Origin: Bdellovibrionales bacterium
GTDB lineage: Bacteria; Bdellovibrionota; Bdellovibrionia; Bdellovibrionales; CAYMLA01
Direction of reading: 5' to 3'
Length of the DNA stretch: 64,000 nucleotides
NCBI GenBank assembly: GCA_965217115.1
Contig: OZ244239.1
Span: 544,001 to 608,000 of the forward strand
Shown: piece by piece, positions 1 to 64,000 of the stretch
Layout: each line of letters begins with the position of its first letter
Position numbering within the stretch: position 1 is the stretch's first letter
The notes under the pieces: model-generated
Told to the model about the DNA's origin: nothing
Databases searched by the model: none
Seen by the model: only the letters and a program-made list of their open reading frames with translations
Program-made: the position numbers and the translations under genes

Positions 1-35
1 TCAAAAGGAGCCTCGTCACAATAAGGGGGATTTTT

Positions 36-887
36 GTGAGAGTTCTATTCCTGATTATAGCTCTCACCCAAATATCATGGGCCTCACCCCATGGTTTTCT
101 CTACTACGGCGAAAAATTCTACCAAAATATCAAAGATCATCACAAAAATGAAAAATTAAAAAACTCTCTATTCCATATCTTAAATGAAACTCATATTGCG
201 CAGCTCAATGAAAAGCCCGATCTCATCGTCCCTAATTGCCCTGAAAATGTGAAATGCTACAGACAAAAATCTATTCCATATCGAGCCGCTCGCAAAAAAC
301 TCTTTGGTTATCTTCATTTAGAACAAAGCGGTGGAGAGTATTACGTTCTCGACGTTTATTGCCAGAAAATCTACGGCCAAACAGAATTTCCAGATGGGGA
401 ATCTCCTGGGCCTGGTCGTATTCCCTCCCCAAAATTCATAAACACAGAACACACTTGGCCCCAAAGCCGTTTTTCTAAACATTTTCCCAAACATCTGCAA
501 AAGGGCGATCTCCACGCTCTATTTCCAGTGAGCTCAAAATCTAATAATGTTCGTGGTAACATTCAGATGGGAGAACCTTCTATCATCACCAACCAAATAT
601 GCGCCAATGCATCTAGAGGACATGATAACAAACTACCTAAAAGAACCCCTTACTTTGACCCCCCAGATTCACACAAAGGCAACGCAGCCCGAGCGCTTTT
701 TTATTTTTCTGCAAGATACCAAATTCCCATTTCGGCTGAGGAAGAAAAAACCATAAAAAAATGGCACCTTCTAGATCCTGTGGATGAGTTTGAAAAATGG
801 CGTCATCAGAAAATCTATGAAATACAAAAAAACCGCAACCCTTTCATTGATCACCCAGAACTTGTTCACTCGATAAAAGATTTTTAG
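36..887 (+). CDS. Secreted endonuclease I family (His-Me finger) nuclease
   Basis: Signal peptide; motifs NTEHTWPQS, DLHALFP, NNVRGN, KGNAARALFYF, QKNRNPFIDHP. Confidence 0.9.
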   Translation: MRVLFLIIALTQISWASPHGFLYYGEKFYQNIKDHHKNEKLKNSLFHILNETHIAQLNEKPDLIVPNCPENVKCYRQKSIPYRAARKKLFGYLHLEQSGGEYYVLDVYCQKIYGQTEFPDGESPGPGRIPSPKFINTEHTWPQSRFSKHFPKHLQKGDLHALFPVSSKSNNVRGNIQMGEPSIITNQICANASRGHDNKLPKRTPYFDPPDSHKGNAARALFYFSARYQIPISAEEEKTIKKWHLLDPVDEFEKWRHQKIYEIQKNRNPFIDHPELVHSIKDF

Positions 888-911
888 CCTGTGCCGCCGT
901 TTGGCTTATCC

Positions 912-1184
912 CTACAATGATAATAAACCAGAAATTTTAGAAGCCTTCTGATAAATATCTATAATATCACCACTGGATACAAATATCTTTTCTAAAGTCA
1001 CGGCCACATAAGCTCCCTTGCTCGAAGGCCTCACACTCACCTCGGCACCGGGTACCAACAAGATAACTTCATTTTCACGATCACTAGGAATAATGAACTT
1101 AAAAGTGTACTTCAAAGGCCACTCTTCATTTTCTAAGAGCTTTTTTAAATTCTGTAGTTTGCCCTTCTCATCCGTAGATTCCAT
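912..1184 (-). CDS. DUF493/YbeD-like small protein
   Basis: WPLKYTFKFIIP ... SSKGAYVAVTL ... IYQKASKISGLLSL pattern. Confidence 0.75.
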   Translation of the reverse strand: MESTDEKGKLQNLKKLLENEEWPLKYTFKFIIPSDRENEVILLVPGAEVSVRPSSKGAYVAVTLEKIFVSSGDIIDIYQKASKISGLLSL

Positions 1185-1194
1185 TTTTATTTAC

Positions 1195-2259
1195 CTATTG
1201 CAGGATACCTATACTATTTAAGTCTTCCAAAGAGCGAGAGAGACGCTGGGAAAATATTTCCTCACCTGAGCGCAGCCACTTACGAGGGTCATAAAATTTC
1301 TTATTCGGCCTATCATCGCCATCAGGATTACCAATCTGAGATTGTAAATATCCCTGATTATCATTGTAATAGTCCCTCACCCCATCCCAAAAAGCCCACT
1401 GCAAGTCGGTGTCGATATTCATCTTCACAACCCCGTAACTAATGGCCTCACGGATTTCATCACGGGAAGAACCCGATCCTCCATGGAAAACAAAGTTCAC
1501 GGGATTCGACTCTTGTTTTAATTTATTTTTTATATAATCTTGAGAGTTTTTAAGAATAATAGGGGTCAAATGAACATTGCCCGGTTTATAAACTCCATGC
1601 ACATTACCAAAAGAAGCTGCAATGGTAAAATTATCACTCACTTTTTTTAACTGTTCATAGGAGAAACACACCTCATCTGGTTGAGTGTAAAGTTTAGAAT
1701 TATCTATATCCGTGTTGTCCACACCGTCTTCCTCTCCGCCCGTCACTCCTAACTCAATCTCAATACCCGTATTAATTTTTTCCATTCGCTTAAAATATTT
1801 TACACAAGTTGTTATGTTCTCTTCTAAAGTTTCTTCGGAGAGATCAAGCATATGGGAGCTAAAAAGTGGTTTACCATTTTTCTCAAAGAATTTTTCTCCC
1901 TCCTCAATCAGTCCATCAATCCAGGGAAGTAATTTTCTAGCCGCATGATCCGTGTGTAAAATCACCGGGACACCATACTTTTCAGCCATCAAATGCACAT
2001 GATAAGCCGCAGAAATCGCCCCAGCCACTGCCCCTCTCTCCCCTTCATTAGAAAGTCCCTTACCTGCAAAAAAATGAGCTCCGCCATTGGACAATTGGAT
2101 AATAATAGGAGATTTAAGCCTCTTAGCTGTCTCTAAAACTGAATTCACCGAATTTGTTCCAATCACATTCACAGCGGGTAACGCAAAACTCTTTTCCTTT
2201 GCATAGCTATAAAGCTCTAGCATCTGTGAACCATGTAAAACACCTGAATTGAGCTTCAT
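1195..2259 (-). CDS. fbaA: Class II fructose-bisphosphate aldolase
   Basis: ALPAVNV, VILHTDH, SSHMLDLSEE, FVFHGGSGS, KMNIDTD motifs; ORF opens at 2292 but MKLNSG at 2259 is the likelier start. Confidence 0.96.
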   Translation of the reverse strand: MKLNSGVLHGSQMLELYSYAKEKSFALPAVNVIGTNSVNSVLETAKRLKSPIIIQLSNGGAHFFAGKGLSNEGERGAVAGAISAAYHVHLMAEKYGVPVILHTDHAARKLLPWIDGLIEEGEKFFEKNGKPLFSSHMLDLSEETLEENITTCVKYFKRMEKINTGIEIELGVTGGEEDGVDNTDIDNSKLYTQPDEVCFSYEQLKKVSDNFTIAASFGNVHGVYKPGNVHLTPIILKNSQDYIKNKLKQESNPVNFVFHGGSGSSRDEIREAISYGVVKMNIDTDLQWAFWDGVRDYYNDNQGYLQSQIGNPDGDDRPNKKFYDPRKWLRSGEEIFSQRLSRSLEDLNSIGILQ

Positions 2260-2378
2260 ACTCTTATCCCCATAAAAAAACCTCTTCTCCATTCCCTAAC
2301 AAACCACTAAATCCACAAAAAGCCATACTTAAGATACTCTGCTTGAAAAAAACAAGTATACGTTCGATTATAGAGCTT

Positions 2379-3698
2379 ATGGGAAAGGTTATATTCTACA
2401 TTTACAGGCTCATCTACTTCCTTCTGCGCTTCACTCTGCCACCTCTGGCCTCTGTCTTCAATGAAAAAATCAGAATAGGAGTTCAATTACGTCAGAAATC
2501 TTGGACTTTCCCTGAAAATCTAAGAACAAGTCCCAATAATAGATTCTGGTTTCATTGCTCTTCTGGAGAGTTTGAGTATGCCAAACCTATTATAAGAACT
2601 CTCAAAAAAGAATATCCACAATCCACCATCATCGTCACTTATTTCTCTCCCTCCTACCGAGAGAATATCCAACAATCCATCGATGTCGATTACAGCTATC
2701 CTCTTCCATGGGATCAACCAAAACCCATTCAAGCTTTTTTAAAAAAGACCAACCCCTCGCGATTAATTATTATCAAAACAGACCTGTGGCCTGAACTCAT
2801 TTATCAAGTTCACCGACAGAAAATCCCTCTTTTTCTTGTCGCTGCTAACTTTTATCAACACACAAAAATAACTAACCGCATATTTCGTCCCTTGTACCGT
2901 TTTCTACTCTCTCATTTTAAACATATTTCCTGTATTAGCTCCGAGGATCAAAAAATCCTGCATAAAATATCCCCCCAAACGTCCTCTTCCTGTGATGGTG
3001 ACCCTCGCTATGAACAAGTGTTCCATCGTTTACAAACATCTTCTTTAATAAAGATCGCTCTTAAAAAAAACATCCAGAGAAGCAAAACTTTTATTATGGG
3101 CTCAACTTGGCCCCAAGATGATAAAGAGCTTTTTATCGCTATGGAAAAGTTACGCTCAAAGGATTCTGGGTTTTCTTTTATTCTTGTTCCCCATGAGTTA
3201 AATACAAATAAACTCCTTTATCTCTGCGACAAGCTCACCGAACTTAACTTCACTGTTCGCTTTTACTCTGAGACATCGGTTTGGCACCCCGGGGAAATCC
3301 TCCTTGTCGATCAAAGAGGACTTCTTGCACAATTATACACTTGGGCAGCATACGCCTTTGTTGGCGGATCTTTCAAAAAGTCTATTCACAGTGTCATGGA
3401 ACCACTGTCTGTAGGTTGTCTCACTTTTGTTGGCCCCTATAACTATAACAATCGTGAAGCACAACTCTTTAAAAAGTATCACTTAACAGCACCCTCAAGC
3501 CATCAAGACTCAGATCGTGAAAACTCTTCCATCTCTCCAGTTATCGAAGTCAAAGACGGCTCTGCCATCTATGAAAATATAATCACACTGCAAAAAAGCC
3601 CTGTCCCTGAAGAAGTGGACCATATCTCTGAAGAAATTATTTCTTTCGTTAAAAAAAATCTCGGTGCTTCGCAGAAGATACTTGAATCCATTGCTTAA
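2379..3698 (+). CDS. waaA: 3-deoxy-D-manno-octulosonate (Kdo) transferase
   Basis: WFHCSSGEF, YPLPWD, AFVGGSF, HSVMEP motifs; ORF opens at 2343. Confidence 0.88.
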   Translation: MGKVIFYIYRLIYFLLRFTLPPLASVFNEKIRIGVQLRQKSWTFPENLRTSPNNRFWFHCSSGEFEYAKPIIRTLKKEYPQSTIIVTYFSPSYRENIQQSIDVDYSYPLPWDQPKPIQAFLKKTNPSRLIIIKTDLWPELIYQVHRQKIPLFLVAANFYQHTKITNRIFRPLYRFLLSHFKHISCISSEDQKILHKISPQTSSSCDGDPRYEQVFHRLQTSSLIKIALKKNIQRSKTFIMGSTWPQDDKELFIAMEKLRSKDSGFSFILVPHELNTNKLLYLCDKLTELNFTVRFYSETSVWHPGEILLVDQRGLLAQLYTWAAYAFVGGSFKKSIHSVMEPLSVGCLTFVGPYNYNNREAQLFKKYHLTAPSSHQDSDRENSSISPVIEVKDGSAIYENIITLQKSPVPEEVDHISEEIISFVKKNLGASQKILESIA

Positions 3699-3714
3699 AG
3701 GAGAGAGTTTACTA

Positions 3715-4386
3715 ATGAAAAGATATAAACACCGTCTTATTAATGCCATTCTAACTATCAGCTTTAGTCTCTTTAGCTATAACGTCCAAGCTGCCTACTA
3801 TGCTTGCCATAATGAAAAAAGAGATGGAACTATACTATTTTCTTGGGATAAATCAGAGTTGCGGGTAGAAAAAAACACTTTCCTCTATAAGTCTTTTAAC
3901 TCTCCATTATACAGTGAACAGCTCAATACAAAAACAAAAAGTGGCAGTTATAATATACGGAAATCCAAAAACATGATCACATTAACTTATGTTGGCTTAA
4001 CTGCAAAAGCCAAGGTTAAACATCCATCTGGACAATTAACACCCGACTCACCTAAAATACAAAATATTACAAATTTACAAAAAGCAGTTCGTTATCATGC
4101 TGTTTTTTTTTCTTTAACCAAATATACATTTGATCTAAAAAAGAAATCTTTAACTTTATCTCTCCAAGACCTCTATCCTCCAAAAGAGGTTACAAAACAA
4201 AAATTTAAACAAAACAGGGGGAAAATCAAAATTTCTCACACAGGGAAGGCGACGAAGAGAGAAATAGACACTGTGTTCCCTGATACTAAACATATAAACA
4301 CTTATTTATATCCCCATTGCGAAGAAGAAGGTGTTATAAAAAACTGGCTCCGTTATTTTTACAATATCTTTTCATATGTTTGGTAA
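3715..4386 (+). CDS. Hypothetical secreted protein
   Basis: GGAGAG then ATG at 3715; signal peptide ending VQA. Confidence 0.7.
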   Translation: MKRYKHRLINAILTISFSLFSYNVQAAYYACHNEKRDGTILFSWDKSELRVEKNTFLYKSFNSPLYSEQLNTKTKSGSYNIRKSKNMITLTYVGLTAKAKVKHPSGQLTPDSPKIQNITNLQKAVRYHAVFFSLTKYTFDLKKKSLTLSLQDLYPPKEVTKQKFKQNRGKIKISHTGKATKREIDTVFPDTKHINTYLYPHCEEEGVIKNWLRYFYNIFSYVW

Positions 4387-4602
4387 ACAGGCTCCCATCG
4401 TTTTCCCACCGCTCAATTAAACTGTGGAAAGCGAAATCAAGTACGAACAACTTGTTCTTCTGTAAGTTTTTTCTTCATTTGAGGTTTCTCTGTGCTTTTT
4501 GACACAGATGGACTCAATGTGCAAGTTTCCCCGTTTTCGGAAGAACATCACTTAAGTAAACGAGTGTTTGAGTGCAAATCTAAAATATGGTACTCGTGTA
4601 TT

Positions 4603-5082
4603 GTGACAAAAGATAAAATAGCTCCTTCTAATAAATGGCATGTCCGTTTTCTCAAACTTGCCTTTGAAATTGCCTCATGGTCCAAGGACCGATCAACCAA
4701 AGTGGGGGCCGTTATTATCGGGCCCGACAAAGACCCCCGCTCTTTTGGTTACAACGGTTTTCCTCGTGATGTGAACGATAGTGTTGATGCTAGACACGAA
4801 CGTCCTCTCAAATACGCATGGACCGAACACGCAGAAAAAAATGCTCTTGCAAATTGCGCCCGCGTCGGAATACCTACAAAGAACTGTTCTATTTATATCA
4901 CCCATTTTCCCTGCTCAAATTGTTCACGCATGATCATTCAATCAGGAATTAAAGAGGTGGTTGTCGACTCAGCATCTATTAATAATGATTTCGGTCAACG
5001 CTGGGATGAAGACCTAAAAATCTCCAAAGAGATGCTCACCGAAGCAAACGTAGATATTCAATTTATTGATTTAAACCCATAG
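4603..5082 (+). CDS. dCMP deaminase / ComEB family zinc deaminase
   Basis: SKDRSTKVGAVI, GYNGFP, HAEKNA, PCSNC; start uncertain (ORF opens at 4492). Confidence 0.9.
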   Translation: MTKDKIAPSNKWHVRFLKLAFEIASWSKDRSTKVGAVIIGPDKDPRSFGYNGFPRDVNDSVDARHERPLKYAWTEHAEKNALANCARVGIPTKNCSIYITHFPCSNCSRMIIQSGIKEVVVDSASINNDFGQRWDEDLKISKEMLTEANVDIQFIDLNP

Positions 5083-5098
5083 AACTGAGCCGTGCTTT

Positions 5099-5746
5099 TC
5101 AATCCTTAATCACTAACTTATTGGGCAGCTCATTTACATCGTCAGGTTTAATAGGGAAATATTCACCCAGAATTTCTCCGCACTTGTGAATTCCCTTGGT
5201 CAATCCCCTCACCATATCTCGATCCTTAATTCCACTTAAAATATCATTCATCACTCCACACCAAACATCAGAGCCCTGTATTTTCCTATCAATGGCATCA
5301 TCAGCCAACACCACCACCTGTCTTTCCAGTAGAGAGATAAAGAGTAAAATTCCTGTTCCGTCACGGGTTTGCGTGATGTTAGATTGATAGAATTCCAATT
5401 GAGCCCTCTCAAACACCTGTCTCTGTCGATCAGGCAAAGGCACCAAAACCCTCTGCAAATAGTTGCAACGACTGCCAAGAATGGCCGTTAAAACGGCTGC
5501 AAGAAACACAACCAACATTCCCTGCCAGAAAACAATCCCTGATAAAACAATGATCCAACCTAAAGCCATCACTCCCAAAAACAAAATCAATGGCACATGG
5601 CCCACCGTGCTCGAACTACGCACAATCACCGGAACAATCTCTCCGGCCGTTTGTAACTCAGCCTTAGCCACAGCTTTTTGGATATCTTCTATCTTCTGAA
5701 CATCTAAATAAGACTTTAACCAATAGGGTATCGCCATCATCACCAA
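5099..5746 (-). CDS. TPM-domain membrane protein
   Basis: AELQTAGEIVPVI, TGILLFISLLER, NELPN; next to lemA. Confidence 0.88.
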   Translation of the reverse strand: MVMMAIPYWLKSYLDVQKIEDIQKAVAKAELQTAGEIVPVIVRSSSTVGHVPLILFLGVMALGWIIVLSGIVFWQGMLVVFLAAVLTAILGSRCNYLQRVLVPLPDRQRQVFERAQLEFYQSNITQTRDGTGILLFISLLERQVVVLADDAIDRKIQGSDVWCGVMNDILSGIKDRDMVRGLTKGIHKCGEILGEYFPIKPDDVNELPNKLVIKD

Positions 5747-6519
5747 CCTCCAGAGGCGCCACCGCCACTAAAACCGCCACCACCACCAGAGAAACCGCCA
5801 AAACCGCCGCCGCCACCACGTCTTCCACCACTCAACAGACTAATAAAAAGCAGTGTTCTAAAAGTAGGACTCACGATGGCCATCACGATAACTAGTAAAA
5901 ACAATATAATCTCAAAAAGGCCCATGGATTTTTTCTGTCGTGATTTTTTCCCATGGACCTGACCTTTTGCCGCTGTCCCAGAAAGCCCCTTCCAATTAGC
6001 ATCAGGATGGGCGTAACGTAAAATCTGAAAAACTCCAGCCATCACCCCGTTATCAAATTGCCCACGCTTAAAATGGGGCGTTATCACATCTCCAATCACT
6101 CGTTTTGAATAGGCATCTGTTAAGTTACCCTCAAGGCCCTCCCCTACTTCAATACGCATTTTACGCTCTTTTTTAGCGATCAATAATAAAACGCCATTGT
6201 CTTCTTTCTTTGATCCTAATTTCCATTTTTCCACCACACGCAGAGACAAAGACTCTATCGGTTCGTCCTCTAAACTAGGAACAACCAATACAACCAACTG
6301 GGTTCCCATCTGTTTTTTGACTTGATGTAAGAGACCTCTCAATCTCCGAACTGTCGGTTTTTGTAACAAACCCGCTTGGTCCATCACAGGAGCTGTTAGA
6401 CGGGGAATCGTCACTGACTTTGTTTCAGCCTCTCCAACTCCGCAAAAGGAGAGAATTGTAAAAAGAAAGAGGGCTCTTCTTAAAACCTCAGCGCTGTTTT
6501 GCCACCGCCATAAAAGCAT
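5740..6519 (-). CDS. TPM-domain protein (YgcG family)
   Basis: DNGVLLLIA, RIEVGEGLEG, Gly-rich C-terminus GGGASGGW. Confidence 0.9.
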   Translation of the reverse strand: MLLWRWQNSAEVLRRALFLFTILSFCGVGEAETKSVTIPRLTAPVMDQAGLLQKPTVRRLRGLLHQVKKQMGTQLVVLVVPSLEDEPIESLSLRVVEKWKLGSKKEDNGVLLLIAKKERKMRIEVGEGLEGNLTDAYSKRVIGDVITPHFKRGQFDNGVMAGVFQILRYAHPDANWKGLSGTAAKGQVHGKKSRQKKSMGLFEIILFLLVIVMAIVSPTFRTLLFISLLSGGRRGGGGGFGGFSGGGGGFSGGGASGGW

Positions 6520-6520
6520 C

Positions 6521-7108
6521 CTAAAATTTCACTTCAGGTGTTTGTTCCACGGCTTTCACATCAGCCACTGTCCATTGAGCCATTTTGCTATGACCATAGA
6601 CAATACTGTTAGTCCAGCTACTGGGAGGCACTGTTACGAGATCATTGAATTCTTTGATCGATTCAATCAAGCGTTGACGGGCCACAGTGATTCGATTCTC
6701 TGTCCCCTCCAACTGTGATTGCAGATCACGAAAATTAGCATCTGCCTTTAATTGTGGGTATCTCTCGGCCACCACCATTAATCGCCCCAACGCTTGGCTT
6801 AAACCACCTTGAGCTGCTTGAAACTGTTTAATCTGCTTTGCAGAACTTCGACTCGGGTCAATTGTTACTTGAGTGGCCTTAGCACGGGCATTGATCACTG
6901 CCTGTAAAGTCTCCTTCTCATGGTTGGCATAACCTTTCACCGTCTTTACTAAGTTAGGAATTAAATCTGCACGACGTTTATACTGATTCGTGACCTGAGC
7001 CTGTTTAGCATCCACTTCATTTTTCGCTCTTGGAATCGATTGAACTCCACAACCAGCAATAACCAAAGAAAACAGACAAATTACGACCTTTAAATATTTC
7101 ACAACCAC
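6521..7108 (-). CDS. lemA: LemA family lipoprotein
   Basis: QYKRRADLIPNLV, LEGTENRITVAR; lipobox IAGC. Confidence 0.93.
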   Translation of the reverse strand: MVVKYLKVVICLFSLVIAGCGVQSIPRAKNEVDAKQAQVTNQYKRRADLIPNLVKTVKGYANHEKETLQAVINARAKATQVTIDPSRSSAKQIKQFQAAQGGLSQALGRLMVVAERYPQLKADANFRDLQSQLEGTENRITVARQRLIESIKEFNDLVTVPPSSWTNSIVYGHSKMAQWTVADVKAVEQTPEVKF

Positions 7109-7129
7109 TTCTTCACCCCTTAATTTAAA

Positions 7130-7612
7130 TTACAAATCTGATTTATTCTCCTTAATCCAATTCAATACATCATCATGATGGGTTTTGGTCTTCACTTTAT
7201 CAAAGACATGCTTTACTCGCCCGTCTTTACCAATAATAAAAGTGGTTCTCAATATACCCATAAATTCCTTACCCATGAATTTCTTACTTCCCCATGTCCC
7301 ATATTTCTCAGCAACTTTATGACCCTCGTCAGACAGCAAATCAAAATTAAGATCATATTTATTTGTAAATTTGGTTAATTTATCTGGCATATCAGGACTG
7401 ATTCCCAATACAACAGCTCCTTGACGAGTGTAATCTCCCTTCACATCACGCAATCCACAGGATTGGACCGTACATCCTGGAGTCAGAGCTCTAGGATAAA
7501 AGTACAACACAACGATCTTATCATCGCGATAATTTTTTAAAGAGATTTTCTCTTCATCTTGATTATTCAACGTAAATACTGGTGCAACATTACTAATTCT
7601 TATCAGTGCCAT
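7130..7612 (-). CDS. bcp: Thioredoxin-dependent thiol peroxidase BCP
   Basis: YFYPRALTPGCTVQSC. Confidence 0.93.
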   Translation of the reverse strand: MALIRISNVAPVFTLNNQDEEKISLKNYRDDKIVVLYFYPRALTPGCTVQSCGLRDVKGDYTRQGAVVLGISPDMPDKLTKFTNKYDLNFDLLSDEGHKVAEKYGTWGSKKFMGKEFMGILRTTFIIGKDGRVKHVFDKVKTKTHHDDVLNWIKENKSDL

Positions 7613-7838
7613 AACAAATCCCATGAAAATAGATACTTTTGCCCATGCATCATTCTATAATAATTCATACCCGTCAATTGGTAACTATTGTTTAGATACG
7701 GCACTAGAAAGGATCTCGCTAAAATCCTTGTTGTATGCAATGCGATATATTCAAGTTTTTTGATGGGATCCGTTTGATCTCTGTAAAAAAAGGTGGGTTA
7801 ATTACAGGCTGAACAGCAGGTAACACTAATATGGGGGA

Positions 7839-9371
7839 GTGGTTATGATTTTTCGCTTATTTCTTACAGGTTTCATGGCATTTACGATGCACGCAAATGC
7901 AGCAGAGTACCTTGTTAAATACAAAGACACGGACAGTGGCACTCTGAAAATTGCCCTACAAAAATTGGACAGTTTACAAATCCTCGATACTCACGCTAGG
8001 GGGAGACTCCTAAAAGTGGATATTGATAGAAGCGAAGAGGCCGCGACTTTAATTTCAATTACAAAGAGGGCCGAGGTTGAGTACGTTGTCCCTAACTTTA
8101 AACTCCACGCTTTTCGCGCACCTATTCATATTCAAGCACTAAAAAAACAATGGGCCAATGATAAGGTCAATGCCTCAACTGCTTGGACATTAGCTGGCAA
8201 TAAGGGTTCTAAAGACGTTATCGTCGCCGTTATAGATACTGGTGTTGATTACAACCACGAGTCTTTAAGAACTAACATGCTTCCGGGCTACGATTTCCGT
8301 GACAATGATGACGACCCAATGGATGAAACCAGCTCTCGCAACCCAGGCCATGGAACACATTGTTCTGGCTCCGTGGGGGGCACGGGTGATGTTGACGGAG
8401 GGATTCAAGGTTTGTCTCCCCTCGTTTCAATTCTGCCCATTCGCTTTCTCGGATCTGATGGCTCTGGAGATCTTATGAATGGAATCAAGTCCATTGATTA
8501 TGCCATTCAAAAAGGCGCCCATATTATTTCTGCTAGCTGGGGTGCTCCTGTTAGTCGTTCAGATGCCAAGGCTCTTATTGAAGCCGTGCAACGAGCCGAT
8601 GACGCTGGAGTTATTTTTATCGCTGCTGCCGCCAATGAAGGCAAAAACAACGATTCAAGGGATATTTTTCCGGCCAATTCAGGAACTCCTAATATGATTG
8701 CAGTGGCTGCTTCTAATAAAGATGACAACAAGCCCAGCTGGTCTAACTTCGGTTTATCTTCTGTTGATATTTCAGCACCAGGCCACAATATCTTAAGCAC
8801 ACTACCAAAAAATAAGTATGGTAATCTTTCAGGGACTTCCATGGCGACTCCTCTTCTTGCAGGACTCGTTGCATTGCTTAAAGCACAGAACAGAGATCTT
8901 ACAGGCCTTCAAGTCAAAGCGCTTATGCAGAGCACAGCTAAGCAAATAGACATAAAAATCGCCTGTAACTGTCGTGTGGATGCTGGGGCAGCGATGAAAG
9001 CACTCGTTGAAGAGAAGATGATTGTTGTTCCTGCTGCGACAACAGTAGAAGTGAACGGAACTCAGAAGTTTGAAGCTCTTAACGGAGTTGGCCCTTTTAA
9101 GTTTTCGGTTGCTGATACTGCTGTTGCCACTATCTCAGCAGATGGTGTTTTAACTGCAAAAGCAGATGGAGAAACACAGGTTACGATCACTGATGCCAAC
9201 AATGTAAAAGCCCAATCACTTAAAATTCGAGTGGGCAAGAAAGACTCTGGCGACGGCGGCGGCGGCGGTGGTGGTGGTGGTGGTGGCGCCGGTCAATGTC
9301 CTCTGCCAAACCCCGCACAGTGTGAGCAAATCTGCAAACTTATACCTTCATTGCCGTGGTGTAAAAAGTAA
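7839..9371 (+). CDS. Secreted S8 subtilisin-like serine protease with Ig-like domain and Gly/Cys-rich tail
   Basis: Catalytic triad VIDTG / GHGTH / GTSMA; signal peptide. Confidence 0.93.
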   Translation: MVMIFRLFLTGFMAFTMHANAAEYLVKYKDTDSGTLKIALQKLDSLQILDTHARGRLLKVDIDRSEEAATLISITKRAEVEYVVPNFKLHAFRAPIHIQALKKQWANDKVNASTAWTLAGNKGSKDVIVAVIDTGVDYNHESLRTNMLPGYDFRDNDDDPMDETSSRNPGHGTHCSGSVGGTGDVDGGIQGLSPLVSILPIRFLGSDGSGDLMNGIKSIDYAIQKGAHIISASWGAPVSRSDAKALIEAVQRADDAGVIFIAAAANEGKNNDSRDIFPANSGTPNMIAVAASNKDDNKPSWSNFGLSSVDISAPGHNILSTLPKNKYGNLSGTSMATPLLAGLVALLKAQNRDLTGLQVKALMQSTAKQIDIKIACNCRVDAGAAMKALVEEKMIVVPAATTVEVNGTQKFEALNGVGPFKFSVADTAVATISADGVLTAKADGETQVTITDANNVKAQSLKIRVGKKDSGDGGGGGGGGGGGAGQCPLPNPAQCEQICKLIPSLPWCKK

Positions 9372-9388
9372 TCACAGGGCAGTGCTTT

Positions 9389-9426
9389 AAAAAAAAAGGG
9401 TCTCTAAAAATGGAGACCCTTTTTTT
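9389..9426. terminator. Bidirectional intrinsic terminator
   Basis: A-tract, GGGTCTC...GAGACCC stem, T-tract between convergent genes. Confidence 0.85.
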
Positions 9427-9467
9427 ATGCATTTTTTAAAGAAGATTCTACCTCCCTCAGACAGCCA

Positions 9468-11624
9468 CTACATTCTTTCCACAGTCTCAATACCAATCAG
9501 CTCAAGGCCCTTAGACAAAACTTTCCCAACACTCTGAATTAATGCTCCACGGGTGTGCTTCAAAGCCTCAGATTTCGCTTTTAGAACTGAACACTGTTTA
9601 TACATACGGCTGTAATCCTTTGATAGGCCATATAAATAAATACACAAAAGCTGAGGCTCATAGCGTTCGCCCGCCTTCTTCGCCGTGTCTTCAAATAACA
9701 TAAGCTTGCGTAAAACTAAACTTTCACTCTCATCTACCAAGAGAGACCAATCGATCAAACCTTTATTGATCTCTCCTAAGTCACGCAAAATAGAACGGGT
9801 TCGTGCATAGGCGTACATCATATAAGGCCCTGTATTGCCTGTTTGCGCTGTCCACTCATTCAAGTCAAAAACAATGTTTTTGTTATTATCCTGATTGAGC
9901 ATTCCATATTTAATCGTAGCGACTGCAATTTTATGGGCCGTGTTTGTAATTTCTTTTTCTGACCACTTCTCTTCTGATTTGCCATTCTCATACTTACACA
10001 AAAAATCTTCTCTAATTTTCTTTAACAAGAGAGCCTTTAATTCAGAAAACAAGATGATGTTTCCTTTGCGTGAACTCATCTTACCATCGGGACGTTCCAC
10101 CATGCCATAAGACAAATGATAACAATCCTTGGCTTTTTCATACCCCATCAACTCAAGAGCTTTAAACGCCTGTTGAAAATGCAATGACTGTGCGCTGTCC
10201 ACAACATAGACAGATTTGTCCACTTTAAATTTATCAAACTTCATCTGCGCTAACGCAATATCCTTTGTCGAGTAAAGCCCCGTGCCATTGGACTTTAACA
10301 AGAGAAAAAAGGGAAGTTTGTAAGCACTCAGATCTGCGCCGATAGCTCCTTCGGATTTAACAAGAACTCCCTTCTTATAGTAATCCATAACTATCTTCTT
10401 GCCTTGGTCCCCCACATCCGATTCATAAAAATCATGGGTAAAACAAACATCCAACCAGCTATAGATTTGTTTAAATTCATCCAAAGACCACTGCCGTGTT
10501 CTCTTCCAAAGAGCCACCGTTTCTGGGTCACCAGATTCCAGGGCTTTTAATGTGTCACCCACCCCTTTTTCACGTCTTTTCATCTCTTCTAAAACACTCA
10601 CCCCATCCTCTAAGGCCCCTTGGATTTTTAAAACTTCAGAAATTGGCTGCCCTTCCTGAGTTCCTTGGGGAAAAACATAGATTTTATTCTTGTCTTCACC
10701 TAAAGCTAGCTCCTTCTGGCTGCAAATCAATCCTTCGCTAAAAACACCCTTCTTCTCAGTTTTCAATACCTCTCGCCCAGCAAAACGTTCACCCACGGGA
10801 ACATAGGCAACGACATCGGCAATCTTAAAACCGACTCCTCCACAAACCACTGTCTTTTCAAGGGAAGATTCACCAAAAGTTGAAACTGTTACAAGCTGCC
10901 ACTTTTCATTTTGTGGATGCTTCTTTATTTTTTTCACACAAGCCGTCATCACCCCTGGAAATGGAGCTTGTGTCAGTAAAGTAAAGTCCATCATTTCATT
11001 GGCCTTTACATACAACTCTCCGAGAAACTCTCCCCTTTTATGCTTAGGAACATCTCCTTTAAAATATTCTTTGTAGAACCACAAACACTTGGCCACATGG
11101 GTTCCCACATCGCCAAAGTAATTCACAGGCAAGACATCATACCCCCCCCAAGCACAAATGCGAGAAATAGCATCCCCTAGGGCCACGTTGCGCATATGAC
11201 CCACATGAAAAGCCTTATGGGTATTGGGTTGTGAATACTCCACCATCACTTTTTGTTTTTGACTCGATCTATTGCCTAAATACGAGCCTTCTAAAATATC
11301 ATTTATTAAATTCCCCGCAAGGTGTGTCCTATCAATAACAAAATTTAAGTAAGGACCTGCGGCAATGACCTGAGCTATTGCATCCAGACAACCCACCTCT
11401 TTACCCATCTCTTCAGCTAGGCTCTTAGCAATTTGAGGAGGCCCTTTGCGCAATATTTTAGCCAGTGCAAAACAAGGGAAAGCGATATCTCCCATGCTGG
11501 CATCTTTTGGCACTTCTAAAAGATGACGAATCTTCTGTCGATCAAAATCATCAGATTTCAAATCAGGTGTTAAAGATAAAATTTTCTGACTAACTAAATC
11601 AGCTACCTGTAAAAAGTAATTCAT
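9468..11624 (-). CDS. argS: Arginine--tRNA ligase with an inserted tRNA-binding OB-fold domain
   Basis: EYSQPNTHKAFHVGHMRN (HIGH region), KMSSRKG, GNTGPYMMYAYAR, C-terminal ERM; about 115 extra aa. Confidence 0.95.
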   Translation of the reverse strand: MNYFLQVADLVSQKILSLTPDLKSDDFDRQKIRHLLEVPKDASMGDIAFPCFALAKILRKGPPQIAKSLAEEMGKEVGCLDAIAQVIAAGPYLNFVIDRTHLAGNLINDILEGSYLGNRSSQKQKVMVEYSQPNTHKAFHVGHMRNVALGDAISRICAWGGYDVLPVNYFGDVGTHVAKCLWFYKEYFKGDVPKHKRGEFLGELYVKANEMMDFTLLTQAPFPGVMTACVKKIKKHPQNEKWQLVTVSTFGESSLEKTVVCGGVGFKIADVVAYVPVGERFAGREVLKTEKKGVFSEGLICSQKELALGEDKNKIYVFPQGTQEGQPISEVLKIQGALEDGVSVLEEMKRREKGVGDTLKALESGDPETVALWKRTRQWSLDEFKQIYSWLDVCFTHDFYESDVGDQGKKIVMDYYKKGVLVKSEGAIGADLSAYKLPFFLLLKSNGTGLYSTKDIALAQMKFDKFKVDKSVYVVDSAQSLHFQQAFKALELMGYEKAKDCYHLSYGMVERPDGKMSSRKGNIILFSELKALLLKKIREDFLCKYENGKSEEKWSEKEITNTAHKIAVATIKYGMLNQDNNKNIVFDLNEWTAQTGNTGPYMMYAYARTRSILRDLGEINKGLIDWSLLVDESESLVLRKLMLFEDTAKKAGERYEPQLLCIYLYGLSKDYSRMYKQCSVLKAKSEALKHTRGALIQSVGKVLSKGLELIGIETVERM

Positions 11625-11717
11625 AACGCCTCAAGTATAACTGTGAAAACCTCTTTTTATCAAAAAAATAATCGAAGTCACCGAGAATCCATCTCGATGA
11701 TATTTTTTAGCATTGGT

Positions 11718-12416
11718 TTAGTGTACTCTTATATTATTCTTCATTTTATCAGGAAAGGCCATCTCGTCAGCAACCTGCAAAATAGCCTTACAAAGAATAT
11801 TTAGTGACCCCTGTAAAGCTCCATTGCCATCTAGTATATGATTCGCATAACTCTTTGACGGCTCAACAAAGGTGTCGTGCATGGGGGCCACATACTTAGC
11901 AAACTGACTTTCGATATACTCCAATGTCCGACCTCTTTCGGCCACATCTCTTTTTTTACGGCGTTCAAAGCGTATCTCTTCATCAGCTTCAACAAAAAAT
12001 GCTAAATCAAGATTTCCTCGCACCTGTGGCTGAGTCAAAATTAAAATACCATCCACCAAGATCACAGCCCGAGGCTGAAGTTCCATCGAATCCAACGAAC
12101 GACTATGAGTCAAAAAATCGTAGCAAGGAACATCAATGGTGTTGCCACATTTTAAGCTTTTAAGATGATCACCAAGAAGATCAAAATCCAAACTACTGGG
12201 ATGATCAAAGTTAATCTCTCTCCCCTCGCTAAACTCCTTAGAGACATCTCGATAATAGCTGTCTTGGAAAAGAACAGAACAATATTCCTCACCCAGCAAC
12301 TGAGCAAGCCCACGGGCCAAGGTCGTTTTGCCCGAGCAACTACCGCCAGAAAGGCCAATTATTAAAGGTGATAATTTCTTAGAAAAACCCTCTGTCATAG
12401 GAAACTGTTTAATCAT
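11718..12416 (-). CDS. udk: Uridine kinase
   Basis: GLSGGSCSGKTT, QDSYY, NFDHP, RDVAERGR. Confidence 0.92.
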   Translation of the reverse strand: MIKQFPMTEGFSKKLSPLIIGLSGGSCSGKTTLARGLAQLLGEEYCSVLFQDSYYRDVSKEFSEGREINFDHPSSLDFDLLGDHLKSLKCGNTIDVPCYDFLTHSRSLDSMELQPRAVILVDGILILTQPQVRGNLDLAFFVEADEEIRFERRKKRDVAERGRTLEYIESQFAKYVAPMHDTFVEPSKSYANHILDGNGALQGSLNILCKAILQVADEMAFPDKMKNNIRVH

Positions 12417-12485
12417 TAAGTGTGCTGCGCGTCAAGCCGTGAAAAATGTATTTCTATTCCGAGAATAAGGCTATCAATAACTCCT

Positions 12486-13226
12486 ATGAAACTTCAAAAA
12501 CTCACCGCTCTTGCCTTTTTTCTTATTTTATCCAATGTAACTATGGCTATGGCTATGGCCCTAGAAAACATTCCTCTCACATCTTCATCTGGTTGGCTTG
12601 AAGTTAAATATGATAACCTCCCTGCAAATAAAATTCATTTTGACTCCCAAGCTGCTTCCCACAAAACGCTCACTATGGATATTGATCGTTCTGCCAGTCC
12701 ACTTATTTTTCCTTTCTCCCAGGAGAGATCCATCCAGCAAATTGTGGTCACAGCCAAGGTTCACGGTCATCTAAAAATTTCTGACAAAAAAATACAAGGC
12801 TCTAAAGGGGCTGATGACTTTGTCTTTCGTCTTGGGTTTGTTAGACCTGGAAAAAAGACGCTCTCTCTCTGGCAAAAACCCTTCGCCTCCAAGTGGGTTA
12901 CGCAACTCTTTAACTTAGCTCCTAAAGGCTCTGGCATTGATAGTATCCTATTTTTGAGTGTCCCCAGCACCTCTCAACTCACAGGAAAAAAACGCACTCA
13001 CCCCGCAAGTGACCTTATACAAGAAATATTTCTCAAGCCCGTCAGTAAAAATGGCTCCATTAATATCCATTACACCTTTCCTAAGCCTATCCCCACCCTC
13101 GCCCTCTGGTTGAGTAGTGATGGGGACGACACAAAATCCAAGTATCAAATTCAAATATCAAAAATAACTATCAACCCCCATCTTAAAAAAAAGTTTCACC
13201 CCACGAGTAAGAATAAAAATCCATGA
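12486..13226 (+). CDS. Hypothetical exported protein (possibly DUF3047-like)
   Basis: Signal peptide; C-terminal LWLSSDGDDT. Confidence 0.65.
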   Translation: MKLQKLTALAFFLILSNVTMAMAMALENIPLTSSSGWLEVKYDNLPANKIHFDSQAASHKTLTMDIDRSASPLIFPFSQERSIQQIVVTAKVHGHLKISDKKIQGSKGADDFVFRLGFVRPGKKTLSLWQKPFASKWVTQLFNLAPKGSGIDSILFLSVPSTSQLTGKKRTHPASDLIQEIFLKPVSKNGSINIHYTFPKPIPTLALWLSSDGDDTKSKYQIQISKITINPHLKKKFHPTSKNKNP

Positions 13227-13876
13227 CCAAAATGGAACGCGTCTCTATTATTGAGAAACGATTACAGAAGTTCTATCCCGCCCCACCTATACCTCTAGAT
13301 CACAAAGACTCTTACACCCTGCTCATTGCTGTCCTGCTCTCGGCCCGATGCACGGATGTGCGAGTCAATAAAATCACCCCCACTTTATTTAAAATGGCCG
13401 ACACTCCTGAAAAAATGATTCGCCATTCTATCGAGGAAATAAGAGAGATCATCCGCCCCTGTGGACTCTCTCCCATGAAAGCAAAGGCTATTTACAATTT
13501 ATCCCATATTCTAATCGATGAACATAAGGGACTCGTTCCTGCAAATTTTGTGGACTTAGAAAAGCTCCCTGGCGTGGGTCATAAAACAGCTTCCGTGGTT
13601 ATGTCCCAAGCATTTGGCCACCCTGCTTTTGCTGTCGACACCCACGTCCATCGTTTAGCCCAACGCTGGAAGCTCACCAACGGCAAGAATGTCGTACAAA
13701 CTGAAAAAGATCTGAAAAGCCTCTTCCCAAAAGAGAGTTGGACCAGGCTTCATTTACAAATTATCTATTACGCCCGTGAACACTGCCAGGCAAGGGCTTG
13801 TTATGGTCTCGTCTGCCCTATTTGCAAAGAGCTTTTTCCTAAACGAAAAACTCCCCTTAAAACTTTAAACCCATAA
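13223..13876 (+). CDS. nth: Endonuclease III
   Basis: LLIAVLLSA, HhH LPGVGHKTA, VDTHVHR, C-terminal four Cys. Confidence 0.95.
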   Translation: MTKMERVSIIEKRLQKFYPAPPIPLDHKDSYTLLIAVLLSARCTDVRVNKITPTLFKMADTPEKMIRHSIEEIREIIRPCGLSPMKAKAIYNLSHILIDEHKGLVPANFVDLEKLPGVGHKTASVVMSQAFGHPAFAVDTHVHRLAQRWKLTNGKNVVQTEKDLKSLFPKESWTRLHLQIIYYAREHCQARACYGLVCPICKELFPKRKTPLKTLNP

Positions 13877-13890
13877 AAAACAAAGAGAGG

Positions 13891-14775
13891 TTATTCAAAA
13901 ATAATCTGTCCCTGATCCACCGTTAAATTTAAACGATGACCTTTGCCTTTTTTTACTTTCTCTAAACCCTCAACACTCCCCTTCTTAACTTGTACATAGG
14001 GAAGATAAGAAACTCCTCCCTTAGGTGTCACCTTTAGCTGTCCATACTCTAAATACGCCTCAACATTTTGAACTGGCTCAAATAAAAGCACCTCACCTTC
14101 TTGCAAATTTATCTTAAAAGATATTCCCAGTGGAACCTGCAGTTCACAATCAGTCGTGTACTCACCTACAGGTAAAGACAATACAAGCTTTCCGTCTTTT
14201 TTACGCTTTTCCAAGAAAATCTTCGATAAAGCTCCATGTACCTCCTCAAAAGAGCACTCATAAGATAGATTTTTTCGATCCTCAAACAAAACTCTCCACC
14301 TTCCTCTTGTCGATGTCACATCCAGAAATTGATAACCTTCAACACTCTCAACGCCTTTGCGCATGTAATCACTTCCAACATTATAATTCCAAACATAAGA
14401 ACCTATTGAATTTGTATCAAAACTAAATGGCATTGAAAACTGATGATAAATAAAATAGGCTAGCGTAGAAAAAAATAACACACTCAATAGAGTCGCCATT
14501 AAAAGAAACTTCAACAAAAAGGGTGTCTTTCTCTTCTTAGGCAGAGGCAACTCTTTCCGTGCCGTCAATCGACAGGCCATATCATATGCAGAGCCTTGAG
14601 AATTTAAAATTCTTTGGAAAGAGTCCCTTGTTTCACACATATTCAGCTTATTTTTTAAATTTTTAGATAATTCCTGCAACAGATCGACACGATCTTCCAC
14701 TCTTAAGTGCTTAAGGTTTTTTTCCACATCAGAGAGATAAATGTGAAACCGCTTCTCCTGCCAAGAATTCATCAT
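13891..14775 (-). CDS. Single-pass membrane protein with HAAS/DUF1700-like N-terminus and beta-rich periplasmic domain
   Basis: YLSDVEKNLKHL...DLLQEL N-terminus, one TM helix; coupled to the anti-sigma gene. Confidence 0.55.
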   Translation of the reverse strand: MMNSWQEKRFHIYLSDVEKNLKHLRVEDRVDLLQELSKNLKNKLNMCETRDSFQRILNSQGSAYDMACRLTARKELPLPKKRKTPFLLKFLLMATLLSVLFFSTLAYFIYHQFSMPFSFDTNSIGSYVWNYNVGSDYMRKGVESVEGYQFLDVTSTRGRWRVLFEDRKNLSYECSFEEVHGALSKIFLEKRKKDGKLVLSLPVGEYTTDCELQVPLGISFKINLQEGEVLLFEPVQNVEAYLEYGQLKVTPKGGVSYLPYVQVKKGSVEGLEKVKKGKGHRLNLTVDQGQIIFE

Positions 14776-15020
14776 TACTTACTGTCCTTGAATTTTTTTA
14801 GAACCTGATCTTCAAGAGAACGTAAATCTGAATCTCTGTTTTGCGCCCTCCCATTTGCTCGCTCTAAAACGGCTTCACGTAAAATTTCATATTGCTTCTG
14901 AATTTTCTGACACGTTCTACAAATACGCATATGCCAATTAAAAGTCCATCTCTCCCATAGGCTTAACTCTCTCCCCGAAGACAGCACTTGATTGACTCTC
15001 TTGCACGTACTAATCGCCAC
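14775..15020 (-). CDS. zf-HC2 zinc-binding anti-sigma factor
   Basis: N-terminal C plus HMRICRTC (HxxxCxxC); overlaps the ECF sigma gene. Confidence 0.85.
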   Translation of the reverse strand: MAISTCKRVNQVLSSGRELSLWERWTFNWHMRICRTCQKIQKQYEILREAVLERANGRAQNRDSDLRSLEDQVLKKFKDSK

Positions 15021-15606
15021 CAGGAACCTCCTCTTTTACTTGCAAGCACAGGCGAAGCTTATTCTTAGCTCGATACATAAGCACCCCTAAGTGAGTGTCT
15101 GTAATATCTAGGATCTTACAGATTTCTTCACTCGGCTCTCCCTCAACCTCTCTGAGAACAAAAACCATTCGCTGCTTGTCTGGTAAAGCCTGTAAACACT
15201 CCTCCAAGGCCACCCCTGTCTGTGCTATCTCCATAAATCTCTGGGGGCTTAACGGAGCCTTTTTCCAATGCCCCGTTTGATCAAAACCACTCTCTATTAT
15301 TTCATCAATCTTTTCATCTAGAAAATAACGTTGCTCTTTTCGACGGTGCTCTCTTACCTTATTGTAAAGAATCCCCATTAAATAAGTCTTAACATGGGAT
15401 CTACCCTCAAAGCTGTCTATTTTTTCAAAAAAAGTGACCCATGTTATCTGCACCAACTCATAGGCTCGATCCTCATTAAGCCCCATGCCCATCGCCGTTC
15501 GGAAAAACAGCGTGGTGTAGGCCCTCACTAAATCCTCAATAGCACCCGAGTTTTTCTGTTTGAGAAGCTCTAGAAAATCCTCAGTAGCAAATTTCTGTAG
15601 AAGCAC
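15010..15606 (-). CDS. ECF RNA polymerase sigma factor
   Basis: FEGRSHVKTYLMGILYNK (region 2); LPDKQRMVFVLREVEG...YRAKNKLR (region 4). Confidence 0.92.
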   Translation of the reverse strand: MLLQKFATEDFLELLKQKNSGAIEDLVRAYTTLFFRTAMGMGLNEDRAYELVQITWVTFFEKIDSFEGRSHVKTYLMGILYNKVREHRRKEQRYFLDEKIDEIIESGFDQTGHWKKAPLSPQRFMEIAQTGVALEECLQALPDKQRMVFVLREVEGEPSEEICKILDITDTHLGVLMYRAKNKLRLCLQVKEEVPGGD

Positions 15607-15620
15607 TGATCTTGCCTAAC

Positions 15621-16310
15621 TTAGGGGTTACGTGAATTAATAGTGAATAAGTGGTAGTAGAGAAAATATAATTCTTTAAAAGTAGCCATCAAAGATTTAG
15701 CTAACGCCTCTCTCTGTGCTTTGAGATCCTTTTCACTTATTCCTCGGAATTTTTTTAACTCTCTTTCAATAGTAAACTCTGCACCTTCCAGAACTCCAGG
15801 AGCATCAATGTACAATTCATTCAGAGAATGGGAAGTTCCAGCATATTTGCTCAGTTCTTTTTGAATTTTTGCTGCCGAATGTCCTTGTTCCCAAATATAG
15901 TTTTCCTCATTCTGACCAAACCACAACCAAGAAGTTTTCGCCTGCTTTTGCAACCAATCATTAATCTGTAAAGACAACGCCTTCTTATTAGACTTCATCC
16001 CTTTTATAAATGAATTCATTGCTAGAACCTTATTATTCATATCAAACCCTGCCCAGATTTTATAGGTCTGATCATTAAAATCATACAACCGGCGTACCCG
16101 AAATCCAAATCTCGGAGAATGTCTTATCTTTGGATTCAAAGATTTTAATTGGTTTAAGACGATGTCATTATAAAAAGCCTCACTAATTTTTTTACCATCT
16201 TGAACATGGGGTTCACTATATATAACTGCAAAAGGTCGATAGTACTTTTCATTAAGTTTTTGTAAAACTTCTTTGCTTAAACCATCAAGCCACACAGTAG
16301 GTTCAGACAT
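15621..16310 (-). CDS. Hypothetical protein
   Basis: 229-aa ORF ending 14 bp before the sigma gene. Confidence 0.7.
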   Translation of the reverse strand: MSEPTVWLDGLSKEVLQKLNEKYYRPFAVIYSEPHVQDGKKISEAFYNDIVLNQLKSLNPKIRHSPRFGFRVRRLYDFNDQTYKIWAGFDMNNKVLAMNSFIKGMKSNKKALSLQINDWLQKQAKTSWLWFGQNEENYIWEQGHSAAKIQKELSKYAGTSHSLNELYIDAPGVLEGAEFTIERELKKFRGISEKDLKAQREALAKSLMATFKELYFLYYHLFTINSRNP

Positions 16311-16737
16311 AATGTTAGCCTCACACGATAGTGATTAATATTATTTTCACTCATAAACAGCTCTATTCAATAGATAATACTACACAAAATTGGGGCTGTT
16401 GCCAAGCGATGACCTTCTTCATTGCTCGACCTCAGCTCTCAATTTAACCTCCAGCCAAAGGTCTTGTCTCTACAAAAAGGGGTGCTTAATATAGATATGA
16501 GCCTTTTTATCACAATCACCTGGGGGAATAAACCATGCTCCAAACGACAGTCTTCAATATGTTTTTTTCTGAAAATAGAGCTGATGGCAAACTCAGCTAG
16601 TTTTTAAAAATTTTAACCGTGTAATTATTTCCAAAGCAAGTGCTCACATTGATTATTTTCATAAAAGCTGGTATTATTCAAAAAAAAAAGTTATGGGCCT
16701 GAGCTTATAGCTAAAACTAAACCCTTAGGAGACCGTT

Positions 16738-17148
16738 ATGTTAAAACAATCTATAAAACTTGTTATGGGACTTATGTTCATTTCATTAAGCATCACACCT
16801 GCTTATGGTGCCTACGATGATGTCAATGGAGATCTAAGCACGCTAACAAAGACTTTGGAAAGTGATGAGGCTAGAGCTGAAATTCAAAGCCAATGTGAGG
16901 CAATAAAGAAAGTTTCTAAAACAGGAATTTACGCTGCTTCAGTGACTAATCTTTTAGACGTATGGAAGTTTGATCTTGTTATGTCTTATCCAGCAGGAGC
17001 CATTTTGACTGTGCTTGCTCTGTGGTTAGTAGCTAATGCTGAGTGCGATTCTCCTCTGAATCTATCTAATATTTTTCCCGATGGTTTTTTTGACGAAGAC
17101 GTTGATGACGTTGTCTTCTTTGAAAAAAGAAATGGTGGTTCAATTTAG
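16738..17148 (+). CDS. Hypothetical secreted protein
   Basis: AGGAG RBS, signal peptide, downstream terminator. Confidence 0.75.
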   Translation: MLKQSIKLVMGLMFISLSITPAYGAYDDVNGDLSTLTKTLESDEARAEIQSQCEAIKKVSKTGIYAASVTNLLDVWKFDLVMSYPAGAILTVLALWLVANAECDSPLNLSNIFPDGFFDEDVDDVVFFEKRNGGSI

Positions 17149-17216
17149 AATTTTTGATACAGAAGACACTCGGCTTGTAACTCAGCCTTACATACAAAAA
17201 CAATAGCTTTTCAATT

Positions 17217-17248
17217 AAAAAAAGAACCCCTAGCGGTTCTTTTTTTTT
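17217..17248. terminator. Bidirectional intrinsic terminator
   Basis: A7-GAACC-loop-GGTTC-T9. Confidence 0.8.
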
Positions 17249-17343
17249 GCCTTCCTTAATTAAACACCAAGCCCGAGTCGGTTTTCCAACCATGGGGGCA
17301 TCAATGGAAGGGCTAGAATATCGATTAAAACATCCTCAAGTGG

Positions 17344-17913
17344 TTAACAAACAGGTAAAACTTTACAAGTCGCCTCTTTGATCGATTTCACCTCACGTGA
17401 AACTCTCCTGAGAACCTCTTCAGCAAAAGATTTTTCTTCCACCTTGAAATCCTCCAAAGACACCGTCTCAACTGGAGTTCCTGTATTTGAAACATTCACC
17501 GCAAAATGAATCAACAAAGAGTTCACGCTTCGAGTTGCTATACTAATACTGTGCTTACCCTTATCAACAAAAACATCGTCACCCTCCCTCGATAATCCAG
17601 AAGTTAGCCCAGCCTCCGAAGACAAGTCTCGCAAAACATCCATAACAATAGATGCCATTAATCTCTGCAGAACCACCCCTGAGAAAAGTTCTCGATCAAA
17701 TAACTCTAAAATAAAATGAACCATACGCCCACCACAAATCTGAGCACCTGCTAAACGATCTTCTCCATCCACCATGTGCTCTAAATCCACATCGCACGGA
17801 CCTACCCACGACAAAATAGAATCACCCAGCACACCATATTCAAGATAGGCATACAAAGTTCGCAACTGACTGCCATCATACTTAAATGATTTTTTTAAAA
17901 ATAATGTCTTCAT
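17344..17913 (-). CDS. DUF366 family protein
   Basis: YDGSQL, GPCDV, MVDGED, HFILE, REGDDV, SISIAT motifs. Confidence 0.85.
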   Translation of the reverse strand: MKTLFLKKSFKYDGSQLRTLYAYLEYGVLGDSILSWVGPCDVDLEHMVDGEDRLAGAQICGGRMVHFILELFDRELFSGVVLQRLMASIVMDVLRDLSSEAGLTSGLSREGDDVFVDKGKHSISIATRSVNSLLIHFAVNVSNTGTPVETVSLEDFKVEEKSFAEEVLRRVSREVKSIKEATCKVLPVC

Positions 17914-18623
17914 TGAAAATCTCCCTTAACTCCAATCTCTTGCAAGGCTCGCCTATCGCGCTGACAGCTTTCACATTTTCCACACCATTTATGACCGTTA
18001 TGATAACAAGGCCACATTTGAGAAAAATCCACATTCAATGTCTTACCCAAACGAGCAATCTCAGGTTTTGTCATCTCTGTTGTAAAACATTTCGTCTTCA
18101 CCTGATTCGCCGTGGAAAAAGAAAAACTCACATCAAGCGCCTGTAAATAATCCTGGCTATTATCCGGAAAAGTCTGCGCTTCCTCCAAATTAAAACCAGG
18201 GATCACATATTCAGCGCCTAAGCCCTCAGCAAAACCCGCTGCAATATTTAGAAAAATCCCATTGCGATTAGGAACCCAAACTGCTTTTGCTGTCTCTATA
18301 GAGGCTTCCTCTCCATCAATATCAACTCTATCACCCACTGGAATTTCTTGGGACAAATTAATTAAACTCGTTTCAGTAAAATCCCTAAACCAAGTCAAAT
18401 CTATCAAACGATGTTTAAGTCCCAACTGACGACAGAATTCTGCCGATGCTGTATTTTCTCCCGTAAACGCTCTTTGCCCATAATTAAAGGTCAGAGCCAG
18501 TACCACATCAAGCTCTCTGTCAGCGGCAAATAGGTTCACTGTCGAATCCAGGCCTCCTGATAAAAGAACAACCCCTTTACTTCTCTCCACTGCTGTTTTC
18601 ACCGCTGTTCTTACTGCCCTCAT
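17910..18623 (-). CDS. queC: 7-cyano-7-deazaguanine synthase
   Basis: LLSGGLDST, VPNRNGIFL, FPDN, CY...CGKCESC; start may be GTG at 18590. Confidence 0.95.
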   Translation of the reverse strand: MRAVRTAVKTAVERSKGVVLLSGGLDSTVNLFAADRELDVVLALTFNYGQRAFTGENTASAEFCRQLGLKHRLIDLTWFRDFTETSLINLSQEIPVGDRVDIDGEEASIETAKAVWVPNRNGIFLNIAAGFAEGLGAEYVIPGFNLEEAQTFPDNSQDYLQALDVSFSFSTANQVKTKCFTTEMTKPEIARLGKTLNVDFSQMWPCYHNGHKWCGKCESCQRDRRALQEIGVKGDFQ

Positions 18624-18930
18624 CCGGCGTCATTTTTTTCTCTATATTCTCCAAGACTTTCTTACCCGTGCGTTTCACAATCTCTTTGCCACCCTCCACA
18701 ATATCACCTGTCTCATCAAGCAGCCCTTGAACCTTCTGCGCTCTTTTCAAAATGCCCATGGCGATCTTCTGTAGGGTCTCATCATTCTCTAGCTTTTCAC
18801 TGAGCTTTTCACTGAGCTTCCCACTGACTTTCTCCATCTGCTTATCGAGTTTTTTCCCCAAGTCTGTCTCTTGGAATTTCTCTGTTTTTTCCTTTAAAGA
18901 TTTTTTTATCTTTTTTTTCAAATCATCCAT
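18577..18930 (-). CDS. Hypothetical Lys/Glu-rich helical protein
   Basis: Overlaps recJ stop and queC start. Confidence 0.65.
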   Translation of the reverse strand: MDDLKKKIKKSLKEKTEKFQETDLGKKLDKQMEKVSGKLSEKLSEKLENDETLQKIAMGILKRAQKVQGLLDETGDIVEGGKEIVKRTGKKVLENIEKKMTPDEGSKNSGENSSGEK

Positions 18931-20755
18931 GCACTGTCACCTCTTTCAATGAGCCTGAATAAGTCATATTCGACTTATTCTTTTTACGAACATCCTTTAA
19001 AAGCAGTTGCAAACTCTTTCGGCCTGCAAAATAATTCCATTGTGGCTCAGCCAAAACATCCAATTCAAGCCCTTCAACCAAACCTTTCTCAAAAATAACA
19101 TGCCCCTTATCTGGATAAAACCACAAAGTATCCAGAGAATACCCACTGCGATCTTTAATTTTTAACTTCAAATGACCACCGTTTAATTCGCGCACACTCA
19201 CCACTGTTAGCCCATTAAAACAAAAAACAGGGGTTTCAAATGCCACTCCAAATGGCCCCAAGGCTTCGTACCACTTCATAAAACGAGGAGTCAAATCACT
19301 CAAGTCCATTATTCCATCAAAATGAATCACTGCCTCTCTAGCTCCAACCTTAACACTATCAGCCAAGCTTTTGTTCAATAACTCTACAAACAAACCTTCT
19401 TGCTCTTTTTTTAAGGAAAATCCACTGGCCCCAGCATGACCTCCGAAATGCATCAAACTCTCTTTACATTTTTCCAAAATTTCAACTAGATTAAATCCTG
19501 AATTGTCATCTGGAATACGGGCACTTCCCGTGATCACTCCCTCCCCGTTGCAATTTCCAACAAAAGCAGGGACACCATATTTCTGCGATAACCTTGTCGC
19601 CACTAAGCCCACCACTCCCTTGTGATACTCCTCCGAGTAAACCCACACAAAAGAACTCAGATCTTGTTTATCAATACGGCTTAATGCATCCTGTTCAGCT
19701 TCTTTCTGTAACTTCACACGTAACTCATTTTTTTCTAAAACATCTTTGATCAGTTTTTTAGCTTCTTCATCTGTCTCTGCTAAAAAAACATCAAGAGGTA
19801 AAACACCCATTTCCATTCGACTCAAAGCATTTAATTTTGGTGAAAATCGAATGGCCACATCAGCTCCAGTCAACGCTCGACCTGATAAACCCAATTCCTT
19901 AAGAAGAATCTTTAATCCCGATCTATCCGTCTTGGCCAACTCTATAATACCATGCTTCACCAAGACACGATTCTCATCTACCAGTGGAACCATATCCGTC
20001 AGGGTTGCAATAGCAAATAAATCTAGCAACTCCTTAGGCTCAAAATGAGTCTCTAGCAATTTCAACTTCTGAAACCTATTACGCAAAGCTAGAATAAGAA
20101 AAAATGCCACCCCTGTTCCACAGAGATGACCCAAACCTGATTCACAATCAGGCCTGTTCGGATTCACCACCGCCACAGCATCAGGAAGTAAAATATCACG
20201 CCGATTTGTATCACTTGTTTTGGGCAAATGATGATCCGTCACAATCACATCAACTCCTAAAGCCTTTGCCTTAGAAACTGTTTCTATATTTGTAATTCCC
20301 ACGTCCACCGTAAGAATCAAGCTCACGCCCTCTCTCTTCAACTTCTCAACAGCATGAAAATGAAACCCATATCCCTCAGACAAACGCTTAGGTTGATAGT
20401 GTTGTAGATTTTTAAACCCTAACAGGGACAAGCCCTGTAACAGTAGAACCACTCCTGGAGTTCCATCCAAATCGAAATCTCCATAAATTCCTATTTTTTC
20501 ACCGTTTTCATAGGCCAGAAGCAATCGCGCCACCGCTTTGTCCATGTCTTTCATCAAGAACGGACTTCGCATATTCGATAACGTGGGAGAGAGCCAATTT
20601 TGAATATCAACCTCATCACAAATACCACGATTAGAGAGTATTTGGCGAATGGGGTCTGGGATTTTTAATTTAGACTTCGAAGCATTTAAGCCCGAAGAAG
20701 ACCCTTCCTTGAATTTCTGACTCTCCTCCCTAGAAATCCATGTGGTCTTCTTCAC
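18923..20755 (-). CDS. recJ: Single-stranded-DNA exonuclease RecJ
   Basis: GDFDLDG, TDHH, GSAR, GGHAGASG. Confidence 0.95.
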   Translation of the reverse strand: MKKTTWISREESQKFKEGSSSGLNASKSKLKIPDPIRQILSNRGICDEVDIQNWLSPTLSNMRSPFLMKDMDKAVARLLLAYENGEKIGIYGDFDLDGTPGVVLLLQGLSLLGFKNLQHYQPKRLSEGYGFHFHAVEKLKREGVSLILTVDVGITNIETVSKAKALGVDVIVTDHHLPKTSDTNRRDILLPDAVAVVNPNRPDCESGLGHLCGTGVAFFLILALRNRFQKLKLLETHFEPKELLDLFAIATLTDMVPLVDENRVLVKHGIIELAKTDRSGLKILLKELGLSGRALTGADVAIRFSPKLNALSRMEMGVLPLDVFLAETDEEAKKLIKDVLEKNELRVKLQKEAEQDALSRIDKQDLSSFVWVYSEEYHKGVVGLVATRLSQKYGVPAFVGNCNGEGVITGSARIPDDNSGFNLVEILEKCKESLMHFGGHAGASGFSLKKEQEGLFVELLNKSLADSVKVGAREAVIHFDGIMDLSDLTPRFMKWYEALGPFGVAFETPVFCFNGLTVVSVRELNGGHLKLKIKDRSGYSLDTLWFYPDKGHVIFEKGLVEGLELDVLAEPQWNYFAGRKSLQLLLKDVRKKNKSNMTYSGSLKEVTVHG

Positions 20756-20760
20756 TTAAC

Positions 20761-21693
20761 TTAAGCCGCTATTTTTTTACTAGAGAATTTATCCAGCAAC
20801 ATCATCACAGGGGCGGCCACATATATTGAAGAATAGGTTCCCACGATAATACCAATACCCAAAGTAAAAGCAAAATCAGAAATCACTCCACCTGCAATAA
20901 AATACAGCGCTACCGTTGCCAACAAGGTCGTCAATGAGGTCAAAATCGTGCGCCCTAAAACGTCGTTGATCGATCGATTGACGATAACAGATAACAATGT
21001 TCCACGGAAAACACCTAAGTTCTCACGAATACGATCGTAATTAACAATAGTGTCATTCAAAGAGTAACCGATAATAGTTAAAATCGCCGCCATGATCTGC
21101 ACGTTCACCTCTTTGCCCAAGATCGAGAAAATTCCTAACGTAATAATCGAGTCGTGGAACAAACAAAGCACAGCGCCGGGAGCAAACTTATAATCAAAGC
21201 GTAAACCCACATAAATTAAAATCAGCAACAGACAATAAAAGCCTGCCAAAATACCATTCGTCTTTAACTCCTCACCAATCTGCGGGCCCACCGAATCCAC
21301 ACGACGGATATCCACACCTTGATTAGCATACTTAGATTTCAGAGACGACACGATGTCATTGATAAGGCGACTGGAAAATTCATTGGTCTCTTTATCCGTT
21401 TTACCCTTTTGGGCCTGAAAACGTAAAAGCATCTCATGACCATCGCCGAAAGACTGAATCATAACTCCAGAAGCCCCTGCACTGGCTGCCAGCTGTCGCA
21501 GGTCTTCTTGATTCACGTTCTCCTTAAATTTCACCTGAATCTCTGTTCCTCCAGCAAAATCAATTCCTAAATTAACTCCCCTAGTCCCTAAAAGAACCAA
21601 AGAAATAGCAACAAGAACTATAGACACAAAACCAAACATTCTTGACTTGCCTATAAAATCAATTTTTCCCGCACTGACTTTTGACATTCTCAA
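20761..21693 (-). CDS. secF: Protein translocase subunit SecF
   Basis: LGIDFAGG, VGPQIG, GYSLNDTIVNYDRIRE. Confidence 0.97.
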   Translation of the reverse strand: MRMSKVSAGKIDFIGKSRMFGFVSIVLVAISLVLLGTRGVNLGIDFAGGTEIQVKFKENVNQEDLRQLAASAGASGVMIQSFGDGHEMLLRFQAQKGKTDKETNEFSSRLINDIVSSLKSKYANQGVDIRRVDSVGPQIGEELKTNGILAGFYCLLLILIYVGLRFDYKFAPGAVLCLFHDSIITLGIFSILGKEVNVQIMAAILTIIGYSLNDTIVNYDRIRENLGVFRGTLLSVIVNRSINDVLGRTILTSLTTLLATVALYFIAGGVISDFAFTLGIGIIVGTYSSIYVAAPVMMLLDKFSSKKIAA

Positions 21694-21703
21694 ATCTCCC
21701 TAA

Positions 21704-23395
21704 CTAAATAGATAATTTTTTAAAACCAAACTTTTCTACTAATAAATCAAACACAGCCCGTGTAAAAAAGATCGCTGTAAACATGGAAGTAATGATTCCA
21801 ATCAATAACGTCACAGCAAAACCTCTAATAGGACCCGTACCAAAATACATCAACACCACACAGACCACGGCCGTTGTAATATTAGCATCAAAAATGGCCG
21901 AAAAAGCCCGACCATAACCTTCCTTAAGGGACAGCTTTAACCCAGCCCCCTTTACCAGCTCCTCTTTAATCCTTTCAAAAATAATCACGTTGGCATCCAC
22001 CGCCATACCCACAGTCAAAATAATCCCTGCCACACCAGGAAGGGTTAACGTTGCACCCAAGCTCGCTAAAACAGCGATAACCATGACTATATTAAAAATC
22101 AATGCCACATTCGCCACTAAACCAAAGCCCTTATACCAAAAAAGCATAAAAATCAATACTAAGATGCCAGCAATCAAACCCGCCAGCTTTGCTCTATCAA
22201 TAGAATCTCTCCCCAGAGTCGGGCCGACTGTTCTCTCTTCTAACTGCTCCAAACTAGCGGGCAAAGACCCGGCTCTCAAAGCCATACTCACCGTTTTTGC
22301 TTCGTTCAACGTGTTTTGACGATTCCCACTGCCCAAAGTGATCTGTGCACTACCACCGGCGATACGACTCTTAATATTAGGAGCTGACTTTACGACATTA
22401 TCCAAAACAATAGCCATTAAACGGTTTATGTTTTTCCCCGTCAAATCTGCAAATTTCTTTCCACCGAGAACATTAAAACGCAAACTCACAATGGGAGTTC
22501 CGAATTCATCAAAGCCCACAAAGGCATCCTCTAAATCATCTCCGCCTAGATCTGTATCTGTCTCTAAAAGATAGGGGATGCGGCCTGCGGCCATCGTCTT
22601 AGCATTTGAACTCTTCTCAAAGTAAATCACAGTTCCTTTGGGTTTCTTCTTAACATCCTTATTCAAACGCTTAATATAATCAGAGTAGGAGAGTTTCTCT
22701 AAAGAGTATTTCCCTTTTTTCTCTGCCTCTGAAATCCAACCCTGCAACTCCTCTGGTGTTGCCTTGCTTGAAACAATCATAAATTCCAACCGAGCCGCTG
22801 TATTAATCAGTTTTTTTGCTCCAGCAGCATCCTCCACTCCAGGTAACTGAACCAATATACGATCAATCCCCTGAGCCGTGATACTAGGCTCTGACACTCC
22901 AAATTCATCAATCCGATTACGAATCGTCTCAATCGCTTGCTCTAACACTTTTTTATTATAATCCCTCAGATAGGTTTCATAATAGCGAACGAGCACATGT
23001 TGAGAATCTTCACTCAAAATTTGCAAAGTCGTGTTATAACTATCACCTAAGAACTTCTTCACTTGCTCCAAAGAAGCTCCACCCAAATTAATGGATAATT
23101 CTCCCGCCTTCGCCTCTGTCACATCAACACCAGCAACTATGATCTTATCTTCTTTCATATCAACGACAACAGACTTTGCTAAACGGCGGGAACTCTCTGC
23201 CACAACACTGTCCACATCCACACCCATCACTAAGTGAAGACCTCCTTGAATATCCAAGCCATAATTCAACCGATCACTAGTGAACCACCAAGATTTCTTA
23301 TCCAAATTTATAAAATTCGGCGATGACCACATTGCACTCAGAATAAACACCCCAGCTATCACTATCCATCTCATTTTTAAACTTTCAATGATCAT
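21704..23395 (-). CDS. secD: Protein translocase subunit SecD
   Basis: YGLDIQGG, RIDEFGVSEP, VDANVIIFERIKEE. Confidence 0.97.
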   Translation of the reverse strand: MIIESLKMRWIVIAGVFILSAMWSSPNFINLDKKSWWFTSDRLNYGLDIQGGLHLVMGVDVDSVVAESSRRLAKSVVVDMKEDKIIVAGVDVTEAKAGELSINLGGASLEQVKKFLGDSYNTTLQILSEDSQHVLVRYYETYLRDYNKKVLEQAIETIRNRIDEFGVSEPSITAQGIDRILVQLPGVEDAAGAKKLINTAARLEFMIVSSKATPEELQGWISEAEKKGKYSLEKLSYSDYIKRLNKDVKKKPKGTVIYFEKSSNAKTMAAGRIPYLLETDTDLGGDDLEDAFVGFDEFGTPIVSLRFNVLGGKKFADLTGKNINRLMAIVLDNVVKSAPNIKSRIAGGSAQITLGSGNRQNTLNEAKTVSMALRAGSLPASLEQLEERTVGPTLGRDSIDRAKLAGLIAGILVLIFMLFWYKGFGLVANVALIFNIVMVIAVLASLGATLTLPGVAGIILTVGMAVDANVIIFERIKEELVKGAGLKLSLKEGYGRAFSAIFDANITTAVVCVVLMYFGTGPIRGFAVTLLIGIITSMFTAIFFTRAVFDLLVEKFGFKKLSI

Positions 23396-23748
23396 CGCTG
23401 CCCCTCTTGCGCTGTCGATGCAATTTGACTCTTTAGCATCTTAATCTTTACATCTTCTGAAATTTCTAAGGTCACATATTTTTCAGTCACCCCTTCTATT
23501 GTTCCCAAAATACCACTGGCAGTGAGAACTGAATCACCTTTTTTAATATTAGCAATAAACCCTTGGTGGGCTTTCTGACGTTTTCCCTGGGGACGAATAA
23601 TTAAGAAATAAAAAATCGCAAAAATAAATACAAATGGTAAGAACATCTCTACAATAGAGGGCTGTTGAGCAGCCTCCTCTTGAGCCCAAGCGATCGAACC
23701 GAATTGCAACACACTCCACGACAAAACACCTAACAAACTCCACGACAT
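23392..23748 (-). CDS. yajC: Preprotein translocase subunit YajC
   Basis: FYFLIIRPQ, GDSVLTASGILG; tgt-yajC-secD synteny. Confidence 0.95.
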   Translation of the reverse strand: MSWSLLGVLSWSVLQFGSIAWAQEEAAQQPSIVEMFLPFVFIFAIFYFLIIRPQGKRQKAHQGFIANIKKGDSVLTASGILGTIEGVTEKYVTLEISEDVKIKMLKSQIASTAQEGQR

Positions 23749-23888
23749 GACGAGCTCTCCTTTTGGAAAAAAATACAACCCTAGGATTCTTATCTAATCT
23801 CAGGAAAATTCAATCATTACTTGATGTTCTATGAATAAAACAGCTTTTTGTGCCGCAGCTCACCATGGGTTTTCCCCGGTATTCACTC

Positions 23889-26011
<2,123 letters not shown>

Positions 26012-26072
26012 GGAACGTTTTATAGTAACTTCTCTCCATGATGTCCAAAGATTATAGTGAGCAGATGTTTTT

Positions 26073-27566
26073 TTACTCTATAACTCTAAAATCACGCATC
26101 ATGCCCATGGCGCCATGCTCAAGATTGTGACAATGGAAAGGGTAATAACCCGTGAAATCATCAAATCTTTTAATCACTCGAACACGCTGGCCAATCCAGA
26201 GAAGCATCGTGTCCTTCCAGCCTGTATCAATAAAGCCCTCATCAAAATCTCCAGTCCTATCTATAACCTGAAACTGAGAACCGTGAATATGAACAGGGTG
26301 AACCATTCCCATATTCCCTGTATTCTCAAATTCCCAAATCTCCATAGAACCAAGCTTAACCGTCTCTTTGTTCCGTGATTTTTTCATTTCGTAACTCAAA
26401 CCATCAATGGTCCACCCCTTGCCCCGAGACATGGAAAATTTAAAAACCTTTGGGGCTCCATAGTTCTCAGCTTGAGTGGGGTTCAAACGCTCGATATGGC
26501 TCAAGTGAGTCGGTAAGCTGTTTGATCTCTTTGGAAGGTCAGCAATTTTGAACGGGATAACTGTAAACCCTCTATTGCCGCCTTTTACAAAGGGAACACT
26601 GTCTAAACTCATCTCAGACTCTAATTGGTAACTGGAGAAATCCTTCCAGAGATCAACCCTCTCCCCTGGTGCAAGATAGGTATAATTCCTTATCAAAGGG
26701 CGCTCAAGCAAGCCCCCGTCAGTTCCAATGATCTCCAAAGGGCTTCCATCGCTCCAGCCCAATTTATATATTCTCGCATTTGAGGCATTAACAATCCGAA
26801 TTCTATGGGGGCATTTTGCAACAGAGGTTTGATATCTTGGAAAGCCGTTGAGGCAGATTTCTTTGCCCATCATCCCCATCATGCGATCATGTCGCCCTCT
26901 AGGAAGGTAAGACAATTCGTTATCCTCTGTAAACGTTCGATCTTGAAGAACAAATAATTTTTCAAACTCTCTCTCTGGTAAACCAAGCCCACTCTCTTCT
27001 TCATCATTAATAATGAGCAGTCCCGCTAAACCATGATAAATTTGATATCCCGTTCGACCATGGGGATGGGGGTGGTACCAATATGTTCCAGCTCTGTTTT
27101 TAATTTCAAACTCATAAATAAATTCATTTTTCGGTTCAATGGCGTAACTCGGGTGAGCATCTTCTCTCTCGGGCAAATGCAGTCCATGCCAATGGATAAT
27201 ACTCTTCTCAGGGAGGTGGTTCTTAAAACGAATTCTCACCTTTTGACCTCGGCGAAGCCGAATCGTCGGCCCTATAAAGCTATTTGATTCCTGACTCAAG
27301 GTCGACGTCGGGCCCTTTAAAATTTTCCCAGAAAATCGCCATGTTTTTGTTGCCTTTCCTGAGAGGATTTGTATTTTTTCTTCACTTGCAAACATTTCAA
27401 TATCAATGTCAGGTTTAAAATCAATCGATGGTGTGTCTCTTAAGACTTCCTTGATTTTTTTCTGAGCAAAATCCTCAAAACCCAATGATTGCAATGGGAG
27501 TAACGATGCGCCCGCAATGGCTGTCTTTTTTATAAATTCTCGTCTTCCGCTATCATCAGATTTCAT
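26073..27566 (-). CDS. Tat-exported multicopper oxidase
   Basis: GRREFIK Tat motif; HWHG, WYHPH, HPVHIH, HCHNLEH...M copper ligands. Confidence 0.93.
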   Translation of the reverse strand: MKSDDSGRREFIKKTAIAGASLLPLQSLGFEDFAQKKIKEVLRDTPSIDFKPDIDIEMFASEEKIQILSGKATKTWRFSGKILKGPTSTLSQESNSFIGPTIRLRRGQKVRIRFKNHLPEKSIIHWHGLHLPEREDAHPSYAIEPKNEFIYEFEIKNRAGTYWYHPHPHGRTGYQIYHGLAGLLIINDEEESGLGLPEREFEKLFVLQDRTFTEDNELSYLPRGRHDRMMGMMGKEICLNGFPRYQTSVAKCPHRIRIVNASNARIYKLGWSDGSPLEIIGTDGGLLERPLIRNYTYLAPGERVDLWKDFSSYQLESEMSLDSVPFVKGGNRGFTVIPFKIADLPKRSNSLPTHLSHIERLNPTQAENYGAPKVFKFSMSRGKGWTIDGLSYEMKKSRNKETVKLGSMEIWEFENTGNMGMVHPVHIHGSQFQVIDRTGDFDEGFIDTGWKDTMLLWIGQRVRVIKRFDDFTGYYPFHCHNLEHGAMGMMRDFRVIE

Positions 27567-27745
27567 TTTAATTCCTCTTAAAAGAGCACAATCTAGCACG
27601 TAAAATCCAGAAATACCAGAGAACTCATCTCAGCATTTTAAAGGGGCTTCTTTGAGTTGACCCTCTAAGGAAAACCACGCAATAATTAACTCCATTCAAT
27701 CTTGTGACCTAACCAGAATAAATTACAAATTTAATTGAAATAATT

Positions 27746-29566
27746 ATGCAAGAAAACAAACAGGACATTTTAAAAAAAGTTTTTGGCTTTAACTCTTTTC
27801 GCCCCCTGCAGGAATCTGTCGTGGACTCTATATTGGCGAAAAAAGATGTCTTAATGATCCTACCCACGGGTGGGGGCAAGTCCCTATGCTATCAATTACC
27901 AGCTCTATTAATGGACGGTGTGGTTATAGTGGTCTCCCCTCTTTTGGCCTTAATGCAAGATCAAGTGATGTCCCTAAAAGCAAAGGGCATCAAAGCGGCC
28001 ATGATATCTTCCCTACAAGATTTAAGCGAGATTAACAAAATTAAGATAGATTTAAGAAAACAGGAGATAAAAATCCTATTTATCGCACCAGAGAGGTTAC
28101 AAAATCAGACTTTTCTGCATTTTCTCCATTCTTTAGATATCTCTTTCTTTGCCATTGACGAAGCCCATTGTGTTAGCGAATGGGGGCATGAATTCCGTTC
28201 AGACTATCGACAGCTGGGCTTGATAAAAGACACTTTCCCCAAGGTCAATGTCGCAGCCTTCACCGCCACTGCAACAAAGCCTGTGGAGAAAGACATTATT
28301 ACCCAATTAAATTTCAATGGGAAAAACATCGTGCGTGGGCCTGTCTATCGCGACAATTTATTTATCAATGTTCTGAAACGACAAAAAAATGGTTACCAAC
28401 AGCTCTTAGATTTTCTAGGAACACATGAAAATGAACAGGGGATTATTTACACATTCTCACGAAAAAACACAGAGTCCTTAACTGATTTTCTACAGAAGAA
28501 CGGTTTCAAGGCCAAAGCCTACCATGCGGGGCTTAATAAAAAGAGCCGAGTGAGGTCTTTTAAAGATTTTGTAAATGATGATATAGATATCATGGTCGCA
28601 ACCATTGCCTTCGGGATGGGGATCGACAAGAGCAACATCCGTTTCGTTGTACACATGTCTATGGCCAAAACCTTGGAGGGTTATTATCAAGAGATCGGTC
28701 GAGCTGGCCGTGATGGTCTAAAATCTGAAGTTTTACTCCTCTACTCAACTGCTGATCTCGTGCAATTAGGGAGGTTCACCAGTGAGATTGAGGATGAGAA
28801 CTACAAACAAGTCGCCTATAAAAAATTAAACCTCATGAAACAATACTCCTATCAAGAGGGCTGTCGACACCAAACCTTGAGTCAATACTTTGGCGACAAA
28901 ATGTCTGGGTGCAAAACTCAATGTGACAACTGTCTGAATCCCGACACAGAACGAACAGATATTAGTGTTTTGTCACAGAAGTTTTTATCTACAATTTATA
29001 GAGTTCAACAAAAATTTGGCCAACTCCATGTTATTGATATTTTAATTGGGGCCAAGAACCAGAAGATCTTTAACAATCGTCATGAAGAGCTCTCGGTTTA
29101 TGGAATTGGTTCAGACACGAGTAAATCCAAGTGGAGACTCATTGCCGATAGGTTGTTTGAGGTCGGTGCCTTCACTATCAACCCTGAGTTTAAAACCCTA
29201 CAACTCACGGAACTCTCTATGGAGATTATGCGCTCCAATGAAGCTGTGGACATTAAAAGCTCCCATTTAGAGGGGGTTAAACCATCTGTTGGAAGGGCAG
29301 CTCAGAGAACCAAATCCAATGCTCTTGGAACTGTGGAGCTTGAAGTTAATGAAGATGTGTTTCATCAATTAAAAACACTTAGAAAAAGTATCGCCGATAA
29401 AATTTCCATGCCCGCCTATATTGTTTTTGATAACCGAGCTTTGGCAGAAATGGCTCATTTCATGCCCGATACAAAAGAGAAGTTCTTAAACATTAGAGGC
29501 GTTGGCCAAGTGAAATTTGAAAAATACGGACAGGAGTTTTTAGACCTCCTCATAAAATTAAAATAA
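27746..29566 (+). CDS. recQ: DNA helicase RecQ
   Basis: PTGGGKSLCYQ, DEAH, QEIGRAGRDG, zinc/RQC and HRDC domains. Confidence 0.97.
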   Translation: MQENKQDILKKVFGFNSFRPLQESVVDSILAKKDVLMILPTGGGKSLCYQLPALLMDGVVIVVSPLLALMQDQVMSLKAKGIKAAMISSLQDLSEINKIKIDLRKQEIKILFIAPERLQNQTFLHFLHSLDISFFAIDEAHCVSEWGHEFRSDYRQLGLIKDTFPKVNVAAFTATATKPVEKDIITQLNFNGKNIVRGPVYRDNLFINVLKRQKNGYQQLLDFLGTHENEQGIIYTFSRKNTESLTDFLQKNGFKAKAYHAGLNKKSRVRSFKDFVNDDIDIMVATIAFGMGIDKSNIRFVVHMSMAKTLEGYYQEIGRAGRDGLKSEVLLLYSTADLVQLGRFTSEIEDENYKQVAYKKLNLMKQYSYQEGCRHQTLSQYFGDKMSGCKTQCDNCLNPDTERTDISVLSQKFLSTIYRVQQKFGQLHVIDILIGAKNQKIFNNRHEELSVYGIGSDTSKSKWRLIADRLFEVGAFTINPEFKTLQLTELSMEIMRSNEAVDIKSSHLEGVKPSVGRAAQRTKSNALGTVELEVNEDVFHQLKTLRKSIADKISMPAYIVFDNRALAEMAHFMPDTKEKFLNIRGVGQVKFEKYGQEFLDLLIKLK

Positions 29567-29775
29567 CCCATGTCCTTTTCCACTAAAAGAGAGGAGACAA
29601 GGGATCACAGCTAACTCCACATCAGATAGTGCTTATCCTGTAATGTTTTCATGTTCGGAAATACCTAGAACACTTTTTCTAGGGGCTTCTGGGGGATTTT
29701 CTAGATTCGTGTTACTAATATAGTAATTTAACGCGATGCGCCATTAAGGTGCCTCATAAACAGAGGAGACAAAAA

Positions 29776-30255
29776 ATGAAAACACTCTTAATAACTATTT
29801 TCTTGTTAAGTGCCGGGACAATCTTAGCAGAAGATCAAAACAGTAAAGATGACTTTAAATTGACCAAGAAAGGATTCTTGTTTTGTGAAAACGACTACTT
29901 AAAACAGAATTATCGGCTTGAAAAGCTACAGGCGAGATTATTAATCCAGTCTACTGGGAAAGACATTCTAAGAGTGTTAATCATTTGGAGAGACAAAAAT
30001 AAGATAAGCTTGGGCGATATTTTTAGGGTCAAAAGGGTTAGCAGTAAAGTTCATGTTTTAGAAAATATTACGGGAGAACAAGATCTTACTTTAGAGTTAG
30101 ACGAACTTGATGTGGAAAAAAACTACGAAGCTTCGGGAGTTTTAAAAACTCAAGGCTGGCTAGGTATTCGTGAAGAATACGGAAGTTGGCCTCTTCGCTG
30201 TACTAAAAAAGTTGATAATATTAATGTGAGCCTATTTAAAGGAAAGTATTTCTAG
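29776..30255 (+). CDS. Hypothetical secreted protein
   Basis: GAGGAG RBS; MKTLL signal peptide. Confidence 0.75.
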   Translation: MKTLLITIFLLSAGTILAEDQNSKDDFKLTKKGFLFCENDYLKQNYRLEKLQARLLIQSTGKDILRVLIIWRDKNKISLGDIFRVKRVSSKVHVLENITGEQDLTLELDELDVEKNYEASGVLKTQGWLGIREEYGSWPLRCTKKVDNINVSLFKGKYF

Positions 30256-30955
30256 AGATACGGCTGTTTATCTTTACCCAAATCATGGCCGTGCTTTTTA
30301 ATTTCAAATTTTAACCCTTTTGATTTTACAAAGCACAGCCTATCTAAAAATAACTCAAGGGAATCTCCCCTACCACTGCCCTCACTCTGTAAGGTTTTCT
30401 TCTAGCAACCGACGAGTTTCATCTAGAATATCTCTGGCCTCTCTAGTGATTCTGTCTTAATCTTTTAAAATCAAAGAGATCTGACAACCACGGTGTCCCC
30501 AAGATCATTTTACGAATAACCACCGGTCCACGTCCCAATGTATTGTCAAAATAAATTCTTAAATCTTTCCCGTTAAAAAAATACCAATGATAAGCTAATA
30601 ATTTTTTTGATAGCAGGTCACAGACAAATCTTAGAGCTAATATTGAAAAGCCCTCAAGGGTTCCAGTATTTTCATGTAAGAACGATCTTCATCAGTTTTT
30701 TTTAGGTGGGTTGCCAAAGAAGTTAAAGTTAAAATTAAACCCAAGTCCAACTGATGTTGTCCCCATTTTCAGTCTTCAATGTTTACCCTGCCCCCTAAAG
30801 TGGTTCTTAACCTTAGACAATTGCACACGAATCACTCTCTCTGTGAGGTCGTGTCTAACCACCATTGAAGCGTTTGCATGGAATACAAGCACTTAATAAA
30901 ACACTTGTCACAGTCGCTAATTTAAAGATACCTCCCTTAGACTTTCGAGGTATTC

Positions 30956-31939
30956 TCACGAATTCAATTCTCTTAAAGCGATCTCCCTGCGTTTCTTACG
31001 AACTTTAATAAAGTAATCACGACTATCTTTGAGGGCTCGAGTATAAAAAGAAATTTGATCGTTCATAACCTCTAGTTCACTTTTTTTGTATGCAAGCGCT
31101 TCCCCTTCTATATCCAAACGTCCTAGCCCTTTTTGACTTTTGATGAGTCTTGTTCTGTATGCTGAGCCCAGCCCAGCACCGGCAAATGACATATTGCTGC
31201 TAATCTCTGCAAAAGCGTCATACATGACATTACTGGCAACGATCGCCTGTTCTTTGTAACTCTCAATGTAGGGCTTGCGTTTTTCAAGGGCCTCTTCAAG
31301 TTTTCCTTGATCCCTTTCTATTTCCTCTTCTGTAATATTTAATTCAGACCTGGCAAGATCCATTTTATATTTAAACTTGCTCAATTCTATTTTCTTTTTA
31401 GTCAGTTCTCTAGACAATTCCTGATTTGAATTGATAACATCTTTAAAGTAGTCCACAGAGTAATCTGATTTACCTTTAAATATATCTCCTCCTGGATTTG
31501 ACACTTCGAGATATTGATAGAAGGTGGTCCACATGAGTTCAGCCATATTAGATTGAAAGGTTTTGGAGTTAACCAAAACAACCATGTCAAAATCTTTAGA
31601 TCGCGAGTACTGAGACACGATGTTGAAATCTTCCTCTATACTTCTCCACGCTGATTTTTTCAGTGAACGCGATAGAACAGGGCTCCCCTTGTTTATCAGC
31701 GAGTTCGTCACGACAATGACTTTGGTTCTATGGATTGCCTGTAGGAAGTGAGGCAAATGAACCTGATCTCTGACTTGATAACGGTCGGCTTTATAGGGCT
31801 CATCGACAAAGTGGCGTAGTAGCTCATTTGCCGTAGTATGGAAAAGTAAAGCACTTCCATTGAATTGCGAAGAGGGCTCTTTAGAAAAAGAAAGGCTCCC
31901 TACTGATAAAAAGCACAGAATTAAGATTTTTAGCTTCAT
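30956..31939 (-). CDS. Hypothetical secreted protein with C-terminal coiled coil
   Basis: GAGGAG RBS, signal peptide, heptad-like C-terminal half. Confidence 0.75.
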   Translation of the reverse strand: MKLKILILCFLSVGSLSFSKEPSSQFNGSALLFHTTANELLRHFVDEPYKADRYQVRDQVHLPHFLQAIHRTKVIVVTNSLINKGSPVLSRSLKKSAWRSIEEDFNIVSQYSRSKDFDMVVLVNSKTFQSNMAELMWTTFYQYLEVSNPGGDIFKGKSDYSVDYFKDVINSNQELSRELTKKKIELSKFKYKMDLARSELNITEEEIERDQGKLEEALEKRKPYIESYKEQAIVASNVMYDAFAEISSNMSFAGAGLGSAYRTRLIKSQKGLGRLDIEGEALAYKKSELEVMNDQISFYTRALKDSRDYFIKVRKKRREIALRELNS

Positions 31940-32147
31940 GGCAAACTCCTCAAGATTAATGCCTTTACGCTTTTATACGTTGCGTTATTTGGTGTAAAAA
32001 ATTTTAGCTTCTTTGGCAAGGAAATCTAAACAAAATCGCCCGTTTTTCTTTCGAACAGGAAAAAAATTCACAGCGACCCCATCAAAAGGCTCTTTTAAGG
32101 ATAAGAGCATCTTGTAAAAAATACATGGGGGAGTTTTCGATTATAAT

Positions 32148-32486
32148 GATCTCTTTATTAGGAGAGTAAAAATCGGTATCGCTCTATTTCCCCTGTGATT
32201 CTTAATTTCTGTTTCCAATAGAGATTCCATTCATCAGAAGAGGTCATCATCCCTGGCTCTCCATCTGTAACAAGCCTCTCTTTAAAACTCTAAACTGACA
32301 ATCTACGCAAGGGGGTAGACACCTCAAAAAACCCCAGGCACCGACAAACTGATATTTGAGCTGTTTTCTCGATGGCATGGAATATGTACTCTAAACCCTT
32401 GAAATTAGCGATATCAATCTGATTTAGGAGAATGGGTCTCCCAAGGAAATAGAACGATACCGATCTCTTTATTAGGAGAGTAAAAA
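32148..32486. repeat. Direct repeat / inverted repeat / inverted repeat / direct repeat element
   Basis: 25-bp DR GATCTCTTTATTAGGAGAGTAAAAA at 32148 and 32462; 20-bp IR at 32172-32191 and 32445-32464 (19/20). Confidence 0.85.
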
Positions 32487-32511
32487 CTCAGCTCTCGGAG
32501 GTTATCTAAGA

Positions 32512-33168
32512 ATGAACAAATTATTCAGAATCCCCACTCTCTTATTTCCAATGTCTGCCCTCGTCTCTTCTATTCTCGTTTTTATCATACCGATGACTTC
32601 ATACGGAGAGACTGGTCTGATAAAATCAAGTAACCCCCGAGAGCCGCAAATCATTATCTTTCAAGAAAACCCTGATGATAAAGATTTTATTATCTATAAA
32701 TTCTGTCTCACGAGCAGAATGATCAATTGTGAGATCATTGGTGATATCAGTGGAATAAGGAAAGACCTTCTCTTAAAAGAAGCCGCAAAGACCCTCAAGA
32801 TGAAGACATTCATGACGTACTTCCAACCCACCGCTTCAGTGGCACTACTCGGCGCAGGACTCGGTCTGACTGCCACCATGCCCGGAGTGCTCATTGCTGT
32901 TGCGGCGGGGTTCTCAACCGCTGTAGGGACTATTTTAGTTTACTTAGAGAGCAATGATCCAGAATTCCTCTCTCAAATGTCCACGGCTCTTAGTACCGAC
33001 AGAAATGGCGTTTTTGTCTTACCAGAGGATATTTCAATAGTTCTTCTTAGTGAAAGCTTAGAGGAAAAACTAAACTCCATAAAAGAAAGGCTCTCTCAAG
33101 ATCACAGGCCCATCCTCCCCAGATATGAAGCATATGAAGCGACCCGAAGGATGATACTAAACATGTGA
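32512..33168 (+). CDS. Hypothetical membrane/secreted protein
   Basis: GGAGG RBS; N-terminal and central hydrophobic segments. Confidence 0.75.
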   Translation: MNKLFRIPTLLFPMSALVSSILVFIIPMTSYGETGLIKSSNPREPQIIIFQENPDDKDFIIYKFCLTSRMINCEIIGDISGIRKDLLLKEAAKTLKMKTFMTYFQPTASVALLGAGLGLTATMPGVLIAVAAGFSTAVGTILVYLESNDPEFLSQMSTALSTDRNGVFVLPEDISIVLLSESLEEKLNSIKERLSQDHRPILPRYEAYEATRRMILNM

Positions 33169-33210
33169 TATTTTGATCTTTAGAACCCCTAAAAATAGGG
33201 CTTCTATTAT

Positions 33211-33459
33211 GATTCTTTATGACAAACAATAGTGGAGCCGTTTTTTTTCTAGAGTCTCTCCCAAAAGAATCCAGCCCTTTTCTTGCTCAAACATCCGTTT
33301 GTCACCTTCCATTGCAGGGAAATGCAATGGAAGTCGCCAAGCCAAACTCGCCGAAAAGAACTGGATTCTTTTGGGAGAGACTCTAGAAAAAAAAGCCCTA
33401 TTCAATCAATGGGTCAATGGGTCTCTTGGGAACAGTTCCACTATTTATCACAAAGAACC
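33211..33459. mobile_element. Non-autonomous MITE-like element, copy 1, containing a nested 132-bp inverted-repeat element
   Basis: Flanked by 8-bp duplication TCTATTAT; terminal IRs; perfect 34-bp inner IR; second copy at 50531-51043. Confidence 0.8.
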
Positions 33460-33682
33460 TCTATTATTCCCTCACAGGGCTCCAGAACAACAATTTACGC
33501 ACAGGGGCAACCACTGTCAGACGACAGTTATAATTGCTACCCATGGAAACTCCTCTCCTTGACACGATTTTCACATCAAAAACAAAGTCCTCGGCTATCA
33601 CTTTAATTATAAACTTATTGCCATCCAGATAAATTTAAAATCTAATGTAGATGCTTATTTTATTATTAGAAAGGAGAATTAT

Positions 33683-34176
33683 ATGAAAATTGTTGTGCTC
33701 TTTTGTCTTTTTCAAATGCTTTCGCCGCTAATTATTTTGAAAATTTAGTTGGATGCTACAAAACTTTAGAATGGAACGGAACCCCGGTTGATGTTCAAGA
33801 TTCTGTGAACCTCTCTAAAATTAAAAAGGGCGACGCTCTTGCAACTTTGAATATGGATTACACAACCATGCCTGCATTTGAGATGGCTTTATTTCAGCAA
33901 GCAACTGCTGACGAGCATCGTTTCGGGTACGCATCTCCTTTTATTAATAAAGGAAGACATAAAGAGAAAAATGGAAAACATACATATCATTTTTCGGGAC
34001 TGGTACGCTACAGATCTCAACCAGAACTTTCAAGCCATCTTCAACATGTCGTAGAAGTAAGAAAATTGAAGAACGGCAATATTTGGATTAAGAATTTTAG
34101 ACAGGTGGCTAAAACAAATGAATTTGATGTCGATGAAACTTACCTTTTAAAACCAATAGCCTGTACTCCTAATTAG
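33683..34176 (+). pseudogene. Secreted hypothetical protein with a frameshift in the signal peptide
   Basis: AGGAG-ATG at 33683 is out of frame with the 33703-34176 ORF; one extra T restores MKIVVLFLSFSNAFA. Confidence 0.6.
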
Positions 34177-34204
34177 ACAAAATTAAATATCCAATGGATA
34201 AATA

Positions 34205-34239
34205 AAAAAGCGAGAAGATCACGGCGGTCATCTTCTCGC
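34205..34239 (-). terminator. Intrinsic terminator hairpin
   Basis: A-tract plus GCGAGAAGAT...ATCTTCTCGC stem. Confidence 0.65.
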
Positions 34240-34513
34240 CCAGGGGCACAACCACTCAAAGCACCAGTCCCAGCCCTATCGGCTGAGACGAGAACTCAAA
34301 ATTCCTACTAATAATCACCAAATTTATCATCAATAGCATCGCCAATGACGCTTCCAAGACTGCTACTTTTGTCTTCTTCGGAACAAACCACCTATTGATT
34401 CATATTCTTAAAGGTGTGACAGTATTTTTCAGCCCGAGATTTAACTCCCTTTAAAATGATATACCGCGATTATTGCGAACAATGGCCCCTGCCCAGAGCC
34501 CATCCTCTGTAGT

Positions 34514-35755
34514 TTAACGGGCGCCTCTATTAGGGGGACCTAAGGTTTTCTCCCTGTGTTTTTTATTTCCTAATTTTGAGCCCTTGCAAATGTCATTTAG
34601 ATACTCAATTCCATTAAAAACACGATCTCTCATGAAAGCATACCGGCGAGGAGACCTTTTTCTTAGTCTATCGGGAGCAAATCTATACATTGCATAGGTT
34701 TCAGCGAAATCTTCCAAGGGGTCAGTATTTCCATACGTAGAGATAGTAACCCTTTTGTCAAGCTTTTTGTAGCTTTTAAAGTATGCTTTACCATCAAGAA
34801 CCTCACTAAAGCCTGAAATATTGAGCCACTCATCACCTTCGTCAAGTAGTCCATAGTCCTCCGTCTGACCCGCTCTATGCCCTATTTCATGGGCAATGAT
34901 GTAAATTTGACGATTGTCCTTATAATCATCCATCATGTTTTCATACACTATTCCTGTCGCATCGGCTATCGTAGACTCATTATGTAGTTTTAATTTATAA
35001 CCTTTTAAATAGGGGTAGAAGGTGCTGTTATGAATTGTCCTTTTATGAAGATGTTCGGGGGTAGAATTAAGAGCAGATATTATTAGTTTTAGCGTCTTCA
35101 ACCTAAACCCATTCTTATCCGCACCTATATCAGAGTATTTTGATAGTTGAATACCCTTTGTCTGTTGGGCGTGAAGAAGGTATACTCCTTTGGGATCTCC
35201 AAAAATTCTCTTAGCTGCACAAATGACATCTGAACAAAGGGGCTCTTTATTTCTGATTGTCTCTAAGTTATAAATATAATGTAAATCCCTTCTTGCTCTA
35301 TCTGCGCACATTTTTAGTTCACACTTTCTTGTTATGTACAGTGTATCTTTTTTAATTTCTTCCTTTTTTTTGTAAAAGTGGGCGCTATTAAGATGGGTCG
35401 TTATTTTTAATAACGCTTCTAATTCTCCCTGAGATGGGTTTTTCATTCTAAAACCATCGATCTCTACGTATTCCTTTTTTTCACTCCAATCCAGAGATTT
35501 TACTAACTTTTTATAACCTCTACCCAGTCGAGACAGCATTGATTTATTCTTGTCTGTAAAACTCTCTCTTAATTTTAATTTATTCCTGCCTGCAAAACTC
35601 GCTCTTAATTCTGTTTCCATTTCAGAAACAGATGGTAATTTTACGCATTTCTCTACATAAGAGTTCATCTCACCCTCCCAAACTGCCCAGTGAGCATTTA
35701 CGGAAGCCCCTTTAAAGATGATGATAGAAACTTGTAATATTAAAAAAAATCTCAT
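34514..35755 (-). CDS. Secreted zincin-like metallopeptidase
   Basis: Signal peptide; IAHEIGH and YGNTDPLEDFAETY motifs. Confidence 0.75.
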   Translation of the reverse strand: MRFFLILQVSIIIFKGASVNAHWAVWEGEMNSYVEKCVKLPSVSEMETELRASFAGRNKLKLRESFTDKNKSMLSRLGRGYKKLVKSLDWSEKKEYVEIDGFRMKNPSQGELEALLKITTHLNSAHFYKKKEEIKKDTLYITRKCELKMCADRARRDLHYIYNLETIRNKEPLCSDVICAAKRIFGDPKGVYLLHAQQTKGIQLSKYSDIGADKNGFRLKTLKLIISALNSTPEHLHKRTIHNSTFYPYLKGYKLKLHNESTIADATGIVYENMMDDYKDNRQIYIIAHEIGHRAGQTEDYGLLDEGDEWLNISGFSEVLDGKAYFKSYKKLDKRVTISTYGNTDPLEDFAETYAMYRFAPDRLRKRSPRRYAFMRDRVFNGIEYLNDICKGSKLGNKKHREKTLGPPNRGAR

Positions 35756-36258
35756 TTGAAAAAATCCTCACTAAGAAAAACCTCGGTAATTCTAGGCTTT
35801 TTTGTGTGTGAGTTTGGTTTGAAAATCGAGACGCTAAAAAGCTTTCTTTCGTCAATAATTTGAGAAATATTACTGTGGGGTGTTCTGAGGTATTTTGTTG
35901 AAGCAATTTGTCTTTTATAACGATGTAATATTCTTGATTCACCTCTTGAGATCTTGTGCTTGTCGACCTTAAATTCGAGTCTCAACGAAGAGACTTGTCC
36001 ATTTTTTTTCAACCAAATAGTTGCCTTTCCATTTTTTGATTTTTGAACTAGACGATTTCCATTCTCTTCTATTTTTGCTATCTTGTTCATTAAAATATTT
36101 TTGGCAACTTTCTTATTACTGAAAACTATTGTTAAATTTGGAAAATAACTGCCCACTATGCTCTGAATATCATTTAGCCGTCCATCATCTGACAAAGACC
36201 GCTCTAATGGGTAAATGAGCAAAATAACTATTAGGGCTTGCAAAAAATAATTCATCAC
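35752..36258 (-). CDS. Hypothetical secreted protein coupled to the peptidase
   Basis: ATGA overlap; N-terminal hydrophobic segment. Confidence 0.7.
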   Translation of the reverse strand: MMNYFLQALIVILLIYPLERSLSDDGRLNDIQSIVGSYFPNLTIVFSNKKVAKNILMNKIAKIEENGNRLVQKSKNGKATIWLKKNGQVSSLRLEFKVDKHKISRGESRILHRYKRQIASTKYLRTPHSNISQIIDERKLFSVSIFKPNSHTKKPRITEVFLSEDFFK

Positions 36259-36278
36259 TAATGAATCGGCTTATTGAG

Positions 36279-36358
36279 AACTAAACTAAACTGAACTGAA
36301 CTGAACTGAACTGAACTAAACTAAACTAAACTAAACTAAACTAAACTGAACTAAACTA
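36279..36358. repeat. Pentanucleotide tandem repeat (AACTR)16
   Basis: Directly visible mix of AACTA and AACTG units. Confidence 0.95.
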
Positions 36359-36411
36359 TTGTCTTGTTTGACCTTGCGCAGATTATTTCTAATGGCTCTC
36401 TAGCGCCCTAT

Positions 36412-36462
36412 GGGCCTGCCCAGATTAATCAGGCCCATTTTCTATGTTAAAATGGGCATGGT
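36412..36462. repeat. Double-hairpin module, copy B (copy A at 48880-48929)
   Basis: CAGGYCCATTTTYTATGTTAAAATGGRCA shared, with compensatory changes. Confidence 0.75.
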
Positions 36463-36589
36463 TAGGAAGTTTCTGAAAAGTATTGATGTTTTTTTTATAA
36501 TCTAAAAATGGTTTTTTAAAAAGACTTTAGGAAGTTATCAGTTAAAACATAATGATACTCAATCAGTTGGCATTGGGCCATTTTATGAA

Positions 36590-36607
36590 GTTGCTATTTT
36601 TAGCAAC
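36590..36607. promoter_or_regulatory. Palindromic operator over a putative promoter
   Basis: GTTGCTA-TTTT-TAGCAAC overlapping TTGCTA-N17-TAGGGT. Confidence 0.55.
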
Positions 36608-36638
36608 CTCTGTTAGGGTAATAAGTGAGATTAGTATA

Positions 36639-36965
36639 ATGAGAACGAATGATGTTTATTTGTTGGAGGTGGATGAAATTATTTTTAATCAATGCCCGTT
36701 CACCCAGATTTTAATCCCTTTGAGTCATATTAATTTTGACCAAGGAAACAGCAAAAGAAGTGAATTTTCAATAGAGCAAGTCGCTGAAATCGTGTGTCAG
36801 GTTTTAGATGGGCTTGAACTCGTACCAGACGGCGTGAAAAAAGAGAAAGAGTATTTTGTTTATTTTTTCTCTTTTTCAGAAAAATCGTTCAAGCTAGTTT
36901 TTGCAACTCACTCCCATGGCATTGAAATTGAGGTATTAACACTCCATAGACAAAGGAGGCTTTGA
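36639..36965 (+). CDS. Small hypothetical protein, putative toxin of a TA-like pair
   Basis: 108 aa from ATG 36639 (ORF opens at 36552); ends 1 bp before an XRE/HTH gene. Confidence 0.55.
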   Translation: MRTNDVYLLEVDEIIFNQCPFTQILIPLSHINFDQGNSKRSEFSIEQVAEIVCQVLDGLELVPDGVKKEKEYFVYFFSFSEKSFKLVFATHSHGIEIEVLTLHRQRRL

Positions 36966-36966
36966 G

Positions 36967-37356
36967 ATGGCCGTTAAAAGTATAAAAAAAATAAAAGAAC
37001 CTCAGGAGAAAGCTCTTAAACGAGAACAAATCCTTAAAGAGTTAGAGAAACAAGATGGCCTTGTTGGTTCCCATTCCTTAGACTCTTATGACGACCCTAT
37101 AGACAGGATTAAGTGGAGTGTTTGCCGAGAGATTCTTATTGCTAAAAGGCTTTTGGGATTATCCTCTAAGGAAGCTTCTGAGGTCATTGGTTTGGATAAA
37201 TCTCGAACCTCTGAGATCATGCACTATAAATTTGATAAATTCACCATCGACCGACTTCTCACCTGTTTTTTGAAATTTAGGAACAAGCACCCCCAGATTG
37301 AAAAAAAAGCAAAGGAGATTTTACTGACATTTTCCAAAACCAATATCGCAAGCTAG
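36967..37356 (+). CDS. XRE-family HTH protein (HigA-like antitoxin)
   Basis: LSSKEASEVIGLDKSRTSEIMHYKFDKFTIDRLL helix-turn-helix. Confidence 0.8.
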   Translation: MAVKSIKKIKEPQEKALKREQILKELEKQDGLVGSHSLDSYDDPIDRIKWSVCREILIAKRLLGLSSKEASEVIGLDKSRTSEIMHYKFDKFTIDRLLTCFLKFRNKHPQIEKKAKEILLTFSKTNIAS

Positions 37357-37512
37357 GGAAAACTATGACACTGATAGATGACTTATTGAAAGGAATGATT
37401 TTTCTGCCTTTCTATAGTTATATATTCATAGCAATTTCACCTAATATATGGTATTTCAACACAGCTACACCTAGTCTTCATCATTTAATCATGGAATTTT
37501 TGGAGAAAAAAA

Positions 37513-38469
37513 ATGCAAACGAGATCTTTACTATTTTGTATAACATTAAGCTTTATTCTATCAGCCTGTAGTAGCCCTTCTGAAAATTCTAACAACGTGG
37601 GACAGAATAACATTGAAGAGGCCCAGAAGAGATGGCCTGAAAAAGGACATTATTCCTACAAGTTAAGTAGGAATGGCTGCGAGACGCAGAAAAAATTTGA
37701 ATATAAATATGAGTATTGTCTGACTCTAACGGACAGCCAGTTAAATAATGGTTGTGCTTTAAAAATGCGGCAGAGAATGTATGAAAATAATTGTGGCAAT
37801 GATTTCTCTCAAGTAAACATCAAAGCTCCGTTTATATCTGGCTGGGATGCTCATATACAAAGAAATTGTGCCCTCTATGAAACAAATCAATCTTTCACAG
37901 AGAAAGAATTATGTTTCTTTTTGAAAGACGAAAGTAGGCATGATAACTGTCATTGGCAGCCAAGGAAGCAACACTTTGATGAATATCAGTGTCTGGGAGA
38001 TTTTTCCCAAAGGCCTCCAAAGGTAGAGACAGCTCCTATACCTCAGCCTCCGACATCTGATATTTTATTCAAATGTAAAGTAGATTTTTCTTGGGGAAAA
38101 GAGGAGTTAATAGTAAGAGTGGGGTCTAATGGTGGTTTGCATGCTCAATTGAAAAAAGAGAATAAAGATGACGAGGTACATATATACGGTTTGATAGTAC
38201 GAACTGCCATAGGGCTTGAGAGCGAAGACATACTCAATTCTAATTTTGCTTCCACAATTCGTATGTTTTGGAGCTGGTCTGAAGAATTACCTGGTATTTC
38301 ATTTCTTATTGAAGATGTCTTTTCTTATAAAGAGTATAGTTTAGTGGACTCTAGAGGGAGTATTAAGGTCTCGATACTTAAGAATAACAAAGGGCAAGTC
38401 CTTTTTTCTGGATATGGTAACGAGTTTTTCGAAAAAAAATCCTATCGCTTATGTAAACACTCACTGTAA
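37513..38469 (+). CDS. Cys-rich hypothetical lipoprotein
   Basis: Lipobox LSAC; GGAG RBS; two related Cys-rich repeats. Confidence 0.8.
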   Translation: MQTRSLLFCITLSFILSACSSPSENSNNVGQNNIEEAQKRWPEKGHYSYKLSRNGCETQKKFEYKYEYCLTLTDSQLNNGCALKMRQRMYENNCGNDFSQVNIKAPFISGWDAHIQRNCALYETNQSFTEKELCFFLKDESRHDNCHWQPRKQHFDEYQCLGDFSQRPPKVETAPIPQPPTSDILFKCKVDFSWGKEELIVRVGSNGGLHAQLKKENKDDEVHIYGLIVRTAIGLESEDILNSNFASTIRMFWSWSEELPGISFLIEDVFSYKEYSLVDSRGSIKVSILKNNKGQVLFSGYGNEFFEKKSYRLCKHSL

Positions 38470-38651
38470 AGTAAATTGTATAAGCTATATCCCTATTTAG
38501 CTACCAAGGTTTTTGGGACCAAATAGAGTACCCTCGGGAAAAGTCTTTTTTTCGAGGGTTCCTAGAGACTTACCCTGTTTTCAATGATTTAAAGAGTATT
38601 GAACTTTTCTTTAATAAGTCAGAAGAGATATCGATAGAGTGTTGACTATTG

Positions 38652-38667
38652 GTATCATATATGATAC
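38652..38667. promoter_or_regulatory. Palindromic operator of the TA operon
   Basis: Perfect 16-bp palindrome GTATCATATATGATAC within TTGACT-N17-TACGTT. Confidence 0.65.
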
Positions 38668-38685
38668 GTTTATAAGTGAGGTTAC

Positions 38686-39000
38686 ATGCGACCATTAGAA
38701 TTGTTCACCTTGCCAAATGGCAAAGTTCCTTTTGAAGAATGGTTTAAGAAACAATCTCCAGGCGCAAGAGTCTCTATTGATAGATACGTTCAACGTCTTC
38801 GCAGGGAAGGAGCGAGTCACAACGTAAAACCTGTGGGCGATGGAGTTTTTGAAGTTAAAATTGATAAAGGTCCTGGGTTCAGGGTCTACTTTTGCACTAT
38901 TGAAAATGTTGTTATTCTCCTTCTTTTAGGGGGAGATAAATCTACTCAAAAACGAGATATTGAAAAAGCAAAAAGTTACAGGAGGTCCATTCATGCGTAG
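38686..39000 (+). CDS. RelE/ParE-family type II toxin (addiction-module killer type)
   Basis: GKVPFEEW, KPVGDGVFEVKID.GPGFRVYF, LLGGDKSTQKRDI. Confidence 0.92.
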   Translation: MRPLELFTLPNGKVPFEEWFKKQSPGARVSIDRYVQRLRREGASHNVKPVGDGVFEVKIDKGPGFRVYFCTIENVVILLLLGGDKSTQKRDIEKAKSYRRSIHA

Positions 39001-39286
39001 GTCAAAAAATTATGACGAGTTCTTCTCTGAACAGCTACACGACAAAGACTTTGCTAGAGAGTATTTACTACAGACCATGAAAGAAGATGGCCTCACTCTG
39101 GTTGAAACCCTGAAACAAATGATTCAGAGAATGGGCATCACTGAGTTTGCAAGTCTGGTAGGAAACCAAAGGGCTAACATATCAAGATTTGTTACAACTG
39201 ACGAACACCCTAGAATGGAAACCCTCAACAGGTATTTGGCTCCCTTCAACCTTCAAGTAAAACTAGATATAGAAGACGTTGCTTAG
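38993..39286 (+). CDS. HTH antitoxin
   Basis: Overlaps toxin stop; GITEFASLVGNQRANISR...PRMETL. Confidence 0.85.
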   Translation: MRRSKNYDEFFSEQLHDKDFAREYLLQTMKEDGLTLVETLKQMIQRMGITEFASLVGNQRANISRFVTTDEHPRMETLNRYLAPFNLQVKLDIEDVA

Positions 39287-39309
39287 AAAAGAAAGCAAGC
39301 AAGGTCACA

Positions 39310-39561
39310 CAGATTGAAAAAAAAGCAAAGGAGATTTTACTAACATTTTCCAAAACCAATATCGCAAGCTAGGGAAAACTATGACACTGATAGATGACTT
39401 ATTGAAAGGAATGATTTTTCTTGGGGAAAAGAGGAGTTAATAGTAAGAAAGGGATCTAATGGTGATTTGCATGCTCAATTGAAAAAAAGAGTAAAGATGA
39501 CGAGGTACATATATACGGTTTGATAGTACGAACTGCCATAGGGCTTGAGAGCGAAGACATA
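39310..39561 (+). repeat. Chimeric duplication of 37294-37405 and 38083-38232
   Basis: Near-identical copies joined at the shared 9-mer GATTTTTCT. Confidence 0.92.
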
Positions 39562-39699
39562 ACCAACAACGAATATCAATCAAAAGACACTGATTTCATC
39601 TCACCCGATAGGCACAGTGACATCAAAAATGCCATGAAGGAGTTTCTGACCGCCACTGTATTTTAAAGAAATTCAGGGGGAGGGCTAAGAATGAGCTTG

Positions 39700-40506
39700 T
39701 TAGAAATAGCCCACAAGAGAAATACCAAAACCACTAGCATTCGTCTCTAGAGTCTCTGAAGTGTCTTTAACCTTAAAAGGCACCGATACTACACCATAAG
39801 ACAGAGTTATTCCAAAATAATCCTGTTGCGTAGGAAAAAAAGTGACTCCGACTTCAAAGGATTGACCGATACCAGACAACTCAATATTGCCTTCTATTCC
39901 TTCTTCCTCTCTCTCAATTTGAGCTAATGAAACTTCTATAAATGGAATCAGATAGTTGCCAGATTTATTCTCTATTAAGAATAGAGTCCCATGTATACTC
40001 TTCGCAGTAGAACTAGATTCTTCTGTTTTCTCTCCCGTTATAAAGCCTCCAAATCCAAAGAAACCATTGTTTTTACTTAGACCTATTGCAAATTTTGAAA
40101 TGCTCGATGTTTCAGAAACTGAACCAATTGAAGCATTAGCCAAAGATGAAAAAAACCGTACATTGAAATAAAAACTTCTACTGAAAACATTGTTTTTCCT
40201 TTGAAAGATTGCTCCTTCTCCAATGTCCCCTCTGTTAGCGCACGAAGATGTATCTATAATAGCCAAAAGTTCTTTCTTCTTCTTTAATAAATGAATTACT
40301 TTGGCCAAACACTCATCTTCAAATTCATCAATATGAGAAAGTGTATCACCTTCTATTAGATTACCAACTCCACTGACCACAACTCTCTTCTTATTTTTAC
40401 TAGCACCTTTTACTAAAATTTGAGCATGACTTGACAGGACACAACACAGTAGAACAAGACCAATTTTAATTGTTAATCTAAGAAAAACCATCAAAATTTT
40501 CTCCAA
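39700..40506 (-). CDS. Putative outer-membrane beta-barrel protein
   Basis: Signal peptide, amphipathic beta strands, C-terminal ISLVGYF. Confidence 0.65.
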   Translation of the reverse strand: MEKILMVFLRLTIKIGLVLLCCVLSSHAQILVKGASKNKKRVVVSGVGNLIEGDTLSHIDEFEDECLAKVIHLLKKKKELLAIIDTSSCANRGDIGEGAIFQRKNNVFSRSFYFNVRFFSSLANASIGSVSETSSISKFAIGLSKNNGFFGFGGFITGEKTEESSSTAKSIHGTLFLIENKSGNYLIPFIEVSLAQIEREEEGIEGNIELSGIGQSFEVGVTFFPTQQDYFGITLSYGVVSVPFKVKDTSETLETNASGFGISLVGYF

Positions 40507-40582
40507 ATATTATTATTTTCTCTTAACCACTCCACTACCAGCAAGGTCCGCTTGAGAAGCTTTGGGCAAGCTTGTCTGAAAT

Positions 40583-40659
<77 letters not shown>

Positions 40660-40840
40660 ACAAACAAGAAAGGGCAACATACGCCCATATGCAAAACAGG
40701 TCAATATGACTTCACAAACACGTAAAGTCCCTGACGCTCGCCGTAATTACCTTTTGTCAGTGCCAAGAAGACTAAATCCGTGCATTCTCTCGACGGTTAA
40801 ATAAACGACTCAAAAACCAGTGGAAAAAGGTCTCTTACAC

Positions 40841-41848
40841 ATGCAACTGCAAACTCCCTATAGAACAAAAATATCTGGTCATGGATCATGTCTTCCCGAG
40901 AGAATTCTGAGTAATCAGGATCTGGAAAAAATGATCGATACCACCGATCAATGGATCACTGAACGCACTGGGATCAGAGAAAGACGTATCATCTCTGAAG
41001 AGGACTCCCTCAGTGGCATGGGGTTCGAAGCAACAAAGGTCGCCCTGAAAAATGCCAATATGGAAGCCAGTGAAATAGACATGATCCTCTTTGCCACAGT
41101 CACCGCAGAACAGGTCATGCCCAGCACGGCTTGCATTCTCCAAAAAAAATTAGAAGCCCTCGGACTCCGTAAGGTGATGTCCTTTGATCTCATCGCCGCC
41201 TGCTCAGGGTTTGTCTACGGCCTAACCGTCGCCGATCAATTTATCCGCACTGGAATGTATAAAAATATTTTAGTCGTCGGTGGAGAGACTCTCAGTCGAT
41301 ACATAGACTATCAAGACCGCTCCACTTGCATTCTCTTTGGGGATGGTGCGGGGGCATTCATCGTCTCACGGGCTGATAGTGATGACTCAAACCTTATTCT
41401 CAGCGCTGATATTCAAGCCGATGGGTCCCTGGGACACCTTCTCGAATTGCCCAACTCACGCCCAAAAATTCCCCTAAAAACCCATGAACACTTTCCCATG
41501 GACTATGTGAACATGAACGGTCGAGAGATTTTTAAGCACGCCGTGCGCATGATGAGCCATAGCGCCCTCAAAGTGCTCGACGACTGTCAACTCAGCTTAA
41601 CTGATGTCGACTGGCTCATCCCCCATCAAGCCAACCAAAGAATTATCGAAGCCATCGGCAAGAAATTAGAACTCCCCAGCGATAAGATCATCTCCACCAT
41701 CGCCAAAACTGCCAACACCTCGGCTGGATCAATTCCCATCGCTTTTGATCTCGCTTGCCAGGATGGACGCATCCAACGGGGGCAGATAGTTCTTCTCGCC
41801 GCCTTCGGTGGAGGATTTACAAGTGGCAGTGTCCTATTAAAATTCTAA
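40841..41848 (+). CDS. fabH: 3-oxoacyl-ACP synthase III
   Basis: AACSGF, LFGDGAGA, PHQAN, NTSAGSIP. Confidence 0.96.
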   Translation: MQLQTPYRTKISGHGSCLPERILSNQDLEKMIDTTDQWITERTGIRERRIISEEDSLSGMGFEATKVALKNANMEASEIDMILFATVTAEQVMPSTACILQKKLEALGLRKVMSFDLIAACSGFVYGLTVADQFIRTGMYKNILVVGGETLSRYIDYQDRSTCILFGDGAGAFIVSRADSDDSNLILSADIQADGSLGHLLELPNSRPKIPLKTHEHFPMDYVNMNGREIFKHAVRMMSHSALKVLDDCQLSLTDVDWLIPHQANQRIIEAIGKKLELPSDKIISTIAKTANTSAGSIPIAFDLACQDGRIQRGQIVLLAAFGGGFTSGSVLLKF

Positions 41849-41888
41849 TCTAATATCACCCCTTTGATCTGCAATAAGGAGAGTTAAA

Positions 41889-42848
41889 ATGCAAGCGGCT
41901 CTATTTCCAGGACAGGGAAGTCAGAAAACTGGCATGGGAAAATTTCTTTACGATAATTTCCAACAGGCAAAAGACACTTTCGAAGAAGCCAACGACACCC
42001 TCAAACAGGATTTTAAAAAACTCTGCTTTGACGGGCCATTGGACCAACTCTCCCTCACACAAAACACCCAGCCCGCCCTGCTCCTGGTCTCAACAGCCAC
42101 CCACAGAGTGATCAACTCCCTCATGCCCCTCCCCCTCACTGCTGTTGCAGGGCACTCCATTGGTGAATACGCCGCCGTTGTCGCCGCCAAGGGCCTCAGC
42201 TTCTCCGAAGCCCTCGTTGCCGTACGCAAAAGGGGCCTGGCCATGCAGGAAGCTGTGCCCGTAGGAGAGGGCTCCATGCTCGCAGTCCTGGGGCTTGGAG
42301 AGGACCAGGTCAGACAACTCTGCCAGTGGACCATGGAAAACTCCGGGGAAAAGCCCCTGGAACCCGCCAACTTCAATGCCCCTGGACAAATCGTTATCAG
42401 CGGTTCAACCAGAGCTGTTAAGTGGCTCAAAGAAAATTTTAGCCCTGATCTCTTTTCTGAAAAGCCGAGACAAGCTAAGTTAATCCCTCTCAACGTCTCA
42501 GCTCCATTTCACTGCTCACTGATGAAACCAGCACAGGAGACCATGGACCGTGTTCTGGCTGAATTAAACTTCAATGACACTGAGTGTCCAGTCGTGCAAA
42601 ACACCGATGCCCAGCCTCGGCAAAGCGCCTCAGACATACGCAATCACCTCGTCTCTCAGGTCTCCTCTCCCGTGCAATGGATAAAGTGCATCGAAAAAAT
42701 GAAAGAGCTTGGAATTCAGCGTTTTATTGAAATGGGCACAGGAAAAGTCCTCTCAGGGCTTGTAAAAAAAATTGACTCAGAGAGCTTCACAACATTCAAT
42801 GTAAACTCATTAGAAGATATAACAGAACTAGAAAAAACAACGACTTAG
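41889..42848 (+). CDS. fabD: ACP S-malonyltransferase
   Basis: FPGQGSQ, GHSIGEY, VSAPFH. Confidence 0.97.
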   Translation: MQAALFPGQGSQKTGMGKFLYDNFQQAKDTFEEANDTLKQDFKKLCFDGPLDQLSLTQNTQPALLLVSTATHRVINSLMPLPLTAVAGHSIGEYAAVVAAKGLSFSEALVAVRKRGLAMQEAVPVGEGSMLAVLGLGEDQVRQLCQWTMENSGEKPLEPANFNAPGQIVISGSTRAVKWLKENFSPDLFSEKPRQAKLIPLNVSAPFHCSLMKPAQETMDRVLAELNFNDTECPVVQNTDAQPRQSASDIRNHLVSQVSSPVQWIKCIEKMKELGIQRFIEMGTGKVLSGLVKKIDSESFTTFNVNSLEDITELEKTTT

Positions 42849-42855
42849 AAAGTAT

Positions 42856-43605
42856 TTGAAAATGACAAGATTGAGAGACAAGAAAATTATAGTCACTGGC
42901 GGAAGTCGCGGAATCGGAGCTGCCATTGTTCAGTCCATCGCCCAACAGGGAGGACAGGTCGCCTTCTCATACGCCTCCCGTGAAGAGGCTGCCCAAGAAG
43001 TTCTGCAAAATCTTCCAGGAGAAGGACATTTTCATTTTCCCATGGATATTTCTGACGAAACTTCAGTTTTAGAGTCCATCAAAAAAACAATCGAAAGACT
43101 CGGCGGCCTCTACGGCTTAGTCAACAACGCCGGTATCACCTGTGATCAACTTCTTCTACGAATGAAAACAGAGGATTTTGACAAGGTGGTTAACACAAAT
43201 CTCCGTGGAGCCTTTCTCTGCACAAAATCAGTTATGAAAACTCTTATGCGTGCCAAAGGAAGTTCCATTGTGAATATAACAAGCGTGATTGGCCTCACCG
43301 GAAACCCTGGGCAAGCCAACTACGCCGCCAGCAAAGCCGGAGTTGTTGCCTTCAGTAAATCCATTGCACAGGAGGTCGCCTCTCGAAAAGTTCGAGTCAA
43401 TTGCGTCGCCCCTGGATTTATTCAAACAGATATGACAAATCAACTGACCGATGGGCAACAACAGGAAATTAAAAATAGTATTCCTTCACAGGAATTAGGT
43501 ACAACTGAAGATGTCGCTAACGCCACAGTGTTTCTACTCAGTGACGAGAGCAAATACATCACAGGACATACTCTCAATGTTAATGGTGGAATGTTAATGG
43601 TTTAA
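42856..43605 (+). CDS. fabG: 3-oxoacyl-ACP reductase
   Basis: [19 protein letters not shown]; fab synteny. Confidence 0.96.
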
Positions 43606-43646
43606 AAAACAATTTTATATTTTTAATAAAACACGGAGGATTAAAA

Positions 43647-43880
43647 ATGGCAGACTTTACAAAAATCAAAGAACTCATCGTCGAACAACTAGGTGTCGAA
43701 GCTGATAAGGTAAAACCTGAGGCTTCCTTCATTGATGACCTGGGTGCCGACAGCCTAGATATCGTCGAACTCATTATGGCCATCGAAGAGGAGTTTGACC
43801 TTGAAGTTCCTGACGAAGAAGCAGAAAAATTAAAAACTGTTCAAGACGTTATCTCCTACCTAGAGTCAAAAGATAAGTGA
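43647..43880 (+). CDS. acpP: Acyl carrier protein
   Basis: [12 protein letters not shown]. Confidence 0.98.
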
Positions 43881-43920
43881 TCACTTTTTGTCATAGGCAC
43901 AAAATGGAGCAAGCATAAAT

Positions 43921-45198
43921 ATGGCTATCAAAGAACTCTCATACTCCCGCCCTGATAAAAAGCAGCGGCGGGTTGTCGTCACCGGAATTGGAGCGCTCAC
44001 TCCAGTCGGTCTAACAGCTCAGTCATCATGGCAAGCTGTTCTCGATAAAAAAAGTGGCATTGATAAAATCTCACACTTTGATACCAGTCAATACACTGTA
44101 CAGATTGCTGGTGAAGTTAAAGGGTTTGATCCCAATAAATTTATCTCTAGCAAAGAGCAAAAAAAAATGGGCCGCTTCATTCAATTATCCCTCGCCACCG
44201 CACAAATGGCCATGGAAGATGCTCGCCTAGAAATAAAGGATGACCATCAAGCTCGGCGCACTGGTTCTATTATAGGAGTCGGCATCGGTGGACTTCCTCA
44301 TATTGAAGTACAACATAGGAGACTTCTTGAAAAAGGGCCTGAGAAGGTCTCCCCTTTTTTCATTCCCATGGTGATTAGTAATTTAGCTTCTGGCCACATC
44401 AGCATTAAATACAATGCCAAATCTATAAACTATTCCATCAGCTCTGCCTGCTCATCTGGCAACCATGCCATTGGAGAAGCCGCGCAGTACATACGCGACC
44501 ATCGAGCCGATGTTATGATCGCTGGTGGCTCCGAAGCCTCTGTCACCCCCATGGCCATTGCTGGTTTTAACTCCATGAGAGCATTGTCCCGTAACAACGA
44601 TTCTCCCAAGAGTGCCAGTTGTCCATTTGACCAAAGAAGAAATGGTTTTGTCCTCTCTGAAGGAGCGGCGACTTTAATATTAGAAGACCTGGATCACGCC
44701 CAAAAACGGGGGGCCACCATCTACGCTGAGGTTTCAGGATATGGGTTCTCGTCCGACGCTTATCACATAAGCAGCCCATCAAGAGATGGCAGTGGCGCCA
44801 GCGCATCCATAGAGGGAGCTCTTAACGATGCCATGTTAACAAGTCAGGATATCTCCTACATCAATGCCCACGGCACAAGCACGCCCGTTGGAGACTCCAT
44901 TGAGTGCAAAGCTATTAATAATGTCTTCAAAGATCACCCCGTTCTTGTGAGTAGCACCAAAGGAGCCACCGGCCATCTACTAGGTGCAGCTGGAGCTATC
45001 GAAAGTATTTTCTCTATCATGACAATCAAAGATCAAATAGCTCCACCCACAACAAACTTAGAGAACATTGGCGAAGGATGTGATGTTCAACATATTATTG
45101 GTGAACCAAAATCTGGAAACTTCGATCACGTCCTCAGCAATAGTTTTGGTTTTGGCGGAACAAATTCTTCGCTTATTTTTTCCAAAGTTGCAACCTAA
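43921..45198 (+). CDS. fabF: 3-oxoacyl-ACP synthase II
   Basis: SACSS, NAHGTST, TGHLLGAAG, NSFGFGG. Confidence 0.96.
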   Translation: MAIKELSYSRPDKKQRRVVVTGIGALTPVGLTAQSSWQAVLDKKSGIDKISHFDTSQYTVQIAGEVKGFDPNKFISSKEQKKMGRFIQLSLATAQMAMEDARLEIKDDHQARRTGSIIGVGIGGLPHIEVQHRRLLEKGPEKVSPFFIPMVISNLASGHISIKYNAKSINYSISSACSSGNHAIGEAAQYIRDHRADVMIAGGSEASVTPMAIAGFNSMRALSRNNDSPKSASCPFDQRRNGFVLSEGAATLILEDLDHAQKRGATIYAEVSGYGFSSDAYHISSPSRDGSGASASIEGALNDAMLTSQDISYINAHGTSTPVGDSIECKAINNVFKDHPVLVSSTKGATGHLLGAAGAIESIFSIMTIKDQIAPPTTNLENIGEGCDVQHIIGEPKSGNFDHVLSNSFGFGGTNSSLIFSKVAT

Positions 45199-45215
45199 GA
45201 AAAGGACTTTATAAA

Positions 45216-45677
45216 ATGTCTGATGAAATTTCCTCTAAAACAACTATTCTCTTAGCGAGCGATCACGCTGGTTTTCCCTTAAAAGAAAAAATCAAAAAGC
45301 ATTTACTTCAAAGTGGGAAGAACATCAAAGACATGGGACCTTCAACAGAAGATCGAGTCGATTATCCTGATTTTGCCAATCTCGTTGCAGAAAAAATACA
45401 AAATGAAGATCAAAGCGATATCTTCATTGGAATTCTTGTCTGTGGATCAGGGCAGGGAATGTCTATGAGAGCTAATAAATTCTCAAAAATCAGAGCCGCT
45501 CTCTGCTACAATGAAGAGTCTTGTCTGTTATCACGCCAACATAACAACAGCAATATTCTGTGTCTTGGAGAACGATTAATTGATTACAGTCTCGCTATTG
45601 AGTTAGTTGATTTATTTTTAAAGACTCCCTTCGAAGGTGGTCGTCACAGTGATCGTGTCAGTAAAATTTGTATGTGA
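45216..45677 (+). CDS. rpiB: Ribose-5-phosphate isomerase B
   Basis: SDHAG, CGSGQG, FEGGRH. Confidence 0.95.
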
Positions 45678-45685
45678 GGTTCATA

Positions 45686-46924
45686 ATGTTAAAAAATGCC
45701 GACCCAATTATCCATCAATCCATTGAAGAGGAACTTCAAAGGCAAGAGTATGGACTGGAGATGATTGCCTCCGAAAATTATGTCTCCCCCGCAGTTCTGG
45801 AAGCCCAGGGCTCTATTCTTACCAATAAATACGCCGAGGGATATCCAGGCAAGAGATACTACGGCGGCTGTCATGTGGTTGATCAAATCGAGCAGCTCGC
45901 GATCGACAGAGCCAAGGAACTCTTTGGGGCCGAACACGCCAATGTTCAACCCCACTCAGGAAGCCAAGCAAACATGGCTGTCTATATGGCCGCCCTCTCC
46001 CCCGGTGACAAAGTCATGGGCATGGACCTGTCTAATGGTGGGCACCTCACCCATGGTTCACCAGTGAACTTTTCAGGAACATTATACAATGTTATCTCCT
46101 ACAAGTTAGATCCTCAAACTCAGAGAATCAATTACGATCAAATGCACTCCCTCGCACAGGAGCATCAACCAAAAATGATCATTGCAGGTTACAGTGCCTA
46201 CCCACGCTCTCTAGAGTTTTCTAAGTTCAGAGAAATTGCCGACTCTATCGGAGCTAAACTCCTCGTAGACATGGCCCACTTCTCTGGTTTGGTTGCTGGT
46301 GGTGTCCATGAGTCCCCTATTCCCTATGCCGACTTTGTGACATCCACAACCCATAAAACCCTACGTGGCCCACGGGGAGGCTTGATTCTCTGTAAGGAAG
46401 AATACGCTAAAAAAGTTAATTCTAAAATTTTTCCCGGTATTCAGGGCGGTCCCCTGGAACACATTATCGCTGCCAAGGCCGTCGCTTTCGGCGAAGCTCT
46501 AAAACCCTCATTCAAAACCTACGTTGAGCAAGTTGTCAAAAATTGCCAAACCTTGGCTAAAGAACTCATGGCGAACGATCTAAAACTTGTTACAGACGGA
46601 ACTGATAACCACCTTATCCTCATTGATCTCTCTTCGACAGAGGTCACGGGTAAACTGGCCGAGAATGCTCTCGATGAAGCTGGTATCACTGTCAATAAAA
46701 ACACCGTGCCCAATGAACAGCGCAGCCCTTTCGTAACGAGTGGCATTCGCATCGGTACAGCGGCATTAACAACCAGGGGAATGAAAGAAGAAGAGATGAA
46801 AACCATCGCAAAATGGCTCATCGCCGTCATTGCTGACCCTGAAAATAAATCTCATCTCAAGAAGATAAAACAAGATGTTAAAAAAATGTGTCTTAATTTT
46901 CCATTGTACATAAAATCTTCTTAA
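45686..46924 (+). CDS. glyA: Serine hydroxymethyltransferase
   Basis: [25 protein letters not shown]. Confidence 0.98.
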
Positions 46925-46943
46925 AACTTTTACAGGCGCTCCT

Positions 46944-47441
46944 ATGAGTTATCTCTCTACACACTCTTATAAAAAATCACATTTTATTTTCTTGATACTC
47001 ACAGGGTTTCTGATCCTTAGTAGCTGTTCAACTCCGCCTCGTATAAGACAGTTGAAAAAAAAAACCTCCCGTAAACATTATTTTGACTGGCCTGTCGATC
47101 GCGCCCGTTTAACGCAAAAATTCAAACTCTACTCCCACCTGGGAATTGATCTCGCCTTTAAAACAGGAACTCCTATCTACGCAGCACACGATGGTATCGT
47201 TATATACGCAAACTCTGGGTTTTCTGGATTTGGAAAATTAATCATCATCGAGGGAGAAAACAATAACCTGGCCACATTCTACGGCCATTTAAATAAAATT
47301 CGCGTCCAACAAGGGCAGCGAGTCTCTCAGGGCAATCGCATCGGTGATATGGGAAGCACAGGCCGTTCTAGTGGCACCCACCTTCATTTTGAAATTCGTA
47401 AGAACAAACGATCTCAGGACCCTCTCAAGTATCTTCCATAA
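46944..47441 (+). CDS. M23 family peptidase lipoprotein
   Basis: Lipobox LSSC; HLGID and HLHFE zinc motifs. Confidence 0.9.
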   Translation: MSYLSTHSYKKSHFIFLILTGFLILSSCSTPPRIRQLKKKTSRKHYFDWPVDRARLTQKFKLYSHLGIDLAFKTGTPIYAAHDGIVIYANSGFSGFGKLIIIEGENNNLATFYGHLNKIRVQQGQRVSQGNRIGDMGSTGRSSGTHLHFEIRKNKRSQDPLKYLP

Positions 47442-47457
47442 TAGATATTAAGATGGC

Positions 47458-48363
47458 CTAATCCTTCTCCGCCATTTTATTTACAGCTAGCATAGATTCA
47501 CGGATCTGCTCAGCCATGCTGCCCACCGCGTTCGCTGAATAAGGAAGTAGCAACGTATTTGTTTTAGAATTTTTTGTCACATCCTGAACCGTATCATAAT
47601 GCTGAGTCATCAAAAGCAAAGTCATCACTTCAGATTGCTCCGCCCCTGTTTGTGAAATCGTCTCCATTGCTTCCCTAATACCACCAGCAATTTCCAAACG
47701 CTGGGCCGCTAAACCAACCCCCTGTAACCGCTTGCTCTCCGCCTCTCCCTCAGCCTCTTTGACTCGCTTAATCTTAGACGCTTCGGCCTCATTCTCTGCA
47801 GCGACCTTGTCCCTTTCAGTGGCATTAATGCGGTTCATCGAATCTTTGACATCCTTATCTGGTTGAATGTCCGTCACCAAAGATTTTGCAATGGAAAAAC
47901 CGTATTCATCCATCGATTCAGATAGACTGTCCTTAATTGCTAGAGCCACGGCATCTTTATTGGCAAAAACATCATCCAAAGTCATCTTAGGAATCTCTGA
48001 TCTCACAACATCAAAAATATAGGCCTCAATCTGTGTTTCAGGAGATTCCAACTTGTAATAGGACTCTTCAATCTTATCAGACAAAACGAAAAATTGAACA
48101 GACACATTCGTAAGAACAAACACATTATCTAACGTTTTTGTCTCTACCTCTACATCCAATTGTCGAATACGCATGTTTTGAAAAAACACAATTCTATCAA
48201 TGAATGGGATCTTTAATTGCAACCCTGGATTAGCAACTCGTTCAAATTTCCCTAATCTCTCTATGATAGCTGCTGTTTTTTGACGAACTACAAAAAAACC
48301 ATCATAAATCACATACAGGGCAACTGCCATTACTACATAAAAAAAAGATCCTTCCATAATCAA
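47458..48363 (-). CDS. SPFH/band 7 domain protein
   Basis: ERLGKF, ETKTLDNVFV, EAESKRLQGVG. Confidence 0.92.
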   Translation of the reverse strand: MIMEGSFFYVVMAVALYVIYDGFFVVRQKTAAIIERLGKFERVANPGLQLKIPFIDRIVFFQNMRIRQLDVEVETKTLDNVFVLTNVSVQFFVLSDKIEESYYKLESPETQIEAYIFDVVRSEIPKMTLDDVFANKDAVALAIKDSLSESMDEYGFSIAKSLVTDIQPDKDVKDSMNRINATERDKVAAENEAEASKIKRVKEAEGEAESKRLQGVGLAAQRLEIAGGIREAMETISQTGAEQSEVMTLLLMTQHYDTVQDVTKNSKTNTLLLPYSANAVGSMAEQIRESMLAVNKMAEKD

Positions 48364-48402
48364 ACTCCCGTTGGGTTAGGAATACACTGACATTAAATCG
48401 AT

Positions 48403-48615
48403 TTATTTTTTCTTATGATGTTTGCATTCACCTTTTTTATGGCTCCTACATTCTCTTTTTTTCTTTATTGAACAACTTTTCTTTTTGCAAACCCCTTTAT
48501 GGGAGCAACTAGCCTTGCCGTGATGACCACGCTTACCGTGATGTCCGTGACCTCCATGATGAGCACAGCTCGCTAGTAGAAAAATAAAACTTAATGCAAT
48601 CATCATTGTCTTCAT
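48403..48615 (-). CDS. Small His/Cys/Lys-rich lipoprotein
   Basis: AGGGAG RBS; lipobox LASC. Confidence 0.7.
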   Translation of the reverse strand: MKTMMIALSFIFLLASCAHHGGHGHHGKRGHHGKASCSHKGVCKKKSCSIKKKRECRSHKKGECKHHKKK

Positions 48616-48798
48616 CTAAAACTCCCTTTTTTAAATTGTTATTTATAAATTCGGTGCCAAATTATAAGGACCTCTAGCCTCTTTCTACAATCTTTTTTAT
48701 TGATTTTTCACTGCTCTGTACCAAATACTGAAACCAACCCCCAGTGAGCCCTTGATTTCACATCTCGCCTATCATAAGCTCGCCACAGATAATGCTGC

Positions 48799-48875
48799 GC
48801 AGCCGTAGTTCAACTGGATAGAGCACCAGACTTCGAATCTGGGGGTTGCAGGTTCGAGTCCTGCCGGCTGCACCA
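48799..48875 (+). tRNA. tRNA-Arg (TCG)
   Basis: GCAGCCG/CGGCTGC acceptor stem, CCAGA-CTTCGAA-TCTGG anticodon arm, GGTTCGAGTCC, CCA. Confidence 0.96.
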
Positions 48876-48879
48876 TTCT

Positions 48880-48929
48880 GACCTCCTGGGGCTAACCAGG
48901 TCCATTTTTTATGTTAAAATGGACAGGGT
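48880..48929. repeat. Double-hairpin module, copy A (possible tRNA terminator and extended -10 promoter)
   Basis: Homologous to 36412-36462; contains TGTTAAAAT. Confidence 0.7.
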
Positions 48930-48965
48930 GCTGACTGTGTAGATTGGTCTTGCTAGAATAAACAC

Positions 48966-49403
48966 ATGGCTCGAAGTATAAAATTTTTAATAATTATTAT
49001 GTTCATATATTTTTCATGTCTAGCGGAGAAAAATAAGAGCTTAGAAAAGTCATTGCCTGCTAAGCAGGATTTTAGAAATATTTTTAATTTTTTAGGCCGT
49101 GATTTTGGGTGTAGAGCCAAGCATAGTTGGATTGGAATAAAACTGTTATCAAAACACATAATTCTACTCGAAAATGACGGTGACTCAGATACCGAATATT
49201 ATAGAAGCACCTCCTATAAAAAAGGAAAATTAAGTGCTGAAAATTTTCTAGAAGGACATTATGATTATACAACAACAGTTCGTAAGTCATCATCACATCA
49301 ATCAAAAATTGAACTGAAAGGGTACAAAGACCATTTGGAATTAACAGTTTTTAAAAGAAATTCTAAAAATCAAAAAAAACTTATTTGCAAACCAAGACTT
49401 TAA
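48966..49403 (+). CDS. Hypothetical exported protein
   Basis: N-terminal hydrophobic signal. Confidence 0.65.
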   Translation: MARSIKFLIIIMFIYFSCLAEKNKSLEKSLPAKQDFRNIFNFLGRDFGCRAKHSWIGIKLLSKHIILLENDGDSDTEYYRSTSYKKGKLSAENFLEGHYDYTTTVRKSSSHQSKIELKGYKDHLELTVFKRNSKNQKKLICKPRL

Positions 49404-49406
49404 ACC

Positions 49407-49495
49407 ACTAGGTAGCTGACCAAATATCTGCCCAAAAAGACAATGGAAAAAGGGCCAGTTAAGTAGCTGGCCCTGCGGTTAAAAACCATTCCTTA
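49407..49495 (+). repeat. Post-gene direct repeat, copy 1 (89 bp)
   Basis: ACTAGGTAG(C/A)TGACCAAATATCTGCCCAAAAAGACA plus hairpin AGGGCCAGTT...AGCTGGCCCT. Confidence 0.92.
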
Positions 49496-49624
49496 GAAAG
49501 TGAGTTGAAACTCTCGGTTAATGGAGTTCAGTTTGTCCTTCTGGTCGAAAGTCTAACTAAAATAGAACCTTCCCCCCTCCTAGATATTATATTATAATGT
49601 TCCTGGACAACTAGGAGGTTGTAA

Positions 49625-50419
49625 TTGTTGAGACTTAGAAATTTTTTGGTTTTTTTTATTCTTTGTTTTTTATCTCTATTTTTATTTGGAGAAAGTAAGT
49701 CCGAGGTTCTTGGGCGAGTTCTAAATCTGAACTCGTGGGATATTGGCTCTGGTTTTACTTTTGACTCAAAAGGAGGAGTTCTATTTGATAGTGCTTTGTG
49801 GACTAAAAATGGTTCGACTTATACATCAAGAAAAGAGCCAAAGGGAGTCACTTTGAAGGAGAATGGGAATAGAATAGAAATCACTCGCTATGACGACTCT
49901 AATTATGGAAACTTTTTTAAGGACGCTTCTATAACGGTGATTTTAAATAATAAGGTTTCTTCACACACTGAAGTAAGTTTTGGAGGAGCTTATACCGTTA
50001 CTCCTCTTCTTTGTCTAACTATGGCTAAAAAGGTTGGAGCAAAAAATTTTGATGATTTAAAAGAAAAAGGTCAACACTGCGGTAAGTTAGTTGATACAAT
50101 TGTTTCTAGTATATTTAATGATACTGCATTAGAACTATACACTCGTGATATTCAGAAATCTAACCTTAAGAGGATGAAGTCTTCATCTGAGACATTATCT
50201 AAAATTGTTACTGACCGGACAGAGCGTGCTGGAAACTGGATTTTTGACAGTAAGCCTCGAGAAGGTAGATTTTTTAATAAATCCTTAGGAGGAAATGCAG
50301 GGAGAGCAGCTTCGGCGGTGTCTGAGGCTGTAGATGTCTGTAGAGCACTTTTCCCAAATTCTTTATTAAGGCCTTCTAATACAACGACTGTCCCCAATAA
50401 AAAGTCGGCTGTCAATTAG
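49625..50419 (+). CDS. Hypothetical secreted protein
   Basis: AGGAGG RBS, TTG start, signal peptide. Confidence 0.78.
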   Translation: MLRLRNFLVFFILCFLSLFLFGESKSEVLGRVLNLNSWDIGSGFTFDSKGGVLFDSALWTKNGSTYTSRKEPKGVTLKENGNRIEITRYDDSNYGNFFKDASITVILNNKVSSHTEVSFGGAYTVTPLLCLTMAKKVGAKNFDDLKEKGQHCGKLVDTIVSSIFNDTALELYTRDIQKSNLKRMKSSSETLSKIVTDRTERAGNWIFDSKPREGRFFNKSLGGNAGRAASAVSEAVDVCRALFPNSLLRPSNTTTVPNKKSAVN

Positions 50420-50437
50420 GTGGCCTGAGCCCTGTTG

Positions 50438-50525
50438 ACTAGGTAGATGACCAATATCTGCCCAAAAAGACAATGGGAAAAGGGCCAGTTAAGTAGCTGG
50501 CCCTGCGGTTAAAAACCATTCCTTA
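50438..50525 (+). repeat. Post-gene direct repeat, copy 2 (88 bp)
   Basis: Three differences from copy 1. Confidence 0.92.
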
Positions 50526-50530
50526 AAAAA

Positions 50531-51043
50531 GGTTCTTTGTGATAAATATTGGTGGAGCCAGTTTTTTTCTGATGAGCCGTTTTTTTTCTAGAGTATCTCC
50601 CAAAAGACTCTAGCCCTCTTCTTGCTCAAACATCCGTTTGTCACCTTCCATTGCAGAGAAATGCAATGGAAGTCGCCAAGCCAAACTCGCCGAAAAGAAC
50701 TGGACTCTTTTGGAAGATACCCTAGAAAAAAATGCCGTATTCAATCAATGAGTCAATGGATCTTTAGTGTAATATCAAAGGGAATTGTACAAAAGACTGG
50801 GAAGGCCAAAGTGTTGGTTTAGAAATAGGTCATTTATTCTGAACAAATTCGATCGAAAGTTTGAAACGAATAATAATAAACCTGGGTTGGTTTAGAAAAC
50901 TGAGCTCCATTAACTAGACAGATTTCCTCTATTTCTATGACTGACCTCCATGTATAACAACGCTGTTATCCATGGATAGTTTTAAAAGAGAACCCTCAAG
51001 ATGAGTCTCTTGGGAATAGTTCCACTATTTATCACAAAGAACC
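50531..51043. mobile_element. MITE-like element, copy 2, carrying about 240 bp of extra internal sequence
   Basis: Perfect 17-bp terminal IR GGTTCTTTGTGATAAAT / ATTTATCACAAAGAACC; homologous to 33211-33459. Confidence 0.8.
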
Positions 51044-51140
51044 AAACATTACTTAAAAAATCAAATTTTTACAAGAATTGTCACTGTTAACTTTTTAAAC
51101 AGAATATCTTAGTTAACTGCCTGTAACTACTATTTGAGAT

Positions 51141-51155
51141 TGGCAGTCATCTTGC
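51141..51155 (+). promoter_or_regulatory. sigma54 -24/-12 promoter
   Basis: TGGCAGTCATCTTGC, 55 bp before the ATG. Confidence 0.7.
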
Positions 51156-51210
51156 TTTAAATAGCACTGATAAGCTGAATTTTTATTCACAAAACTGTAG
51201 GGTTACCGCT

Positions 51211-52221
51211 ATGAGATTTCTTATATATTTTGTGTGTGTGGTGTTAACATTGAAGGTTGACGCAAACTCAGAACTAATAATTAGTAAAAACTGTTCTGCC
51301 ATTTTTTCTAGAACTAAATTAAATATTAATAATAAGGGAGCATCTCAGCAATTTGTAGAGTCCTTAAGGAAGGCACTCTTAGAAGTAAATAATAACTTGG
51401 ATCCATTAAAACAACCTGTAGGATATCGAATTGATCTCTACAAGGCTATTAAACACACGAGTAATTATAATGGCCCATTAAATCAGTTTGGAGTAATTAG
51501 GTCGTCTGAATATTATTCAGTCATAACTAAATCAGGAAAAATGCACTCTGTTCACCCTGAGTACAGTAAGGCAATTGCTGTACATGAATATGGGCATGAA
51601 GTTTTTGCGCAAAATATTGGGCAATATATCACAAATACGAGGGTACAAGAATTTTTCAAAGGGCGCGAATTAATATTTAAAAATCAGCAACAAACTAGTG
51701 TACTGAGGCAAAAAATTGAAAAATTGAAAAGAGCTGGTCTTAATAATGAAGAGATTATTGAGCATCCATACTTTGTAGAATTTGTAAAAAGACGTGACTT
51801 AATAGACAAAGGGTTAAATGCTTATTCTATAAATGAGAAACAGAAGAATATTATTATTTCTTACGATGAATTATTTGCAGATGTAATAGCAGTTATCGGT
51901 ACAAATAGACCTAGAGCGGTCTATCGTGCAAACAATGCAGGAGGAAGAGGCCATACTGGTAGAGACTTTACAGCACATACACCATTAAGAAGTTGGAAGG
52001 GTGCCTCTTTGCATGAAATGTTTTCCCCTACTAGGTCACATTTATGGAAACAGTATTTGTCCCATCCAAAATTTCAGTATGAGAAACCTAAGATATTAGA
52101 GGCTTTACTAAGAGCTATTGGTAAGGAAATTGATTTTTATACTTCTATTAAATTTGTAGATTTACCACATGAAAAAAACGCCAGATTAATTGACGCTTTT
52201 GGTAGGGAATTTGAACACTAG
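51211..52221 (+). CDS. Secreted zincin-like metallopeptidase
   Basis: Signal peptide; VHEYGHE and DELFAD. Confidence 0.7.
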   Translation: MRFLIYFVCVVLTLKVDANSELIISKNCSAIFSRTKLNINNKGASQQFVESLRKALLEVNNNLDPLKQPVGYRIDLYKAIKHTSNYNGPLNQFGVIRSSEYYSVITKSGKMHSVHPEYSKAIAVHEYGHEVFAQNIGQYITNTRVQEFFKGRELIFKNQQQTSVLRQKIEKLKRAGLNNEEIIEHPYFVEFVKRRDLIDKGLNAYSINEKQKNIIISYDELFADVIAVIGTNRPRAVYRANNAGGRGHTGRDFTAHTPLRSWKGASLHEMFSPTRSHLWKQYLSHPKFQYEKPKILEALLRAIGKEIDFYTSIKFVDLPHEKNARLIDAFGREFEH

Positions 52222-52252
52222 GTAGATGACCAAATATCTGCCCAAAAAGACA
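52217..52252 (+). repeat. Post-gene direct repeat, copy 3 (36 bp, supplies the TAG stop)
   Basis: ACTAGGTAGATGACCAAATATCTGCCCAAAAAGACA. Confidence 0.9.
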
Positions 52253-52510
52253 GATCGTCTCCACTCCATCCCTTTTAAAGGCAACCCTCAGAAAAATTGA
52301 AAAATTTACATCACTCGATGAATTTCCCCTTAAAGACATTGACATCTGTTATAATGGTTCAAAAGTTTAAACTGAATAAAAAACTTTAACCCTACTAATT
52401 TAATTTCTTAGATTAACAGTGCATACTAAAGAAGGAGAATTATGATGAGAAAAATAGGACAAAACGAAAATGGCTCGGCGACCCTTGTCACATTAATGGA
52501 GAAATTATCT

Positions 52511-53122
52511 ATGAAAACATTAATTCTAATTATGGCAATATTTGTGTCTGCTCAGGCATCTGCTAATGCCCAAGTATTAACTCAGATTGTGAAGAACATA
52601 ACTGGTTTGACGAGCACGGCTGGCAAGACTTCAAGGATTCAAAAAAAGGTTCTCAAAGAGTTTCTAGACCGACAGGTCATAAAAACTACCGATGACTTTG
52701 GACGCATATCAGAAGTGAAATTTCACCAGACACTAGACGTTAAAAATCTTGAGCTTACAATGACTTCTCTAAAACCCCGTAAAAGAGCTGGAGGTCCAGA
52801 TTGGACGATAAAAATCAATCATGTGGACTCTCTAGTTGAAGGGTTTAAAAAAGCAGACATTGATCGGTTGATAAAAAACTTTCTTAAAAGCAAAGGCTTA
52901 AAAGGGACACAAGTAAAAAATTCCAATCTCACAGACGTGAAGCATATGAACTATGGTATGCTCAATTATAAATTAAGCTCGCGCGCAAATGATTCTTTTA
53001 TAGAGATTGAATTAATCGATGTTAGCAGGATGTACAACCACGGGGATGTTATTGCTGGGCTTTTAGAGAAAATATCCACTAAATATCTTAATTTTTCAAA
53101 CTCAGCAGCGGCGTTGCTCTAA
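52511..53122 (+). CDS. Hypothetical secreted protein, paralog 1
   Basis: MKTLIL signal peptide (ORF opens at 52442); paralog of the next gene. Confidence 0.8.
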   Translation: MKTLILIMAIFVSAQASANAQVLTQIVKNITGLTSTAGKTSRIQKKVLKEFLDRQVIKTTDDFGRISEVKFHQTLDVKNLELTMTSLKPRKRAGGPDWTIKINHVDSLVEGFKKADIDRLIKNFLKSKGLKGTQVKNSNLTDVKHMNYGMLNYKLSSRANDSFIEIELIDVSRMYNHGDVIAGLLEKISTKYLNFSNSAAALL

Positions 53123-53327
53123 AGAAATTTTATAGCTAATGTCATTAAAAAGAAGGCAGACATTAAACCTGAGTATATGTCTGTGTCTTTTTAACGAGGT
53201 AAATAATTGATCCCCAGCCGACAAGGCGAGAAGACCATGGCGGGGTCACTTTGCAGCGCCTAAAATGGCACCTGTCTCAAATATCTACAGCCAAAAGGCC
53301 TTAACTCTCTTAAGTGGCATTCTAACA

Positions 53328-53342
53328 TGGCACTCGTATTGC
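53328..53342 (+). promoter_or_regulatory. sigma54 -24/-12 promoter
   Basis: TGGCACTCGTATTGC. Confidence 0.72.
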
Positions 53343-53406
53343 TCTAATAGTGGAGTGAAATGACGTGAAGTCATTGGAAATAAATCAAACGATGGAGAAA
53401 ATATCT

Positions 53407-54000
53407 ATGAAAACATTAATTCTAATTATGGCAATCTTTGTATCTGCTCAGGCATCTGCTAATGCCCAAGTATTCACTCAGATTGTGAAGAGCACGATTG
53501 CAAGTCCAAGGATTCAAAAAAGGGCTACCCAACAGTTTCTAGACCGACAAATAATAGACATTGTCGATAACTTTGCAGGCATATTATTAAAAGTGGATTT
53601 TCACAAAACACTAGGCGTTAAAAATCTTGAGCTTACAATGCTTTCTCTAAAAGACTATAAAAAAGGTGCCGCTTCAGAATGGAAGATACAAATCAAGCAT
53701 GTGGACTCTCTGGTTGAAGGCTTTAAAAGAGCAGACATTGATCGGTTGATAGAAGATTTTTTTAAAAGCAAAGGTTTAAAATGGACACTCATTAAATTTC
53801 CCAATAACATAATCGAGAAACATATAGACTCTGGCATGCTCAAATATAGCTTCAGCTCGTCCACCAATGACTCTGTTATAAATATTCGATTAATCAATGT
53901 TAGCTCGCAAGACGCCTACCAAACTATTATTACTGAACTCTTACAGAAAATATCCACTAAATATCTTAATTTTTCAAACTCAGCAGCGGCGTTGCTCTAA
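53407..54000 (+). CDS. Hypothetical secreted protein, paralog 2
   Basis: Same signal peptide and C-terminus as paralog 1 (ORF opens at 53365). Confidence 0.8.
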   Translation: MKTLILIMAIFVSAQASANAQVFTQIVKSTIASPRIQKRATQQFLDRQIIDIVDNFAGILLKVDFHKTLGVKNLELTMLSLKDYKKGAASEWKIQIKHVDSLVEGFKRADIDRLIEDFFKSKGLKWTLIKFPNNIIEKHIDSGMLKYSFSSSTNDSVINIRLINVSSQDAYQTIITELLQKISTKYLNFSNSAAALL

Positions 54001-54023
54001 TCCAAAAAGTGGAGAGATTAAAT

Positions 54024-55532
54024 ATGCGTCGTTATTCATCTGCTCTCTGGCTTTTTTCTTTGTTTCAAATATTTTTGGTTGGAAACACTTACGCCGATCA
54101 AGTATCTTTAGATCAAAAAATTGATTTCTTAATTCGTCAAAAATCCTTTTTTACATTACTGAAAAATGTCAATCATCAGCATCTCTCCCGTTATCAAAAA
54201 TGCCTTCAGAATCCAGAAGAGGATTTTACCATTACAGTTATCGGGGAAAATGCTCAAATGAAAGATTACACTCGTCCATGCAAGAAATTGATCAAAATTC
54301 GTTTTAGAAGGTCCTTTCGGCTACACTACGAAAAAATGAGACTCTACCTTGCATTGAGCAAAACAAGGTACAGAGAATCCCCAGAAATAATGTCTCAATC
54401 CAATAATATTGATCATAAACTCAATAGAGATATCTCACACCCATCATTTCTTGCCTACTTAGGGTTTAACTATCAACCTATGGATTTATCTCCTTTATCT
54501 GAAAGTGAAACGCGTAAAGCTCTAGATATGTACAGTCAAGACACAAAAGATTTTTGCATAAAATATAAAGAAAACCATTTGGATAAGAGATTATATTTTC
54601 TAAAAAATGAAACTGATAAAAAACACTTAAAAGAACGGTTTTGTGAAGAATCTCTATTAAAAATCAGCAAAAACCTTGGCCATACAAAATTCGAAAGAGC
54701 CTCGAATCAATTAAATCTAGAGCAATTAAATAGAGATTACCATCGTTCAATAGAATATAACCGAGACAAACTAAGGGCTACATACAAGGGGCTCTATGAA
54801 CAAACTATTTCAAAATACCCACTTCTGATATATGGAAAAACAGCTCACCCCACCAACAGGGAGTTATTAGATATTCTAGAGAAAATATCGATGCACAATA
54901 CTGCATTTAATATTAAGGTTGAAGATTATATCGTTGAAAATAACTTAGAGACTGAGATTAATAGTTTTCGCCAAGGCTTGCATAGTCCTAAGGAAAAAGA
55001 GGCCTTATTCGAAAACCTCCTTTTCTTTTTAAAAGAGGGTATTTTTAATGCCTATATGACTAAATACACACTGAACTCCCAGGATTCAGAGAAAATAAAA
55101 GAACTCGTTAAAGAGAAGAAAGAAACCATACAAAGAACAAATATGTTTAAGAGCCTGGGGCTTTTATCAGTTGCCCTTGGTAGTTGCTTTTTGCCTATTG
55201 GAAAAATTATTAAAGTGGCTCAAGTGGCTAAATATATAAAATTAGGTTGCTTTGTCTCTCTTGGAATACCGTTAAATCTATATTTTTTAAACATCGCTTA
55301 TCATGACTTTAATGACGGCTTGTCAGATGTCTTTTCCTCCCCTGATGGAGAGTATATTTTTGGTGATTTTCAACAACTCTCTAGCCATTATCAAATGATT
55401 GTTTTAAATACGCTTCTGCTTGGTGTTGGGATTGGTCCCATCAAAGAATTTGTCTCTATAACCAAACAGGCGGCCATCCTTAGAAACCCTCTAAGAGAGA
55501 AGAAAAAAAACCTTGATAGATACCTCAATTGA
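54024..55532 (+). CDS. Hypothetical exported protein with C-terminal hydrophobic helices
   Basis: GGAG RBS, signal peptide, about 500 aa. Confidence 0.75.
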   Translation: MRRYSSALWLFSLFQIFLVGNTYADQVSLDQKIDFLIRQKSFFTLLKNVNHQHLSRYQKCLQNPEEDFTITVIGENAQMKDYTRPCKKLIKIRFRRSFRLHYEKMRLYLALSKTRYRESPEIMSQSNNIDHKLNRDISHPSFLAYLGFNYQPMDLSPLSESETRKALDMYSQDTKDFCIKYKENHLDKRLYFLKNETDKKHLKERFCEESLLKISKNLGHTKFERASNQLNLEQLNRDYHRSIEYNRDKLRATYKGLYEQTISKYPLLIYGKTAHPTNRELLDILEKISMHNTAFNIKVEDYIVENNLETEINSFRQGLHSPKEKEALFENLLFFLKEGIFNAYMTKYTLNSQDSEKIKELVKEKKETIQRTNMFKSLGLLSVALGSCFLPIGKIIKVAQVAKYIKLGCFVSLGIPLNLYFLNIAYHDFNDGLSDVFSSPDGEYIFGDFQQLSSHYQMIVLNTLLLGVGIGPIKEFVSITKQAAILRNPLREKKKNLDRYLN

Positions 55533-55590
55533 ATGAAATACTATGACAGCCTTGATGGATGCGCTAGTTATTAACTACGAGGGGATCTAA

Positions 55591-56805
55591 ATGAAAAAAA
55601 TATTGAATGTGTTTGTAATCTTAATCACCCCTTTGTTCAGCGCCCTACTTACCTCTGCAAGTGACCATGTCGATGGACCTGTCACTAAGGAGCATCGTGT
55701 CGCCGATATTAGTGACTTCTATGTCTTTCAATCACCTGGGAACAAGAACAACACAACCATCATAATGAACACCTATCCGTTTGTAGGGAAATCTGGGCAT
55801 TTCTCAAATAAGGTGACATATGAGATTCATATCATTAACCTCAATATTAATAAATCAACGGGGATTTTTGATAAAAAAGAAAAAGCTAAGATCGTGTGTG
55901 AATCAGTCACCCCACATTCTTCTCGTGAAGATCACTCCCTCTCTAAAATAACTTGTACCGATACGAAGGGAAACAAATCAATCGCCACCCTCAATGCTAG
56001 CCCAAAAAGTAATTTCAATAATCATAAAAATAATCATTTCCCTATTTTTGCAGGTAGAAGGCTTGATCCATTCTTTATCGATACCAAGTGGGCCACAGAA
56101 ACAAACAATAGTGGAAAAATTAGCCCCTCTTCTGGAGGTGACAATGACATAGAAGATTTAAATGTCCTTAGCATTGCAATTGACATTAACTTAAAAGATC
56201 TCTTTGGTCATACTTCGTCAAAAATCTATGGCTTCTATGTAGAGTCACTAACACAAGACTCCCCTGGATCTGTAAAGAGAATCCTCGACAGAGTCGGGCG
56301 GGCAGAGATAACAAACTTCGCCATAAACCAAAAAACAGTTCCAGATATTAGAGACTCCTATAACCAAACCGATACTCTTAATATTCCACCGAGAAAGAAG
56401 AAAGAAATCCTTGATAGACTCCTCAATCAGATAAAATACTATGACAACCTTGATGGATACACTGACTGGAGTAAGAGCGAGCAACAACATCTTGCGAATA
56501 TTTTTATAGATGATTTTCTTGTCATTGACCTGTCAAAACCCTGTTCTGGTAACGGCTTCTTGGAGATAGAGAAATCACTCATTGCAGGGAGGCCCCACGA
56601 AACATGTGGAGGAAGAAAGCTCACTGACGATATTGTTGATCGTATTTATACATATTATATATCCAAGGATAGAAAAGAATATGGCGACTCTGTTAATACC
56701 CCATCCAAATCTTTTGGAAAAAGCTTTCCCTACCTAAACACGCCAGCAACAGGAGTCTGGGCTTGGATAAAAGCTAAATTTGCATACAAAAAAGCAAACT
56801 TTTAA
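55591..56805 (+). CDS. DUF4331 family exported protein
   Basis: SDHVDGP, ADISDFYVF, FAGRRLDPFFID, DRVGRAEI, FPYL. Confidence 0.82.
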   Translation: MKKILNVFVILITPLFSALLTSASDHVDGPVTKEHRVADISDFYVFQSPGNKNNTTIIMNTYPFVGKSGHFSNKVTYEIHIINLNINKSTGIFDKKEKAKIVCESVTPHSSREDHSLSKITCTDTKGNKSIATLNASPKSNFNNHKNNHFPIFAGRRLDPFFIDTKWATETNNSGKISPSSGGDNDIEDLNVLSIAIDINLKDLFGHTSSKIYGFYVESLTQDSPGSVKRILDRVGRAEITNFAINQKTVPDIRDSYNQTDTLNIPPRKKKEILDRLLNQIKYYDNLDGYTDWSKSEQQHLANIFIDDFLVIDLSKPCSGNGFLEIEKSLIAGRPHETCGGRKLTDDIVDRIYTYYISKDRKEYGDSVNTPSKSFGKSFPYLNTPATGVWAWIKAKFAYKKANF

Positions 56806-56827
56806 AAATAATTTAAACAATGACTAA

Positions 56828-58075
56828 CTACGACCTTCCATCACGAATCGCCAGGGACGGCCGCAACCCACTCAAACTACGGGCAGGTAACCAAGCACTC
56901 ATAAAGGCCAGCACTACAGATACCAAGAAAACTATACTCACTAAAAACAAATCCACTCGCACGGGAATTTGGGAATCGTAATAAATCCCTGGAAGCACAT
57001 TAAGAGGATAGGTCTTCAACAACCAAATGGCTAAAAAAGAAGAGATCATTCCCCCAATGATACCGAGCAATGACAGAAGAAAACCCATTCTGCCAAATAT
57101 CTTCGTCACCATCGCAGATGACATTCCAAGGGCCATCAACACCCCGATCTCTTGCTTTTTTTGTGAAACAAGTAACAACATCACTGTAATAACACTACAT
57201 ACAGCCATCAAACCACTCAAACATAAAAACAGCCCTATGACCAACTTCTCCAGTTTCAGTGCAAAAAACAATGCCGCATTACGATCTTTCCAAGATTCTA
57301 CAATCGCCCCCGGCATTTGTAATAATGCTTCTGTCTCTTCTAACAAATTCATATCATCCAACCACAACTCCACCCCTAAATAACGACTGGGAGATTCTTT
57401 AAACACATGAAGAGCCTTACCTAATTGATAAAAAATAAATTTACTATCCACATCTGACACATTCGTCGTGATGATTTTTCTCACCACCACCTTCTCTAAT
57501 CGAGGGACTTCCCCTGAGGGAAGTAACAGTGCCTCAGGAGGTATGACTGTCAATGTATCTCCTTCCAACACCCCCAATCTCTGTGCCAAATCAACACCTA
57601 TCACAACCTCCCCTGCCTCTAAAGGAAAATTGTCTTCCTCCTCCCACAAGGCTTCTTCCCCCTGATTCTTTTGTCGCAATTGTTGAAGGCGTGAAAACAT
57701 TTTTTCTAAAGACCTTCCCTTTAACCCTCTAGCCATAGCTCCACGGTAAGCGCCATCAATCGTTCTAAGAATAATATCCTGATTTTCAAAAATAGAAAAT
57801 TGAACTCCCTGCAAAGATTTTACTTTTTTGTAAAAAGAGCTCTCTTCGAGTTTTTTTAAATCATTCGAATCACTCGACCTAATGATCAAATGAGGTTCTA
57901 CTGATAGAATACGCTCCCTAATATTATCATTAAACCCATTCATTATACTCAACACTAGAACAAAACTAAAAACTCCCATAGCAATACCCAAAACACTCAG
58001 GCGAGCAATAACCTTTACCAAAGATCCTGAACGTTTAGAAAAGATGTATCGAGAAAAATAGACCCAACTAAGCAT
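56828..58075 (-). CDS. Lipoprotein-releasing ABC transporter permease (LolC/LolE family)
   Basis: VLSIMNGF, EIGVLMALG, PGIYY, WLPAR. Confidence 0.88.
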   Translation of the reverse strand: MLSWVYFSRYIFSKRSGSLVKVIARLSVLGIAMGVFSFVLVLSIMNGFNDNIRERILSVEPHLIIRSSDSNDLKKLEESSFYKKVKSLQGVQFSIFENQDIILRTIDGAYRGAMARGLKGRSLEKMFSRLQQLRQKNQGEEALWEEEDNFPLEAGEVVIGVDLAQRLGVLEGDTLTVIPPEALLLPSGEVPRLEKVVVRKIITTNVSDVDSKFIFYQLGKALHVFKESPSRYLGVELWLDDMNLLEETEALLQMPGAIVESWKDRNAALFFALKLEKLVIGLFLCLSGLMAVCSVITVMLLLVSQKKQEIGVLMALGMSSAMVTKIFGRMGFLLSLLGIIGGMISSFLAIWLLKTYPLNVLPGIYYDSQIPVRVDLFLVSIVFLVSVVLAFMSAWLPARSLSGLRPSLAIRDGRS

Positions 58076-58077
58076 GA

Positions 58078-58659
58078 TCAATAGGCCCACAGTGAATAGA
58101 AAAAAGATTTACACGATTCTATAAAAGTTTCCCAAAATCCTAAATAATAATTTCCAGAAACAACAGCTCTTACATAAATAGGATAATCAGGGGGGAACAC
58201 AGATTTAAACGTATCATAAGCCCTCTTCATATGTAGCCTTGATGTGATTAATAAGATATCACGACAATGAAGAGCGCCAATAATAGCCAAAGACTGTCTA
58301 GCATTACCATAGGTTGTTCTTGATTGTTTTTCCAAAATAACATTCTCCTCTTTTATATCACCATAAAAAGGCCATTGAGGAAAAATTTGACGTAACTCAG
58401 ATCGCGGATGAACACCTGAGATAATTAAATTCTTAACTTGTTTCCGAGCTAAAGCATCAAACCCTTCTTTGACACGACCAACACTGCCCGTCAAAACCAC
58501 GGCACAATCTGCCGATCTGTCCTCCAACCAAGAACTCACAGGAGTTCGAGAGACTTTTTGATATTCATCACGAATATTCCAAGTAAAAACCCCGATTAAC
58601 AAAACCAATAAAATTAGAAATTTTCGTGTAATACTCAATCTTGTTCTGATTTTCAGCAT
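58078..58659 (-). CDS. YdcF/DUF218 family protein
   Basis: VVLTG, IISG, SRTTYGNA, ITSRLHMKRA. Confidence 0.88.
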   Translation of the reverse strand: MLKIRTRLSITRKFLILLVLLIGVFTWNIRDEYQKVSRTPVSSWLEDRSADCAVVLTGSVGRVKEGFDALARKQVKNLIISGVHPRSELRQIFPQWPFYGDIKEENVILEKQSRTTYGNARQSLAIIGALHCRDILLITSRLHMKRAYDTFKSVFPPDYPIYVRAVVSGNYYLGFWETFIESCKSFFYSLWAY

Positions 58660-58661
58660 GT

Positions 58662-59048
58662 CTATTTCTGGAAGTGAGCAATCACCTCAATCTCCACATT
58701 AACTCCTTTAGGCAAGGCGCTTACAGCAACGCAGGAACGAGCAGGAAAAGACTCATGGAAAAAACTCTGATAAACCTGATTTACTTCTTTAAAATCATCC
58801 ATATCCGTCAAAAATACACTCGTTTTTATAATATGAGAAAAATCCAGGCCAACTTCCTTCAAGAGAGCCTTAATATTTTCCATCACGATTTCTGTTTGAC
58901 GCCCCACTTCTCCACGGAAAACCTCGTTAGTCTTAGGATCAATGGCTATTTGTCCTGAACAAAAGAGAGTGTTCTCTACGCGCACTGCTTGAGAATAGGA
59001 GCCAACTGGTAGAGGGGCTTGACTGGTCACAATAATGTTCTTTTTCAC
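58662..59048 (-). CDS. RidA (YjgF/UK114) family enamine/imine deaminase
   Basis: YSQAV, SGQIA, FPARSCVAV..LPK..VEIE. Confidence 0.93.
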   Translation of the reverse strand: MKKNIIVTSQAPLPVGSYSQAVRVENTLFCSGQIAIDPKTNEVFRGEVGRQTEIVMENIKALLKEVGLDFSHIIKTSVFLTDMDDFKEVNQVYQSFFHESFPARSCVAVSALPKGVNVEIEVIAHFQK

Positions 59049-59254
59049 TGAATTCTCCTCTCTCTATCCTACAGTTTGATATCCCATTGAGAATAAATCC
59101 TCTCCTACAAAAAGACAACCTCACATTTATTATCCTGAAGGTCTGGGACAATTTACTTCATAACATCGATTTTCCCACCGATTTTTCTATTTGACACTCT
59201 CAAATTTTATAAGAAAGATCTAAGACTCTATCTCTGTTTTCAAAGGAGCATGAA

Positions 59255-59653
59255 GTGTCCACCCAGAAAGAACCAACAGGTCTGCTGTCTACCCGCACCC
59301 TCGCCATGCCTGCCTATACGAACCCCAGCGGAGATATTTTTGGAGGATGGCTTCTGTCAGAGATGGACATCGCTGGAGCTATATTAGCTCAAAAACATGC
59401 CAAAGGGCGGGTCTCTACCGTCGCCTTAAATGGTATGACGTTTTACTTGCCTGTCTGCGTCGGTGATGTTGTCTGTTGCTACGCCAATCTGATTAAAGTC
59501 GGAAAAACATCTTTAACCATAGATATACAAGCATGGAAAACCCCTCAAAAAAGTACCCAGAGAATAAAAGTCACCGAAGGGACTTTCACCTATGTCGCCA
59601 TTGACGAAAACCGTAAACCTCGCCCTCTGCCCCACATCGACACGCCTACCTAG
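59255..59653 (+). CDS. yciA: Acyl-CoA thioesterase (hot-dog fold)
   Basis: NPSGDIFGGWLLSEMD, FTYVAID. Confidence 0.88.
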   Translation: MSTQKEPTGLLSTRTLAMPAYTNPSGDIFGGWLLSEMDIAGAILAQKHAKGRVSTVALNGMTFYLPVCVGDVVCCYANLIKVGKTSLTIDIQAWKTPQKSTQRIKVTEGTFTYVAIDENRKPRPLPHIDTPT

Positions 59654-59709
59654 AATTGATTCCATCGACTCTCTAAATAAAATGATTCTAAAACTCCCCC
59701 CACACGCTC

Positions 59710-61158
59710 CTACCCTCTCTCCTCTGTTAGATCCCTAAATGATTGCACAGTGTAATACTCAGCTTCTTTTATAATTTTCTCACTGATTTCAGTTTTACCC
59801 TCTAAATCCGCTATGGTTCTGGCAACCCTCAATAGAGACCCCCTTCTCCTCATAGAAGAAAACTTTGGCAGAAGATTTTTTAAAACAAACGCAGGGATGT
59901 CTCTCTCAATTTTATTCACACACAGCCGCTCATTCACCTGTGTAGATAAAGTTTTCTCTCTCCTGCTATTCATAGCAAATTCCTGACTCTGTTTAAGGTC
60001 ATCCAAAATATCCTTCACTCTTATCTCTTTCTCACTACCCCATTTGTGGCTAAAGTTTAAAATGGTAAAACGATCTAGTAATGGACCCGATAACCTCTCT
60101 AGATAAGCCATACATTTTCTCGCACTGCGATTGCAATTAATCACTTTTTGCGGAACCCATTTCCCACATGGACATAAATTCGTTGTGGATAAAATCAAAG
60201 ATCTCGCTGGAAAAATGCTGCACCTCCCTGAACGCACAATCGTGATCTCTCCTTGTTCAAATGGCTCCCGCAAACCCTCTTGAGCTTTGACTGAAAATTC
60301 TAGAAGTTCATCCAATAATAAAACTCCCCCGTGGGCCCTTGATATCTCCCCAGGTTGCGGAACTGTTCCTCCGCCTAATAAACCTATCGCTGTAATACTA
60401 TGATGGGGTGCCACAAACGGACGCCATTTCAAATGATGTCCAAACAGTCTTGACAGAATTTGACTCAGAAGAAAAGTGTCCTTATCAGGCTCTTTCAAAA
60501 GGGCGTGAATCATCTTTGCGGTCGTTGTTTTTCCCGACCCCGCAGGACCTGCAAACAGAGTCGAGTGTTCCCCGTGCACAACAATTTTTATGAGCTGTGC
60601 TACTGATAGAGATACTTTTAACTCAGAAAAATCCTCAGGCCTTTCAAAGGAAGGTTGCCAATTGGATCTCTTTGGCTTTAAATCATTCTTTAATTCTTGT
60701 AACTGATTGATTTGCAAAAAAGAATAATCTGACATCAGAGGACCGCTCCCTGTCAGAATAGAAATTTCTTTCCCATGCTCAAAGAGATCTGATAGATCCT
60801 CTGGCGCTTTCACCTCACCTGTTAAACCCAGCTCTCCATAGGCAAAAACTCTATCTCCTCCCCACCGTGGTTTTGGCACTTGCTCTGTTGCCAACAAGAT
60901 AGCAAAAGCAATCGCTAAGTCTAAACCACGACTTTGTTTCTTAAGATAGTGGGGTCGAAGGTTCACTAAAATCATCTGTGCCCGAGGAAATTGAAAACCT
61001 TGTGCCTTCAGAGCAGACTTCACACGCACCGTGCTTTCCTTAATCACCGAATCTGGCTGCCCCATGATCTGTATTTGAGGAATTCCTGATAGCAAGTGCA
61101 CTTCAACTTCAATTGGAAGTAATTTCCACTCATGGCGAATGAAAGAATGAACAGTCAT
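59710..61158 (-). CDS. comM: ComM/YifB Mg-chelatase-like AAA+ ATPase
   Basis: GPAGSGKT, PFVAPHH, PGEISRAHGGVLLLDE, CPCG, RVARTIADL. Confidence 0.88.
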   Translation of the reverse strand: MTVHSFIRHEWKLLPIEVEVHLLSGIPQIQIMGQPDSVIKESTVRVKSALKAQGFQFPRAQMILVNLRPHYLKKQSRGLDLAIAFAILLATEQVPKPRWGGDRVFAYGELGLTGEVKAPEDLSDLFEHGKEISILTGSGPLMSDYSFLQINQLQELKNDLKPKRSNWQPSFERPEDFSELKVSLSVAQLIKIVVHGEHSTLFAGPAGSGKTTTAKMIHALLKEPDKDTFLLSQILSRLFGHHLKWRPFVAPHHSITAIGLLGGGTVPQPGEISRAHGGVLLLDELLEFSVKAQEGLREPFEQGEITIVRSGRCSIFPARSLILSTTNLCPCGKWVPQKVINCNRSARKCMAYLERLSGPLLDRFTILNFSHKWGSEKEIRVKDILDDLKQSQEFAMNSRREKTLSTQVNERLCVNKIERDIPAFVLKNLLPKFSSMRRRGSLLRVARTIADLEGKTEISEKIIKEAEYYTVQSFRDLTEERG

Positions 61159-61337
61159 ACAACTCCTTTCACTGAGCATAATTATAAAAACGAAGCAATA
61201 ATAGAAGAGCCCTTGAAACACACTTGTTGCAAGAGCCATGGAGAAGATTTTCCCGGCGGATTTCTAATACAGGAAATAAATACGAATTATCTTCCATAAA
61301 ATGGTCAGAATTTCAGAAATAAAAATCGCTTCTGTTC

Positions 61338-62219
61338 TTATTTCTGCTCTGACTCCACATCTAAGCTAGATAACGGATGAAACTCATCAATCGTCTGTTT
61401 CATTTTCTCCGTTGTTACGCTCGTGTAGATTTGGGTGGTCTGAATATTAGCATGCCCCAAGAGCATCTGAATAGAACGGAGGTTAGCACCAGACTCCAAT
61501 AACGCCGTCGCACAGCCATGACGAAATTTATGGGGACTTATCGGTATAGATAAACCCGCCTCTTTCGACCAAGAAGAGAGCCATCGCCATATATCCGTGC
61601 GACTAGGCCGCTTACCCCGATCATTTAATAAAACAGCATCTGTCCCTGTTTTTAACAAATGGGGGCGGACCTCTTTAAGGTACGTAACAAACTCTTCCAT
61701 CAAGCCTTCAGTCAACGGCACTAAACGCTCTTTTTCTCCCTTACCAAGAACCTTTAACCACCCATCAGTATGGCTAAAAGAAGAGAGATTTAAATCAATC
61801 AACTCCGTCACGCGACAGCCCAATCCATAGAGTAAAAGCAATGTGATTTTATTACGAGCTGTTTTAAATATATCTTTGACCTCACAGGCCTCGTAGAGCT
61901 TTTTAAAATCATCCATTGTAATAGGCTTCGGTAGGGTGGCTTGAATACGGGGAGACTTTAAATCCCTTAATTCAGGCGTTTTTTTACCACGGCTCTCTAA
62001 AAATTTAAAATAAGTCCTCAAGCTACTAATAACCCTCGCCTGAGAGCGGCTCGACAACCCCTGTTCCCCCATGAATTGATAAAAACCAAGAATATCTTGG
62101 GGCTTCCCATACTTAACGAAAAGTCCCAAATCCCTTCGATAGGCCATGACTGTATTGCGAGAGCGTCCACGAACATTTTCTAAATCATCAAAAAAATCTG
62201 CCCATAAAATTAAGCCCAT
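61338..62219 (-). CDS. XerC/XerD-family tyrosine recombinase
   Basis: GCRVTEL, GKGEKER, PHKFRH, LLGH, TTQIY (complete R-K-H-R-H-Y set). Confidence 0.92.
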   Translation of the reverse strand: MGLILWADFFDDLENVRGRSRNTVMAYRRDLGLFVKYGKPQDILGFYQFMGEQGLSSRSQARVISSLRTYFKFLESRGKKTPELRDLKSPRIQATLPKPITMDDFKKLYEACEVKDIFKTARNKITLLLLYGLGCRVTELIDLNLSSFSHTDGWLKVLGKGEKERLVPLTEGLMEEFVTYLKEVRPHLLKTGTDAVLLNDRGKRPSRTDIWRWLSSWSKEAGLSIPISPHKFRHGCATALLESGANLRSIQMLLGHANIQTTQIYTSVTTEKMKQTIDEFHPLSSLDVESEQK

Positions 62220-62252
62220 GCAGAGAGCTTACCTAATACAACCCCCACTAGC

Positions 62253-62290
62253 AAAAAAAAAGTTCATCCACTAAAGTAGTAGATGAACTT
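62253..62290 (-). terminator. Intrinsic terminator of the lipoprotein operon
   Basis: AAGTTCATC...GATGAACTT stem with adjacent A-tract. Confidence 0.7.
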
Positions 62291-62355
62291 ATATGAATTA
62301 GAAAGCACTCAGAGGGGGGGGGGATATCTAAGCGCTCTCTGACTTCCAAGGTTGT

Positions 62356-63033
62356 TTAGTAAGTCACTATCACTAATCCAGGATTACAGACTTGCCCATT
62401 GACCGTTTCCACCAAAAAGGGCGCGGCATTTATTCTGTATTCATAATCTAATTTTACGTTACCGTTAGAATCAATTCCGCTATAACTACCTGGTCCAAGA
62501 ATGTTCATGCTCATCCTGATACGAGCAGTGTTGTTACTAGAGCGTCCACGGGCTTCCATAACGATCGTGTTGTCTCCATGTTTTCCTGACCATTGACCCG
62601 CTTGAATTGTTTCAAGATCGTATTCACCTTGAGGTAGAAGACAAGTCTCAGGCGTCACATAATTAATAGAGAGGTAGCCACGTACGCCAAATGTTCCTAT
62701 GTTATTAGGCACGACTCCTATATGGTGATCTGCGATTTCCTGAGTTCCCATATTCTCGTATGAACCATTCTGTGCAATAAGACCCACAGACATCGTTCCA
62801 ATATCATTCCATCCGATAGCTACTTTTCCTGTAGCATCTGCGAAAAGACCTTTTGTATTTAAAGGCAGACATCCTGAAGATGTGCAACTTGATCCGTTTC
62901 CAGAACGTATTACGTTGCCACTATCATCCTTTTTAGAGCAGCCCACTGTGAATCCAGCTAAGGAGACAACTAGGCCAACTATAATAGATAGGTTCTGCCA
63001 TTTTCTTTTTTTGTACACAGATAAAAATTTCAT
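62356..63033 (-). CDS. Hypothetical lipoprotein
   Basis: GGAGGGAG RBS; lipobox TVGC. Confidence 0.75.
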   Translation of the reverse strand: MKFLSVYKKRKWQNLSIIVGLVVSLAGFTVGCSKKDDSGNVIRSGNGSSCTSSGCLPLNTKGLFADATGKVAIGWNDIGTMSVGLIAQNGSYENMGTQEIADHHIGVVPNNIGTFGVRGYLSINYVTPETCLLPQGEYDLETIQAGQWSGKHGDNTIVMEARGRSSNNTARIRMSMNILGPGSYSGIDSNGNVKLDYEYRINAAPFLVETVNGQVCNPGLVIVTY

Positions 63034-63048
63034 TTTTACTCCCTCCAA

Positions 63049-63792
63049 TTAATTTAATTTAAATGCTTGGTTTAAGCTTAAGTTTCTAAATTCACCCAGG
63101 AGAGTGTATCCTCCCTCTGGAGTTATTCTATTTTCATCATCATAACCAGCCCCACAGCTGTAAGGACCTCTAGTGACAAACCAACATTTCGTCGGTGATG
63201 GCGGCGCATACACGTTCCCAAAGTTCTTGTAATAAATTCTTCCGTTCACATCATCGTCTGGACCCAAACCATCACCTAAATCAATGACATCATCAATAAT
63301 AACAATCACAGACCCGTACTCATCTTGAAACATCGCTCGAAACATAGTTTTACCGTCTAGAGTTAACCATTTATTGTACTTGTTCTCTTTTTGCCCATCA
63401 TATTTATTATATCTAACGTCAATTATTTCAGATCCAGTGCTTTGAGAACTCTGATGAAAAACCCCATCATCATAATAAGAGATACTTACATTTCCTTTAT
63501 AGAGATCACTCTCTTCATCCCTCTCAAGACTTAAGCGAATTTTATACTCGCCAGGATTGTTAAGTGGTCGCTCATAGACATAGTCTTCCATCGTACGTGC
63601 TTTCTCATGATCTGTTGAACCTGCAGGAAAGAAGTTCGCGACCCCACCCGACAGACCATCATCAAATTGACCTGTTGGTGCTCCAGGAACTGTTCCATAG
63701 GCTGGGGAATTGTCACCAACATCAACCTGCTTCTTAGCACAGCCTCCAAGCCATAATGACAGAACACTTAGTATAATAATTAACGCCCTCAT
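63049..63792 (-). CDS. Hypothetical lipoprotein
   Basis: AGGAGG RBS; lipobox LGGC. Confidence 0.8.
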   Translation of the reverse strand: MRALIIILSVLSLWLGGCAKKQVDVGDNSPAYGTVPGAPTGQFDDGLSGGVANFFPAGSTDHEKARTMEDYVYERPLNNPGEYKIRLSLERDEESDLYKGNVSISYYDDGVFHQSSQSTGSEIIDVRYNKYDGQKENKYNKWLTLDGKTMFRAMFQDEYGSVIVIIDDVIDLGDGLGPDDDVNGRIYYKNFGNVYAPPSPTKCWFVTRGPYSCGAGYDDENRITPEGGYTLLGEFRNLSLNQAFKLN

Positions 63793-63847
63793 GATCTCCT
63801 CCTAATATCCACCCCCTCAATAAGGAGGTTTCTTGTCTTAAGCTATT

Positions 63848-63862
63848 GCCAAGCGTGTGCCT
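63848..63862 (-). promoter_or_regulatory. Possible sigma54 promoter
   Basis: Minus strand AGGCACACGCTTGGC (GG-N10-GC). Confidence 0.5.
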
Positions 63863-64000
63863 ATTTTCTTTTCACTGTGTAACTATTTGACTTTACTTGT
63901 TAAAGTAAAAAACTGTCTGATTTTGAGACAGAAAAATCCTGTCTAAAAAATGATTGTAAACCAAAAAATGTCACTTTTAGGGGGGGGGTTTTTGAACAAA

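Follow-up and report, generated by a model that had tools for sequence, protein, structure and literature searches.

The OB fusions of MetRS and TyrRS are terminal, and domain B2 of the PheRS beta chain (PheT) is nested in B1 with both of its ends close together, a likeness to the domain reported here. In the Thermus PheRS complex, B2 is reported, in work of Goldgur from 1997, to make no contact to tRNA-Phe. A 2010 PheRS review, in the sections drawn on here, assigned anticodon binding to B8 and gave B2 no role. Trbp111, YgjH, the MetRS C-terminal domain, EMAPII and Arc1p belong to the same Pfam family (tRNA_bind) and provide the precedent for a synthetase-fused OB domain that aids tRNA capture. 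For fusions of the Trbp/EMAPII class to MetRS and other synthetases a lower Km for tRNA has been reported, and in the 2024 co-crystal of Trbp111 with tRNA the OB domain has the 3' terminal CA, rather than the elbow, as its ligand (PMC11286949, in the sections drawn on here). According to the same sections, the residues that matter for holding C75 and A76 are K33, R75, I77, F78, S82 and M85, with S82 and M85 holding the terminal A76 (PMC11286949). The catalogues consulted place OB/EMAPII-type domains in MetRS, TyrRS, PheRS beta and class IIb enzymes, not in ArgRS: the AARS Online 2024 table of OB/EMAP-bearing synthetases has no ArgRS entry, and the fusions named in the available portion of Juru et al. 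(2024) are those of MetRS, PheRS and TyrRS only. A whole globular domain spliced into a class I Rossmann fold is familiar from the CP1 editing domains of LeuRS, IleRS and ValRS.

We analysed a window of 64,000 nucleotides from a Bdellovibrionales genome, in which argS occupies positions 9468..11624 of the reverse strand, stop codon included. Its translation of 718 aa contains the strings that the first-pass annotation had quoted. A Pfam scan of the protein returned, in addition to tRNA_bind, the N-terminal Arg_tRNA_synt_N domain (Add-1; PF03485, 50.3 bits against a cut-off of 21.5) at residues 8-96 (11337..11603, reverse strand), a split match to tRNA-synt_1d (PF00750, 177.1 bits), and the anticodon-binding domain DALR_1 (PF05746, 94.8 bits) at residues 602-718 (9471..9821, reverse strand). 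The NCBIfam argS model TIGR00456 scored 395.1 bits against a cut-off of 261.65, and its match was broken between model positions 202 and 203. The HIGH signature reads HVGH (residues 140-143; 11196..11207, reverse strand) and was invariant in 51/51 family members, as were M516, S518, R519 and G521 of MSSRKG (residues 516-521; 10062..10079, reverse strand), which we take to be the ArgRS equivalent of the KMSKS loop. Add-1, HIGH, MSSRKG and DALR, the canonical parts of ArgRS, are all retained, and the domains and motifs are those of the canonical enzymes of yeast (1F7U/1BS2), E. coli (4OBY/5B63) and T. thermophilus (1IQ0). The AlphaFold2 model of the whole protein (pLDDT 93.0, pTM 0.87) is all-beta at residues 226-320, and in a Foldseek search with this model the best 17 matches listed were ArgRS throughout (1f7u_A, E 3.9e-35, TMt 0.84).

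The 2.17-Mb, one-contig genome, 99.43% complete, holds one ArgRS locus; the sole other match reached 22 bits. On sequence grounds, the argS product is the cell's single housekeeping arginyl-tRNA synthetase, with a predicted arginylating role. The neighbours of argS encode a subtilase, a uridine kinase and an endonuclease III-type glycosylase. The gene appears to be monocistronic, lying between a promoter-like site and a hairpin. The former, just upstream of argS (TTGATA, 18 nt, TATACT; 11634..11663, reverse strand), is a consensus match only (10/12 positions), such sites being as numerous in the region as in shuffles. The latter, a 16-bp hairpin with A and T runs at its flanks (9391..9426), sits where argS and the subtilase gene converge, between their stops, and is terminator-like on both strands.

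What sets the protein apart is a module of about 125 residues (~212-338) with a PheT-B2/YtpR-type OB fold, where a loop of the canonical enzymes measures just a few residues. Together with its linkers it spans residues 210-340 (10605..10997, reverse strand); in its place the 53 ArgRS of the tree set that lack it have a loop of 5-13 residues. Aligned to yeast ArgRS (1bs2), residues 31-209 correspond to 53-228 and residues 340-718 to 234-607, so that some 130 residues face 5 in yeast. Among 80 related loci the site held 121-138 residues in 36 and 3-18 in 42, and 2 were too short to tell. The OB-fold core (residues 226-326; 10647..10949, reverse strand) matched tRNA_bind (PF01588) at 29.0 bits against a cut-off of 27 (E 1.1e-6), which is marginal for this one sequence. 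Positions 10620-10967 of the reverse strand correspond to residues 220-335, and residues 220-334 matched positions 41-156 of the NCBIfam model pheT_bact with an E value of 2.6e-15; the NCBIfam YtpR model matched the insert with an E value of 4e-9, at 36.6 bits far under the family cut-off of 100. A profile built from 29 inserts scored 92-107 bits against ordinary PheT at the position of B2 (~41-155).

Structure comparison placed the domain in the same group, as a five-stranded OB barrel that superposes on solved members. Modelled alone with AlphaFold2 (pLDDT 94.7), it ranked PheRS beta chains and YtpR at the top of a Foldseek search (TMq 0.70-0.77, rmsd mostly ~2 Å, 24-28% identity). PheT B2 (6oz5, 4p71, 1pys) was the best match in both sequence and fold (TMq 0.71-0.77, rmsd mostly ~2 Å, 24-26% identity), and YtpR (3bu2), a free-standing protein of ~200 aa unlike the insert, followed with TMq 0.70, rmsd 2.1 Å and 28% identity. 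Trbp111, MetRS-C, EMAPII and CsaA gave weaker fold matches (TM ~0.5), and fusions of the Trbp111/EMAPII type are terminal and often dimeric, whereas the ArgRS insert is internal. The resemblance to the B2-type OB fold of PheT is far beyond chance, and the family assignment made by the first-pass annotation, PheT-B2/Trbp111, is borne out, as is its claim that the domain is nested in the catalytic domain: the insert lies between HVGH and MSSRKG. The two hosts differ, PheRS beta being class II and ArgRS class I.

The enzyme belongs to a distinct ArgRS subfamily in which an entire PheT-B2/YtpR-type OB fold entered a short surface loop a single time. By our reading of the strand order in the model, this host loop would belong to the helical sub-domain after strand 2 of the Rossmann fold; its counterpart in yeast ArgRS is at about positions 229-233, presumably within Ins-1 of Cavarelli et al. 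CP1, in contrast, sits at the strand 3/4 crossover and has another fold, and no hydrolytic site is apparent in the insert. The 10-residue blocks that span both linkers had pLDDT values of 93-95, and this confident prediction suggests that the added domain is held in a fixed position.

The insert was present in all 120/120 best database relatives (90%-identity clusters), 111/120 of which already carried a precomputed PF01588 flag. The architecture is not private to this genome, since at least 120 such clusters carry it, and it is rare in the phyla sampled: insert-bearing genomes numbered 4/301 in Bdellovibrionota, 6/201 in Planctomycetota and 1/201 in Acidobacteriota, and 692/703 genomes were without an insert-bearing match. 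In Bdellovibrionota 297/301 sampled genomes lacked a continuous match, in agreement with the earlier statement that ordinary ArgRS has no such domain; the matches listed there sit in frames of ~580-650 aa. In a tree of 83 ArgRS sequences, calculated with the insert columns left out, the 30 insert-bearers formed one clade (SH-aLRT 100) that needed one change, from which we read that the insert is of single origin. The ArgRS of the window paired with a Planctomycetota sequence and not with the other Bdellovibrionota insert-bearers, at an SH-aLRT of only 81. Since the clade is rare and patchy over three phyla, the insert marks a subfamily of ArgRS and not an organismal lineage, and this subfamily has probably moved between phyla. 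Of the idea of a lineage marker put forward in the first-pass annotation, the monophyletic enzyme subfamily remains, and the organismal part fails on the scatter over at least three phyla. We have very high confidence in the architecture and in the distinct ArgRS subfamily that it defines.

Apart from the ArgRS insert, the only tRNA_bind domain of the genome is that of PheT. A recent copy of the genome's own PheT B2 was ruled out as the insert's source (30% identity over 91 residues). A word-indexed search for free-standing relatives among proteins of 66-242 aa returned P0121 as the sole match (223 aa, 85 bits); it reads like an N-terminal part of PheT and was rejected. PheT proteins with a double B2 exist. 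Some longer relatives, of 781-898 aa, have a stretch rich in Lys, Glu and Ala within the same insert; in eukaryotic synthetases, Lys-rich stretches are a typical form of tRNA-binding appendage.

The insert shares with PheT B2 the hairpin G-x-x-S-x-G-M-x-C-S-x-x-E-L-G. G293, S296, G298 and E305, the last of these in ELG, were invariant in 120/120 inserts, and M299 was kept in 106/120, the window's own protein having L there. Basic residues were conserved at positions 280, 284 (R/K, 120/120) and 291 (K/R, 106/120), and position 292 was variable. The loop before the hairpin reads D-K-x-G in the insert, in contrast to K-[IL]-R-G in PheT and K-[ILM]-[RF]-G in the Trbp111 class. Mean column identity was 46% for the insert (29 sequences) and 51% for whole proteins (51 sequences). 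The dN/dS ratio of the insert ranged from 0.04 to 0.26 and exceeded that of the rest of the protein 1.4-3 times in 8/9 computable pairs; two pairs were not computable, and in eight pairs dS was at least 1 in one partition or more. The pairs to be trusted are L006/L007 (insert 0.26, rest of protein 0.11) and, less so, L031/L033 (0.09 and 0.03). By these ratios, purifying selection acts on the insert across the whole subfamily.

We suggest that the insert acts in cis as an auxiliary tRNA-binding module: the OB domain would capture or hold tRNA-Arg by its acceptor arm or 3' end and so improve the Km. ArgRS needs tRNA even for the activation of arginine, so better capture of tRNA would help both steps. 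This is the most likely function in our judgement, held tentatively and at somewhat less than an even chance. The tRNA elbow, which the first-pass annotation had named as the binding site, is an outdated reading, as the Trbp111 class of OB domains, in the sections drawn on here, binds the 3' terminal CA (PMC11286949). In favour of tRNA binding are the constraint on the insert, the kept positions 296 and 299, which align with the A76-holding residues of Trbp111 by the weak mapping described below, the basic positions 284 and 291, the lower Km reported for other fusions of this class, and the Lys/Glu/Ala-rich stretch of the longer relatives. Other observations count against it. The remaining key positions of Trbp111 have no clearly kept equivalents under the same mapping. 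The closest kin of the insert is PheRS B2, which is reportedly non-contacting. The four tRNA-Arg genes of the genome are canonical-looking (77 nt, ordinary D-loop), so that there is no unusual substrate calling for an extra domain, and such a substrate was ruled out as the reason for the insert. Finally, the 692 sampled genomes without it indicate that the domain is apparently dispensable there. With a median pI of 5.2 and net charges from -8 to +2, the inserts are acidic; we dropped this as a case against RNA binding because YgjH (pI 5.0) and eight PheT B2 domains (5.1-7.9) are similarly acidic.

If the module does not touch tRNA, it may be a structural passenger, an OB domain captured once and kept because it packs against or stabilises the catalytic body or shields a surface, like B2 in bacterial PheRS. 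The kinship with PheT B2, which is not known to contact tRNA, is consistent with this, and the predicted confidence of linkers and domain suggests a docked and not a swinging module. Under the weak residue mapping described below, three out of five key side chains of Trbp111 have no conserved counterpart, the dN/dS ratio of the insert is above that of the rest of the protein in most pairs, as given above, and the great majority of ArgRS relatives work without it. The low ratios themselves and the four positions invariant across three phyla speak against a passenger and amount to real constraint. So, weakly, does the location of the invariant S-x-G-M hairpin and of basic positions 280, 284 and 291 in the loop region by which Trbp111 binds RNA; the hairpin is conserved in PheT B2 as well. 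On balance we consider a mere passenger somewhat unlikely.

A more specific form of the tRNA-binding role can be drawn from the hairpin. S296 and M299 align with S82 and M85 of Trbp111, by a mapping that combines a weak hhalign alignment to E. coli YgjH (probability 14%) with motif anchoring; a BLAST comparison places a one-residue gap in the insert loop. Under this weak mapping the equivalents of S82 and M85 alone, of the key Trbp111 residues, are clearly kept; the R75/I77/F78 region reads x-D-K-x and the equivalent of K33 is variable. The insert could give the single-stranded 3' CCA end a second place to dock, beside the active site, its S296/M299 pocket serving as that of Trbp111 does for A76 and holding the acceptor end of tRNA-Arg, or of fresh Arg-tRNA-Arg, outside the catalytic pocket. 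We regard this as unlikely. If true, the insert would be a holding or hand-off site for the 3' CCA, functionally like CP1 when it takes the 3' end in editing synthetases, with consequences for tRNA-dependent arginine activation, for the release of product or for protecting the ester bond. It would also be the first internal Trbp-class 3'-end-binding module within a class I catalytic domain.

The domain might instead bind protein, through self-association of ArgRS or with a partner such as another synthetase, an elongation factor or, CsaA-like, unfolded polypeptides. Within the OB superfamily, Trbp111 and MetRS-C form dimers and CsaA serves as a chaperone, according to the sections drawn on here (PMC11286949), and a model of YtpR in complex with GatB (9a77) was among the fold matches of the domain. 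The fold, however, matched the monomeric PheT-B2/YtpR type (TM 0.70-0.77) and not the dimeric Trbp111/CsaA type (~0.5), and no partner gene was evident at the argS locus, which seems monocistronic. A two-copy complex prediction of the 131-residue domain scored 0.00 against a mark of 0.42, a value that speaks neither for nor against self-association. We judge protein binding to be quite improbable. An artefact has a practically negligible chance, whether through a chimeric assembly, a wrongly called frame or a mobile element (an intein, for instance) that is excised from the mature protein. The frame runs open without a break in a genome assembled as one contig, the 120/120 best clusters with the same architecture come from many independent assemblies, among them the complete genomes of Sulfidibacter corallicola and Saltatorellus ferox, and the insert lacks an intein signature, has tRNA_bind as its only Pfam match and co-evolves with the host protein as one clade.

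As in the first-pass annotation, which knew of none, no description of an ArgRS with an inserted OB domain was found in the literature searched, and such an enzyme appears never to have been studied. Unless a new role is established for the domain, no major concept is altered. The same OB class is now seen inside a class I catalytic domain, in enzymes otherwise among the best charted. The subfamily is a natural experiment for asking how an added module for binding tRNA ends would change an enzyme that depends on tRNA even to activate its amino acid. Sister ArgRS without the insert, with a loop of 8-9 residues, are ready-made deletion designs, and the hosts in which the insert-bearing enzyme is the sole ArgRS include cultured, tractable organisms, Sulfidibacter corallicola and Saltatorellus ferox. 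The patchy spread of the subfamily over three phyla makes it likely that argS, an essential gene of translation, has been transferred horizontally, which matters where ArgRS serves as a phylogenetic marker.

The argS gene occupies 9468-11624 on the minus strand and encodes an ArgRS of 718 residues, in whose translation all of the strings quoted by the first-pass annotation are present; the interval marked there, 10620-10967, corresponds to residues 220-335. NCBIfam identified the protein as argS (TIGR00456, 395 bits against a cut-off of 261.65), and a Pfam scan found the three canonical ArgRS domains together with tRNA_bind (PF01588) at residues 226-326, which scored 29.0 bits where the gathering score is 27. 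Residues 220-334 also matched positions 41-156 of the NCBIfam model pheT_bact (E 2.6e-15) and the YtpR model (E 4e-9). When the genome was searched in all six frames, the match to the argS model was broken by the insert exactly at 202/203, and yeast ArgRS has 5 residues at the site where this protein has ~130. An AlphaFold2 model of the whole protein, built on a 51-sequence alignment, reached a pLDDT of 93.0 and a pTM of 0.87, with an all-beta region at 226-320 and confidently predicted linkers. Foldseek matched this full-length model to ArgRS structures (1f7u_A, E 3.9e-35) and, separately, to PheRS beta chains over ~130-156 columns. Modelled alone from a 29-sequence alignment (pLDDT 94.7), the insert had its best fold matches among PheRS beta B2 domains and YtpR (TMq 0.70-0.77, rmsd ~2 Å for most chains, 24-28% identity), whereas its scores against Trbp111, MetRS-C, EMAPII and CsaA were near 0.5. 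Since the structure matches favour PheRS beta B2 and YtpR, the insert as modelled is an OB fold that belongs, within the tRNA_bind family, to the PheT-B2/YtpR branch. The Pfam, NCBIfam and fold matches thus bear out the original assignment of a PheT-B2-type OB fold within ArgRS.

The domain had also been read as an elbow-binding module, which is the older view of Trbp111. This reading is not supported: as described in Juru et al. 2024 (PMC11286949), a study with a co-crystal structure and binding assays, the Trbp111-class OB fold recognises only the 3' terminal C75-A76 and not the elbow, through K33, R75, I77, F78, S82 and M85, and OB fusion to synthetases lowers the Km for tRNA. We mapped the Trbp111 residues onto the insert through the annotated record of E. 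coli YgjH and the S-x-G-M anchor. The equivalents of S82 and M85 are conserved in the insert, whereas that of K33 is variable, and the loop before the hairpin reads D-K-x-G as against K-[ILM]-[RF]-G, although the mapping is weak in this loop (hhalign probability 14%, with a one-residue gap set there by BLAST). The likeliest function, which we put forward tentatively, is auxiliary tRNA binding, in which the insert would act as an additional tRNA-binding module in cis. Ranked second, and rather doubtful, is a structural passenger making no tRNA contact; in its favour, the same S-x-G-M hairpin is conserved in PheT B2, for which we know of no tRNA contact in the Thermus complex. A protein-binding role comes third and is improbable. 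The insert has an acidic net charge, but so have YgjH and PheT B2, which makes the charge uninformative either way.

Mean column identity was 46% for the insert and 51% for whole proteins. Between the argS loci L006 and L007, dN/dS was 0.26 in the insert versus 0.11 in the rest, and between L031 and L033 it was 0.09 versus 0.03; in the remaining pairs dS was 1 or more in at least one partition. Across 120 proteins, G293, S296, G298 and E305 are invariant, R/K284 is present in all, R/K280 in 110 and K/R291 in 106; M299 is kept in 106/120, the protein studied here having L.

The genome is a single contig of 2.17 Mb, 99.43% complete, and a six-frame search of all of it found this one ArgRS; elsewhere in the genome, tRNA_bind occurs in PheT only. 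All four tRNA-Arg genes are ordinary, among them tRNA-Arg(TCG) at 48799-48875 on the plus strand (genome 592799-592875), with a canonical 77-nt sequence. A promoter-like site, found by sequence match, lies directly upstream of argS. The interval separating argS from a convergent gene for a secreted subtilase (Peptidase_S8 and Big_2; 7839-9371, plus strand) contains a 16-bp hairpin; the C-terminus of the subtilase carries a 13-glycine run and then a Cys-rich tail. An antisense 81-aa ORF within the insert had no family match. The N-terminus of a 268-aa ORF at 12420-13226 on the plus strand resembles a signal peptide, and the protein matched no Pfam family; the 3' end of this ORF shares 4 bases with the start of an endonuclease III-type gene at 13223-13876.

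As relatives we took the best 120 database clusters at 90% identity. All 120 had 125-148 residues at the insertion site in the alignment and lengths of 667-763 aa, and 111 carried a precomputed PF01588 flag. Among their named sources are Bdellovibrionales/Bdellovibrionota, Planctomycetota and Acidobacteriota MAGs, together with the cultured Sulfidibacter corallicola, Acanthopleuribacter pedis and 'Planctomycetes bacterium Poly30'. In 80 loci from one-genome-per-species contigs, the site held 121-138 residues in 36 and 3-18 in 42, and was too short in 2. An assembly artefact is very unlikely as the source of the insert, since the same architecture recurs across many independent assemblies; artefact as an explanation is essentially excluded. 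Counting continuous matches to a full-length profile in samples of each phylum, we found 4 in 301 Bdellovibrionota genomes (this genome among them), 6 in 201 Planctomycetota (the sample's centre genome counted) and 1 in 201 Acidobacteriota, the centre genome itself. Among the matches listed, other Bdellovibrionota had ArgRS frames of ~580-650 aa, the best C-terminal halves lying near the insert subfamily at up to 490 bits over ~365 positions. The phylum holds at least three ArgRS types: the insert-bearing one (4/301), a close insert-lacking one (C-terminal half E ~1e-126 to 1e-147) and a distant one (E ~1e-50 to 1e-90). These are mixed within single families, family f3 having all three, which suggests that argS has been replaced repeatedly in Bdellovibrionota.

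We calculated a tree of 83 ArgRS over 574 columns, with insert columns removed (IQ-TREE quick search, LG+G4, SH-aLRT support), and rooted it with five distantly related ArgRS of Bdellovibrionota. The tree omits seven loci that were partial (L024, L038, L039, L052, L062, L067, L069), the duplicates L086 and L087, and a further nine loci as near-duplicates (L007, L028, L030, L031, L033, L046, L047, L051, L054). The 30 insert-bearing rows formed one side of a single branch (SH-aLRT 100), and one change of the trait suffices. Within this clade the protein studied here pairs weakly with a Planctomycetaceae sequence (SH-aLRT 81), and six other Bdellovibrionota-labelled rows form a separate group without it; the adjoining insert-lacking clades are Bdellovibrionota, SAR324/Lambdaproteobacteria-labelled MAGs and Nannocystaceae. 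Because the insert-bearing proteins are a single clade with phyla interleaved, the insert is a marker of an ArgRS subfamily, not of an organismal lineage as the first-pass annotation had tentatively proposed, and this subfamily has probably moved between phyla. Two contigs look mis-binned: L064, binned 'Sulfitobacter sp.', has an ArgRS that recurs in near-identical form in a Halobacteriovorax MAG (branches 0.04), and L062, binned 'Nanoarchaeota archaeon', has a bacterial ArgRS without the insert that shares 46% identity with ours and resembles those of SAR324/deltaproteobacterial loci of the same set.

A profile of 29 inserts, searched against 1.84 billion representatives, gave 9111 matches with an E-value of 0.001 or below, of which 9 reached 1e-30 or below. 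Next after the ArgRS relatives came ordinary PheT proteins, at the B2 position (92-107 bits). With the B2 domain of the genome's own PheT the insert shares just 30% identity across 91 residues, so by sequence comparison their relationship appears to be old. Ordinary B2 was outscored by a few PheT proteins (~910 aa) that carry a pair of tRNA_bind domains (up to 134.6 bits), and such double-B2 proteins could be near the donor lineage of the insert. Four database proteins of this group (P0127, P0130, P0132, P0145) are PheRS beta subunits of 910-916 aa, in which one B2-type copy fits the insert profile better than ordinary PheT B2 does; three have two tandem B2-type tRNA_bind domains, and P0132 has one Pfam tRNA_bind stretch and two insert-profile stretches. 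Among ArgRS relatives, P0138, P0152, P0226 and P0248 (781-898 aa) hold a long Lys/Glu/Ala-rich low-complexity stretch in the OB insert after an E-L-G motif, some with Lys-rich N-terminal stretches, a style that resembles eukaryotic synthetase appendages. The 870-aa insert-bearing ArgRS P0144 has an additional N-terminal region of ~170 residues with no Pfam match.

The first-pass annotation knew of no described ArgRS with such an insertion, and in the full-text literature outside subscription journals and the AARS Online pages we found no description of an ArgRS with a tRNA_bind OB domain. The lone paper containing both 'ArgRS' and 'tRNA_bind', on Leishmania, assigns the terms to different proteins in its accessible portion. 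The accessible part of the AARS Online 2024 domain-superfamily table gives the EMAP/OB fold for AsxRS, AspRS, AsnRS, LysRS-II, MetRS, PheRS beta and TyrRS, with ArgRS absent. Database curators may be aware of the architecture, since precomputed Pfam annotation displays it. Synthetases to which a tRNA_bind OB fold has been added are of a known kind; what appears to be new here is ArgRS as the host and an internal site for the domain.
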